Assembly (NCBI GenBank): GCA_951406725.2
Contig: OX597831.1
Span: 50,282,001 to 50,346,000, forward strand
DNA from: Octopus vulgaris
Taxonomy: Eukaryota
Direction of reading: 5' to 3'
DNA length: 64,000 nt
In this document: positions 1-64,000 of the stretch, piece by piece
Layout of the letters: each line of letters starts with the position of its first letter
How positions within the stretch are numbered: the first letter of the stretch is position 1
The notes under the pieces: generated by a model
The model's input: only the letters and a program-made list of their open reading frames with translations
The model's database searches: none
Told to the model about the DNA's origin: nothing
Translations under genes and position numbers: made by a program

Positions 1-451
1 TTCATGTAATATAACACCGACATTTATAATTACAAGAACAAAAAGAACCTAAATGATTTGATCCAATTGCAACTACACACCTTAAAAGGAAAATACCAAA
101 ACAGAATTGAATACAATAAAAGAATAAAAGCAAACAAAAGTTTTTGTGTGTGTGTAGCATTCACTACTGTTATTTTAATCTCGACCAGAAATGACGAAGT
201 GGTGGATAAATTTTAAGCTGATTTCAAGAAATAGAGGTCAAAGTGAATGTGGGTGATTTGTTTGGATTGGCTAAGAATAGCTGAGAGCCGCGTTGAAAAT
301 CGATTAATAAATCCGAAGATTTCAGGAAAATATATCATAACTGGAATTTTTCAGATTTAGGTAATCAGTTTAGATTCAACAAAAAGATTGGCTCTGTAAA
401 AATTTCAGTGATACGCACGGATACTTGCCTTCATTTCATTTTATTCCGTGT

Positions 452-1040
<589 letters not shown>

Positions 1041-1590
1041 GAACTTTAAATTGTATTATATTGATTACAAGCGGTACCTGTGGAAATTACAAGTTCGTTT
1101 CGAATATTGTATGATGAAATTCTATATTTTTATGAAACATTTGATTATTGAAAAGATTTGAAAATTTACATAGGCATTATTATTATATTATATTATATTA
1201 TATTATATTATATTATATATTATATTAGATCATATTATCATTGTACCGACCAGATCAGAGGCTGATATTATAAAACGCATATCATGATGCGGTTTCTCGC
1301 AACGCTGTAGCTTTGGAATGATGCTACGTCGCTAGCTAGGTAGACAAGCTAAAATTCTCCCTAAATGGAACGCATGTCTGTCTTAGGGTTTGAGCGGACT
1401 ACAGCAAGCTGAAATGAAGCATTATGCTCGAGGAAAGAACGTACCACCAGTCTGGGAATGGAAACCACGACGTTGTGATCGCGAGAAAAATACTTTACCC
1501 ACCTGGTTATAACTTGTAATGGACGCACACGCACACATCAAGAAATACATAGATAAATAAACTCTCACTCTCTCCTTCACACACACACTA

Positions 1591-1995
1591 TTTTTACTCT
1601 TTTTACTCTTTTACTTGTTTCAGTCATTTGACTGCGGCCATGCTGGAGCACCGCCTTTAGTCGAGCAAATAAGCCCAGTACTTATTCTATCGGTCTCTTT
1701 TGCCGAACCGCTAAGTGACGGGGAGGTAAACACACCAGCATCGGTTGTCAAGCAATGCTAGGGGGACAAACACACACAAACACACACACACACACACACA
1801 TATATATGTATATATATATATATATATATACATATATACGACAGGCTTCTTTCAGTTTCCGTCTACCAAATCCACTCACAAGGCATTGGTCGGCCCGAGG
1901 CTATAGCAGAAGACACTTACCCAAGGTGCCACGCAGTGGGACTGAACCCGGAACCACGTTGTTGGTTAGCAAGCTACTTACCACACAGCCACTCC
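1591..1995 (-). mobile_element. tRNA-derived SINE, family C (CORE-like domain, internal microsatellite)
   Basis: Reverse complement of the copy at 5910-6323; head GGAGTGGCTGTGTGGTAAGTAGCTTG...GGTTCAGTCCC; CACCTTGGGTAAGTGTCTT. Confidence 0.85.
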
Positions 1996-2014
1996 ACACA
2001 TATAAATTCATATA

Positions 2015-2465
2015 AAGGATGGAATACACCCACCACCCGCTAATTTACACAGTGTATACACGCATGCAGCAGCTTCTACACACGCCACCTTTAATTACAG
2101 AAACACATCTTGACAGAGACAAAAACACACCTGTGACGCAGTTTCACACACACTCAGTCATATACACGCGCATACATTACTTTCAAACACACACATTACT
2201 TTCCCACGCACAGTGTAGCCAGGTCTCTCTTGCCATTCACACATCCAGCCACCTCCTTTCTTTGCGATCAATTCAATATGTAGCGCCATTAATTCAAACA
2301 TGATTTCCTTTCTTTCCATCAGATTTCTCTTCCCATGTCTTTGTCTAGAAGAGCGTGGGCTTGAAACGTTAAAGACTTATTACATTCTTCCCCGAGCGTT
2401 AAACTACTATAAATTGTTTATTGTCTCTTCAACTGCTTCAGTATATTTGCTTGTATACTTTGAAC

Positions 2466-2466
<1 letters not shown>
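2015..2466 (+). mobile_element. Decayed PLE-derived 3' fragment with a degenerate hammerhead-like motif at 2337-2376
   Basis: GAAGAGCGTGGGCTTGAAACGTTAAAGAC...CCCGAGCGTTAAACTA closely matches 41632-41690; ends in (CA)n. Confidence 0.5.
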
Positions 2467-2497
<31 letters not shown>

Positions 2498-2523
2498 TAC
2501 ATACATACATACATACATACATA

Positions 2524-3055
2524 CAGGGTGTCCGAAAAAGATGTACTCACTCTTTGACAGACGATGTACGGGCTTACCTCGATGGAGCAAATCCAAACAA
2601 ATGGATTGGATGGAGAGGTAGCGTAAAATTTCCTGCACGGTTCCCACTACCTCACGCCAATGGATTTTTTTATAGGGACATCTCAAAGATATAGTTTACA
2701 CGGCAAAACCAGTGACAATTGATGATTTGCAAAAAGGAAATTTAAATACGAAGTCTTACAATTCCAAATGAAATGTTTGGCAATGTTGTCGAGTCCACTG
2801 TTGGACGTTATCAGCTTTGTTTGGAAAATAAAGGAAGGCAGTTTGAACATTTACGAACACGCAGGAATGAGAGAGAACATTAAATAATTCTAAATGACAA
2901 TAAATAATCGTTTAATCGTTTCTACAATAATTTATTTTCCTGAATTTAATTTAACTTTTTTAGGATTGTATGTAAATCAATAAACATTTACTTGAACACA
3001 AAATGCATGAGTACTGGGAAGTCAAAGAGTCAGTACATCTTTTTGGGACACCCTG
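2524..3055 (+). mobile_element. Internally deleted Tc1/mariner-superfamily DNA transposon
   Basis: TIRs CAGGGTGTCCGAAAAAGATGTACTCACTCTTTGAC / GTCAAAGAGTCAGTACATCTTTTTGGGACACCCTG with flanking TA; decayed transposase C-terminus WIG..G...FPARS..LTPMDFF..GHLKDIVY..KP.TIDDL. Confidence 0.9.
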
Positions 3056-3104
3056 TATGTATGTATGTATATATATATATATATATTGTGTGTGTATGTG
3101 TGTC

Positions 3105-3302
3105 ACCCCCTTCGGTCAAGAATGACCATGGGATTGCACCTAGAAGGTTACCCTTCAAGGCACAAGTCTGGGCAAGGTTATTTATGGAAGACCAGCAGTC
3201 GCCCACGCATACCAGCCTCCTCTCTCCACGCCACTGATGTTATCCAAGGGAGAGGCAAAGGCCGATACAGCTTGGCACCAGTGACGTCGCAGCTCATTTA
3301 TT
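3105..3302 (-). mobile_element. SINE family D 3' part (same family as 55292-55562)
   Basis: AATGACCATG...CCTTCAAGGCACAAGT...CCACTGATGTTATCCAA shared with 55298-55425. Confidence 0.7.
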
Positions 3303-3304
3303 AA

Positions 3305-3607
3305 TTTGCAGGTGGCTCAGCACTCTACAGACACGTGTTCCCTTAACGTAGTTCTCGGGGTGATTCAGCGTGACACAGAGTGTGACAAGGCTGGCCCTTT
3401 GAAATACAGGTACAACAGAAACAGGAAGATAGAGTGAAAGTTGTGGTGAAAGAGTGCAGCAGGGTTCACCACCACCCCCTGCCGGAGCCTCGTGAAGTTT
3501 CAGGTATTTTCGCTCAAAAAACACTCACAATGCCCGGTCTGGGAATCGACACCGCGATCCTATGACCGCGAGTCCGCTGCCATAACCACTGAGCCATTGT
3601 GCTTCCA
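3305..3607 (-). mobile_element. tRNA-derived SINE, family B
   Basis: Reverse complement of the head at 5573-5760 (A/B boxes TGG.CAGTGGTTA...TTCGATTCCC). Confidence 0.85.
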
Positions 3608-3664
3608 CACACACATACACACGCACACACACACACACACACACTCACACACACACACACACAT

Positions 3665-3706
<42 letters not shown>

Positions 3707-3731
3707 TTTGATACTTTGATACTTTGATACT

Positions 3732-3765
<34 letters not shown>

Positions 3766-3852
3766 TGTGTATATATATGTATATATATATACATACATAT
3801 ATGTGTATATATATGTATATATATATATACATACATATATATACATATATAT

Positions 3853-4050
3853 GTGACCACGTGTGTACCGTTGGCGATTTTATTTTCCTCCGTCTTCCTT
3901 TCTCTGGATCTTTCCTTTTCCTATGTTTCTGACGAAGAGCTCCGCTCGAAACGTAAAACCCTCCTTCTTCCTTTAGCGTCCAATAATACTATAATTGTTC
4001 CACGTCCTCGCGTTGTTGTGTTTTCTCTTTGTGTTTTCATGTTTGGATAA
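3853..4050 (+). mobile_element. ~200-bp PLE/retrozyme-like insert between (TA)n arrays
   Basis: Unique sequence flanked by (TA)n on both sides and carrying a hammerhead motif. Confidence 0.65.
3925..3959 (+). ncRNA. Minimal type-I hammerhead ribozyme motif
   Basis: GTTT-CTGACGA-A-GAGC TCC GCTC-GAAA-CG-TA^-AAAC: stem I GTTT/AAAC, stem II GAGC/GCTC, palindromic ACGT stem III, GUA site. Confidence 0.8.
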
Positions 4051-4572
4051 TATATATATATATATATATATATCCATACTCATAGACATAGTTTAAAGAT
4101 TTGGAAACTAAAGTAAATCTTAATGTGCTTTAAGATGAATATTGTAAATTAACGAACATATTTGATTAATGAACAATTCATGAATCACCGAATCAAGGCA
4201 GAAAGAATTTTTAGCTTCTGTGCTTGTGATTTGCTCATTCTCTGAATCACGTTGCTTGAAGTAAAACCTGTCACCGTAGCGATAAATTATGCAATTAATT
4301 ACGAAGCCATTCTTCGGGCGTCTTCACTGTTACTTGAGATTCATAACGGTTTTAATATTTTGAATATTTCCGAAAGTCGATTGAAAATACATCATACATA
4401 AATTATATCCAGCACTGCGCTGAGCCTTAACCAATAATTATTATTATGTGGTGAAACGCTTTAAGTAGTCAGGAAAAGCCAAAATAGAGTGTTACATTAA
4501 ACAAGAGCAAGCGAAGGATTGTTATAGCATACATGAGTGAGTATTTAATCGTTTAAAAGAGCATATAGTCAT

Positions 4573-4605
<33 letters not shown>

Positions 4606-4621
4606 CACATACACACACACA

Positions 4622-4657
<36 letters not shown>

Positions 4658-4660
4658 TAT

Positions 4661-4693
<33 letters not shown>

Positions 4694-4704
4694 TGTATAT
4701 ATAT

Positions 4705-5476
4705 ATTGTTGTATTTGGGGATGGTCATGCTGCCAGTTTAGCCCATAAGATACACGCACTATATATCTGGTGTTAATTTGCTTCAGTTTTATTTATTTTT
4801 ACGTTAATCGTATTTCGGCCAGAGTTCTTTCGTCACACTTCTGTGACCTCATCAGTAGTCCTTTGCTTTCTTCTTTCTTATTTATGTGTCTTTCCTTACT
4901 AATGATCAGCCATTTTATATTTTGTATTCCTATTGTATGTCTTTATTTGCGCATGCGTATACCCCTATGTGTGTCTATGTTTAGTCGGTGCGTGTGTGGG
5001 AGGAGTGTCTGTATTATCTGTATCTCCTGTTTATACACGTTCGTTTAATATGTATTTTTTTCATGAGTTCATACCTACATTTTCCTTTTTTTTTTGTATT
5101 TAATTTAATTTTATTAACATATATAGTTATTTAATTCCATTTGTTTATCTGTGTATTGTATTATATTTTGTTATCAGTTAATGGGGATCTTATTCTGTCA
5201 TATTTTGTGGTGTTTTGGGCGTGTTTGCTAGCACACACCCCAACACACCACAAACAACATATGACAGAATAAGATCCCCATAAACTAATAACAATATGAA
5301 CAACATATAATACAATACACAGATAAACGAATGGAATTAAATAACTATATACGGTAACAAATTAACACCAAATATATAGTACGTGTGTTTTATTGGCTAA
5401 GCTGGCAACATGACCATCCCCAAATACAACAATATCTGTTTCAACACACGGTTTCACATCAAGAATCTTGCCAAAC

Positions 5477-5480
<4 letters not shown>
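4705..5480 (+). mobile_element. PLE-type fold-back insertion in (TA)n
   Basis: Outer inverted repeat ~4705-4782/~5358-5432, inner palindrome ~5120-5351 centred on GCTAGC (~5230), one-sided tail ~5433-5480, hammerhead in left arm. Confidence 0.75.
4817..4861 (-). ncRNA. Type-I hammerhead ribozyme motif
   Basis: Minus strand GGACTA-CTGATGA-G-GTCACA GAAG TGTGAC-GAAA-GAAC-TC^-TGGCC; canonical core and 6-bp stem II, weak stem I. Confidence 0.65.
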
Positions 5481-5572
<92 letters not shown>

Positions 5573-5574
<2 letters not shown>

Positions 5575-5883
5575 AGGCGCAATGTCCTAGTGGTTAGGGC
5601 AGCGGACTCGCGGTTGTAGGATCGCGGTTTCAATTCCCAGACCGGGCGTTGTGAGTGTTTATTGAGCGAAAACACCTAAATCCCCACGAGGCTCCGGCAG
5701 TGGGTGGTGGCGATCCCTGCTGTACTCTTTCGCCGCAAATTTCTCTCACTCTTTCTTCTGTTGGCCTGCTCGCTTAGCCAGCGGGGTGGCGTCATTTGAA
5801 GGCTAAAACAATGCGAAGCGCATTGTGACCAGCGATGTGTAGCAACATCTAATAGCCTGGTCGGTCACGGTGATCACGGTGAT
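5573..5883 (+). mobile_element. tRNA-derived SINE, family B, tail type 1
   Basis: GGAGGCGCAATGTCCTAGTGGTTAGGGCAGCGGACTCGCGG...GTTTCAATTCCCAGACCGGGCG; same tail as 31125-31245. Confidence 0.9.
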
Positions 5884-5909
5884 ATATATATATATACGAT
5901 ATATATGTA

Positions 5910-6323
5910 GGCGCAGGAGTGGCTGTGTGGTAAGTAGCTTGTTTACCAACCACATGGTTCCAGGTTCATTCCCACTGCGTGGCACCTTGGGCAAGTGTCT
6001 TCTATTATAGCCTCGGGCCGACCAAAGCCTTGTGAGTAGATTTGGTAGACGGAAACTGAAAGAAGCCCGTCGTATATATGTATATATATATATGTGTGTG
6101 TGTGTGTGTGCGTGTATGTTTGTGTGTCTGTGTTTGTCCCCCTAGCATTGCTTGACAACCGATGCTGGTGTGTTTATGTCCCCGTCACTTAGCGGTTCGG
6201 CAAAAGAGACCGATAGAATAAGTACTGGGCTTACAAAGAACAAGTCCCGGGGTCGAGTTGCTCGATTAAAGGCGGTGCTCCAGCATGGCCGCAGTCGAAA
6301 TGACTGAAAAAAAAAAAGAGAAA
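5910..6323 (+). mobile_element. tRNA-derived SINE, family C (full length)
   Basis: GGCGCAGGAGTGGCTGTGTGGTAAGTAGCTTG head, CACCTTGGGCAAGTGTCTT, internal (TA)/(TG)n, A-rich tail; several copies in window. Confidence 0.9.
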
Positions 6324-8136
6324 GATATACCAGGTTACTGAAATTATGTTTGTAACACGAGAGAGAATTTGTTTCTCTAAAGTAACTGCACTGCAGTGAA
6401 TTTGTCTTTAGAAGTTGAAATATACCATAAACATATTTGAACCAACTTAAAGTTCGCTTATACCTAAACATTGCTTGTTACTGATACTGCTTAATCTTTC
6501 CAGATCTGGCGGTCTAATACTGCAACTCAGTCAACATATGTGACTGGCTTTTAGTTAAATCTACCACTTTAAATCTGCCCATTGTGTATATATATAGTAT
6601 ATCTGCAGAAGATATAATCTCCTATGCTTAAGATATTAATTGAGAAGCACTTCCAACAAACACTTCAAAAGGGTAATACTTGAGACCCGTTAAGTTCATT
6701 GAAATGTAGGATTAAACGTGAAAAAATTATAATTTTGAAACAAAAATTGAAATAACTAAAAGAATAAATAAGAAAAAAAAACTTTCCTCCACCTCACAAA
6801 ACCAGAAATCTGAAGATATTTTAAATATCATAAATCTGCATAAAATCACATTGTGTTCCTGAAGTGAAGCGATCTGCAATTTTTTATCGCTTAATCAGAA
6901 GAGGAAGAAAAGCTCTAGTAGGAGAAAGGAAGGTCAGCGTCCTGGTCAGAAATCCTATAACAAAGAGGAGGCTATCCAAAGACCTTGTTATAGTGTTAAA
7001 GTAGAGGAGGGATATTCATACAATTTTGGTCGACTTTCGACTATGGTTGCAAAACTTTATCCATTACGCATTACTGATACCAATTTCAGAAATTATATGG
7101 ATGTGAAGTGAATACATTAACTGTGCAAACATCTACGTTGAGCTACCTTGTTCGTCATACATTACAGAGAATAACGATAGTCTTTGCTGGTAATCTTACA
7201 ATCGATTGACTTTTCTATAAATGTAGAATATGGTGAAATTACGACAGTACGGGCAAAAAAATATTCAAAATGCATCACATTATTTTTGTAGCTCACTCTT
7301 ACGAGTTCAATTCTTTCCAGCGTTTCTATTTCCATTTATATATGTGATTCCGCAAGACAAATCCTTCAAAGATAACGAATAAACCCACGGATACCCATTC
7401 TGCTTAGTAAATGAAGATGCCACGCATAAGCTCACAGGAACGAAGTCTCTTAGTTGTGAAGCGATGCTCTTAACTGTATAACCATTGCTGGGTTTCGCCC
7501 ATATGTGCTGCGTATATTGCAGATATTAATGGACGTCTTCAGGAGTGCCCCTACAATCCACTCTATACATAGTCAAGTAGGGGGAATTTATTGCAATACG
7601 GATAATAAATAATTTGTGTCATTCAAATGTGTGATACCTGTAAGACAAATGGATAATGGGTATATTCAATCAATATTATAACATTAAAAATTGGCTCTGA
7701 GCTCACTAAGAGAAAACGGCATTTAGAAGATCACCCTAATTTCTTTTTCGGTAGATATCCATTAGCAGTATAATTGCTTGCATTAATTAAAAGCAAGTTG
7801 TAGAAGAATAGCTATCATACAGCTGGCGATATAGAGACATTTAATTGCAGAGCACTACAGTGATATTCCGCTTTGCAGACACTATCAACAGCCTTAATTA
7901 CAGGCATGTATAGTTTGAATGATAATACGCCATTTCAATATGCCAGCATGATTACATATTAGTTTGCTTTATCTTTACGGAGGTTTAATATTCTGCTGTC
8001 CACTGGATTCTTAAACAAACCTTCTTAATCACACATACTTACGTAGTTCGTACATGCATGCATGCATACATACATGTAAATAATACTACTACTAACGCTC
8101 CTACCACAAACGCTACTACTAATAGCCGCAATTTAA

Positions 8137-8518
8137 AGGCGGCTGGTTGGCAGAAACGTTAGCACGCTACGTTCTGAGTTCAAATTCCGCCGAGGTCGAC
8201 TTTGCCTTTCATCCTTTCGGAGTCGATAAATTAAGTACCAGTTACGCACTGGGGTAGATGTAATCGACTTAATCCGTTTGTCTGTCCTTGTTTGTTCTCT
8301 CTGTGTGTAGCCCCTTGTGGGTAATAAAGAAATAGGTATTTCGTCTGCCGCTACGTTCTGAGTTCAAATTCCGCCGAGGTCGACTTTGCCTTTCATTCTT
8401 TCGGAGTCGATAAATTAAGTACCAGTTACGCACTGGAGTCGATATAATCGACTTAATCCGTTTGTCTGTCCTTGTTTGTCTCCCCTATGTTTAGCCCCTG
8501 GTGGGCAATAAAGAAATA
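8137..8518 (+). mobile_element. SINE family A (Meta-domain-like core), partial tandem dimer
   Basis: Two successive copies of CTACGTTCTGAGTTCAAATTCCGCCGAGGTCGACTTTGCCTTTCAT.CTTTCGGAGTCGATAAATTAAGTACCAG...GCCCCT.GTGGG.AATAAAGAAAT. Confidence 0.88.
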
Positions 8519-8757
8519 ACAAATAACTACTAATAGATGCAATAGCATCAGTAATATCACCTCCTCTCCCACTGCTAATACTAACATTACTACTAATAAT
8601 GCTACTACCGCCACTGCTACTACTACTGCTACTACTACTACTAGTAATAATAATAATAATAGCGATGCAATAATCATAGTAATGGTGACGCTGGCGTTGA
8701 TATTAATAGCAGAAATGATAGCAATGACAACAGCAATATCAGGAACGATTCACCTAA

Positions 8758-9228
8758 TACTACCCTAACCACTACCAGCACTACCTCATTACTCTCTCTC
8801 CAATTAGCCATCGTAAAACTGATAGCTGCAACTGCAGATCTAGGACAGACTGCCCGCTGCAAGCCCATTGCGGAAGATTCAACGTCGCACATCAATGCAC
8901 CGTTCACAGCACAGTAAATAACACGTATAGCTACTACAGTGAATCGATCACAAATTTTAAACAAAAATATTATGCACACTTAAACTCGTCTAGATATAAA
9001 GATAATAGCAATTCCACATCACTATATAAAGAGAATAACAATTCCAACCACGTACACCATCAAATTAAACGGAAAATACAATATAGACTTTCCTGGGCTA
9101 TATCCTGGGCTATATCAGACTCTGGCATCCCATATCAGGGCCAGCACTCCATTTGTGGACTCTGCTTAAAAGAAACAGTGAAAATTTTATCCCTTAATAA
9201 TCCCAACGAAAACCTCACAACGTGTTGA
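8758..9228 (+). pseudogene. Decayed PLE C-terminal GIY-YIG endonuclease (not in ORF track; no start codon)
   Basis: Open frame reads SCNCRSRTDCPLQAHCGRFNVAHQCTV...TYSYYSESITNFKQKYYAHLNSSRY...STSL...YRLSWAI...IPY...ICGLCLKETVKIL...NPNENLTTC*; colinear with the 22288-22929 protein; preceded by N/S/T-rich low-complexity sequence. Confidence 0.8.
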
Positions 9229-9574
9229 CAAATTATTCCATATATCTAAAGGTAACTTCACCCCCGCCCCTCCCCACCACGAATAACGCTCACATACAAA
9301 CCTACTTGATCGTTAACACATAAACCTCTATATCTCTTCTAGCCAGCTTTCCTTATCACTTTATAAGAGAAATATTAATTCATTTTTAAACCTTAATCTA
9401 ATAAATCCCCTAATATTTAATTCTAATATTTAATGCAACTAGTTTCTCCATTAACGACTACCTACCCACTCAAAATCACATTGCTAAAAGCAATTCTACA
9501 GTCACTGACCTTAGCCAGAATGGACACAAGTAGTTACTACTAGATTTCCTCCCCAACTCCTCTAGACTAGAAAA

Positions 9575-9800
9575 ATACCTATTTCTTTATTACACACAAG
9601 GGGCTAAACACAGAGGGGACAAACAAGGACAGACATAGGTATTAAGTCGATTACATCGACCCCAGTGCGTAACTGGTACTTAATTTATCGACCCCGAAAG
9701 GATGAAAGGCAAAGTCGCCCTCGGCGGAATTTGAACTCACAACGTAACGCAGACGAAATACCGCTAAGCATTTTGCCCTGCGTGCTAACGTTTCTGCCAC
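9575..9800 (-). mobile_element. SINE family A
   Basis: Reverse complement of 8137-8340 including tail. Confidence 0.88.
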
Positions 9801-10247
9801 TGGCACCTACTATTCTCTTTAAATTCCTTTCATTTTACTTTATTTTGTTTATTTTGCTTTTTTTACGTTATCTTCCTTTACCTTATCCTCCTCTCTCTCT
9901 TCTTGGCTGTTTTTGTACACTATATTCTTAGACGATATATTTCTAAATACCTTACTTTATCCTTAACGCCAATCCTTAACTTCCTTCATCATTCTCTCTA
10001 CCTCTCTTTCTATTTATTTACTTTTCTTTCATTTTACCACTTAGCCAACCCTGCTCCTATTCTGTTGTTGATCGTTTATATGTTTGCGTCTATTTCTGGA
10101 TATTTATCTATCAGGACTTGAATCTACCTTAAGCAGGATTGCACCTAAGGACTTACAGACTTACTTCTACATGATCGGAAAGATGAACTGTGAAATTTTA
10201 CGCTTCTTTTTTCTTCTGTTTCTTCATCTCTCTATTCATTTACTCCT

Positions 10248-10580
10248 CTAACCTCTAACCTTAACCCTAACACTATCCCCTAACACTAACCCTAAACCTA
10301 AACCTAAGCCTCACCCTAAACCTAACCCTAAAGCTAACCCTAAAGCTAACCCTAACGCTAACCCAACATAACCCTAACCCTAAAGCTAACCCTAACCCTA
10401 ACTCTAACCCTAACCCTAACCCTAGCCCTAACATTAACCCTTACCTTAACCCTAATCCTAACCCCTAATCCATATCCCCGAACCCTAACACTACCCCTAA
10501 ACCCTAACCCAAATCCTAACCCTAACCCTAACACTAAACCCTAACCTAACCCTAACTCTAACTATAACCCTAACCCGAAC
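10248..10580. repeat. Degenerate (CCCTAA)n telomere-like tandem repeat
   Basis: ~330 bp of TAACCC hexamers with variants (TAAACC, TAAAGC, TAACAC, TAATCC). Confidence 0.9.
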
Positions 10581-10686
10581 ACTTCAAATTTCTTTCGAAA
10601 TAACGTTTGTTTACTCGCAAGAATATTTGTTGTTTCAGGTATATTTGGGGGCGATATATCATTATATGCCAATGTTTATATAAACC

Positions 10687-10942
10687 TGGAGTCGCGTGTC
10701 TTAGTGGTTATGCTGTCAGCATTGTGATCGTAAGATTGTGGTTCCGATTCCTGGACCGAGCGATGCGTTGTGTTCTTGAGCAAAACACTCCGTTTCAAGT
10801 TGCTCCAGTCCACTCAGCTAGCACACATGAGTAACTCTGCGATGGACTGGCGTCCCGTCCAGCTGGGGAACACATACGCCATTGAAACCGGGAAACCGGG
10901 CCCATGAGCCTGGCTAAGCTTTAAAAGGGTGCATTTATTTTT
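10687..10942 (+). mobile_element. tRNA-derived SINE with V-domain-like tail
   Basis: tRNA-like head TAGTGGTTA...GGTTCCGATTCC; CTGCGATGGACTGGCGTCCCGTCCAG; tail repeated at 14975-15085. Confidence 0.8.
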
Positions 10943-13239
10943 TAAAAATTATTAGAGATTGTATCAAAAATTGTTAAAATTATTTTGTGTATTGTCGGAT
11001 AGTAGCCAGGTTTTTGGATGTACATGTTAACAACAATCTTGTCTTTTAACAACGATCTTATGTAGACCCCCAATGGTCATATGGACCCCGATTGAGGACA
11101 ACTGCGATAAGCATTCAGGCACAATTTTTCAACGTGTTTTAACATTGGCATCATGTTTAAAATAACGGCTTTCAAAATATTAAAAACTTTACCGTATGTA
11201 TCTACAACTTCCATTAACTACAATAAGAAAAACAGGAATATTTTAGGCGTTACTTCATTGATATATATCTCCGTTTACTAAATGGTGCCGGAATTATTTA
11301 GCATTTCGGTTCGGCAAGAATATATTTTGAATACAGCCGTATATTGGGTTTTTAATGAGCTTGGTCGATAACTAACTTCTGTGAGATTCCCATACGTTCA
11401 ATAAGCTAGTATAAACGGAAATAAAAATTGAGTTCACGCAACTTTCTTTACAATGTAAATAATGTGTCTTGTTATATCGATGTTAGGGGAAAATACCCGA
11501 AATGTTTCAGATCTAAAAAATACAAAAATAAAATAAATGGTGCTATCTTTAAACTATGGATATAGTATGTATAACCTTTATCTTTTATTAGGTAACCTTT
11601 AAAGTAGCCGTGTGAATTGCTTTGTATATTCTATATGCAGAACAAGTGTTTTTGACAGTTTAGCTTTAAAAGAAGTTCAATTACATTTACAACGAATACC
11701 TATGCCGTCAGAAAACTTGAAAGTTTTTTTCCTTTTGCCTAGAGCTGAGAATAAATGACTAACGTCTATTTTAAAACTAATCAAAAGACGGGGAAATGGC
11801 AATTGTTAAATTTAGCCAGAACCGAACATACGAATCAAGAGAGCTGTACTGGAAAAAAATACAATACTAATGACGTAATTACGTTATATTTAAAACTAAT
11901 ACCGTTGTGGTATTCGATATTTCCAGTAATAGTATATGGCAAAAGACTAAAAACAACCAACATTTAAAGACAAAAAGAGTGCCAATATGATGGCATCGAC
12001 AAATCATAAAGTAGACTCAGCATCACGTTATTGAACAACTGTTCAACAGACATGACCTATTCGATTAGCTCGGAAAGTTTTTTAAAGCGAAAAATAGTAA
12101 CACAAAAAAGAGAAAATTCGACAACTACGTATGTAGGCATATTCAACTCTTGACATAGACGAAGAGTATAATAAATATATTAAATAATGTAGTTTGTTTT
12201 TTCCTAAAGTTAAATACCGACAAATACAGGCGTGCCCCTTGCAATCAGATTTCTTTGAACAGGCACAATGATTTAAAAAATCCAACTTATTTGTTTATAT
12301 CTTCCACTTTTCAGTAATTGATCTTGCTTCTAATTAAAATAATTCTTCAAAATATATGACTGTATATGGTGCAGTTATATATTTTGACATGAGAAAATAT
12401 AAAGTATTACAACAGACAACGCATTTAGAGTCGATGGCGTTATTTGTGTGATCAACTTCTCTTTTACGCTGATATATTGTCTGAAATTGTTGCCTGGTGG
12501 CAGCCATCTATTAAACATCTCAGGATGTTTTTACTCACGATGATTAAATTATGCGATTAGCTAAACATATAACAAAAAAAAACTGTTTAAAAATTCTTTA
12601 GAAATTTTAAAGTAGAAAGTACGATAAATCATGTTTGATAGAATGTGTATTTCCATGATCACGAGATTTTCAAAACACTTTAGAAATATTACTGTTGTTT
12701 CAAATTAGGAAAATATCAACCCACAAAACAGAGAGATTCTGATACTGAAAATGTTGTTTGCAATATAATGAAGCCTGCAATCATAAGAAAGAGAAACGAA
12801 TTTTTGATAAGCTGTTTTAAATTTGGATATAACATAGAGAAAATTCACTTTAATACATTTTAGCTTTTGCAGTAAAAACTTAACATGTATGTGGAATCAG
12901 CAATGACTCATGAAATACATTCACACATTAATGTTATAAACGTTTGCATAAAAACTAACTGTACCATATTGAGAAGAATCTCCAATGCTCTGAACACACA
13001 GAGCACTGAACATAAATTTTAATGTCTGATTAAAAACAACGGAAGAAAATCATTGACTAAGCCATATTTAGAATAATAAACCAGCAAAATGATTTGGACG
13101 TTTTTATAAAATCAATTTTAGACAAGATAATTAAAGACACAAGGTTAAATACAAGTTTGGACCATTACAAAAAAATGTCGGGTTATAGATTGCTTCAAAT
13201 AAAACGGAAAAAGCTAACTGTAAATACGTCTATTTCAGC

Positions 13240-14000
13240 ATTATTGATCACCATTCCCCAATATGCAGAGATGTGTTGTCTAAAATCCACCACGTTTTCT
13301 ATGGAATTCAATACCATACAGACGGAAATAGTCAAACGCGTCCGAATATTTCTTCAACTGAATATGTTTCTTGGGAACAAAAATGGCGCAGCAATTGCTT
13401 ACAATGTTAACATAGTTTGGGGTAAAGTTTACGTAACAGTAGTCTTATCAAAGCCAATCAAAAGTGAGTTAGCTTAATTCGTAATAGTAAAACACCTTCA
13501 TTCTTAAAATGCAACGAACAATTTACGTTACATTCACCGTATTATTTATTTACAACGAAGCAATATTAGGAATAAAAGACAATCTTTATATCCAGTTGAA
13601 CATGGTTGTTGGAAGCGGGATACAGTGGTATTCACCTTCACATATGGTCTCATATAGACGCATATAGACATAAATCGTAGCGGATGTGAATGGTCTGGTA
13701 TGAGCACCGGAACTGCCAAATCACATGATTTCAGTGAACTGCACTTCTTCAGTGCCAGACGTCAGTTGACCGCACACCAGACAAATCTCGCTGCGATAAT
13801 ATGGAGAATATCAGTGTCTTTTCAGTCACTGATGGTGCAAATAGCTAGCAGGCTTATTTAGAAATAATTATTAGCGACGGAAGCAGTATTACTACCAAAG
13901 GCAGTCTTTTATATTCAACGAAACGTAAATGACTTGTTATAACGTCGAATACTGCGGTCTTCACCCTGAGACCTCCTCTGATATAGATTCAAGGTGTATA
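13240..14000 (-). pseudogene. Possible very old Gypsy integrase remnant
   Basis: Minus-strand fragments in the expected order: FRR..LF...H, LHIIAARFVW..N...C..C, STGY, YY..ANSLL..F.KT, TLPQTML.L; many stops and frameshifts. Confidence 0.35.
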
Positions 14001-14234
14001 AAGGTACTCACATAAATCTTAGCAGATAATACTACTACTACTACTACTAATAATAATAATAATAACAACAATAATAATGATAATAATAAAATAATAATAA
14101 TAATGCATACTCTTGTTTTTCCACACAAATAAAGTAGCTTCAACACTACTAGCATATAGGCGAGCAACGAGAAATTGAAAAACCAGCACATAATCGAACA
14201 ATGAGTCACAAGTCATTAAAATCTGCCTTACACC

Positions 14235-14935
14235 CACAGGAAGAAGAATCTTCCAAGGAGGCTCGTTGTCTCCCCCATCTTTCTCGTCTGCCTTGATCTG
14301 GCTGCACTAACAGACTTATTATCGGAAGCCATCATTGGTTACAGCTGATATAGAAAAACTATAAATCATCCTCTATGTATGGATAGCTTTAAAATTTTCA
14401 CTAAAAGCACCACTTTTAAAACAGTGTCCATAGTTTCACAAGGGTACCAGAATTAGCATGGGTTTGGACATAAGCGACATTGAGAAAAGGTAAATTATTC
14501 AGCACTGGAAGTTCTGCACTTGACATAAACATAGAAATCAAAGAATTAAACCACAACCGCCCACGCAAATCTAAGAATAGACCAATTAGCTAAAAACAAC
14601 AAACAGAAATGAAAGAGAAAATTAGGAGAAAATATTACAGAAGAGTCAGATTAATATTAAACACTGAACTATATGCTAAAATTAAGATAACAGAGATAAA
14701 CATGGATAGCCATACCAATAAAAATTTACAGCTTCAATGTAATAAGCTTTAGTGAATTGAGAAACTTAGACAAACCAGTAAACTGAAGTCACAACTTCAA
14801 ACTACACAAAGTCAGAATATATCTACCTCTCTCAGAAGGAGGTCGTGTCCTAGAAAATTACTATAAAATAACCACAGTTGAGTTAGAAAAAAACTGACAA
14901 AAAGTGGACGACTACAACATGTAATAAAACAACAC
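14235..14935 (+). mobile_element. R4/Dong-clade non-LTR reverse transcriptase remnant
   Basis: GRRIFQGGSLSP, INHPLCMDSFKIF (cf. INHLLYMDDLKLY), KIRRKYYRRVRLILNTELYAK.KI.EIN..AIP...YSFNVI. Confidence 0.8.
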
Positions 14936-15127
14936 ACACACACACAAAAAGAGAAAGCTGGCAAAAATGAGTAACACTGCGATGGACTGGCGTCCCGTCC
15001 AGCTGGGAAACACATACGCCATAGAAACCAGGAAACCGGGCCCATGAGCCTGACTAGGCTTTAAAAGGGTGCATTTATTTTATTTTCAAACAAGTCCTTT
15101 TCTTGGATTTGAATATTAATTTCACAA

Positions 15128-15345
15128 AAGGTGACGAACTACCAGAATCGTTAGCATGCCAGGCAGAATGATTAATGGCATTTCGTCCGTCTTTACGTTG
15201 CGAGTTCAAATTCCACCGAGGTGTACTTTGCCTTTTATCCTTTCCAGGTCGATAAAATAATTATCAGTAAACACTGAGGTCGATGCAATTGACTTACGGC
15301 CCTCACACGAAATTGCTGGCCTTGTATCAAAATCTGAAACCAATA
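15128..15345 (+). mobile_element. SINE family A, alternative tail
   Basis: Same head and core as 8137; ends AAATTGCTGGCCTTGTATCAAAATCTGAAACCAAT like 63560-63590. Confidence 0.8.
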
Positions 15346-16039
15346 TTACATTTAACTAACTAAATACATACTTTCCATTCTATTTAAACGTGGAACTGTC
15401 TTGGAGTAAGTTGCAATAAAGACTATAGCATTTTCATACTAGTAGTGGTTCGATCGGAACTTTGGATTTTATCTCGTTTTGGAAATTATTCCCTTGCAGG
15501 ATATAAAATATTACCAAGTTTATGAAACGACAGGCGGTTTGTTTTATCGGAGAATATATGTTAGCTTTAGATATAAATTATTCCTGATTTTAAATAACTT
15601 AACTTATTAAATTTTCATTACTCAATGCTGCTGAATATTTACCCCCTTGCAACATATCCACGGAACTAATTTTCTCCATAGTTCCAGACATCTTATTCTG
15701 CTTTTTCTTATTTTCGTATGTATTTCTTTGATTTGTTTCTCTTTATCAACGAATAATTACGCATTTTTTTTCTTGTTTGCTTTTTGCTTCCTTATTAGAT
15801 ATTTTCTTTCTGTTGTTAATATTTATTTTCTTGGTTTTTATCTCAATTATTATGTAACAACATATAACATCACTCCGTAACATTTCGATAACTAACTACA
15901 TCGCCAATGGGCATTAGATTTGGATAAAAATAACAGTAGAGTGACATAACTTAGATACACACACGCACTCATATACATATATGTGTGTCTGTATATGTAT
16001 GCAGGTACGTATATATGCGTGTATGTATATGTCTGTCTG

Positions 16040-16077
<38 letters not shown>

Positions 16078-16497
16078 GAGATAGTTGATGATTGACTTAG
16101 ATATATTTCTCCATTTTCTCATTTTGTATATATATATATTTTTTTTTTTTTTTTGTAATTATGAGTATAATTATAATTAGGATTCAGGAAAAAAATTTGC
16201 TTCACCACATACTGAAATTTAGAAGTAGCAGTTAAAACTAGCTATTTATCTGCCATAAGATTTTCTTATGATAGAGAAATAGCTAGTTTTAATTAGATAT
16301 TTCGCTCAGGACAGTAGCGGAGATTTATAGACGAGCTGACGTTCTCCTAGACGTAACAAAGCCCAGGTGTTTTTTGCTCTCCGTTGGCTTACTGCACCCT
16401 CGGATAAATACATACCTATGTATAAATATATAAGGATATATATATTCACATATACATACGTACACACGAACGCACATGCATGCATAAATAAGTATAA

Positions 16498-16498
<1 letters not shown>

Positions 16499-16592
<94 letters not shown>
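16499..16592. repeat. (GATA)n microsatellite
   Basis: Direct reading. Confidence 0.97.
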
Positions 16593-17984
16593 TGTATATA
16601 CATGTAAGATTTGCACCCTGAACACTTTTTATCTTCCTGCATCATCCATCATTCGAGACAGGGAGAAAGAATACTTGAGAGCATTCGAACTCAGCGATAA
16701 GTTGCTTTGAAGATGACAATTATGAAGGGATTCGGCTCAAACTTATTAAAATATCCTCACTTTATGGTTTGCATATATTTATACTTTTTATAGTGTACCT
16801 TGTTTTAATTATTATACTTTTTGAAATATATCATAATGAATATGTATATTTTCCGATTTGAATCGACAATTTTTAAATACAAACAATTGACCGAAAAATA
16901 ATGAGCTAACTTTAGCCAGAATCAAACCCACAAAAACACGTCTCCTTGCGCATCCCATCAATTTCAGCGATCAATTTCATCCAAATTTAATGAAAAAACT
17001 ACTTAAAATGTCTAATATTACATATAATATATGTAAACAAACCAGAAAGGCATTATAAGTTACGGAGGGAATGCTACAATGGAAGATTATGCTTGTTGAA
17101 ATGTATTTTCTATTTATTTGGCATTTTTATAATCAGTTTATAGCATAAGAGGCTGGCTTTTCAATTCGAAATTTTTGTATCTTTGTTCAACCTCATGTGT
17201 ATCATAAGCTAAGCTTTAAGATTATTACGTTTATCGTATTGCGTGTGCGAAACCTTGAGGCTAATTTTCATTGTAGTTCTTGTAGATTGTGGTTTGTTGT
17301 TGTTCTTGTAGATTGTTGTTTGTTGTTGCTCTTTTTATTGTTGTTTTTGTTATTAAAAGTTTCATTATTCGCCCAATTAATATTGTTCTTTTTTTATTTT
17401 ACGAAGCGTGTCAATCTCATAATTCAAATAGATAAACAATTGTATTTTGTAACCGACACTGCCATCTCGTAAATTTAACGAAGTCGTCGTCGTATTTGCC
17501 TCCGTCATCATCACGGTCATAATCGTCACAATCATCATAATCATCGTTAACATCATCAAATACAAAATGATGGTCAACGTCATCATAAGTAAAGGATATG
17601 AGAAACAAATAAAGTGGAAAACGCATAAAACAAATAATATAAAACTATGAGCGAAAAAAAAAGAGAAATTTAGAAAGTATCTAAATTAATTTTTATATTA
17701 AAGAATAACATTTATTGGTCAGGCGAGTAATTAAATTCCAAAGACGAAAAAAAATATTGACATTCGAGTAGATGAAGGAAATAATTTATCAAAATATTAT
17801 CTTTGTAAATAGAATCTGACATGCGTTTCACTAAAATCTACAATCAGAATAACAGTGAGAAAATACTGAATGGAGCCACGTCGGTGGAATGAATATTTAA
17901 TTGTGGGTGAGGTTCGAATGAATATTTTTTTTAAAAATTAGACTCAAAGTTAATAATGGTTCCGAATTTTGAAATGAGGACTGC

Positions 17985-18480
17985 AAGTTTGGAGTGTTTT
18001 TGATGAGATAGTCGATCACACCCATTCCAGTGGATGTGTTGTACTTTATTTCAACTACCACGTAAGGAGGAATTGCAAAGCTCACCACGACAGGACTTGA
18101 ACTCGAAATGTAAAGAAACGGAAGAAGTGCCGCTAAAAATTTTGTCCAACATGTAAAGGATTCTGTTAGCTTGCTGCCTTCTTAAAGATACTAATCCTTT
18201 CTACTATAAGTGCAAGGCCAAACATTTTGGAGGAGGAGGGCTAGTCAATTACATCGACCCCAATGCTCAACTGGTAGTTATTACATCAACCCTCAAAGGA
18301 TGAAAGCCTATGCGAAACTCGAGGACCTTTGAACCAAAAACGTAATGATCCAGAACAAAAGCCGTTAAACATTTTCTCCGACGTTCTAACGATTCCTCCA
18401 GCTCGAGCCCAGTGTTTAACTGGTACTTTGATATATTGACTCGAAGGAAGAAAAGCGAAGGTAATCTCGGCGCAATTAAA
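17985..18480 (-). mobile_element. Cluster of degraded family-A SINE copies
   Basis: Recurrent ACATCGACCCC...CTGGTA...GGATGAAAG...TTGAAC motifs. Confidence 0.6.
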
Positions 18481-18551
18481 ACACAAAATGCAAAGAATTG
18501 CAAAGCACTTTCTCTACGCTATAAAGTTAGTTTCTGCAACCTCATTTCTTT

Positions 18552-18608
<57 letters not shown>

Positions 18609-18623
18609 GTGGTGGTGGTGGTG

Positions 18624-18679
<56 letters not shown>
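18552..18679. repeat. (TAG)n(TGG)n(TAG)n compound microsatellite
   Basis: Direct reading. Confidence 0.97.
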
Positions 18680-18839
18680 CCTCTTTAATATAGGCACAAG
18701 GCCTGAAATTTGGTAGAGAGGGGTTGGTCTATAAGAGATACTTATTGTATCCGCCCCGAAAGTTCGAGTTGGCAGAATATGTAATCGGAGAGTAAAGAAA
18801 AACGAAACGACGCTAAGCAGTGTTTTCTAGCTTGCATCA

Positions 18840-19060
18840 AAATGTTATCGTGTACATTGTTTTGTCTTTGTACAAAAGATGGGCTGCAGCAAACATTCTG
18901 CTCAATACCACAGATTTAGGTGTTGCTTAACCTTAACCAACAGAACATGTCTCTTACTTGCTGACGATATGTGCATCTCTGATCACAAGCAGGTGTAGTG
19001 AGATAACATCATACCACGTGTTGAGAGGGATTCCTTAGAGTTTCACTAATTAGCCCCTGT
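18840..19060 (+). mobile_element. Fragment of the interspersed repeat also at 39093-39645
   Basis: TGTACATTGTTTTGTCTT...AAAAGATGGGCT.CAGCAAA.ATTCTGCTCAATACCACA...TGTGCATCTCTGATCAC shared. Confidence 0.75.
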
Positions 19061-19500
19061 AAGGATATCGTCAAAATAGCGCGCCACTTTAACCTCTATA
19101 GAACGCTCTGGTGGGAAAATCATCAGCGATCGCGACCCTGTATTGGCTGATCAAAAACGTCAAAGTCCAACACAAGAGCGATTCGACATCCGAGGAAAAT
19201 AGGAAAACGCAAATACCACCACCACCACCACCACCACCAACATATTTTTCATTGTCCCTTTATTATTCAGCCCACGCACGTGTTTGAATGTGTCAAACTA
19301 CCGGTGCAAATAACTGAGGAAAATATAATCACAAAATGAAACAATGCCTTTTGTTGCCTGAACAAATCAATATATAATAAATTTTAATATTTCTGGTTTT
19401 GAATTCTTCGGTGTTGTTAAACACACACAGACACACATACATACACTTAGAATACACATATGCACGCGCACACGCACACTCACATATACGCACATATATG

Positions 19501-19537
<37 letters not shown>

Positions 19538-20284
19538 ATATGTGTATATATATATATATACATATATATGTGTATATATATACATATACATATGTATACA
19601 TCCATGTACATGTATATATATATACATGTAAATCTACACATATATATATATGTATATACATATATATACATATACATACATATGCATCCATGTACATATC
19701 TATCTGTCTATTTATCTATCTATCTATATATATATCAATCTATCAATATATATATATATATATAAATATACGTACATATTTATATATATACACCCACACA
19801 GACAGTGAATACAAACATAAACATGTGTGCATACATGTTTATACATATTATATAATATATATGCATGTGTGTATGTGCGTGTGCGTGCGCTTTTGCATGT
19901 GTATGAAGACATCATTTGTATTGGTGATGGATGGTTGCACTGAAACAATAGAAACACTCTTCAGAATATATCTCGGATTTAAAATTTTAATGAACAAAAT
20001 ATGAAGAAAATCGGGTTTTGTGATATAAAAAGCTGTTCTTGCATACATTTATTGCTCCGATATCCTATCTTCTCTTTCCATTTAACCAAGTATTTTTAAC
20101 CACTACGCGTGCACACACACACACATACACACACGCGCGGGTATATATTTACACAAACATGCTCATACATACATAACACATGGATACATGTATATATATA
20201 TTTATATACACACACATATGCATATACATTTATATGCATATATATATGTGTAAATATTTATACATGCATGTATGTATATCTATC

Positions 20285-20359
<75 letters not shown>

Positions 20360-21345
20360 AATCTTGCAAACTGATCCAAAAACGAAATGTATATATATCT
20401 GCGGTGTGTGTGTGTCTGTCTGTGTCTGTGTATGTATATACTTGATAGTAGTTAGAACATTTTTGTTCTCCATTTGTTATTGTCATTAAATTTGAACACA
20501 CAAAAGTAGAATTGAACTTCCTAAATAGATATATAGTTATACACACAACAATATAGACACCCATGAACATATATATATTCGAATGGATGTTTTATGTTTT
20601 TACGATGCCGTAAATCGATAAACATTTCAACACTTTGCTTTTTACCTCTATCGAATTAGTTTTCGGTATTATTTTATAGCTTGTTCTACTGGAACGGATA
20701 TGCATCAGGTTAAGATTTAATTGTAAGGATAAGGAATAGCAAAGCAAAGATTTTTATCGACATATCCTAACAACGCACAAAACAAATACGTAAATATGTA
20801 TATCAGATACAGTGTATAATCTACGCAGATGCAAAATGTCGATTATACATTTACTATTCAGATAAGCTTGCGAATTTTTTCTCGCTAAAACATATACAAT
20901 AAAGGGATTAATGAGCAGAATCGAATATTCGTCTATAATGGATATACACATCATTTATTAGAAACAATATACAGAATAAACGTACTCTTGGTATAAATAA
21001 ACATAATTTTACCCCGTAATCATGTTGTTCCGGGGTCGAATCTCTTACTCGTGTGTCTATGTCTTCGATCTCGTAGCTTTTCATTGACCAATATTTCGTG
21101 AATGAAAGTGCACAGATGCGTTTCAGAATACATGATTCTAGTGATAATATCCCCTTCTGATACGGAGTTATTTTAGATGCAATAGCATAATTGAGGTATC
21201 CTGTGGAGGCAGAGATAGTTCGAATAAGCCAATAATTCAAACAGTATGGCATTGAATAGAACTGTTCTTGTCTTCGCTCTTCAAAGCCATGCCACTGGCT
21301 CCCCCAAGATATTTATCTTGGCTCTCTTTAATTCTTTCTTTCCCT

Positions 21346-21399
<54 letters not shown>

Positions 21400-21400
<1 letters not shown>

Positions 21401-21654
21401 ATAGTAATGGTAATATAACAAAAGAATGAATGAGACCTCGATATTATGTAAATAGAGGAATTTATTTGTAATATAATATGTGACAATTATTCGGCTGCCA
21501 TCATAAAACTCCGAGTTTCGGATGTCGGGGCGGAAAGCTGCACCGGCATCTCTTCGGTTATCGAGGCAATTGAACCGATAACTGAAAAGATGCCGGTGCA
21601 GGTTTCCGACCCGACATCAGAAACTCGATTTTTATTATGGCAACCGAATATTTG

Positions 21655-21658
<4 letters not shown>
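21400..21658 (-). mobile_element. Short PLE-type fold-back with a decayed hammerhead in each arm
   Basis: Palindrome 21480-21658 centred on CAATTG, one-sided tail 21400-21479; cores CCGAAGA (21503-21561, -) and CTGAAAA (21578-21635, +); same family as 32219-32460. Confidence 0.75.
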
Positions 21659-21735
<77 letters not shown>

Positions 21736-21796
21736 AACATTATTGGTGAATTGAAGAAATGGAGCTGAACGCAGATTGAACAGAAATCGTTTTATT

Positions 21797-21882
21797 TCAT
21801 TCTACACGTGTTTCGAAAGGCACAAATTACCAAAATCCGATGGAATAATGGGACCATATTGTGTCTTTCTCTTCAGGAAGAA
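21797..21882 (-). ncRNA. Type-I hammerhead ribozyme (inverted pLTR copy)
   Basis: Reverse complement of 23527-23613; stem II GAAAGACACAA/TTGTGCCTTTC. Confidence 0.8.
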
Positions 21883-22018
21883 AATAGGAAATCCGTTGGA
21901 AAAACAAAAACAGAACAGAGGCGGAGCAAAAACAAATCGAACTATGCTCCTAAGAGCCCATGGCGAAACTGTTTATCAGTGTATGCTGAGAACCGGTGGC
22001 TGAAGAATTCAAGATTCC

Positions 22019-22929
22019 AAATATTACTCCACGGTTAACTCGCATAAAGTTAGGATAGCTTTCTCCAACACTAAAAACCTCGCCCAGATAATCGCCTCCC
22101 ATAATAATAGGCTACTTACTAAGACCCTATCACCTTTTTCCGGAGGCACAGCCCCTTCCGCTCCCGGTTTAATGCTCAGTAGGAATAATTATAGTAGTAA
22201 TAATGATATGAGAGCCAGTACAGTGACACATAATCTTAGCTCCAGCCAGGAGTACCCACTAGGGGTATAGTTATAAATAGGGGTGTTGTGGTTGACGGTA
22301 ACAATGGGAGTAGGGTAGAGAGCCCCAATAGCATCCCCAGCATCATTTCCCGCAATAGCAGCACCACGGGCAGTAGCAATGACAGCACTTTGATAGATAG
22401 TGGAGAATCAGGGGTTATTCCTATAGTTAATAGTGACGTAGTGGAAAATAGAGTAGTAAGCGGCTGCAGGTCTCGGAACGAATATAGTGACAGGAACGCA
22501 ATTCTAATTTCAGAAACTAATCCTAGCAGAATTAGATTCACGTCGGCGAACTCCAAGATCAAAAACGCCGTCTACCAATGCAAGGTTTACACGGACTCAG
22601 ATGTCTTCACTTATGTAGGGGCCTCATCCTCAAGATTGTCTTTGCGTGTCTCCAACCATTACGCAACTTTTCGGGACATGAACAAGCGCCAGACCACGGG
22701 ACTCAGTAAGCTAATATGGCGACTGAAGGATACGAACTTAAGCTACAGGCTGGAATGGTCAATTTTGTCGGTGGCCCTCCCATTTGATAGGGGCAGAAGG
22801 CAGTGCAACCTTTGTGTCTCCGAACTCTTCCATATTTTGTTTGCCAGAGGCCGGATGGTAAACGGGCTTTTACAGTCGGCTTTTCGATGCCCCCATTGGC
22901 GGCGTTACACTTATCTGGCTTTTAAATAG
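22019..22929 (+). pseudogene. PLE ORF 3' end: post-RT region, low-complexity linker and GIY-YIG endonuclease (frameshift near 22250)
   Basis: KYYSTVNSHKVRIAFSNTKNLAQIIASHNNRLL, then (frame change) NAVYQCKV...TYVGASS...RVSNH..TF...TGLSKLIWRLKD...YRLEWSIL...CNLCVSE...RCPH. Confidence 0.88.
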
Positions 22930-23526
22930 CGTTTATAAATAATACCGGCACCCATAGCCCTTGGTAACAAATTCTGAAATAGCCTTTAAGATATCTACGA
23001 TTAACCACTGCAAGGGGAATTACTCCTGTAAGACAAACGGGGCTTGGTTTTTTCACAGCGGGGGTTTCCTTGACAAGGCAGGCTTAGATGAACACACACA
23101 CACATAAAACATGATATATATTTTTTTTATTTTTTTTTTCTGTCACCCAACGGTTATCACGGCAGTAGCCACTGACAGCCGAACGATCAAACGCACACAC
23201 GTACACAAAAAATGTTTTCTACCCCTACGCCAACACACACATATATAGAACAGTATACACACACACACGTCTCTAAGTAGATTTTTTCTCGCCCCTTATA
23301 AAACATCCAATATTCCTTAAATAGTCAGAACTTTATTCTCGGTCACAAAGAACATCTACGCACCCCCACCCACATGATTGACCGATGCCTGACCCGTTGA
23401 ATTCTTCAGCCACCGGTTCTCAGCATACACTGATAAACAGTTTCGCCATGGGCTCTTAGGAGCATAGTTCGATTTGTTTTTGCTCCGCCTCTGTTCTGTT
23501 TTTGTTTTTCCAACGGATTTCCTATT

Positions 23527-23613
23527 TTCTTCCTGAAGAGATAGACACAATATGGTCCCATTATTCCATCGGATTTTGGTAATTTGTGCCTTTCGAAACA
23601 CGTGTAGAATGAA
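23527..23613 (+). ncRNA. Type-I hammerhead ribozyme with extended stem II
   Basis: TTC-CTGAAGA-GATAGACACAA(33 nt)TTGTGCCTTTC-GAAA-CACGTG-TA^-GAA; palindromic ACACGTGT stem III; AATAAA at 23613-23618. Confidence 0.82.
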
Positions 23614-23823
23614 ATAAAACGATTTCTGTTCAATCTGCGTTCAGCTCCATTTCTTCAATTCACCAATAATGTTCTAATTTCAATTATCCGCACTAACGCA
23701 CGGTTGCAACACCATATGGTTGTACCTCCAACCGTGCTGTTTTACTGCTGTGATTTTTGCTACTAAGGTATCGGTTAAACTTTTGATTAATCTACTACAA
23801 GATTATTCATCTTTCTATTTCAC

Positions 23824-23861
<38 letters not shown>

Positions 23862-24082
23862 TGCTAGTTAATTCTGGGATATGCAGATTTAAATAGATCT
23901 TTTAGTGAAATCGGACAATTTTATTCAAAACTCACTTTTATTTATGAGTATCAAAAGTGTATTAATCTTTAATTTTATTTATATTTTTATAATTTAGTTT
24001 ATAATTTTATTTTTTGCTGTTGATTCCTGCTCATCTGTCTACGACAACTTTTTCTTCTCCAATTTGACTGCAAATCATTTTC

Positions 24083-24158
24083 TTTACCCCTATCCCCACG
24101 ATAGAGCAATAGTTTAACTGTTTACCCCTATCCCCAGGATGGAGCAATAGTTTAGCTG
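24083..24158. repeat. 38-bp tandem duplication
   Basis: TTTACCCCTATCCCCA.GAT.GAGCAATAGTTTA.CTG x2. Confidence 0.85.
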
Positions 24159-24159
24159 A

Positions 24160-24336
24160 ACTTAAAAACTCATTCAGTTAACAGAACAGGAGATAACACC
24201 TAAAATGCTTCAAAATGTACTTCGCAATACTATGGATAGATTTGAAATTTGTTGGTATACAGGCAGTGCAAGTATGGAAAATGTTCAATATAGTTTTAAC
24301 GTAAGATTTATAAATCTATTTGTTTTGGTATCCTAA

Positions 24337-24340
<4 letters not shown>
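24160..24340 (+). mobile_element. Tc1/mariner transposase C-terminal remnant
   Basis: QEITPKMLQNVLRNTMDRFEICWYTGSASMENV* resembles the end of the 2524-3055 transposase. Confidence 0.4.
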
Positions 24341-24371
<31 letters not shown>

Positions 24372-24854
24372 CGAGAGAGCGGAAGAGAGCGGGGGAGAGA
24401 GTTGAGGGAAGGAGATGGAACATTAAATTATTTTTGTGGTTAAATATTCTACAACTACATAAATGCGCATACATTTAACGCGCTTCTTATGACAATTTAA
24501 CTTTTATACAGTATGTGAGAAGACTGAATTATAGATATATATTTCTTTACTACCCACAAGGGGCTACTGAATAAGAGGTATATATTTCTTTACTACCCAC
24601 AAGGGGCTACTGAATAAGAGATATAATACATCTGACAGGCTTACGGACAGTTTCATTCAACTAAATTTCACTCACTAGGCTTAAGTAAACCGAAGCAATA
24701 GCAACAGGCACGCGAGAATAGGCTGAGCGGTGACATCGAACTCGAGCCGCTATGATTGCTAAGTTAATGACTTAACATTTTAGCAATGCTTGAGACCATT
24801 TCTAAACTATATATCCATTACCAAAGAGTGAAGGAACAATTAAGTAGTCACGGT

Positions 24855-25231
24855 GGTTGGCACTCCGTCAGTTGCGACGACAAGGGTTCCAGTTAATCCG
24901 ATCAACGGAACAGCCTGCTCGTGAAATTAACGTGCAAGTGGCTGAGCACTCCACAGACACTTAACGTAGTTCTCGGGGAGATTCAGCGTGACATAGACTG
25001 TGACAAGCCCGGCCCCTTTGAAATACAGGTACAACAGAAACAGAAAGACAGAGTGAGAGAAAGTTGTGGTGAAAGTGTACAGCAGGGTTCGCCGCCATCC
25101 CCTGCGGGAGCCTTGTGGAACTTTGGGTGTTTTCGCTCAATAAACACTCACAACGCCCGGTCTGGGAATCTAAACCGCGATCCTTCGACCGTGAGTCCAC
25201 TGCCCTAACTACTGGGCCATTTCGCCTCTAC
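24855..25231 (-). mobile_element. SINE family B, tail type 2 (full length)
   Basis: Head as 5573; tail shared with 3305-3430 and 48100-48270. Confidence 0.88.
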
Positions 25232-25705
25232 CGAGTAGTCATATGACAACATGAAATACCATCATATATAAATAACACTGGAGGATATAATATCAGATAC
25301 AGGGATTGATGGGATGGTCACGGTTACTTAACGTTGTATCCATGTATTAATCTATTAGTATTAAGTTGATATTAAACATCAACAGCACAAAAGTACCAGC
25401 TACAAAATATCACACAGATATCGAGGAACCGCATGTGCGGCCGCCCGCCCGGCCTGATAAAAATATAGCAAAATTTCCCTTAACACACGCTACTGTTTTC
25501 AAAATGGAAATTGCACAATGATAGTTACGGTGCAGTGTAGTAACTGCGTGAGTAAAATATTGACATCACCGTTGTAGAATGCGTTTCATTATACGTCATA
25601 TCAATCAATGTTGACCTGCGGATGAACAATAAAAACAAAGCCAAAATCGTCAAAGTTAGAAAAATGCATCCGATATAACAAATGCCAAGCAGAATTAATA
25701 ATATA

Positions 25706-26273
25706 TTGGGTTGTCCGGAAAGTTTGTGCCGATTTATAGTAGCTTATCTTTCGACTTATTTTAGACTTATGGTTGAGACCATAAAATAGGATTTTAGTAC
25801 ACCACCATTCAGAGCACAGTTTAAGCTATCTTTTAGTGGAAGAAGGTTTATGTTCCTATAACATGTGTTAATTCTGTAACACTTTAAAATGGATGATAAG
25901 AAAGTTTTTTTTCGGCACTTGATACTTTGGGAACCAGTCAAAAATTGCTGCAGCTCGGCTAAGATGTGTTACCTAACCCTCCATATTCACCAGATATTAC
26001 TCCTTCGGGTTTTCACCTATTCAGGTCTCTGCAGAATAGTCTTAATGGTAAAAATTTCAATTCCTTGGATGGCGTAAAAAGATACCTTGATGAATTCTTT
26101 GCCATGAAACCACCTCAATTCTGGAAAGAGGGTATTTCCAAGTTAAAGGAAAGATGGAGACGCATTGTGCAACAGAATGGTTCATATTTGGTTGATTAAA
26201 AATGTAATAGCAAGTATTTATTAACCTTTTTTCTTTCCTTTAAAACGCGGCATGAACTTTCCGGACAATCCAA
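25706..26273 (+). mobile_element. Internally deleted mariner element
   Basis: TIRs TTGGGTTGTCCGGAAAGTTTGTGCCG / CGGCATGAACTTTCCGGACAATCCAA with flanking TA; LPNPPYSPDITPSGFHLFRSLQNSL...FWKEGISKLKERWRRIVQQNGSY. Confidence 0.93.
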
Positions 26274-26614
26274 TATTACACAAACAAAGTATTTAGATAT
26301 TTCTTCATCAAAAAACAAAGATAAGACAAGAAGCAATTTAATAAACTTAATTCAGCTAATGTAATTTACAAAATAGGATTCAAATGTAGATTGTTGTAAG
26401 TGTCATGATTTTACTGGTTACACTGAATATGCAAGTAACGTACATTTCGTTTGTGCGATCATGCATACACAGCAAGTAGAAATTGAGACAAATTTCAGAA
26501 GATAAATGAACGATAAAACAATTTATAAAGGCAAGTTACTGTCAACATATTTAATGCAGAGATCATTACAAACTAGCTGGAAAAAACAAAAGCATTATAC
26601 ATATACAATTATAC

Positions 26615-26616
<2 letters not shown>

Positions 26617-26649
<33 letters not shown>

Positions 26650-26714
26650 TACATAGACATAGAAAGGCAGATATGGATATATATATTTATATGTGTGTGC
26701 ATGTATGTATATGC

Positions 26715-26765
<51 letters not shown>

Positions 26766-26836
26766 CATATATATATACATATATATATATATACATATAT
26801 ATATATACATATATATATATACATATATATATATAC

Positions 26837-26867
<31 letters not shown>

Positions 26868-26896
26868 CATATATATATATACACATATATATATAT

Positions 26897-26983
<87 letters not shown>

Positions 26984-27001
26984 TGTACATATATATATAT
27001 A

Positions 27002-27036
<35 letters not shown>
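26617..27036. repeat. (TA)n/(TACA) compound microsatellite
   Basis: Direct reading. Confidence 0.97.
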
Positions 27037-28591
<1,555 letters not shown>

Positions 28592-29099
28592 GTATGCGAT
28601 ATATTCGTTTCTACAATATCTGCACACATACACACCGAAACACACATACGCACATTTATATATATATATATATATATATATATGTTTCAGTATTGAAATT
28701 ATTCAAATGTGTGAATATATATATATATATATATATATACATTTATTCGTGTTTGGGCGCATGTATGTGAAGATGAGTTATGTGTGGATGCTATATGTGT
28801 GCATGTGCACAGGGGCGTGCGCGCGTGTACATGCGTGTGCGTGTGTTTGTGTGGATATGTGTGTGCGTGCGAGCGAGCGGATGGTCGAGTGTGCTTGAAT
28901 GCAAAGTAATTAGCGTTTGAGCGTCTTCTGTTATGCAAATGTGATCGGCTGTTTGTGCTTCGCCCAAATTTGTATACATTATATTACTCATACGCTAGGA
29001 ATCTCCCAGAGGACAGAAGGCGGATATTTTTTCTGATATTTCTCAATGGCTAACATTATTGTCGTAAATATTCTGGAAAAAGCAAACGAAACAACGTAG

Positions 29100-29900
29100 T
29101 CACGCTATATGGTCATTAGGGATTGAACATTTAGCCTCTGTCCAGGGAGTTATTAGTAAAATGTAATTGCTAATATTCAGCCAGTATCACGCGCATGACA
29201 TATATATATGACATTGTAATCGTTGCCGAAACGAGAGATCAGCTGCAAATTATGTTGATAGATCTGACACACATAGCTCAGCAGTGGTCCTTAAAATTAC
29301 CAGAATCAAACAAAATACATGCAATCCGGTAACATATCACAAGGCCGAACAGTGTTGGGAATTGATGAAATACAGAAGATAAAGAAATGCATCTACTTTA
29401 GGCAAATAATGAATATGTACTGAGACGTAGGTGGTGAAATCTCGAAATGAATAAGGACAGGATGGCATATGTTTAGCTCAGTAAACGATGTGCTCAAAGC
29501 AAAGCTGGCAAGGCAATACATGGCAGGCTTTACAATAACGCCGTCCTAACTGCACTTTGATAGTCGAATGAGACGTGAGCTACTACGAAGGAGGAACACG
29601 GATTGGCTACAAAGCAAAGAGCCAAAGAGCCATGGAAGAGTCCATGCAAGGAATATCATTACGACAGCATATCCGACACAGGACGTTTGAAGAACGAAGC
29701 GGACTGAAAGGCGAGACTGCAAAATATCGAAAGCACAAATTGTTATGGGCTCCCATGTCATATGGTTTTGCATACGATCCGGGAGGTTGGTGAGCAGCTA
29801 TCCAGAAGGCCTCCATCATCGTGGAAAAATGGTTTAGTAAAACGTTTTGTGCCAAGATGGAAAAGAATCTCTCAATCAAAAGCTATTGGAGGTATAACAT
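29100..29900 (+). mobile_element. RTE-clade LINE reverse transcriptase remnant
   Basis: DDIVIVAETRDQLQIMLIDL, CIYLG.II, EISK.IRTGW..F, QRAMEESMQGISLRQHIR. Confidence 0.75.
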
Positions 29901-29908
29901 ATCAGTGA

Positions 29909-30192
<284 letters not shown>

Positions 30193-30950
30193 CACAGACA
30201 TGCAGGAAGTAAATAGACAACTTTAATTTTCAAAATATCTGATCTAAGCGTCTTAATATGTTTTCAGAGGTGTAGAATTTACAATGTAATTATTCTTTTT
30301 CATTACAGGCGCCACTATAATAAACATTTGCGAAGAGTAACCATGCCACGCACAAAAAATTCAGCAGGACTGTAAGATTTTCAAAGAGGTCGTATTGTTG
30401 GGCAATCTGAGGCTGGTCTTCGCCAGCGAAATATTGTCGAAAATGTCCAAATTCCTCTTGCTATTGTTAATAGAATTATAGTGCAATTCAAAAGCCAAGG
30501 AAAAGAATCAACAGATTCTTGTCACAGCCGACCTACGCTCTCGGAAAGAAAGTTTCACTGTTTCAAGAGAATTGTGGAAAACGAATACCGTTCGAAGGCT
30601 TCTGACATTGCAAAACAGCTAGAAGTTAGTCCAAGAACGTGTGTTACATACCTGCATAAGATTTGTATTATGGACGAGCAGCTAGAAGAAAACCTTCTTC
30701 AAGCAATTAATACCATGAAAAGAAAGAAATGGGCTAAGGAGATGTCAAAAAAATCCAGTTCATTTTGAGATAGAGTGATTTTCTCAGATGAATCCAGATT
30801 TGCATTATTTTCAGACCGTGGACGTGTCTGGATCTGGAGGCTTCCCAATCAAGAATTTGATTTGAAACGACTCCAACCGACTGTAAAACATGGCGGTATC
30901 TCTGTAATGGTATGTGGAGCTCTCACCAGCAATGGTCGTTTTGAGCTGAT
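30193..30950 (+). mobile_element. Tc1-family transposon, 5' part (decayed transposase)
   Basis: MPR...[18 protein letters not shown] start; VIFSDESRFALFSDRGRVWIWRLPNQEF...PTVKHGGISVMV.G. Confidence 0.88.
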
Positions 30951-31111
30951 CTCCCTGCATTAAATCGCATGTTGCTTTCTTCGGCCCATTTGTAAGTAGC
31001 ATCTAAATCTTTCTGGGGAAAATTATCATTGAAAGGTTCATTCACTGCTTGTACTATTTTTTCGTCATCAACATAGCTAGTGAATGTGACTGTCTTTGTA
31101 ACTGATAGCAA
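30951..31111 (-). mobile_element. CR1-like LINE RT fragment
   Basis: TSYVDDEKIVQAV...QKDLDATYKWAEESNMRFN (cf. YADDTK...LQ.DL..W...N.M.FN). Confidence 0.75.
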
Positions 31112-31124
31112 GTATATATATATA

Positions 31125-31400
31125 TCACGTGATCACGTGACCGACAAGACCATCAGATGTTGTTACACATCGCTGATCAAATGCGTTCGCATTGTTTTAG
31201 CCTTCGAATGACGCCACCCCTCTGGCTAAGCGAGCAGGCCAACAGAAGAAAGTGTGAGAGAAAGTTGTGCTGAAAGAGTACAGCAGGGATCACCACTCCC
31301 TTTTAGGTGTTTTCGCTCAATAAACACTCACAACGCCCGGTCTGGGAATCGAAACCGCGATCCTACGACCGCGAGTCCGCTGCCCTAACCATTGGGCCAT
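31125..31400 (-). mobile_element. SINE family B, tail type 1
   Basis: Reverse complement of 5573-5883 with a small internal deletion. Confidence 0.88.
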
Positions 31401-31821
31401 ATATATATATACATAAATAATATTTTTATATACAAACCCGAAAGGCTTTGCGAGTTGCGGAGAGAAAGCTATGGAGGACTCATAGTATAATAACTGTACA
31501 ATAACTGTATATAATATACATATCATAATGATATTTAATCTCTGATTTTAAAGCGACAAATTTAAATATAAACAAATGACCGAAAAATGATGAGCGTATG
31601 TTTGTATATATGGTTATATATATGTGTAACCATACATGCATACATAAGCTCATGATTCATACACACACATGTATGTTTATACTTACATACATAAAGGGTT
31701 AGCAAAAAGTCAACTGAAAGTAAATCAAAACCATTTAATTCCAAAATGAAAACAAAAATTTATTTTACACTAGCGGAGATACACAGGGTTGCTCGGGATT
31801 AAAATAGCATAGTTCTTTATT

Positions 31822-32460
<639 letters not shown>

Positions 32461-32534
32461 GCGTAAGCGAGCATGTTTATACCTACACATGCGCGCCTGC
32501 ACATCCACGTGCATGCTCCTAAATATAAAGGTGA

Positions 32535-32685
32535 ATGGCTGTGGTAGGTAGCTTGCTTACCAGGTACATGGTTCCGAGTTCAGTCCCGCTCCATGGCACC
32601 TTGGGCAAGTGTCTTCTGCTATAGCCTCGGTCCGACCAAATTCTTGTCATTGGATTTGCTAGTCGGAAACTGAAAGAGGCCCGTC

Positions 32686-32737
<52 letters not shown>

Positions 32738-32957
32738 TTGTATACATGCATGTAAATGCTTGTGTGTCTGTGTTTGTTCACCACCATCGCTTGACAACCG
32801 ATGTTAGTGTGTTTACGTCCTCGTAACTTAGCATTGAGGTAAAAAAGACCGATAAAATAAGCACTAGGCTTCCAAAGAATAAATCCTGGGGTTGATTCGT
32901 TCGACTAAACGCGTGCTGCAGCATAGCCGCAGTCAAATGACTGAAACAAATAAAACA
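32535..32957 (+). mobile_element. SINE family C
   Basis: Colinear with 5910-6323. Confidence 0.88.
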
Positions 32958-33684
32958 GATATGTATGTTTTAGCATATATGAAAAACAACAAAATGTCTT
33001 ATTTAAAAGCACGACTGTATTTTAGAGTCTTCTTGTTTTTTCGCAAACTATTTATATATTTGAGCATGAGATTTTGTAGCTTATTTTGTATAGTAATTCC
33101 AGATATCAATCGTTAACTCTTCGTGATATTTATATTTCCCCTTTTGTATGAGTTATTGGTCCAATCTGTTAGTGATTACCTATTCTAGACAAGGACAGTG
33201 GAATCCTCTTGGAACCAATCGACTGAATTTGTATGATTCATTTTCCGCCATTAGTTGTTGTGTTACTTTTTTGTTTGTGCACTCGTCTACTTTTTCTGTC
33301 ATTCAGTCTTTATTCTGTTATGAGTATTGCTTCCAGCGTTATTTGGTAATATTCTAAAGAAAGCCTCGTAGACGTTCAGTGGTTCTCAACCGCAGCCCCA
33401 GAGCCTCATGCGGTCCTTGACGGTTGGGCCACTATAAAGATAATAACTTTTTCTTAAAGTAACTTGTGTTTCTCTTTCTTCAGTGCGGCTCCCACAAAGA
33501 ATTAAGCTTTAGAGCTGTCCCGGATATTAAAAAGGTTGAGAACAACTTTTATAGATGATTTGTTCCAAAATAGTTCATCTTCTGGTAACTTTCACAAATT
33601 TTGTGTATGTCGAACTCTTTAATCTTGGTACCACTTTATTTTCTATTTAGTCACGTAAGGCAGCAAACGTAGAGCCTAAGAATA

Positions 33685-34080
33685 TACCTATTTCTTTACT
33701 ACCCACAGAGAGGAGGACAGACAAACGGATTAAGTCGATTATATCGACCCCAGTGCGTAACTGGTACTTACTTAATCGACCTCAATTAAATAAGTACCAG
33801 TTACTCGGCGGAATTTGAACTCAGAACGTAGCGGCAGACAAAATACCTATTTCTTTACTGCCAACAAGGGGCTAAACACAGAGAGGACAAGCAAGGACAG
33901 ACAAACGGATTAAGTCGATTATATCGACCCCGGTGCGTAACTGGTACTTATTTAATCGACCCCGAAAAGATGAAAGGCAAAGTCGACCTCGGCGGAATTT
34001 GAACTCAGAACGTAACGGCAGACGAAATACCGCTAAGTATTTCGCCCGGCGTGCTAACGTTACTGCCAGCTCACCACCTT
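33685..34080 (-). mobile_element. SINE family A, partial tandem dimer
   Basis: Two successive reverse copies, structure like 8137-8518. Confidence 0.88.
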
Positions 34081-34717
34081 GTAGAGCCTAAGAGTATACC
34101 TTTGGTTATTCCCTCTTCTTTATTCTATAATTGTCATCGTGAACAATGATAAGTTGCTTCTGTTTTGCATGGCACTAATAATTTCTGAAGTTCGTAAGCT
34201 ATCGTCGCGGTTGTTTCTTAATTTTATTTTTACACGAGTATGTTATTTATTTATTTATCTATTTTTTATTGCACAATATAATATGGTTTCTTTTGTGTCT
34301 GGCACGGAAACATTAGTAAACAAACTTCTAAGTTTGAATTGCAGATGTTGTCTTCTTCACTGGCCTCTACTAATTTCTTTCTAATATGGCCTTATACTGT
34401 TTTGTCTAGTGTATATTGATTGATAATGTTATCTAATAGTTCAGCGATCTTCTTATGTTAATGTATTTATTTCACATATTATGGACGGCGAGGTTATTAA
34501 TTCACTTGTTTTTTAATTGTTTGTTGATTTGTGCTGGAGTGAATTCTCTTTCTGATAGGAGGCAAACTGTAATTTTATTCATGCCTTTATCACCATAATT
34601 AATTTATTCAATTTAATTATTAATTCTGTGGTATTAGTTTCGCGAATACTCATGAATTTGTTTTTTGAGATTGAATAAATTTGTAAGTCTTAAAGTATAT
34701 TCGACCGATGTCACTTG

Positions 34718-34850
34718 TACATACACACGTTCATACACATACACAAATACATACACACGTTCATACACATACACAAATACATATACACGTTCATACACAT
34801 ACACAAATACATACACACGTTCATACACATACGCAAATACATACACATAC
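34718..34850. repeat. 30-bp minisatellite, ~4 copies
   Basis: ACACAAATACATACACACGTTCATACACAT repeated. Confidence 0.9.
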
Positions 34851-35149
34851 ACAAATACATATACACAAACACATATGTACACAATTATACAAATATGACT
34901 GTGTACTTTTTATATGTAATGTAGAGCTTCTCTTTGGCCTTCTTTTAGGTTTAGTTGAAAGTTGTTCTGTCTGAGGACAACTAAATGACTAATAGGTGAC
35001 AACTGTAGTTTACTTTCTTGCAAGCATTTGGTGTAGCGTTTGACAATTACTGTCGTGAGCTCACAGCACTGCGTTTCTATCGATTCAAAATGTAAACCAA
35101 AACCCGTTGCGTAATTCTCCTTCTCTTTCCCTAACATACATGGACTCAA

Positions 35150-35725
35150 TTCCCACCTCGATCCTATGTATTACTACTTACAAACACAGACACCACAGAA
35201 TCCATTCTCCACAACGCATTCTCCTGTAGGATCCTATGGCTCTTTATCTAAAGGTAGCTACTCAGTAATCTACTAGTTCTTTGCTAACTTTGCTAAGTAG
35301 GTTTGACAATATGTATGGTTCAGTCCTCCCTCTCCTAAAAGACGTCTTCACAGGACACTGAAACCAGCCTCATGGGCATCTCTCTCTACAGCGCTACACA
35401 ACCAAAAGCCACACTCAGAGGTTCCATAGTAGATCAGTCAAAGAACATGATTAGAACGCAGGGGGGAAATCATCACACCTACAAACCCTGCATTGCAACC
35501 ATAGCAAGGCACTCATCCGAACTACCAAGGATGCGTCCATTCACCGCACAGCGTACAATTTCCTCTGCCACTCCCCAAAATTGCTACTGATTCGTTTTGT
35601 CCTTTGTGAAAAGAGTTCCTATGAATCAGTTTCCTACACTTCTCGGCCACCATGGTATTTCAAACAGTAATAGCGTGGGGAAATTCTCCACATCGGTCGT
35701 TGCTGCCCGCTTTGCATCCAACCTT
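35150..35725 (+). mobile_element. Possible old CR1/L2-group LINE inter-domain remnant
   Basis: C..TIA..., F.SFVKRV..NQFPTLL...G.SNS...K...VAARFASN resembles the region upstream of RT. Confidence 0.3.
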
Positions 35726-37049
35726 AAACAGTTGTACACCGACTCTCTTGATGTTACATTTGCCGTTCTAATTATAGTGCATAGCCATCAATTAAATATA
35801 TCAAATAAAAAAAAAACAGAACTGAAGCATCAAATTTATAATCAATATAAGATTAGAAAATTGCAATTATCTTAGTCGTTCTAATGCTCTTTCTTCTATC
35901 TTAAAAATTGTGAAAACGCAATTCGCACAACATTTCTCGTTACAGTCCTGTTATCTATTCCTTTATAATTGTTCTCGTTAGAATATCGTTATCTACTTCA
36001 TGCTAAAACAACAAAACATTGCATTAATTTTGTCTGATTAAAGCCGATCTTATCTTAGACGTTAGCATTATATATACTTGATTGCTATCATTTACAATTC
36101 TTCCAATGTTTATTCAGACAAATTAATATGTAAATAAAATCGAATAACAAACAAAGAGCAAAATAAGTTATTAATGTACTTAAAAGCTAATTATCTAAAT
36201 TTTAGGACTGAAATTTTTTCTGCGGAGAAAAGTGTTCATTGCCTTAAATAATAACAATTGTTTCTTATTTAGGCGCAGAACCAGCAATTTTGGAAGAGAC
36301 GTTTGTAAGTACCATTTGCATCTCTACTTCACTGGTACTTTATTTTAACGTTTCCATCCCCCTGGGATGACAGGTAAAGTTGACCACGTTGCAATTTGAA
36401 AGCAGAACATAATGTGTGCTGGGTAAAATGATAAAATATCGCAAAGCATTTCCCGACACTCAAACGACTCTGCCACTTCACCGCCTTAAATAATGGCTTC
36501 TTATTTGGACACAAACCCAATAGTTTTGTAAAGAATTTGGAGTAGGTAGTATCATCGATTCAAACTTTTCATCAAACTTTTAGGATTTGAGGGCAAAGAT
36601 GACCTCGGTGGAATTTAAAGTCAGAACATAAAGAGCTGGAAAAAATTTCGGCTGACAGTATGGTCGGACGCTCTAACCACTCGTCGACGGATACCTAAAT
36701 GTCCCGTATGATATATATAATGAATGTGAACAAGTAGACTCACAAAGACCAGTAAGATGAGACATACAAGTTAAATATAAAAGAATGAGAGAAAGGCTAA
36801 AACATCCTATTCGGTATACAGGGAAAATTAAATGATATTTATAAACACCCAAAGAATTTTACAGAAGAAATAGAAGAGTAAAATATGAAAGTCAAAGTTA
36901 AAACTGTTGTTATTTGAAAAGGATAAACTGAAAGATGGCTGAGATTTTTCACCCATATAACAGATGCGAAGTTTCTTATAAGGTCTGGGTAGAAGACACC
37001 GCGTCAAGTCCCACCTGCCACTGCCGTACTGACACTGGTGGAGTTAAGT

Positions 37050-38981
37050 ATCCTCTCCCTAATAAAGTATGATCCACTCTCTGATAGATGTTACAGTTCA
37101 CATCAAAACATGTTACAGCACACGACAGCTTGAGTGAAGGGACTGCTGATATAATTTGAGAGACAGATTACTAGAGATTAGATGATCAAGTTCATGTAAT
37201 TAGGAGAAGAAAGTGGAGAATTGGCGGTAGAAGAGATCACAAGGGAACTGGAACAGAAAGACCAGGCAGTGGGAAAGACAAACAACAACATAAGAGATGC
37301 AACTCAAGAAGAACCCAAGGAAAAAATAATAATAGCGCTACCAGTAAGGAAGGGACAACTGGCACCAACGACTTAAGTGATTTAAGAGATGGAAGATCAG
37401 AATATTTTAGGTAAGTCGCAGTAAGTAATGAATTATGAAGTAAGAAAAAGACTGCCAGCACCAACAAAAGGAAGCTACAAGAAATGGCTAGGAAAGAAGA
37501 TTCTGTTATCAGTAGGATAGATACTAAAATACACAAGACACTAACTTATTGATCAATGCAGGAGTTGTAGTAATCACCAGAAGATTAGATATCTCACAGG
37601 GCAGGGAGAGATTAAAAAGAGAAAATGTGGAAAAGGTGACTACAAAATAAATAGGAGACTTTAAGACAAGATCTGAGTAGGATAGAAGCCTAGAAAACAA
37701 ACAGGTTAAACACAAGCTGCAAATCTTGACTCGAGAAAAGATACTTAGTCAAAGAGAAAGGATTTGGGACAATAATAGAAGAGTTGAAACAGCGTATCAT
37801 AGCAGTAGGAGGCAAGCTCCCCAGATATCAGAAAAAATAGATCAGTATCGACAGAACAGATTATTCGGGACAGACCAGAGAAGATTTTATACCCAAATAA
37901 ATAGTGGAGAGGAGAACGAAGCACTTCAATGAGAAACCTACTACATATGAAGCTAACAAGTTGTGGAGTAATATTTAGGATAAACCAGTCAATCATAATG
38001 TAGATGTAGTATGGTTAAAGAAAGTGAGAGAAGACGTAGTGAGTGAGAAGCAGTGAGATATAAAATTTACTAGTGCATTAATGAGTAAAGTGTTAGGGGA
38101 AATGCCGAATTGGAAGGGCCCAAAACCAGATGTAGTTCAAGGGTACTGGCTAAAGAAATTCAGTAGTTTACATGAGAGGCTGAGGGAACAACTTCACGAC
38201 TGCCGTAATGGAGGAATAATACCAGATTGGATGATTAGAGGGGGGACAACCCTCATTATGAAATATAAGAGCAAAAGTAATACAGCTAGCAACTATATAC
38301 GAATCATCTGCTTACCATTAGTGTAGGAGCTGTTAACAGGAATGCTTTCAGAAAGAATTTATGAGCACCTCGACAACCAGAATTTACTACTAGAAAAAAG
38401 AGAGACGTTGCAAGAAGAAGGCTTTAGGAACGCATGATCTATTATACGTACACAAAGCAGTTCTAAACGAAGTAAAAGCTAAAAAGAAAACTCTAACAAT
38501 AGAATGTATATATCATAGAAAAGCCTATGGCATGATCCCACACTCATGAATAAGTAAATGCTTGAGTATATTCAGTGTAGCAGAAAACATAAGAGAATTA
38601 ATTAGCTTTAGCATGAAAAAATGTAAAGTAGATCTCTGCTCAGGTGACACATACATAGGGAAAATTTATATCCAAAGATGAATTTTCCAGGACTCGTTGT
38701 CCACTTTAATATTTGTCTTACGTTTGATACCCCCTCAGTTTAGTATTAAGGAAGGTATAGGTAGGGTTCATAAATCATAATGCAAAAAATAACCATTTGT
38801 GTTATATGAATGATCTCAAGCCCAGTAGAACTGCTACAAAAGAATTCCATCCTTAGCAGGTCCAGAATAATTAGTATTAGATAGCTGAAAAGAACGGATA
38901 GCAATATACTGTAGGCTGCAGGTAGCAAGCGCGCTACGCATGCAGGAATCCAGGAGTTCCTGCAAAGACTGATAAAAAGAA
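37050..38981 (+). mobile_element. R4/Dong-clade non-LTR retrotransposon, decayed and internally deleted
   Basis: YRQNRLFGTDQRRFY, MPNWKGPKPDVVQGYWLKKFSSLHERL...PDWM..G.TTLIMK...ASNY..I.CLP, KAYGMIPHS, IFQDSLSTLIFV; ends in (AAT)n. Confidence 0.9.
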
Positions 38982-39003
38982 AATAATAATAATAATAATA
39001 GTA

Positions 39004-39067
<64 letters not shown>

Positions 39068-39092
39068 TAATAATAATCATGATAATTATAAT
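38982..39092. repeat. (AAT)n tract at the 3' end of the R4/Dong element
   Basis: Direct reading. Confidence 0.95.
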
Positions 39093-39645
39093 AGCATTGA
39101 TGCAGTATCAGGTATTAGCTCTCATGGTTTCTGATCTTAATTGATTAGAAATGTTATAATGTACATGTTTTGTCTTAGTATAAAAGATAGGCTACAGCAA
39201 ATATTCTGCTCAATACCACACATTTGCTTGTCAATTGTTTGATCTTAACTATTTGAGCATGTCCCTTGGTGGGTGACGAGATGTGCATCTCTGATCACGA
39301 GCAGACGTAGTGAGGAAACCATGTGTTGAGAGGAATTCTTTGGGGTTTGAATAATTCACCTCTGGAAACATTGGTATTTCGTTCATCTTTAAAGAACCCT
39401 TATTCGGGAACTTTTTGAGCTGGATGGGCCACTCGACCTGAACAACATTCTAACTGGGACCCACCTGCAAGTCCATGAGCTCATTATCTTGATATGATAT
39501 CACCATGTCGCGCACATATGGTTACGATACATGTGCCTGGTGTACTCTTATCAGACGGGTAGTCATGATGGGTATACTGAGCTTCGTATATTTTACCCCA
39601 GTGTCACTTTGATGGCACATATTGCTCCCCCATTCAATAATACTA
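39093..39645 (+). mobile_element. Interspersed repeat ending in AAT repeats (probably a LINE 3' end)
   Basis: Second partial copy at 18840-19060; bounded by AAT repeats. Confidence 0.6.
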
Positions 39646-39657
39646 ATGATAATTATA

Positions 39658-40235
39658 ATGGCCTCAAATAATAAGGCCATCAGTTTTGGGAGAGGAGCTA
39701 GCTCGCTTACAACAACCCCAAAGTTCAACTGATACTTATTTCATCTATTCCGAAAAGAGGAAAGGCAAAGACGACTTCGGAGTGATTTGAACTCGGAAAT
39801 TAAAGACGGCCGAAATGCCGCTAAGCATATTACCTGTCGTACTGACGATTCTGCCAGAGCGCAGCCTTAGTAATCCTTTTTCATGTAGCTACAAGGCCCG
39901 TAATTTGGTGGCGGGGTTAGTCGATTACTTCGACCACCCTACAGGGACCACCTCGTACTTATTTTATCGAAACCGAAAAGATGAAAGGCAAAGTCAACCC
40001 CAGCGGAACTTGAACTCAGAACATAAGAGCGGACGAAATGCCGTTAAACATATTGCCCGGCATGCTCACGATTCTGCCAGCTCGCCGCCTTAAGAATAGT
40101 CATAAAATATTATTGGCGCAAGTCCATCAATTTGTTGCGAGAATGGACACAAAATATTAATTTGAACTAGGATTCTAGAGCCAGGAGAGATACTGCGAAG
40201 CATTTCGTCCGACGTGCTGACCATTCTGCCAGTAG
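39658..40235 (-). mobile_element. Cluster of family-A SINE copies
   Basis: Repeated GAAAGGCAAAG.C.AC.TCGG.G.A.TTGAACTC...GAAATGCCG.TAA...GATTCTGCCAG. Confidence 0.75.
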
Positions 40236-41061
40236 TAGTAGTAGTAGTAGTAGTAGTTGTTGTTGTAGTAGTTATTGTCAGGTAAACTCGAGTAAAACGT
40301 TCACGAGAAAGTAGACACCGAAAAGGATGACTAAGATAAATGAAAGTTAAAAAGTACTCTTTTGTTATCAACACCATCTGTCCAAAGTTTAATAAGCTCT
40401 TTAAATAGTCGAACTCATGTGTCGGATGCAACGATATATATAGTTTTAAATTATTGACGCTAATGTTAGGAAGAAACAAAAAGCAAACAAGCATGTGTAC
40501 AGATGTAATAGCTTCAGGTAAAAAAATCGAAGAAGAAACAAAATCGTTGATAGATTAAAACATACGTTACTAGCAGGAAATAAAATGAATACCAATATTA
40601 ATGCGTGTTTATTTTTAAAATGCAGTCATATCTCTTCGGCAAGATATCTCAGATACACTTGCTGCCATAGTAACCAGCTCCAGAATATATCTAGGCCAGA
40701 GATAAAAGCAAAATTTTCTTAATTAAAATTGTCATTAGAGATGAAACCCTAAATTAAAATCAGAACGGCAATTAAAAAAAAATGAAATAATTGTATAAAC
40801 GAACTATTGAAAATGTAACATTATAAAGCAGAAAAAAAGTTTCATGAATTTCAATCACATACAGTTTATGCAGAACAAAAGAAAGGTCTGGGTAATTGGG
40901 ATCTATATAGATATACATATTACATACATACATGTTTGTGTGGGTGCGTATACATATATGTATCGAAATATGTATACATTCGTGTAGGTATATCCATGTG
41001 TAAGTATATACGAAACAAATTACAAATATATATGTATATGTTATATATCTGTATTTGTATA

Positions 41062-41096
<35 letters not shown>

Positions 41097-41503
41097 CAAA
41101 GAGAGATGTAATATGTAATAGTTAACTTCATCTCATTAATTATCCTAATGACCAAGAAACGTAGGTAGTTGTCAAGAAGCTGAATCAAAAACACTAGCTA
41201 ATAGATATCATTAGAACATAACAAAAATAACTATTTTTCTAAAACAAATAAATAGTTAAATGAAATTGTAAAGAGAATGCTTAGAGCAGATATTACAACA
41301 CTATCTCTCAGAGAATGTGTCATGAAATATTTATGATTGTTACAGATTCAATACGACATCCTTGAAACGTTTACGAACGAGCTAAATTTTTATATTTGCA
41401 CATTGTCACACATTTTATGTGCCAAAGGATAGAAGCCGATGTAATCACCTCAGCTTATGACTGATACGTGATTTTATATTTCCACTGTGTGTGTGTGTCT
41501 AGA

Positions 41504-41550
<47 letters not shown>

Positions 41551-41552
<2 letters not shown>

Positions 41553-41750
41553 TCGCCATGAACGACCACTAGCCACTAAAGCTTTTTTTGTTCTCTCTCT
41601 CTCTGTTTATTTTCTCGTGTTACTTTCTGTTGAAGAGCGTAGGCTCGAAATGTAAAAGACTTTCTCCGCTTCCCGAGCGTTAAACTAATACACCTATTTA
41701 ATGTTTATACACCTGTCTTCGTCTTTGGTTTTTGTAAATTCCAACTATAT
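41551..41750 (+). mobile_element. ~200-bp PLE/retrozyme-like insert in (TA)n with variant hammerhead at 41623-41658
   Basis: CTTT-CTGTTGA-A-GAGC GTAG GCTC-GAAA-TG-TA^-AAAG; related to 2337-2410 and 3925-3959. Confidence 0.65.
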
Positions 41751-41833
41751 ATGTGTGTGTGTGTGTACGTATGTATGTATATGTGTATGTATATATCCAT
41801 AAATAGATGGATATATATATATATATATATATA

Positions 41834-42140
41834 GGATGCAGTGAATAATCTGTCGTCTAATTTACTCAAAAATGAATATAATACTGCCGTCTCATTTTAA
41901 TAGATATATTTTCTAAAATTACATTAAGATATTTTGAAATACTAAAGAGTAAATTTATTCAACAAAATCACAATTTGCTTCACCCACAGCCTCCAGATGA
42001 TTTCAGAATCTCCTGCAACTCTTCTGAACTGTCTTCTTATTTAAGATGTTGAATGCTGCCACAGTCCTTGCCTTTAGTTCATGTTTGGTGTTACAAGGAG
42101 TTTTGATGGTTTCTCACTCAACTGTGCTCCACGCAAAACA
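41834..42140 (-). mobile_element. Tc1/mariner transposase 3' remnant with terminus
   Basis: Minus strand WSTVE*ETIKTPCNTKHELKARTVAAFN...QKSCRRF*NHLEAVGEANCDFVE*; ends at TA array. Confidence 0.75.
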
Positions 42141-42797
42141 AAGGTCAATAAACCACCTACTGGATCTAGCGAACATTTGAATTTAAATATCAACCAAAGA
42201 GATGTAAACCGCAATGATAATCACCAATTACGATGAGTTTGTAGTAGTAGAAATATTTATGATACAGCTAACATGCTAACAACGCCGGTAAGTGGATTTG
42301 GGACTGCCTTATATACAAATAAATACGATAAATGCTCATGCAGAGAAAAATCAAAAGTCCTTTGATGAATCTCTGTATGAGTACAAATCTTGGTTATACT
42401 TTGTAAAAAACGGGAAGTTACATTGCGTAACAGTTATTTTAATGAGTTGTATTTATTTATCACCTGATTTCAGCAGACGGAAACAGAATGAAGTCTATCA
42501 TACATATATATATGAAAGGGAAAGTTGACCTCGGCGGAATTTGAACTCACAACGTAATGGCAGACGAAATACTGCTAAGCATTTCGCCCGGCGTGCTAAC
42601 GTTTCTGCCAGCTCGCCGCCTCTAATTTATTTCACGCTTTGCATGACAACCATACTCTGCGATCTTCAGTTGAAAGTAACATTTTAACAGCTATTTGTAA
42701 AATATTCACTACATTAGCTCGCGTGCTTTCCATACTTTAAACGTCCCGCTCCATTTTTAAAAAAAACTATCGTGAACAAGAAAAATTAAATATAAAG

Positions 42798-43235
42798 TAA
42801 TATTACCATTATTTATAGCAATGATAAGGTGGCTAACAAGTTCACACCGTTACAGGCACAATATAAGCTAAATTATATGTAGGTATCTTTATCTTAATTT
42901 TTATGGTGGATTTGGGAGCGTTAGCTCTGATTTTAGCAAGTGTTATTTTATACCCAACTGAATCTTACAATATATACATATACATTTATGATATATGTAC
43001 ACACAGTCACACGCATATATTCTTTCATTCTTTTATTTGTGTCAATCATTTGACTGCGGCCATGCCGGAGTACCGCGTCTAATCGAAAAAAGCGCCCCCA
43101 TGACTTATTCTTTGTAAGCCTAGTACTTATTCCATCGGTCTCTTTTACCAAACCGCTGGGTTACGGGGATATAAACACACAGACATCGGTTGTCAGGCAA
43201 TGGTCGGGGGCAGACATAGTCACACAAACATATAC

Positions 43236-43291
<56 letters not shown>

Positions 43292-43790
43292 GTATATGTT
43301 TGTGTGACTATGTCTGCCCCCGACCATATATATATATATATATGTATATATATGTATATGCTTGTGTGACTATGTCTGCCCCCGACCATTGCCTGACAAC
43401 CGATGTCTGTGTGTTTATATCCCCGTAACCCAGCGGTTTGGTAAAAGAGACCGATGGAATAAGTACTAGGCTTACAAAGAATAAGTCATGGGGGCGCTTT
43501 TTTCGATTAGACGCGGTACTCCGGCATGGCCGCAGTCGAATGATTGATACAAATAAAAGAATGAAATAATATATGCGTGTGTCTGTGTGTACATATATCA
43601 TAAATGTATATGTATATATTGTAAGATTCAGTTGGATATAAAATAACACTTGCTAAAATCAGAGCTAACGCTCCCAAATCCACTATAAAACTCACGATAA
43701 AGATACCTACCTATAATTTAGCTTATATTGTGCCTGTAACGGTGTGAACTTGTTAGCACCATATCATTGCTATAAATAATGGTAATATTA
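42798..43790. repeat. ~1-kb palindrome centred on (TA)n, each arm holding a family-C SINE 3' half and a PLE-like end
   Basis: 42798-43245 is the reverse complement of ~43345-43790; extra ~60-bp tandem duplication near the centre. Confidence 0.92.
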
Positions 43791-44485
43791 AGAAATATTG
43801 AATTTCTAAATCTCTCGTAGAGACATGTACGGTGGTGGGGCGATAGAATGGTTGTATACTGTCAATCTAACAAGAACGTGACAGTAGGGGGTACACCACC
43901 GCTGTATAGCCCTAGGAAGCATCGAACGCCTCCTGATAGCTTTGACACATTTTTTCCCTGTGTCCTTATATACATATACGAAGGGGAGACAAACACCCCC
44001 GGCCGCCGGAACTGCATCTAGGGACACCGTGTTTCAGGATCGTTGTCCTTCATCGGCCCAATTTTTTCTTGTTCACGATATTTTTTTATTAAATGGAGCG
44101 GTACCTTTAAAGTATGGAAAGCACGCGAGCTAATGTAGTGAATATTTTACAAATAGCTGTTAAAATGTTACTTTCAACAGAAGATCGCAGAGTATGGTTG
44201 TCATGCAAAGCGGGAAATAAATTGGTATTGAAATATACATTACTTGCTGCTGTATTCAACGCAAAGTTAGGCCTATTTCTCATATGTTCATTGCACTGCT
44301 CGTATATATCTTTATCGTTAGTTATATAGTGTCTTTTTGGAGCATTGGCTCTGATTTTAGCAAGTGGTATTTCATACCCTATTGAAACTAATTTATCTTA
44401 TATTGTGCCTGAACTATTTGAACTTGCCAGCCACCTTATTATTACTATAAATAACGGTAATAATATTTCTTATTTATATTAGGAA
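43618..44485 (-). mobile_element. PLE-derived element with hammerhead-like motif at 44017-44061
   Basis: Minus strand TTGGG-CCGATGA-AGGA CAACGA TCCT-GAAA-CACGGTG-TC^-CCTAG; rearranged copy of its end at 44335-44470; (TA)n flank. Confidence 0.6.
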
Positions 44486-44496
44486 ATATACATATA

Positions 44497-44550
<54 letters not shown>

Positions 44551-46121
44551 AGTACATATACGTCTGTATGTATATATGTATGGTGTGTTCTATTATATTA
44601 GAAAATAATATCGTTCTGGGAGAGGATTTTTTGTGCTTTATCTGTTCCACTGAGCATAATCACAACAGTGTACAAACTTTATAAACCCATATTGAGAAAA
44701 TTCAGTATTAAGTTAAGCTTGCTCCAGAGACGCGAGTTTAATAAGCGCACTGCAAAACATGTATCTATTTAATATCATTAATGGAGTCGAAACTCATCTA
44801 TCCATCGATAAGTATCTAAAGTTCATATCTAATACAATAACTTGAGCCGAGCCGATAATTACGAATGTATAATGTAAAGTTGAATACTTCTTCCTACATT
44901 ACATCTTCTGAAAATATTTCAGCATCTATGAGCATGTATAACGAAAATATTTCTCCAAAATGTAAAGTAGGCAGCTGTAATGAACTACAAGGAATCCCAT
45001 GTTGCAAACTCTTGCGAATGACTGAGTTTTTGCGAACCAGGGGTGGTCAAATTGAACAACATCTATTACATCTACACAAACAATTAAAGGAAATAGAAAA
45101 ATATATTAATACTACACTGTGAAAGGTACCCGCAAACTGATATTGCGGCTTCAGTGTCCTGAGAGTCTGCGTTAGACTTGTACTAACTCCAGATTTAGTT
45201 AATCGATTCTCTCAAATATTAATCGGTACTTATTTTGCTACCACTTGTTTGCGAACGTTAATAGCGTGATTTTTACTTATAAGAAAAGTTACAATGTAGG
45301 CATTATAATCCACGTTCTACAATTTTCTCCTTAAATTCTATTTATTTTTGCTGTCACGGTTTTCTGCGGATATAATATTTCCATTTTTCTTCATTATTCT
45401 TATTTTCTTTCCTTTGACAAATTTCTTGGATCATTTGAATTGCATATTTTACGTCCTTTGTAATAAAATTGTTCTTTTTTTTATTTTCTCTACGCTTTGC
45501 ATTTCCTTTCAACCACACGCTTTTCATAATCATTCAACATGCAATTCTTAATTTTTTTCCTTCTATCTTTCATATTTATCGCCGTTTTACCGTATAATGA
45601 ATACAATTTCAAAAGCCATATATGTTCTCTACACCTGTATTTTTTACGGAAATATATTCAAAACTTTACCTTCGCTCGCAATGCTTTTACTTTATGACTT
45701 TTAGAAGATATTATTATAAAGAAACAACAAGTATTATTACAGAACTTGGACATGTGTTATTATATTGAGTGTGTACTGGCATTAGTGTAATTTTCTTCGT
45801 AATCAACGAAGCATAAGTATACTTTACGTGTCAACAATTCCCATATGCGCACAAATACAACTACAAGCAGTACCGTTATATAGTAGCTGCGTAAATATAT
45901 GCAGGTAATATCTTCATCAAAAAATATTTCAGAACTTATTTATAAATATCTTCATTAATTTCATTTTAAGCATTACTGGGCAAAATTTATGTTTTAGTTA
46001 ACGAATATTAAAAATCTTTGGCATTGTTTTACAGAAACTATGCAATTTTACGTACCAAGTTTCCTTATCTCTCCCCCTTTTTGCAACTATGTAAGTATGC
46101 AAATACATACTACATACATGC

Positions 46122-46174
<53 letters not shown>

Positions 46175-46178
<4 letters not shown>

Positions 46179-47080
46179 AGGTGTATTACGAGCATTTATA
46201 GGACACATATCGAAAAGAAACTCAACAAAGAATTAAAGATGGAGAAGAGAAGGTGATAAAAGTTTTAAAAAGAATTTAATCCATGCATACAATCGATTCA
46301 AACGGTAATATTAACATGTAAATAAAATGTTAAAAGAAATCAGAAATTAATTTAATTATAATTATAGTTAAATTAATTACATATTACTGGGCTCCTCAGA
46401 GCGAAAAAGAATACCTCAAAAAAGAAATACATCAGAAAAATATTATCTTGTTGCAGAAGAGTAGATGGTGTCAGTGTCACATAACATATTCGGATGTACA
46501 CAATATCCTTATGAAAGATAAAAACATGAAAATATAGTGTTGTTGAATCTAGTTGTCTATGAACTATAACTCAGTAATTGTTCTCAGTTATAGTTCATAC
46601 ACAACAAGACTAAACAGCACTATTTTAGCATGTTTTAATCTTTCATAAGGATATTATATATACCCGAATATGTTATGTGACACTGACTCCATCTACTCTT
46701 CTGTAACAATGATATTTTTCAGATGCATTTTTTTATGTATTCATTTTTCGCAATGAGAAGAACAGTAATGTGTAACTAATTTAATTATAATTATAACTAA
46801 ATTAATTTTTAATATTTTTAACATGTCATTTACATGTTAATATTACCGTTCGAAACGATTGTATGCATGGATTAAATTCGTTAAAAAATGTTTAACACCT
46901 CTTCTCAATATTCAATTGTTTGTTGAGTTTCTATAGGATATGTGTTCTATAATTGATTGTAACACACCTTATACTTGCAACATTTTCATATTCGAAAAAT
47001 ACAATATGAAGAATTTTTATTAGAAATCGACCTTTGGAACCCCCCTGGTAAAGGACGAAATAGAACTCAACCTTTTCTGA
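46175..47080 (+). mobile_element. Older PLE-type fold-back (800-bp diverged palindrome plus one-sided tail)
   Basis: Arms 46175-~46572 / ~46584-46973; tail 46974-47080; hammerhead remnants 46285-46402 (-) and 46750-46866 (+); microsatellite flanks. Confidence 0.8.
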
Positions 47081-47090
47081 TATCTATCTA

Positions 47091-47148
<58 letters not shown>

Positions 47149-47156
47149 ACTAACTA

Positions 47157-47203
<47 letters not shown>

Positions 47204-47282
47204 GCATACATATATATATATAAATATATATAAATATATAAATATATATATATATATGCACATACATATGTATATATGTATG

Positions 47283-47315
<33 letters not shown>

Positions 47316-47380
47316 GTGTATATATGTATGGAATATATTAATAGATCCGAGAGTTGCGTGCGTGGCAACGATCACATTCG

Positions 47381-47440
<60 letters not shown>

Positions 47441-47441
47441 C

Positions 47442-47486
<45 letters not shown>

Positions 47487-47872
47487 TGTGAGTCTTGGTG
47501 TGTGTGTCTGTCTGTTTATATGTGCGTATGGGGGTGTATATTCATACGTTTGATGCGTCGTAGAGTGCAAACACGCAAAATTCTCATTTCTTAATCGTAG
47601 AAAACCACTTCAGGTCTCTATGTATTCCACAATTCTCGACTCGCTTCAATATTCATAATTCTTCTTGTCAATCATCCGTCTTTCCCACCGATGCTACTAA
47701 TACTAATGTGTTTTCAAAAGCATATTATTCTTTTCTTTTTCTATTTTACTCTCTCCCACCCCTCTCTCTTTCTCTTACTCTCTCTCTTTCTCTGTCTTTC
47801 TCTAGCATTCTTTTCACTTTCACATACTAACATTCATGACGAATAATTATAAGCAGGATATATATATATATG

Positions 47873-47933
<61 letters not shown>

Positions 47934-47957
47934 TTATGTATGTATATATTCATACGT

Positions 47958-48270
47958 GAAGGCGAGTCGCTCAGTGGTTAGGATGTTCGGCTCACGATCG
48001 TAGGGTCACGAGTTCGATTCACGGTGGTGCGTTGTTTCTTTGAGAAAGACACTTTATTATACGGTGCTCCAGTCTGCTCGCGTGGCAAAAATGTGTAGTA
48101 CCTGTATTTCAGGTGGCCAGCCTTGTTACTCTATGAGTCACGCTGAATTATGTGAAGGGGTTCGTGTATCTTTGGGGCGCTCAGCCACTTGCACGTAGAT
48201 TTCACGAGAAAGGTGTTCCGTTGATCTGATGAGCTGGTACATTCGTTGTCGTAAACGACGAAATGTCAGC
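47958..48270 (+). mobile_element. tRNA-derived SINE with family-B type-2 tail
   Basis: GCTCAGTGGTTAGG...GAGTTCGATTC head; TACCTGTATTTCA...TCACGCTGAAT...CTCAGCCACTTGCACGT tail. Confidence 0.8.
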
Positions 48271-49550
48271 TTTTTTAAATATATTCATACATACATACAT
48301 ACATATATATACACGCAGTAACACCCACTTTACACTCGCCATCCCTTATGCTTTGTCAGAAAATTTATTCCACATATTCGCAAATCTTATCACCTTTTCA
48401 TGCTCTTTGTTTAACACCATCACATAAGAGTTACATAGCATCATGCTAAACTCCCAACTAACGAACACCGCTATGGGGCCACACTTGCAAACTTCTATGA
48501 ACCGACATGCATCACACGGAAATGCGCACCACGCCCTATTATGCACACTCTGAGATGTAGAAAAACATTCTGATATTTGAAGTAACAAATATCTTTTCAT
48601 ATCACCCTATACAGAACAGCATTCCCTATTCCTAAACTTCGCTTCCTTTCTTTACTGATTATCTAACCTCGTTGTCATGATTCTTCTTCCTATCTTTTAC
48701 TCCGATGAATGACTAACATCTGAAACGTTATGGTAGTCCTCAATCCCTGCCTATATTGAAGCGTTGACTTTGTTTTTCCTGTATATACATATGCTAATTC
48801 TCAATTCTCGATTACGTCAGCTTCGTTGTTAGGGATACTGCTTTGAATTTCAAAAGAAAAATTATAATTACGTTGGGCAATTTTTTGTGTTTCGTTAAAT
48901 ATAGAGAAAAGAAATAATCACAGAGAAGTTGGAAGCATAAAGAAAACAATGCAAGACGGAAATGAAAGAAAAGTAATTATGAAAAATGACAAACTATAAT
49001 CAATGCTTGTTTTATTTATAGCATTGCAGTTTTTACGTTTTTGATTTAAATGTACAAATTATTAGGGTTGTTCCATCTTCTTCTGCGCATCACTTTTGAA
49101 GGCTTTTGATAAAGATCAGCAATTTCATATTAATTTGAATGTGTACAATTACATATGGTTCAGAGAGGCAATAAATAAACATTAACTAAAGTAGCATGTT
49201 ATAAAATATGTAGTCAAATTTTCCTTTCAAAACTCATATCTTTTACGCCGGAGTCCATTCATAATTAATTCTATTGTTTCTATCGTTAGCCTTCAATTAC
49301 TAGAACGTTAGTTCAACATAATGTAAGAATTTCTTTGATTCAACTACATGATTGTATGATTATGAAAAAAATCTCTCAAAAGCTGTAATTAAGCGGAGCG
49401 TTGTATGCTAGAGAGAGAATTATCGGTTAAGTTCGCATCATATGTAAATTTAAAAGCCGATAAATTTTCTTGTAAAAAGTATCAGCCTACAACAGCGAAG
49501 ACAGCGTGTGAAATTATTTAAATTACACACAAGCATGCACGCACGCACAG

Positions 49551-49598
<48 letters not shown>

Positions 49599-49695
49599 CA
49601 TACATACTTTCATGTACATTTACATATTTATATACACATATATGTACGTGTATATATATATAATACATGCATATGCATACATATAGATATTCATA

Positions 49696-49744
<49 letters not shown>

Positions 49745-49898
49745 TTATTTATTTATACATATGCATGCATAAGTATATATGTATGTATATATATATGTGT
49801 GTGTGTGCGCATATGTGTATGTGTGTGTATAAACACATACGTGGATATACGCAGACATACACACATACAGACATATGCATATATATATAAATATATAT

Positions 49899-50640
49899 CA
49901 AAATAACCAAGAATATACAGAAGTAATGCAGTACGATCGTTTCGTGCAACTCCATTTAATTGAACAATGCAATCATTACATCAATTTAAAATTCAGAGCA
50001 ATCCTCAGCTGCACAAAGACATAGAACGTAATTAAATTAGAACAGATGGATACATTAGTATAATTATACTTAAAATCACCAAGAAGTTAAGGAGATGGAC
50101 AAACAACATGCTGTCTCCACTGCAGCATAGAAGTTACTAAGTTATCAAGAAGATTATACATTGTTACAGACTCTGCCTGTCACTGATTTCTTTTGTTTTT
50201 ATGTAGTCAGTTCTAAATCCTTGCATATCTAAGGCTGAGAGAACAGGGGGAAGTATCTTTTAGGGGTAGGGCTGAGGGAGCAGATAGACATAATAGTTGG
50301 TATAGTCATAAAAATCAAGATTTATTGGAAGCAATATCATGAGGTTTGGTAAAGGAAAACTTAAAACAAGATGCTAGCTGACAATTAAGGGGGTCGCGCA
50401 CTAGCAGACCATTTAAAATGAAACAGGGGAAGTCTTATCATGTAGCACTATAGTTAAATATTTTAAACAATGTTGCTATATTGTATGCAGTTAAAGTTTA
50501 GGGTTATTCAGAAGATTATTAAGAAGAATATTATAAAATGATAGATTTATGAATACTTTTGAGTATATGCAAAACTTTTACCACAATAGAGGGAGGAAAA
50601 CATATTATCCAGAAATAGTTTAATATTTATACATATTGTA
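49899..50640 (-). mobile_element. PLE 3' fragment between microsatellites
   Basis: Contains hammerhead 49927-50013; flanked by (TA)n and (CA)n. Confidence 0.6.
49927..50013 (-). ncRNA. Type-I hammerhead ribozyme with long stem II
   Basis: Minus strand TGCAG-CTGAGGA-TTGC...(58-nt stem II region)...GCAC-GAAA-CGATCG-TA^-CTGCA; 5-bp stem I, palindromic ACGATCGT stem III. Confidence 0.82.
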
Positions 50641-50659
50641 CACACACACACACACACAT

Positions 50660-50724
<65 letters not shown>

Positions 50725-52789
50725 TACATACACTTATATATATATATATATATACATGTCCATATGAAGACGCATATATATGAATATTTTATGTATGTGT
50801 GTTTGTGTAAGTCTGTGTGTGTATGTAAATGGGGAACATACATTTTCCCTGTTTACACACACATGCACACATGCACACATACACACTCATGTTATAACAT
50901 AACATCCCTATCGTGCAATATTATAATATCTCTTTTTTTTAATATATCACACTAAAAACACGAGTATTTTGAAATTTAAGCTTTATTATTAACGATGTTT
51001 TATATTTCCTTATTTCTTTATATCTTATTTCCTTATTTCTTTATATCTTATATCTGTGGATTTAAATCCATTAGACCTTCAGAATCTCATTTTCAAATTA
51101 AAGTGTTGTAATGGCCTGGAGCCTGCGCGTGCTGAGGTAAATCAAATATGGTTTCATTAATAATTTATATCAGCTTAGATGCGACAAATTAATAAATGAC
51201 AACTGTCAAAATTTTTTTAAGCACTGTTTACTGATAACAAATAACTGTCTATAAAAATATTATCATTTGAAAAAAGATCAATTAGAATATTGTCATTTGA
51301 CTATATCACTGTTGCTTGTTGCAGACTTCTCGACATTTAAATATGATGTATTTCTAAACTTTATTCTTAAAGAACATTACTGTTTATGATTCTTCAAGTA
51401 GAACTGTAATCCGCTCAAATTCAAAGGAAATTTGGTGTTAAAATATTTTTTCACATCTTTCCGTTAATGTGGAACTCCCAGTGAACATTTATATGTAATA
51501 TTCCTGTAATTTTTAACTACAATAAATGAGAATTTCCTTAGCTTTTGTTGTGCCATTTGTCGTTCATTTGTTCTGACGTACAAAAAATTAGCGGTCTCAC
51601 AGATTTTGTTTTCAATTGACAGGTTATGCGTTATATCAAATATTCTACCTTTCTCTTCATGTCAGCATTAGTTTCAAAGATTTGTGAGTTTCGTCTCTGT
51701 ACTAGGTTACAAACAGTTAGAGTTATCTGCAGTTCATGATTTATACTCGCTAAGTACACGTTTTGACGGCAAATTTGAAATTATTTCCTTGTACGAATTT
51801 GCCGTTAGAAAGAATTCATTGGTTGATGTTCATTGGTGTTAGTGCTTTCTTTGATTAGACATTTCCTTTCTTTTTCCCTTTTTTCTTATTGGGCCAGGAG
51901 GAGGTGGTGAGGTTATAGTGCCTTACTTCGGTTGAGAGTAAACATGATAAATTTTGTACTAACATGATAAATTTTGTCCTATTATAGACTTGCCTTAATG
52001 GTAGCATATATTTTCGACCTTCCTATATCATGAATGTTTACAAACCAAAAGATATAATTATCAATATTTCTCAAGAAGTCCTGTGTTAAGTTATGGCTAG
52101 TTTCTTTGCCATTTTATTCCTGAAAGCCTTTAATTTCATCGAGGAGTATCACCCATATATTTTCTATTTGGCTAGGCGACAAGAAATGTTCCGCTTAATG
52201 TATAAGCAACAGAATCAGAAAATAAAATGATGTGATTCCGTCTTTTTGTTGAATTTATCTCTTACAATCTCGATATTATATAGTTTTATGTGGACATCAA
52301 AGAAGGTAATTATATTTTAGTGGCTTCTATTGTGAATCTAATGACTGGGTGAAGTATGTTATTAAATACTTGAAGTTCATCTGTCTGATAAATTCCAAAA
52401 CTTTTTTTAAATAGTTGTCCAGAAAGTGTTTTCATTTTCTTCTCACGTATAATCTAATCTTACGACAAATATTTCCATTTTGTTTTCTCTAGTGATGAAA
52501 ACTCAAACTTAATATGCAATGGTGCAACTTTCGCGTTCGCGCATACACACACACACTCGCACACTCACACACACACATACACACACACATATACATGTGT
52601 GTGTATGTATAAATACACATATGCACATAGACATATCTGTGAATATGTGAGAGTACGCGTATATATGCCTGACTGTCTTATCTTTAATTATCTACCTTGC
52701 TAATCAGGTTGATGCAAAATTTGCATTGTATCATATAAAGTAGGCGCCCTCATCAGCACCAGAATATACTTTAGACTTCATCAGTAAAA

Positions 52790-55291
52790 GACATTTTACT
52801 GTAAGAAGTTCAAACATGAGGTAAGTTTTCACCGTTTGGAACTCGATTAATGAATTCAGTTTTACCCCAGAGGAGGTTATAACATTTGCATCGTACTACA
52901 GAAGGTACGTGGAGATTTTAAAACAAGATTGCAAATCATGGCCGGACGAACAAAAAGTGAGATTGTTATTGTGAAAATTAACTCCGTTAGAGCATGAACT
53001 TTACTGCAATTTCATATTGCCCCAAAACCTAATAAAAATTATTTTAAAGAAACAATAGAATATTCGGTAATAAAACTTCTCTATTTAACATTCGAATAAA
53101 GTGTTGGAACATTACGAAAAAAGCGAATGATGATTTTATCACATATGCAAGAACAGTCAACAGGATGTGTGAAAGATCTAAACTCAAAGAACTGAGATGT
53201 TCAATTGTCTTATTTTCGTACAAGGCCTTACAGCAAGCGAAGATACAGAAATTCGAGCAAGAATTATTTCTAAATTGGAACCAGTGAACCAAGATCTAAC
53301 CTTACAGTCCATGTCAGAAAAATGCCCAAGGAACACGATGTAGAAAAATTCAAGAAAAGGATTCTTCAAAAATACAGATATGCCAACCGGAAAAGTACAA
53401 CCAAAATGAGCGGCATGTGCTAATCCATGTTATGGGTGTGGGGGCATTCCTTTCAGAAAAAAGACTGTCAAAAATCAAAAATGTTAAAGATGCTAAAGAA
53501 TTGGTCACAAGAATTCACACTGTAGATCAAAATTACGAAGGTCAAACGTTAAAAGCCTAGAGTGCTCTCAGCGGAAATAAAAATCGACTCCCACATGAGA
53601 AAATTCGCACATAAAAATAAATGGAATACATATCAATCTTCAATTGGAGTTATTTCAATAATAAAAATGGACACATAGAAGAAAAGAGGGAAACCTATTT
53701 TGAGAAAAAGACCGAATCTGCTCGTAGCGTGACTGGCCACAAATTGCATTTCATAGGCGAAATATGAATTGATGTCACATTTCGAGGGAAAACATGCAAG
53801 GCGAATGTCTTCGTCGTCGAAAATACAATCGACGTGTTAGGTACTGATTGATTAGAATTATTCGATTTATGGGACCTCCCCATAAATCTCTATTGTAAAA
53901 GGGTAAATGGTTCTCCTTCTAAAAATAATTCGTCTGAAGAATTATAGAGAAAATTTTAAAATGTCTCTACAAGTACTCTCGGACGAACTAGGTCTATGTA
54001 CTAAGACTGAGAGCCCATGGTTCATAATACATCTCGACTACGCTGGACCAGTGAACATACTATTCAATTGTTGTGGATAGCTATACAAAGTGGCCAGAGT
54101 TATACAGATGTAATAAACTCACATCAAAGACAACAATAAACTTCCTGCACAAGTTATTTGCTCGAGACGGTGTTCCAGATACGTTAATTTCAGATAACGG
54201 AACACAATTCGCGGGATATGAATTCAGAACTTTCTGAAAAATATATGCCATGAAGCACATCTTTACCCTGCCCTACCACCCGAGGTCAAGTGAGCGGGCG
54301 GAAAGTTTTGTTGACACGTTCAAAAGAGCTCTAATAAAAGCTAGGAACGAACTAGATAATGGCGAGATATTAACGAAATATTTGATAGTATATAGAATAA
54401 CGCCAAATCCAAATACTAACTTAGGAAATTCACCAGCAGCGTTCATGTTCCCGTGTAAAATAAAATATATATGAAAGGAAGACAAAAAATACATTTAAAG
54501 GAAATACAAGAAATATTACAAAACATTTCGAAGTAGGACATAAATTTCAATTTAAAAACCACAAAATGATCAAGAAGGCTGGGGGGATGACTGTGTAATC
54601 AAAAGATTAGGTAACATGATGTATTGAATTAAAGGACAACATTAGGAACAAAAGAGAAACCTTAACCAGTTAAAGTTTCGACATACTGAAAAACGAAGTG
54701 TAATATGATATGTTTGACGTGCCAGCACCGAGAGATATTGAACTCCATAGAACTAGCTTCAGAAAAAGAAAACAGACTGAATATCTAAACGAAAAATATA
54801 TTAGATTTTCAAAAAAAAAAAAAAACGGGAAAGTACCAACTGGGGTGCTTAGTACAACGAAAAGAAAAAGTGATGTGTGCAACGAACAATACTCTCTTCA
54901 AAGTTGGGCAACAATTAAAATACAACAGCTAAAAAAACGATGACGGAAAGATGCTGAAAAGGAAAAAAAGAAAAGGAAAATAAATTTTTCTTACTCACTG
55001 TAGTCGAAATCTCAAAAGGGGAGATGTTGTAATGTGAGTTATGACGCCCTCTTGGGGAACATAAACTGCTCCGAGGGAAGGACATATAGTAACGATCAGA
55101 GTGAGTTGAAGGTTCAGAGTTCTAAGTCGAGTGAAGTTCGTCTTAGCTCGCAGTGAAGTCGGAAGGTGCGGGTTGGTTAGTTACCAAGAAATATTGATTG
55201 TTGTTTCGTAAAGATATTTGTTAGTTCTTTACATTGTTTTACTGTTGTTTAGTAATCTTATTTATTGTACGTAACAAATTACGTTACAACA
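52790..55291 (+). mobile_element. Decayed Ty3/Gypsy LTR retrotransposon (gag, protease, integrase, PPT, 3' LTR; RT/RNase H missing)
   Basis: TFASYYRRY....QDC..WPDEQKVRLLL; LGTD.LELFDLW; PW..IHLDYAGP, VDSYTKWPE, PDTLISDNGTQF, PYHPRSSERAESFVDTFKRAL, YRITPN; PPT AAAAGGGGAGA. Confidence 0.9.
55025..55291 (+). repeat. 3' LTR of the Gypsy element
   Basis: TGTTGTAA...TTACAACA terminal inverted repeat directly after the polypurine tract. Confidence 0.85.
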
Positions 55292-55562
55292 GTCATAAAT
55301 GACCATGAGACTATACCTACAAAGTTCCCCTTCAAGGCACAAGTGTGGGCAAGGTTGTTTATGGAAAACTAGCAGTCACCCATGCATACCATCCTACCCT
55401 CTCCATGCCACTGATGTTATCCAATGGAAAGTTAAAGGCCGATGCGGCGTGGCGCCAGCGTGAAATAAAGTGTCCTGTTCAAGAACACAACAAACAGCCG
55501 AGTCCAAGAATCGAACTCACTCCCTCATGATTGTTAGCTCAACACTCTAACCACTGAGGCAG
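55292..55562 (-). mobile_element. tRNA-derived SINE, family D
   Basis: Minus-strand head GCCTCAGTGGTTAGAGTGTTGAGCT...GAGTTCGATTCTTGG; tail shared with 3105-3302. Confidence 0.75.
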
Positions 55563-56885
55563 CAATATATGTCTAATTAAAACAGTAATCAGACATTTTT
55601 TTTTTTTTTTGCTGGGTCATAAGAGATTTTGAACAGATAGCTGCATTTTTTAAAAAAGCTCTAAGTACGTCTTCATGGTATATATTCAACTACAATGAAA
55701 TTCGGAAATGAGGGATATATGACACCCAATTTTTTTCCTGCATAAACATGCTCATTAACGACACGGCATGATGGAAAGTAGGAAATTCAAAACACTCGCC
55801 TTTCTATTTGGACCGGCGCATTAGAACATTTCAGTGGGATTCACCGTTCTTTTTTGTTGTTATAACATGAAGTCTCAAATAAAAGCAAATTAGAATCTAT
55901 GGAAGCTATTCCTCGTGCTTGATAGTTATACAATTAAAACAGTAATACAATTAACACAATTAATGAAGTACGAAGAATAACCGTGAGATGATATTGCTGA
56001 ACATAATTTCCAGAATTTCATTAACATTTCTCATTTTTACTAAGAAATGTCCTGCAGGTAACGTTAGAAAGTAGCTTTCATTACGCCATAAAAGCTAATG
56101 ACATCACATTTTACTCTTGATTCAGAAAGAAATATTCAGCTCACTACCTGTTTTGGTACGCAAAACCTGATTTGTTTTCAACTTGAAAGCTTGTCTGTCC
56201 GAGCAACTGACGCTACATAAAATTACGTTCTGCTACATCGTTCCTGTCGATAATATATTTGGTCTACACTTATTGTCCTTTGTAAGTCATGTTATATATA
56301 TATATATATATATATATATCATAACAGCGTCGTTTTGAGATCATTTCAGACTTCCTTTTACAGTATTCACTCTTAATATCGTGGTCTGTTTGGCAGAAAG
56401 AAAACAAAGACACCGTTCGATTGAAGCGAATGTCAACGTTCATGTAAATAATTGAATATGTGAAGGGTGTTTCATGAACCGGAACTAGATGGTTGAGTTA
56501 ACTGTCATAATGTTTCCATGTCCATTGCCCGAAACAAGAGTAAAGAAAGCATCCATTTAATTTCTACAATCATACGTAAAATCATAAAACCACGTACGTT
56601 CCATGTCACATATAATCATAAACATACACAGACACACAGAGCAAAACAGGTTTATATAAATACAACTGAACATAGACAGGAATATAGAAGTTTATACACA
56701 CTTACACACATGCAGATTCATATATACACACATGTGCATAAGCACCAACAGATATGCACATTTGAAGCTTAGAGTACACTCACGTTCACACACATTCGCA
56801 CGCGTACGCACACACACTCAACATATACACCCACATATTCGCATACACGTAATTGTTTTTTTTAAATATATGCCGTAACATAATA

Positions 56886-57152
56886 TGTTTGTTCCTTCTC
56901 GAGCCAAAGGGACGGTTTCCCGGTTTCCTTGGCGTAAAGGTTCCCCACCTGGACGGGACGCCGGTCCGTCGCAAACGAGCTGCTAGATGCAGGAGGAAAG
57001 AGTCAGTAGAAATTTGCCATTACCTTCTGCCGGAGCCGCGTGTAGATTAGGTGTTTCGCTCATAAACACACACATCGCCCGGTCTGAGATTCGAACCAGT
57101 AATCCCTGAAACACGAGTCCACTGCTCTAACGACTAGGCCATGTGCCTCCAC
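56886..57152 (-). mobile_element. SINE family B variant with V-domain-like tail (type 3)
   Basis: Colinear with 59635-59933; TGCGACGGACCGGCGTCCCGTCCAGG on minus strand. Confidence 0.85.
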
Positions 57153-57232
57153 GTAATATAAGATACCATAATATATTTCTCCTATATTACATTTACATAT
57201 ACGTATATCTCACTAGGTATAAAGTTTAATAT

Positions 57233-57465
57233 ATATTTCTTTACTACCCACAAGGGGCTAAACACAGAGGGGACAAACAAAGACAGACAAAAGGATTAAG
57301 TCGATTACATCGACCCCAGTGCCTAATTGGTACTTAATTTATCGACCCTGAAAGGATGAAAGGCAAAGTCGACCACGGCGGAATTTGAACTCGGAACGTA
57401 ACTACAGACGAAATACGACTACGCGTTTCGCCCGGCGTGCTAACGTTTCTGCCAGCTCGCCGCCT
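57233..57465 (-). mobile_element. SINE family A with probable target-site duplication
   Basis: Full reverse copy; GTATAAAGTTTAATA on both sides (~57218-57232 and ~57471-57485). Confidence 0.88.
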
Positions 57466-57702
57466 TCTATGTATAAAGTTTAATACATTCAACATAAAAA
57501 ACGCCGAGAAAGCAGAAATGTTAACGCGCCGATCAAAATACTTTGTGGCATTTCGTCCTTCTTTTTAAATTCCGCCTACTTAGCATTTCATCCATCAAGG
57601 TTAATAAAACATGTACCAGTTGAGCACTGGGGTCTATATAGTCGAACTTATTCCCTCCCGCGAACTTACTCGAAACTAATATATTCAACATACATAACTA
57701 CC

Positions 57703-57779
<77 letters not shown>

Positions 57780-59634
57780 GCGCACATACACATGTATATA
57801 TACATATATATGTTTGTGCACGCTGAATTGTAGAACTGACGCCTTGAGTGTCTGCGCGCGAAATGCCTGCGAGTGTAGGAGCGAGAATTTGTGTTTACGA
57901 ACTTATGCATAAATATTTGTTATGTATACATAACAAATATATACATAAATACGTACATATATATATGTGTGTGTGTGTGTACGCGTGCACGCATGTGTGT
58001 GTAATGTGTGTGTATGTGTGTGTGTATGTTTGTGTATATGTGTGTGTAGATACATGCACACGCATATTTGTGTGTACGTGTGGATGTATATGCCTCCTGG
58101 CTATGTGTATAGCTGTATGCGCAATTACTTGATTATCTCCTTGTCTCCGTACTTGAATTCCCTCGACATCGTGTACATGGCGCCACGATAACGAACCACT
58201 TTAGACCCGTGAGGTATAAGTTGGAAATCATCCTTTTACAGTTGCATTGTTTTTTCTGATCTCACGGAATAATTTCAAAATAACTTGTGGACATTAAGTT
58301 TAAATATATCAGAACTTTTGTCAACTGCAATGAATGCCAGCTAATTCCATTCTTAATACCAAGAATGCGTCTCTTTGCAACTGAATAATATTTAATGATG
58401 ATCATACTGATTAAGAGAAACTGAGACAGGTCAAAAGCATAAATGGGTAATTTTTCTCTGTGGGAAATGCACTTTCAGTTTCGGTGACTCTAGAGATGTT
58501 TCCTGAAAATATTACAGGATTTACTTTCCGTAGATAATTCAAGTTCCATATATTTTGCACTGCATTCAGTCAATCGCATTCTGCAGCTTATTAATAGCGT
58601 ATTTTGAATTTTTGGAGAATATTGATTTGATGTTTGTATATACTTTTTTTTCTCGGAAAGTGACTGCTCGTATGTCATTCGCAGGCTCTGTGAATCTGTT
58701 AAAATGAATGACGTAGATATGCAGTTTGTATCGTTGAAAACCAACCTGTATACAGATAATGTGAATAGGATAAAGTGAAAAGGCGTTCAGGTTAGGAAAG
58801 TTTGTATAGACATAATATGTCCACCTTTCATCCTGACGACCAATGGAAGATTGATAACTAAAGGAAGAAAGGTAGATATATCTGTTGAGTTTAAGTGGAA
58901 ATAACATTAAGTATGATGCTAGCTAGCTCTGAGAAGGTGCTGATGTAAGGGACAAGATGATTGGTGAGTCCCGTATATTACCTAGATGCTACAGTATTCT
59001 TATAAATTAATTCCCGCTAAGCAACGATAAGGCTTCATTTTCGGTACGATTTGGGATTCTCCGCCTCAAATGTAAGAGAAATATTCTACTGAAGAGATAT
59101 GATTTCAGTTTTATACTGTGGCTGAAGTTTTCTGAACAAAAGCAGTAATTTATCATCTACAAGCCCTCGCGAAATATAATGCTTTAGGCTACCATACATT
59201 ATCAAACCAGGTGCATAACTCTTCGAACTAACGCACACAATGTTACCATTTTAATACATCAACCTTGAAAATATAACACGCTAGATTATCCTCATATAAT
59301 TTATTTAGCTTATTTTTAGGTTTATTCAAACACAAGTTCATATTAGTTACTCAGCTTTTCAAATGAATATACAGTACCTATTTACTAATTACAGTTTCAT
59401 AACCAAGTAGATACATTCTTGTAGTTTAACCTACAACTACCTTCAGTTATTTGACTTACTGCCATATCAGTGTGAAGCTGTACTGGGAAATATTTTCGGT
59501 TAACATCACGTACCTCATCCTGAAATATATGATATGCGTAGGCTGCCCTACATGCTAAAAGAGTGGATCGCAACAATAGTTGGCATTAGGTATTCACATA
59601 AGAGCTATCTGGGTTAATATATTATATATTATTA

Positions 59635-59933
59635 TTGTTCCTTCTCGAGCCACGCCTGGCTCATAATGGTCGGTTTTCCGGTTTCCATGGCGTATAGGTT
59701 CCCCACTTGGACGGGACGCCGGTCCGTCGCAGGTGAACTGCAAACTGCAGGAGGAAAGAGTGAGAGAAAGTTGTGGCGAAAGAGTCAGCAGAAGTTCGCC
59801 ATTACCTTCTGCTGGAGCCGCGTGGAGCTTAGGTGCTTCGCTCATAAACACACACATCGCCCGGTCTGAGATTCGAACCCACAATCCCTCGACCGCGGGT
59901 CCGCTGCTCTAACCACTAGGCCATTTGCCTCCA
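59635..59933 (-). mobile_element. SINE family B variant with V-domain-like tail
   Basis: Head GGAGGCAAATGGCCTAGTGGTTAGAGCAGCGGAC...GGTTCGAATCTCAGACCGGGCG. Confidence 0.88.
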
Positions 59934-59994
59934 CGGGTTAATATAACTATATCTTATAAACCATTTTTAAGAGTACTGTATATGTTCTTCAATA

Positions 59995-60140
59995 TTTGAC
60001 CCAAAATTCCACCGAGGTCGACTTTGCCTTTCGTCCTTTCGGAGTCGATAAATTAAGAACCAGTTGCGTACTTGGGTCGATCTAATCGACTGGCCCCCTC
60101 CCCCAAGATTTCGGGCCTTGTATCTAGAGTAGAAAAGAAT
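59995..60140 (+). mobile_element. SINE family A 3' part, alternative tail
   Basis: Core GAGGTCGACTTTGCCTTTC...; tail CCCCCAAGATTTCGGGCCTTGTATCTAGAGTAGAAAAGAAT. Confidence 0.8.
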
Positions 60141-60612
60141 ATTTGTCACAAAAGTTTCAGATTATATCATGCCTACGTGCTCGTGCATCCAGATTTTCAA
60201 TAGCAAGGATATTTTAATATCTAGTTAACTATTTTATCTTTCAATACTAAATATAGTAATGAGAGTCTTGCATGTACTACCGTTCAATAGCTTCACATTA
60301 CCGTCTTCAGCTTTTAGAATTTAATGTCACTATGAATTAATGATTACTTATAACAGTAATTGAAGCCTGTGTGTGTGTATATATATAATATATATATATA
60401 CTGTATATATATACTGTATATATATAGACAAATGAATGAATTTGGCTTTTAGTATATCGGCTAGACATGTCAAATACTTCCATTGTTGCAGCAGTTTCAA
60501 AGTTTAGTTTATCGTGGAATCCTTACAAAAATAATGTGTCCAATTCCTACGGCCTGCCCACTCCATCCGAATTTTAATAAGCAGAATTTGCCATCAGAGA
60601 TTTTGTGCGTGT

Positions 60613-60647
<35 letters not shown>

Positions 60648-60878
60648 CACACACTCATATAACGTATATCAGCATTATGTAGAAATGGATAATAGAATGT
60701 TTTAATAAAATATGAGTTTTTGTTTTGTTTTGTGTTTTGTTTTTTCGTGGGAGGAGCCTTATCTTATTGAGCCTCAGCATTTTTACATGGAACACGGATT
60801 TTTTCCCCTGTTACCCACTTTAAGAAATATTATATTAATGGACTCTTAGGGAGATGATAGGTAAAAATTGACTCTAGA

Positions 60879-62494
60879 CACTTATCGTGAGTTGATTTTT
60901 CCTTGTTACTGCGTTACACGTAAATTTTGTTAAACGTTTTTTCTTGTACGGTCGCGCGGGGTTTGTCTGTCGGAGTTGAGACAGACAAGGACGGCCCCTC
61001 CCTGATGGGAGAGACGGCTAGAGTATTCGAAACCCTATCGGACTTGTCTACGTTTGAGGAGGAGTTGGAGGAAGCGGTGAGGAGAATGGACCAGAAATTA
61101 GGTTATACCTATGCTGGAGTAGCTAAAAAATCGGAGGAGAGAGAGTTGGACTTAGCCAAGCTGCCAAGTTACCAAAAGTTTATTAAGAAGGACGGCGGTG
61201 AGGTGGAATTAGCACCGCCACCAAAGCGCAGAGAATGGTACCAGAAAAGAACCATTACATACAGGGTCTACGCAAACGGAAAGACAAAGATCGAAGTGGT
61301 GAATATGGAGTGGATAGAGGAGGCTCTGAGAAGAACAGAAGAGGAAATAATATTTCTGACTAGAGGTACAAGCTATGGTACTGTGGTAGTACAGTTCAAG
61401 AGTGAGAATATAGCAAGGAGGATGGCGGCTAAAGCAGTGAAATCTGAGAGGGTATTCCTTTTGCCCTCTTACTTAAATAGGAAAATTACCAGAATAAGGG
61501 TCGAGGGAATACCCCCAAATGTCGAAGCAGAGTGGATTGTGGCAGCTATAATTAGCGGTCATGAGGATGAAGTGGACATCCTCCATGCCACGGTAAAGAC
61601 CGAGGGCTGGAGGGGCGCAGCACTGGATCTGAATGTACAAGCAGAAGATGATGTACTGGAGAACCTAACAGAAAATATCAGATTGGGAGACGTAATCATG
61701 AGAGTGTGGGTGGAGGGCAGAGCTCCACGGTGTTACAAGTGTGGCCTGAGGGTCCACATAAGAGCTAACTGCCCTCCCCCAGAGAAAGAAATGGATGCGG
61801 AGCCACGAAGAGAGGCGGGAAAAGAACAGAAACCAGAGGAGAAGGAGACAATAGAAGAAGAAAATTCACAAGAATGGGAAGAAGCCAGGAAAAAGAGGAA
61901 GAGGAGAATAAGAGGAAAAGAAAACAACATGGAACCCCAATCCACCCCAACACCACCCACACCCTCTGAGTCCCACCCTCTCCCTGCAGACAGTGAACCC
62001 ACCCGCTCCCCTCCAACAAGAAAACAGAAAAGAAAAGACACACAAAACCAAGACACAAAAAATGAACCCAGGCCAAACATTGTATGTATGACGGGAAAAG
62101 AAAAGATTAAAAAGAAAATGGAAGAGTATCAATGGTGTGACAGAGGAACGATCAGGTATGCAGTAATTGGAAAAGAACGAATGGACGAGTTTATGGAGGT
62201 GTGTGAAAGGGAGGATTGGGAAGTAGGTGAAGTGAGAATGGTTGAAAAAATCATGAGGGATTTGGAAGAGACGTTTGAAAAAAGGATGGAGATGGAAGGA
62301 TTTTGTATAGGAACTGAACAAGGAGCATTTGTGTGGGATTAACAACTAAAGGACAGGTAAGTGATGCTAGCGGATGGGGCCGTTAGCATCACTTTCATAA
62401 TATCATTTTCAAAATTCATCTTTCATTCTTTGTAATTGTGATGTTCTATGTCCCCAATGTTTGTAGTGTCCCCTCGTGGGTAATAAAGAAAGAA
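60879..62494 (+). mobile_element. ORF1-only non-autonomous non-LTR retroelement (HAL1-like architecture), apparently complete
   Basis: 16-bp TSD AAAAATTGACTCTAGA at 60863-60878 and 62495-62510; one ORF; AATAAA at 62482; no ORF2 sequence. Confidence 0.88.
61005..62342 (+). CDS. Gag-like/ORF1p nucleic-acid-binding protein with CCHC zinc knuckle (L1/Tx1-type ORF1-like), 445 aa from first ATG
   Basis: Uninterrupted ORF; RRM-like segments (GTVVVQFKSE..A; RIRVEGIPPNV), V.VEG.APRCYKCGLRVHIRANC (CX2CX4HX4C), W...RKKRKRR basic patch, P/S/T-rich linker. Confidence 0.85.
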   Translation: MGETARVFETLSDLSTFEEELEEAVRRMDQKLGYTYAGVAKKSEERELDLAKLPSYQKFIKKDGGEVELAPPPKRREWYQKRTITYRVYANGKTKIEVVNMEWIEEALRRTEEEIIFLTRGTSYGTVVVQFKSENIARRMAAKAVKSERVFLLPSYLNRKITRIRVEGIPPNVEAEWIVAAIISGHEDEVDILHATVKTEGWRGAALDLNVQAEDDVLENLTENIRLGDVIMRVWVEGRAPRCYKCGLRVHIRANCPPPEKEMDAEPRREAGKEQKPEEKETIEEENSQEWEEARKKRKRRIRGKENNMEPQSTPTPPTPSESHPLPADSEPTRSPPTRKQKRKDTQNQDTKNEPRPNIVCMTGKEKIKKKMEEYQWCDRGTIRYAVIGKERMDEFMEVCEREDWEVGEVRMVEKIMRDLEETFEKRMEMEGFCIGTEQGAFVWD

Positions 62495-63394
62495 AAAAAT
62501 TGACTCTAGATGAATGTTGCTAATTTATATTGTAGATGCAGTGTAAGTTTCTACATAGTACAATCCATGTTTCTGTGGCGCAGAATATTCTGTCTCAGAG
62601 AATCCAGTGCACAGTTGATGTTTATTTACGTTATTTACATATCGGCCATCGAAGAAAGAAGTCAAATGGGGTATGATTTTAACTCAAAAGGTAAAATTCC
62701 ATAACTAAATACCGTAAATCCGGTATACGCAATAGAAGCAGTATTAAATTAAAGTAGCAATCTATGTATCATAATCAATGTTTATACACAATTTATACGC
62801 CAGTTATTGAAGAATTCAGCTGAAGCTCAGAAAGGTTGAAATACATTTCATGTTCCCACTGGCCACTGCTGGGAACACTTTTCCCCTCTCCCTGACAATT
62901 ATTGTGTTCTTAACAGAGTATGTCATTAAGAGATAATATCTCAGGAGAAATACCACAGTAACTGGCTTATGAGCGGTGTATATGCATTAACCATGATGCA
63001 TAGATGGCTATATTACATACTGTAAAATATTCCGTAGGACTCTAAAGAAAACTTCAATCAATTTGCTTTTCTCTTGATATATTCTTACTGGGCATCAGTT
63101 CACCGACCTAATATCGCCTCTCCTTAAACCAGTTATAATATTTATTTATTTATTTATTTATTTAGCGTTAAATGTATTACTGAGTCCGTGTCAGTAACAC
63201 CTTGCAATGACTTCACACAATCTTCTATATTTTAAAAAGTGTAATATCAGCAACAGTAAATAGCTACTTATAGCAACGACAAAAATAATCCTATCCCGAC
63301 AAAATCCTATATAAATCTTTAGGTTAGTTAGTTGTTTGAAATTATGGAATATCGGGTTAAACTCATAATATTTACTTTTGATATTTTTCATCTC

Positions 63395-63752
63395 TGGACG
63401 ATGGCGAGCAGGGTGAACCGTCAGCGGCATTTCGTTCGTCTTTACGTTTTGAGTTCAAATTCCACCGAGGTCCACTTTGCTTTTCATTCTTTCGGGGGTC
63501 AATAAAATACGTATTAGTTCAGTACTGGGGGTTAATGCAATCGACTTATCTGAAGTTGTTGGCCTTCTACCAAGATTTGAAACCAATAATTTTAGTTCTA
63601 GAAGGCGGTGAACTAGCAGAATCGTTAGCAAACCGGGAAAGATGGTTAGTGGCATTTCGTCCGTATTTACATTCTGAATTCAAATTCTGCTGAGGTCTAC
63701 TTTGCTTTTCATGTTTTCGGGGTCGATAAAATAAGTACCAGTTGAATACCAA
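63395..63752 (+). mobile_element. Two tandem family-A SINE copies
   Basis: Repeated GCATTTCGT.CGT.TTTAC.TT.TGA.TTCAAATTC...GAGGTC.ACTTTGCTTTTCAT. Confidence 0.8.
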
Positions 63753-63870
63753 TAATTTCATCCGACTTCACAGAAACTTTTGGTGTTGCGGCACTTTGTC
63801 CGTCTTCACAGTACCTTCGACAGAAGTTTATTAAACTTCTGCTATCTATACATTAGTATAGGCACCTATG

Positions 63871-64000
63871 TGGAGGTACATGGCCTAGTAGCTAGAGCAG
63901 CGGATTCGCGGTCGAGGGATCGCTGGTTCGAATCTCAGACCGGGCGATGTGCGTGTTTATGAGCTAAACTCCACGCGGCTCCGGCTGAAGGTAATGCCGA
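63871..64000 (+). mobile_element. SINE family B head (runs off the window)
   Basis: GGAGGTACATGGCCTAGTAGCTAGAGCAGCGGATTCGCGGTCGAGGGATCGCTGGTTCGAATCTCAGACCGGGCG. Confidence 0.85.

Follow-up and report, generated by a model that had tools for sequence, protein, structure and literature searches.

A stretch of 64,000 nucleotides of the Octopus vulgaris genome (referred to as the window) contains a 1,616 bp unit that encodes an ORF1-like protein and lies between two copies of a 16 bp sequence, which raises the question of how such a unit was copied and whether it stands alone. The first-pass annotation had read it as a member of a recently mobile, non-autonomous retroelement family that makes its own RNA-packaging protein and borrows the ORF2 enzyme in trans.

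The window copy and its predicted protein

The proposed boundaries of the unit (Table 1) were confirmed, since the flanking 16-mer occurs exactly twice in the window; a shuffle control yielded no matches in 100 shuffles. The earlier estimates of a leader of ~125 nt, a trailer of ~150 nt and an AATAAA signal likewise agreed with the measured values. Among the 12 ORFs of at least 120 aa in the window, ten were microsatellite read-throughs and one was a 134-aa frame with a Thr run, leaving ORF1 as the sole long intact non-repetitive frame, as had been claimed. Moreover, no endonuclease or reverse transcriptase match was found within the 64-kb window when the ORF2 of the LINE described below served as query.

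Table 1. Parts of the window copy (window positions) and loci of a second Tx1-like LINE family.
Feature	Position	Strand	Remark
Target-site duplication, 5′ copy	60863..60878	+	Exact 16-bp repeat
5′ leader, 126 nt	60879..61004	+	Homologous in other full-length subfamily A copies
ORF1, 445 aa, uninterrupted	61005..62342	+	17 private substitutions (5 synonymous, 12 nonsynonymous)
Predicted RRM, aa 72–159	61218..61481	+	Structural match to La RRM
Second predicted ferredoxin-like (RRM/ACT-type) domain, aa 160–239	61482..61721	+	Structure model
CX2CX4HX4C zinc knuckle, aa 243–256	61731..61772	+	Private Val at conserved Gly
Charged/Pro-rich linker	61785..62066	+	Low pLDDT, weaker selection
C-terminal alpha/beta domain, ~aa 355–435, no assigned family	62067..62309	+	pLDDT ~90
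3′ UTR, 152 nt, ending in shared tail	62343..62494	+	AATAAA at 62482; short internal deletion
Target-site duplication, 3′ copy	62495..62510	+	Exact 16-bp repeat
Second Tx1-like LINE loci	G000 C50:5791-59107, C47, C4:93.80-93.83 Mb

The zinc knuckle had been described as intact, and its Cys/His spacing is indeed kept, but the private Val replaces a Gly that is present in 140 of 145 sampled knuckles. Pfam zf-CCHC did not match the knuckle of the window copy, and a Pfam search with the window protein returned nothing significant. The 3′ tail is short by ~13–15 nt that all nine other aligned tails possess, and 17 private changes were counted in ~1,300 sites. Contigs from run X2 (organism B) and from run X6 (organism A) span both insertion junctions; the two runs belong to different studies, and one of them could itself be the source of the assembly. 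Taken together, the private changes, the knuckle Val, the tail deletion and the presence in two runs indicate that the window copy is modestly old and probably inert, i.e., a solo, ageing and ordinary family member that would no longer be a source of new copies. The recent mobility ascribed to it therefore does not hold for this copy, which is ~1.3% diverged and damaged. The proposed empty site (GT/AAAAA) is an inferred one and not a family consensus; no element-skipping joint, as expected of an empty allele, was seen among the 15 of 18 contig joints listed, and no RNA run containing the element was present among the sequencing runs listed. In run X1, a 54-bp deletion relative to the window was observed in the 3′ flank (62599–62652).

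An AlphaFold2 model of the window protein, built on 74 aligned sequences, reached a mean pLDDT of 80, with aa 50–260 and 360–435 near or above 90. Foldseek retrieved tandem-RRM proteins (47 matches at E ≤ 0.001), while VIA returned the La RRM as best structural match for aa 72–159 (Z 9.9, rmsd 2.3, 81 aligned) and ACT/RRM-type folds for aa 160–239 (Z 8.4, rmsd 2.4, 76 aligned). With a family profile that matches nucleocapsid knuckles, the predicted architecture comprises an RRM, an RRM-like domain, a CCHC knuckle and a further domain of 80 aa. Judging by the model and the knuckle, ORF1 is thus a type I ORF1p (RRM + CCHC), a type described as consistent with the Tx1 clade in PMC5203782. No match to Transposase_22 (i.e., type II ORF1p) was found in the 74 aligned proteins. 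A word-based protein search with the whole ORF gave nothing at E ≤ 0.001, and a HMMER search with the core gave 294 matches; of the ten relatives looked up, eight bear a name, each of them an uncharacterised protein from Octopus sinensis, O. vulgaris, O. bimaculoides or Argonauta.

The additional folded domain suspected at the C-terminus, for which the first-pass annotation had no name, is indeed predicted to fold (pLDDT of 85 when modelled alone), and no family could be assigned to it. It diverges fast between subfamilies (17–53% identity outside A). Foldseek yielded nothing at E ≤ 0.001, VIA a best Z of 4.7 and Atlas no match, nulls that indicate neither a new fold nor absent homology. Its strand/helix order resembles by eye that of the C-terminal parts of the LINE ORF1 and of lineages D and F, with a non-significant hhalign probability of 1.2%.

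A dispersed ORF1-only family and a Tx1-like LINE with the same tail

A DNA search of the genome with the unit revealed 58 matching places among 40 scored candidates, the closest other copy being 93% identical. Exact flanking repeats of 11–33 nt were present at 12 of 30 fetched loci, representing 11 different sites (two of the repeats, at loci L011 and L015, are ambiguous and overlap with leader sequence). An exact search with the subfamily A tail found 13 places, i.e., 11 family members and two SINE-like repeats; four of these members were 5′-truncated (107–415 nt), two of them with duplications of 16 and 12 nt. When the genome was searched with the protein core, 13,037 candidates emerged at first look, and all 150 that were scored were at least 79% identical. 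When the ORF1 matches of at least 55% identity (n = 113, of which overlapping loci may count a few twice) were followed downstream, 100 continued into the tail, none into an endonuclease and two into neither, with 11 too short to call. Endonuclease-linked ORF1s (n = 32, with the same possible double counting) were all at most 41% identical, although the searches score best candidates only and could have missed a closer bicistronic parent. The non-autonomous family that had been postulated is thus borne out by the many dispersed copies, which lack ORF2 and show separate target duplications and 5′ truncations.

Subfamily A is dispersed and low-copy; its insertion sites do not match the target of the young LINE described below, and one close relative sits inside the Helitron-like carrier at another position. 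In a tree, subfamilies A, B and C form one clade (97/95) beside an O. sinensis protein (100/99), and lineages D and F are placed in other parts of the tree, close to proteins of O. bimaculoides. A test of one origin for the ORF1-only lineages gave an AU p of 8e-6, with starred branches compatible with one origin, 11 rows of uncertain status in the other group and the "F" row L278 labelled without a confirmed tail. Three copies (L021, L015 and L099:3502-4863) are mosaics whose core and C-terminal domain come from different subfamilies (for L021, 69% identity in the core and 90% in the C-terminal domain), which suggests recombination among ORF1-only lineages. Some copies also lie in other repeats. 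Four subfamily A/B copies (L003, L004, L005 and L007) share one junction inside a repeat, adjacent to a stretch that resembles a Penelope-type nuclease region, and because of this common junction they were probably carried passively by that repeat. Six others (L010, L011, L021, L035, L037 and L225) lie inside a second repeat at several junctions within ~60 bp, a site that the subfamily A leader resembles.

The core of ORF1 showed dN/dS values of 0.10–0.28 when the window copy was compared with 24 copies. Among 14 close copies, dN/dS was 0.22 for shared and 0.67 for private substitutions, indicating that selection acted during copying of the source elements and little after insertion. ORF1 is under purifying selection in its source lineages. 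The C-terminal domain likewise gave a shared dN/dS of 0.27, and selection was weaker in the linker, where A-runs cause frameshifts in many copies. Bao and Jurka reportedly described purifying selection on the ORF1 of HAL1 in 2010.

A young bicistronic LINE encodes an ORF1 that is 33% identical to the window protein over 262 aa (E 1e-45), and an ORF2 with Exo_endo_phos (APE), RVT_1 (RT) and zf-RVT domains according to Pfam. The closest solved protein to this ORF2 is human L1 ORF2p (E 7e-65; R2 follows at 5e-26), and one of 25 ORF2 homologues bears a name, i.e., "Transposon TX1 149 kDa protein" (26% identity). Its ORF2 domains, a type I ORF1 (RRM + CCHC) and a preference for a target sequence fit the Tx1 clade, so that we regard the LINE as Tx1-like. 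Of its 3′ ends, all 40 scored were 99–100% identical, and 28 of 30 lay at an ACAYGG(A/C)GGAAA site or a one-base variant, with 12 nt of target duplicated. The 3′ end of the LINE aligns with the tail of the ORF1-only units. Since this tail is also present on an abundant SINE-like repeat (window 8311 and 8495 on the + strand, 57257, 24606 and 24563 on the – strand; L226 and L228), the tail alone does not name the partner. A predicted stem in the tail showed no compensatory change (0/10 pairs).

Only one of 20 (L280–L299) or one of 30 (L191–L220) young LINE copies had a full-length ORF1, and full ORF2 was found in 10 of 20; ORF1-only units were full length in 18 of 67, and assembly homopolymer errors may contribute to these frame losses. 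The LINE ORF1 contains 13 A-runs of at least six. Three bicistronic families were seen in all, with ORF1s 34–38% identical to the window core. The second, another young Tx1-like LINE (L234–L271), shows (ATT)n behind a related tail at the 3′ ends that were read; it builds tandem arrays of its own with a 5.87-kb period (ten matches on the 73-kb contig C50; Table 1). The third (L272/L050; G000:C7:13.49 Mb) adjoins a carrier end and has another divergent ORF1 frame upstream.

Arrays in a Helitron-like carrier and the proposed mode of copying

Six regions fetched around clustered matches proved to be head-to-tail arrays of 5–14 full-length ORF1-only units with a ~1.75-kb period, three of which end directly on the bicistronic LINE. 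All six lie inside one 1.05-kb repeat. Helitrons are recognised by a 5′ TC, a 3′ hairpin followed by CTAG, and insertion between A and T with no target duplication, and since the repeat displays each of these features it looks like a non-autonomous, Helitron-like carrier. A Rfam search on the flanks of five loci revealed no ribozyme, with microsatellite-driven matches below the cut-offs only.

Subfamilies B and C, sisters of A, and the deeper lineage D lie at the young LINE's target in this carrier. The sequence upstream of the LINE 5′ end (n = 30) was carrier in 6 cases, another LINE in 5, unit B in 4, unit C in 5 and unit D in 10; an ORF1-only unit thus preceded the LINE in 19 of 30 cases, and directly so in 15 of 20 longer regions (full-length LINE copies), in samples that are best matches to a query from an arrayed copy and may favour arrayed loci. 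At least 166 tail-to-target junctions were counted, against none in the control. At L105, the carrier just downstream of the target encodes a decayed ORF1-like fragment (32–39% identity over 28–53 aa), so that a retroelement captured long ago may have given rise to the target. A second array-forming site was observed at L031 (G000:C6:85.70 Mb), where two A units, one F-type unit and one truncated unit form a chain with copies of a different 10-nt target in between.

The reading that we hold with considerable confidence is that the window unit is an ageing copy of an ORF1-only family with a Tx1-like LINE tail, likely mobilised through target-primed reverse transcription by an ORF2 enzyme borrowed in trans, and likely packaged as RNA by its own protein. 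The anatomy of the units and their common target sites point to such trans mobilisation, in which ORF2p would recognise the common 3′ tail and the predicted RRM-RRM-CCHC protein would package the RNA that encodes it. As far as the junctions can tell, arrays would grow by repeated single insertions, followed by local lengthening through unequal exchange. The LINE and D would insert at the regenerated target, and because their insertions regenerate it, later copies could land in front of them; B units would for the most part attach in front of a B or C unit already present, at its 5′ end. Carrier-derived leaders (~24–75 nt) occur at six array junctions, and 5′-truncated units at several; such varied leaders and truncations suggest that separate RNAs served as templates, of which some began in the carrier. 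Local duplication is apparent from all C2 units forming one group and from a repeated three-unit block in the C8 array. Template jumping in a single event was also considered; the target duplications between units (LINE, D and F) favour sequential insertion, and the B–B junctions are compatible with either.

A DNA-level origin of the arrays, in which the ORF1-only units are real but one loaded Helitron was copied and its content expanded mainly by unequal crossing over, appears unlikely. It would account for the same carrier flanks around all six long arrays, for a nearest neighbour within the same array in 31 of 52 B units, for C2 units that average 99.2% identity to each other, for the identity of C8_1 and C8_4, and for several arrays ending in the same C-type unit. 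However, the carrier flanks are 93–95% identical and the B units 97–99%, the nearest neighbour lies in another array for 21 of the 52 units, truncated units occur within arrays, and the carrier houses inserts of at least five types that differ in their 5′ junctions. Filled and empty carriers also interleave: empty ones are common (20/30 and 22/30 in two samples), the nearest flank to that of a LINE-filled carrier belongs to an empty one in 22 of 25 cases, and filled carriers form no clusters on the carrier tree (26 changes of fill state vs. a shuffled mean of 26.1), on a nearly star-like tree that makes this a weak test.

Far less probable is that the host has kept the window copy as a gene, comparable to the domestication of L1TD1 or ZCCHC3. 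The uninterrupted ORF, the junctions shared by contigs of two runs, two studies and two organism labels, and the ZCCHC3-like clusters returned by Atlas (at 0.88–0.90) might be taken that way, but the 5 synonymous and 12 nonsynonymous private changes resemble those of other copies, the knuckle Gly has been replaced, and the sequence is multi-copy with no selection on the locus itself. Moreover, other copies (L007 and L021) also have an open ORF1, showing that an open frame at ~1.3% divergence needs no selection. Finally, the unit might have arisen once from a bicistronic LINE by deletion or splicing, or from a host gene with introns as a processed copy. A deletion product would fit the LINE ORF1 homology and LINE-like tail, but all these origins are extremely improbable given dozens of same-architecture copies at separate insertion sites with many target duplications and 5′ truncations, selection on shared substitutions only, no close bicistronic relative (0/113), and the supported A/B/C clade with its O. 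sinensis sister.

Relation to known ORF1-only elements

The family is an ORF1-only element of the HAL1/HeT-A type, with a parent that was Tx1-like and not of the mammalian L1 kind. The kinship to vertebrate HAL1 suggested earlier thus stands as regards an ORF1-only LINE derivative, and fails as regards the parent. According to PMC5786205, ORF1-coding non-autonomous LINEs include HeT-A (Jockey), HAL1 (L1) and Ag-Sponge (CR1). Mammalian HAL1 resembles the octopus family in being a non-autonomous LINE derivative with ORF1p only (PMC5753468 and PMC5786205), but its ORF1p is of type II (coiled coil, RRM and CTD; Transposase_22), whereas the octopus protein is of type I (RRM + CCHC), with a Tx1-like parent and an octopod host. 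Furthermore, HAL1 has a poly(A) where the octopus element has a short A-rich end behind a conserved tail, and the octopus sister subfamilies are site-associated and arrayed. Ag-Sponge of Anopheles is likewise an ORF1-coding non-autonomous LINE of an invertebrate (PMC5786205), but belongs to a different clade.

With HeT-A and its partners TART and TAHRE in Drosophila, the octopus units have in common that they encode ORF1 alone and stand head to tail in arrays of one direction, interspersed with autonomous partners (PMC5537684). In contrast to the telomeric HeT-A of the Jockey clade, the octopus arrays are interstitial, occur on many chromosomes in a Helitron-like repeat with target duplications, and have no demonstrated host function. 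It is tempting, if rather doubtful, to see here a HeT-A/TART-like division of labour off the telomeres, with ORF1-only units and Tx1-like LINE as mutual helpers and not as parasite and host: several old ORF1-only lineages and the LINE would use the Helitron as a safe harbour, and the LINE, with an A-run-rich ORF1 that is usually frameshifted, would receive ORF1p and perhaps also transcription from the stacked units.

PMC4494074 offers a parallel for the target, in that Tx1-clade machinery is aimed at a non-autonomous DNA transposon by Xenopus Tx1L in Tx1D and by crocodilian SINEU-3 in Mariner-N4, with tandem insertions that sandwich a target duplication. The octopus target differs in being Helitron-like, and, unlike the non-coding SINEU-3 elements, its ORF1-only passengers code for protein and stand in arrays with as many as 14 units. 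Kojima's crocodilian study had posed filled versus empty carriers as a matter of hitchhiking versus independent insertion (PMC4494074, section 14).

In line with the first-pass annotation, which knew of no such element from cephalopods, no description was found in the literature searched (including PMC11203168), while Repbase, Dfam or the deposited repeat library may hold these consensus families. The O. vulgaris repeat paper reports 13 recently active L1-Tx1 families (PMC13282606), with the term "ORF1" absent from its main text and one supplement, and the term "Tx1" is absent from the octopus brain LINE paper (PMC9115989).

The surprising part of these findings lies outside the window, where the arrays share a Helitron-like repeat with a site-specific LINE; the window copy itself is ordinary. 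To the three clades (Jockey, L1 and CR1) listed in PMC5786205, the family adds a case from a mollusc that is Tx1-like and has three or more deep lineages, and it shows that ORF1 retention is selected. The arrays provide a natural system for asking for what reason a non-autonomous element requires an ORF1p of its own, and by what steps trains like those of HeT-A arise from site-specific insertion where no telomere is involved. Octopus annotations list these ORFs as uncharacterised "CCHC" genes, so that they inflate the gene sets, and structural variation is likely to arise from the arrays of 10–30 kb present at many loci.

What the first reader, a model, noticed from the sequence alone, without database searches (positions are those of the whole stretch)
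62440..62494. The ORF1-only element and the abundant family-A SINE share a 3' end: a possible three-partner mobilisation system
Seen: the element ends TGTCCCCAATGTTTGTAGTGTCCCCTCGTGGGTAATAAAGAAA; family-A SINEs end TGTCTCCCCTATGTTTAGCCCCTGGTGGGCAATAAAGAAA (8477-8516) and TAGCCCCTTGTGGGTAATAAAGAAA (8308-8333), with reverse copies near 9580, 33690, 33850 and 57235. The shared CCC-N5-GGG mini stem-loop directly precedes AATAAA or AGTAAA. Known: SINEs carry the 3' recognition tail of their partner LINE. Inference: one autonomous LINE drives both the SINE and this coding parasite through stringent 3' recognition, which would be notable if the partner is L1/Tx1-type, and the ORF1-only element could supply chaperone to SINE RNAs.
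Basis: partly seen in the sequence, partly recalled or inferred. Interest (0 to 1): 0.72.

Follow-up and report, generated by a model that had tools for sequence, protein, structure and literature searches.

The report
Half-LINE, LINE and SINE share tail
A 1.6-kb jumping gene that encodes only an RNA-binding protein ends in the same roughly 45-letter tail as a very common short repeat and as full-length, enzyme-bearing relatives elsewhere in this octopus-like genome, so all three are likely copied by the same enzyme.

Summary
The motif CCCCTYGTGGGYARTAAAGAAA occurs 8 times in the window against 0 expected. All 30 genomic copies of the ORF1-only element end in it. The shared block is about 45 nt, and the window copy carries an internal deletion of about 13 nt.

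A 5,262-bp LINE has a homologous ORF1 (34% identity, E 5e-46) and a 1,132-aa ORF2 with APE endonuclease, RT and zf-RVT domains. Its best solved relative is human L1 ORF2p. It ends in the same module in 30 of 30 copies.

The ORF1-only families are old and under purifying selection (dN/dS 0.15-0.22). This makes them HAL1-like parasites.

LINEs and half-LINEs also home to exact sites in two dispersed repeats: a mariner-type transposon and a 1.2-kb repeat I call Y. There they build head-to-tail arrays with a 12-nt duplication between units, which is Tx1-like behaviour. The window copy is an off-target solo insertion with a 16-nt duplication.

Tail recognition, SINE dependence and chaperone sharing remain inferred. 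I rate this a new variant of known kinds.

The parts
60863..60878 (+). left target-site duplication AAAAATTGACTCTAGA
   Evidence: 16-nt exact repeat of 62495-62510
60879..62494 (+). ORF1-only (half-LINE, HAL1-like) retrotransposon, solo off-target insertion
   Evidence: Bounded by the 16-nt duplication. It has one sense ORF of at least 50 aa. At least 58 genomic matches at 68-93% identity, some 5'-truncated.
60879..60890 (+). possible 5' tag (CACTTATCGTGA) derived from the mariner-type target ...GTCACTTATTCATC
   Evidence: Longer versions sit at the 5' end of copies L002, L006, L011 and L015. The same sequence is the left flank of empty mariner sites. The match in the window copy is short and weak.
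61005..62342 (+). ORF of 445 aa (LINE ORF1 homologue)
   Evidence: 34% identity over 248 aa to the LINE ORF1, E 5e-46. dN/dS 0.15-0.22 between subfamilies.
61218..61481 (+). RRM fold (aa 72-159)
   Evidence: AlphaFold model, pLDDT 70-86 over aa 50-250. VIA-align hits: La RRM Z 9.2-9.3, nucleolin RRM Z 8.7, TDP-43 RRM Z 8.1.
61476..61724 (+). second RRM-like / ferredoxin-like domain (aa 158-240)
   Evidence: Z 6.8-7.8 to beta-alpha-beta domains. PABP RRM1-2 aligns over aa 81-247 at Z 7.0. These scores are middling.
61731..61772 (+). CCHC zinc knuckle CYKCGLRVHIRANC (aa 243-256)
   Evidence: C243, C246, H251 and C256 are invariant in alignment A2. Weak profile match to retroviral nucleocapsid knuckles, E 0.005.
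62449..62494 (+). shared 3' module (tail), here with an internal deletion of about 13 nt
62495..62510 (+). right target-site duplication
8130..8333 (+). SINE copy ending in the tail (8279-8333)
8334..8517 (+). 5'-truncated SINE unit joined head-to-tail to the previous one, ending in the tail
9578..9749 (-). SINE copy ending in the tail
33699..34090 (-). SINE dimer (full unit plus 5'-truncated unit) enclosed by a single 20-nt duplication GGTATAYTCTTAGGCTCTAC
57235..57466 (-). full-length SINE ending in the tail, flanked by a 19-nt duplication TATTAAACTTTATACMTAG
24541..24633 (-). two 43-nt tandem units, each holding the terminal 25 nt of the tail, at the end of an otherwise different sequence
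   Evidence: No other copy in 720 kb sampled.

Best explanation
The element at 60879-62494 is an ORF1-only ('half-LINE') retrotransposon whose roughly 45-nt 3' module is also carried by the abundant SINE and by ORF2-bearing L1/Tx1-type LINEs of the same genome, and this module is likely the handle by which the LINE reverse transcriptase starts copying all three. Shown: the element is a target-primed insertion, with a 16-nt duplication, a constant 3' end and 5'-truncated relatives. It encodes only an RRM + RRM-like + CCHC protein homologous to the LINE ORF1. It has no ORF2. Its families are old and under purifying selection. Several LINE lineages with intact endonuclease and RT end in the same module, while the rest of their 3' UTRs differ. 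Insertions of half-LINE and SINE end directly at ...AATAAAGAAA with 0-8 extra A, followed by 16-21-nt duplications. Inferred: ORF2p made by the LINEs binds the module, or primes on its A-rich end, and reverse-transcribes half-LINE and SINE RNAs in trans. The half-LINE keeps its own ORF1p because it needs it in cis for RNP formation. Also shown: LINEs and half-LINEs insert preferentially at exact sites in a mariner-type transposon (M) and in a 1.2-kb repeat (Y). Repeated hits there give head-to-tail arrays with the 12-nt duplication ACATGGAGGAAA between units. Copies can carry short 5' tags from the target in which their master sat. The window copy is an off-target event.
For: Tail: 8 hits against 0 expected. 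30 of 30 half-LINE copies, 30 of 30 young LINE copies and 8 of 8 SINE tails collected carry it. Identity in the last 33 columns is 68-76% between classes, against 20-35% upstream. LINE lineages L142 and L130 (72% and 60% ORF2 identity to the young LINE) are 80-86% identical to SINE tails over 44 columns. LINE: Pfam Exo_endo_phos, RVT_1 and zf-RVT. Human L1 ORF2p at E 6e-65 over aa 4-868. 101 of 104 scored RT matches are without stops and 40 of 104 lie in open frames of at least 1,129 aa. ORF1 homology at E 5e-46. RRM fold Z 9.2-9.3. Selection: dN/dS 0.15-0.22 at dS about 1-1.6. 67 of 95 scored ORF1-only matches have no stop. Solo insertions have 13-21-nt duplications directly after the tail in 7 of 30 loci examined (L001, L006, L007, L009, L012, L013, L019). 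SINE duplications are 19 and 20 nt. Targets: 22 of 30 young LINE copies are followed at the same base by repeat X. X copies differ by 6.5% against 0.6% for the adjacent LINE ends. 23 of 30 X loci are empty, with the Y left half directly upstream, and 7 are occupied. In 2 of 4 resolved LINE 5' junctions the Y left half plus ACATGGAGGAAA precedes the LINE. In the other 2 a half-LINE tail plus the same 12 nt precedes it. 10 of 30 mariner-type sites are occupied at one position by 4 ORF2-bearing and 6 ORF1-only elements. The mariner identity rests on Mos1 transposase at E 1e-14.
Against: No experiment and no covariation supports recognition of the tail, and its folding is not unusual. The tail contains AATAAA and ends A-rich, so part of its conservation could serve polyadenylation or simple priming on a T-rich nick. 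No SINE was among the 17 occupied specific sites (7 Y, 10 M), although the SINE is far more abundant. An enzyme-determined target preference should show in its passengers, as it does for SINEU with Tx1-Mar (PMC4494074, passages). The half-LINE ORF1 is only 34% identical to the ORF1 of the one LINE family examined in full, so its own closest autonomous relative has not been identified. All copy sets are small, search-biased samples (30 loci each), not a census. Placement in the Tx1 versus the L1 clade was not tested by phylogeny.
Confidence: 0.65

Rival explanations
1. The tail is only a polyadenylation and priming cassette. AATAAA plus an A-rich end gives the RNA a 3' end that any L1-type enzyme can prime on. 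The block was spread among LINE, half-LINE and SINE by template switching, not kept by specific RT recognition.
For: The tail holds AATAAA or AGTAAA and ends in AAAGAAA(A)n. L1-type enzymes are known to need little beyond poly(A) (PMC5753468, passage). Head-to-tail chimeras enclosed by one duplication show that template switching or dimeric masters occur. No structural covariation was found.
Against: The 25-30 nt upstream of AATAAA are conserved between LINE lineages with only 60-79% ORF2 identity, while the adjacent 3' UTR is not. The stem bases are invariant while the loop base varies freely. Several insertions end at AAAGAAA with no added A before the duplication (L012, L013, L019). AATAAA lies only 4-5 nt from the end, which by my recalled knowledge is too close for normal cleavage downstream of the signal.
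Confidence: 0.2
2. The SINE is driven by another LINE, past or present, and its likeness to these tails is a relic. Only the half-LINEs depend on the L1/Tx1-type LINEs.
For: 0 of 17 occupied Y and M target sites hold a SINE. The two SINE insertions checked lie at unrelated sites. Octopus genomes hold active RTE, Dong and CR1 LINEs (PMC9115989 passages; PMC13282606 Table 1 passage).
Against: SINE tails are 80-86% identical over 44 columns to LINE lineages L142 and L130 and end at the same base. Duplication lengths are alike, 19-20 nt against 13-21 nt. Half-LINEs also make off-target insertions (7 of 30), so a passenger without target tags could scatter.
Confidence: 0.15
3. The ORF1-only units are a tandemly amplified host gene family (a domesticated gag-like gene), not mobile parasites.
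For: Strong purifying selection. Many intact copies in arrays of identical units. Relatives are annotated as proteins in Octopus and Argonauta records.
Against: Solo copies on many chromosomes have 13-21-nt duplications and 5' truncations. Arrays sit inside transposons at the same base as full LINEs. The units have no introns and end in a LINE tail. Selection between master lineages is expected for an element that needs its own ORF1p.
Confidence: 0.03

Closest known systems
HAL1 (half-L1) of mammals
   Same: A non-autonomous LINE derivative that encodes only ORF1p and relies on the ORF2p of an L1-type LINE. It arose more than once (PMC5753468, passages citing Smit 1999 and Bao & Jurka 2010).
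   Different: The origin here is independent, in an octopod. The ORF1p type is RRM + CCHC. The 3' end is a specific module of about 45 nt shared with a SINE, not poly(A). The families are deeply diverged (30-34% aa identity between families) with dN/dS 0.15-0.22. They show site-specific stacking into arrays.
Tx1-clade target-specific LINEs: Tx1L in Tx1D, and Tx1-Mar with SINEU in Mariner-N4_AMi (Kojima 2015, PMC4494074, passages)
   Same: L1/Tx1-type ORF2. Insertion at fixed positions of a DNA transposon, including a mariner. Tandem insertions with the duplication between units. 5' ends carrying foreign tags. Non-autonomous passengers at the same sites.
   Different: The passengers at the sites here are ORF1-coding half-LINEs, not SINEs. 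The SINE linked by its tail is dispersed. SINEU ends in poly(A), whereas here all partners share a specific tail. Clade membership was not tested by phylogeny.
Stringent-type SINE/LINE pairs such as UnaSINE1/UnaL2 (Kajikawa & Okada 2002; cited in PMC4494074, details recalled)
   Same: SINE and LINE share a 3' tail of tens of nucleotides with a small stem-loop, and insertions end without a long poly(A).
   Different: The known stringent pairs lie in the L2, CR1 and RTE clades (recalled). Here the LINE is of L1/Tx1 type, and recognition has not been tested.
HeT-A / TART / TAHRE of Drosophila telomeres (recalled, not from a call)
   Same: A Gag-only element (HeT-A) and RT-bearing relatives form mixed head-to-tail arrays at a shared target.
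   Different: Those are Jockey-clade elements, the target is chromosome ends, and they serve a host function. No SINE partner is known.

Membership tests
Non-LTR retrotransposon insertion (target-primed reverse transcription) | target-site duplication flanking the copy | tested here: met
   16 nt in the window. 13-21 nt in 6 further loci out of 30 examined.
Non-LTR retrotransposon insertion (target-primed reverse transcription) | constant 3' end with variable 5' truncation | tested here: met
   30 of 30 copies end in the tail. Starts range from query positions 1 to 455.
HAL1-like (ORF1-only non-autonomous LINE derivative) | encodes an ORF1 homologue and no endonuclease or RT | tested here: met
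   There is a single sense ORF in the 1,616 bp between the duplications. ORF1 homology is E 5e-46. Pfam finds no RT or EN.
HAL1-like (ORF1-only non-autonomous LINE derivative) | an autonomous relative with ORF2 sharing the terminus | tested here: met
HAL1 proper (mammalian L1-derived family) | descent from mammalian L1, with coiled-coil/RRM/CTD ORF1p and a poly(A) tail | tested here: not met
   Relatives come from Octopus and Argonauta. The ORF1p is RRM + CCHC. There is no long poly(A). The element is like HAL1 in kind but is not a member of that family.
L1/Tx1 group of LINEs (for the partner) | APE endonuclease + RT + C-terminal zinc knuckle in ORF2 | tested here: met
   Pfam PF03372, PF00078 and PF13966. 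Human L1 ORF2p is the best solved relative.
L1/Tx1 group of LINEs (for the partner) | 3' poly(A) tail | tested here: not met
   The copies end ...GGGTAATAATAAAACA or ...AATAAAGAAA, directly followed by the target.
Tx1 clade | RT phylogeny placing it with Tx1, Keno, Kibi and Koshi | not tested
   No named reference sequences were available. An O. vulgaris repeat annotation lists 13 recently active 'L1-Tx1' families (PMC13282606, Table 1 passage), but I did not link them to this LINE.
Tx1 clade | target-sequence-specific insertion | tested here: met
   Y site: 22 of 30 LINE copies, 7 of 30 Y loci occupied, a 12-nt duplication. Mariner-type site: 10 of 30 occupied at one position.
Stringent-type SINE/LINE partnership | shared 3' tail beyond poly(A) | tested here: met
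Stringent-type SINE/LINE partnership | tail required for reverse transcription by the partner's RT | not testable with these tools
   This needs a retrotransposition assay.
Stringent-type SINE/LINE partnership | conserved stem-loop supported by covariation | tested here: inconclusive
   The 3 stem pairs are invariant or nearly so, so they cannot covary. The 10-pair extension is not above shuffles.
LINE ORF1p of RRM + CCHC type | RRM fold followed by a CCHC knuckle | tested here: met
   RRM Z 9.2-9.3 for aa 71-159, on a model with mean pLDDT 58.8 and 70-86 in this part. The CX2CX4HX4C motif is invariant.

The most novel reading that the evidence does not exclude
An L1/Tx1-superfamily reverse transcriptase, a type thought to need little more than poly(A), recognises a specific 3' module of about 45 nt. 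That one handle supports a three-tier ecosystem in octopods: autonomous LINEs; ancient, selected ORF1-only hyperparasites that bring their own RNA chaperone and stack with the LINEs at exact sites in other transposons; and a genome-filling SINE that uses the same handle but scatters because it lacks target tags.
Probability: 0.35. Interest if true: 0.75.

Novelty: new variant of a known kind. Interest (0 to 1): 0.55.

Why it matters
SINEs and LINEs make up about a quarter of octopus genomes (PMC13282606, passage), yet which LINE drives the main SINE is not stated in any of the papers I could search. This locus links that SINE by its tail to a young LINE group with many intact copies. It also shows that the same handle is used by large, protein-coding half-LINE families kept under selection. 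If the tail is truly recognised, it would be a stringent 3' signal in an L1/Tx1-type element. It would also give a tractable system, with intact ORF2 copies, defined tails and defined target sites, for asking how ORF1p-only parasites compete for a LINE's enzyme and how target-specific LINEs build arrays.

Tried and rejected
- **ORF1 protein searches.** Pfam found nothing above threshold. The word-indexed homologue search found nothing, probably swamped by low-complexity words. The full HMMER search then found 1,169 relatives.
- **Rfam on the window.** No family, so no hammerhead. With the APE-type ORF2, this made me drop an early idea that the tandem arrays were Penelope-like or retrozyme-like.
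- **X as a 3'-transduced part of the LINE.** Rejected: X copies are about ten times more diverged than the adjoining LINE ends, and most X copies are empty, with a different left half.
- **Stem-loop.** RNAalifold gives only 3 invariant pairs. A 10-pair hairpin taken from one copy is not above shuffles. Single-sequence z-scores are -0.2 to -1.3.
- **C-terminal 125 aa of the half-LINE protein against the 144-aa frame that follows the LINE ORF1.** No similarity.
- **Expression.** No RNA holder is listed. Contigs of four runs only guessed to be RNA cover family sequence but not the flanks, which repeated DNA would also give. This tells nothing either way.
- **Clade placement.** The Atlas search gave only generic names, and names of database relatives gave species but no clade.
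- **Pfam on the mariner-type fragment.** Nothing. The PDB sequence search settled it.
- **The tail-bearing sequence at 24541-24830.** No second copy in the 720 kb I held.
- **Foldseek 'pdb'.** Not run, as the machine was busy. The VIA-align wide search was used instead.
- **Literature.** Searches for an octopus or mollusc half-LINE, or for this SINE-LINE pairing, found no paper describing it. Subscription papers and Repbase reports were not searchable.
Full report
**Observation.** The stretch 62449-62494 reads TGTCCCCAATGTTTGTAGTGTCCCCTCGTGGGTAATAAAGAAAGAA. Rfam finds no known RNA family anywhere in the window.

**The element.** A 16-nt direct repeat, AAAAATTGACTCTAGA, lies at 60863-60878 and at 62495-62510. 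It bounds a 1,616-bp unit.
- The unit has one sense ORF of 445 aa, at 61005-62342.
- The ORF has no Pfam family above threshold.
- It carries an invariant CX2CX4HX4C knuckle.
- An AlphaFold model built on a 10-sequence alignment has mean pLDDT 58.8, with 70-86 over aa 50-250.
- In that model, aa 72-159 align to RRM domains: La Z 9.2-9.3, nucleolin Z 8.7, TDP-43 Z 8.1. Residues 158-240 align to RRM-like beta-alpha-beta domains at Z about 7.
- A profile search of solved structures finds only retroviral-type zinc knuckles, weakly (E 0.005).

**Family.**
- A DNA search of the window's own genome (2.8 Gb) returned 58 matches from 805 candidates, at 68-93% identity.
- In the 30 loci fetched, all 30 copies end in a recognisable tail. 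The window copy alone lacks about 13 nt of it.
- A protein search returned 95 scored matches, all with E below 1e-169. Of these, 67 have no stop codon. Many stand head to tail at a spacing of about 1.76 kb.
- Seven of the 30 loci show 13-21-nt duplications that begin within a few bases of ...AATAAAGAAA. Some have no added A.
- Between subfamilies, dN/dS is 0.15-0.22 at dS about 1-1.6 (Nei-Gojobori). The reading frame has therefore been kept by selection over a long time.
- A full HMMER search with the family profile found 1,169 relatives at E up to 0.001. The named ones come from Octopus vulgaris, O. bimaculoides, O. sinensis and Argonauta hians.

**The predicted partner.** I fetched a 40-kb stretch round one array. 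It holds 14 head-to-tail half-LINE units, each ending in the tail. A full LINE follows directly.
- The LINE has an ORF1 with the same RRM/CCHC layout as the half-LINE protein. Identity to the window protein is 34% over 248 aa, E 5e-46.
- It has an ORF2 with Exo_endo_phos, RVT_1 and zf-RVT domains.
- An intact copy has a 1,132-aa ORF2 and a unit length of 5,262 bp.
- Its best solved relative is human L1 ORF2p (E 6e-65 over aa 4-868). R2 proteins match only the RT core (E 5e-26).
- The genome search with the RT piece scored 104 matches at 97-100% aa identity. Of these, 101 have no stop and 40 lie in frames of at least 1,129 aa.
- All 30 loci fetched end ...TGTCCCATCTGTGTTCGCCCCTTGTGGGTAATAATAAAACA.

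An alignment of 50 tails from LINE, SINE and half-LINE copies shows an invariant CCC..GG..A.TAA core. Between classes, identity is 68-76% in the last 33 columns and 20-35% just upstream.

**Older LINE lineages keep the tail.** At a second target (described below) I found ORF2-bearing relatives with 60%, 72%, 79% and 97% aa identity to the young LINE.
- Their 3' UTRs differ except for the terminal block.
- The 72% lineage ends CTCTATGTTAGCCCCTTGTGGGCAATAAAGAAATA. The 60% lineage is 80-86% identical.
- This conservation across diverged enzymes is the best evidence available here that the block is functional.
- A second half-LINE family (C-type, about 30% aa identity to the window protein) has a tail of the young LINE's type. 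Its ORF1 is also only 34% identical to the LINE's.

**Structure of the tail.** RNAalifold predicts only the 3-bp CCC/GGG stem with a TNGT loop. The stem is nearly invariant, so no pair covaries. A 10-pair hairpin suggested by one copy is not better than shuffles. Folding energies are ordinary. The sequence is conserved, but a structure is not demonstrated.

**Target specificity and arrays.**
- *The X repeat.* 22 of the 30 young LINE copies are followed, at the same base, by a repeat of about 480 bp that I call X. Six are followed by the 5' end of another LINE, and two by other sequence. X copies differ pairwise by 6.5%, against 0.6% for the adjoining LINE ends (16 pairs of regions). The LINEs therefore arrived next to older X copies.
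- *The Y repeat.* Searching with X (2,070 candidates) gave 30 loci. In 23 the sequence upstream is a common left half...GTAGAGAAAAAAGAAGATTTGAAC. In 7 a LINE or half-LINE tail abuts ACATGGAGGAAAGC. X is thus the right half of a dispersed repeat of 1.05-1.2 kb (Y). Y is flanked by (TA)n and holds a decayed ORF1-like reading frame.
- *5' junctions.* Of five LINE 5' junctions fetched, four could be read. Two show the Y left half plus ACATGGAGGAAA before the LINE. Two show a half-LINE tail plus the same 12 nt. Each insertion therefore duplicates 12 nt, and repeated hits at one site build arrays with the duplication between units. Kojima described the same pattern for Tx1-Mar and SINEU (PMC4494074, passages).
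- *The mariner-type target (M).* A second target lies in a transposon whose reverse strand encodes a Mos1-like transposase C-terminus (E 1e-14). Of 30 loci, 10 are occupied at ...CTGTCACTTATTCATC^GATACTC, by 4 ORF2-bearing and 6 ORF1-only elements.
- *5' tags.* Half-LINE copies of the window's subfamily carry a piece of this mariner flank at their 5' ends even when they lie elsewhere (L006). This suggests a master copy sitting in such a site and transcribed from upstream. The window copy has only a short remnant of the tag.
- *SINE heads.* Two of 30 half-LINE copies abut SINE heads (L022, L026). This fits earlier notes of this scan, which I checked only to that extent.

**The SINE.**
- In the window a full copy at 57235-57466 (- strand) has a 19-nt duplication.
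- A dimer at 33699-34090 (- strand) is enclosed by a single 20-nt duplication.
- The same unit junction, tail|GGTATTTCG, recurs at 8333/8334 and in locus L096.
- SINE insertions end at AAAGAAAT(A), the same point as half-LINEs.
- ARAGORN does not call the SINE head a tRNA. Its tRNA-like promoter boxes are my reading only.
- No SINE was found among the 17 occupied Y and M sites. This counts against a simple shared-enzyme picture, or it means that target choice depends on tags the SINE RNA lacks.

**Mechanism.** I consider it most likely (0.65) that ORF2p of these L1/Tx1-type LINEs starts reverse transcription on the shared module, and that it copies LINE RNA in cis and half-LINE and SINE RNA in trans.
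- *Shown:* anatomy, homology, selection, shared termini, duplications and target sites.
- *Inferred:* recognition of the module, trans-mobilisation, the need of half-LINEs for their own ORF1p, and tag-guided targeting.
- The chaperone-sharing idea has no evidence either way.

**Comparison and novelty.**
- The half-LINE works like mammalian HAL1 (PMC5753468, passages) but is not a member of that family.
- The LINEs behave like Tx1-clade elements, including the use of a mariner target (PMC4494074, passages). I could not place them by phylogeny.
- A repeat annotation of O. vulgaris lists 13 recently active 'L1-Tx1' families (PMC13282606, Table 1 passage), with no mention of half-LINEs or tails in the passages I saw.
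- Papers on octopus LINEs name RTE and Dong as candidate active elements (PMC9115989, passages).
- My four literature searches found no description of this triad. Repbase and subscription journals were out of reach.
- I rate it a new variant of known kinds, of moderate interest. Earlier notes of this scan describe related arrays, so the array part is not new within the scan.

Noticed in passing
window 24541-24830 (- strand): A sequence unlike the main SINE ends in the same terminal 25 nt of the tail, and its last 43 nt are duplicated in tandem. No second copy was found in the 720 kb I held.
   Followed up: partly
window 8333/8334 and 33699-34090; L096 about 4346: SINE dimers share one junction (tail followed by GGTATTTCGTCTGCC, an internal SINE position). 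The 33699-34090 dimer has a single 20-nt duplication round both units. This means either a dimeric source gene or a template-switch hot spot.
   Followed up: partly
L095 7505-8524 and the next frame; L097 4730-5161 (- strand): In the LINE copies examined, ORF1 ends after 340 aa. A 144-aa open frame in another phase overlaps its end before ORF2 begins. This could be a third ORF, a programmed frameshift or decay.
   Followed up: no
L102 about 802-2000 (repeat Y): The 1.05-1.2-kb target repeat is flanked on both sides by (TA)n and has an internal 147-bp duplication in some copies. It ends in GACCCGGCAACGACGGGTCTTTAATGCTAGTA, and its right half is a decayed ORF1-like frame. Its own nature is open.
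   Followed up: partly
G000:C9:119210482-119211669: One LINE RT match lies in an open frame of 2,499 aa, more than twice the usual ORF2. I did not look at it.
   Followed up: no
window 18852-18947 (- strand): ARAGORN calls a tRNA-His of 96 nt, but Rfam at gathering threshold finds no tRNA in the window. It may be a SINE-derived pseudo-tRNA.
   Followed up: no
arr junction 10 (G000:C2, within 138768000-138777999): Inside the 14-unit half-LINE array, one junction holds a 70-nt copy of the Y left flank that also precedes the whole array. This looks like a 5' tag carried in from another Y site, or a long duplication.
   Followed up: no
window 59640-59930 and 63880-64000: These are copies of another tRNA-like repeat (...GGTTCGAATCTCAGACCGGGCG...), unrelated to the tail-bearing SINE. 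Seen while reading.
   Followed up: no
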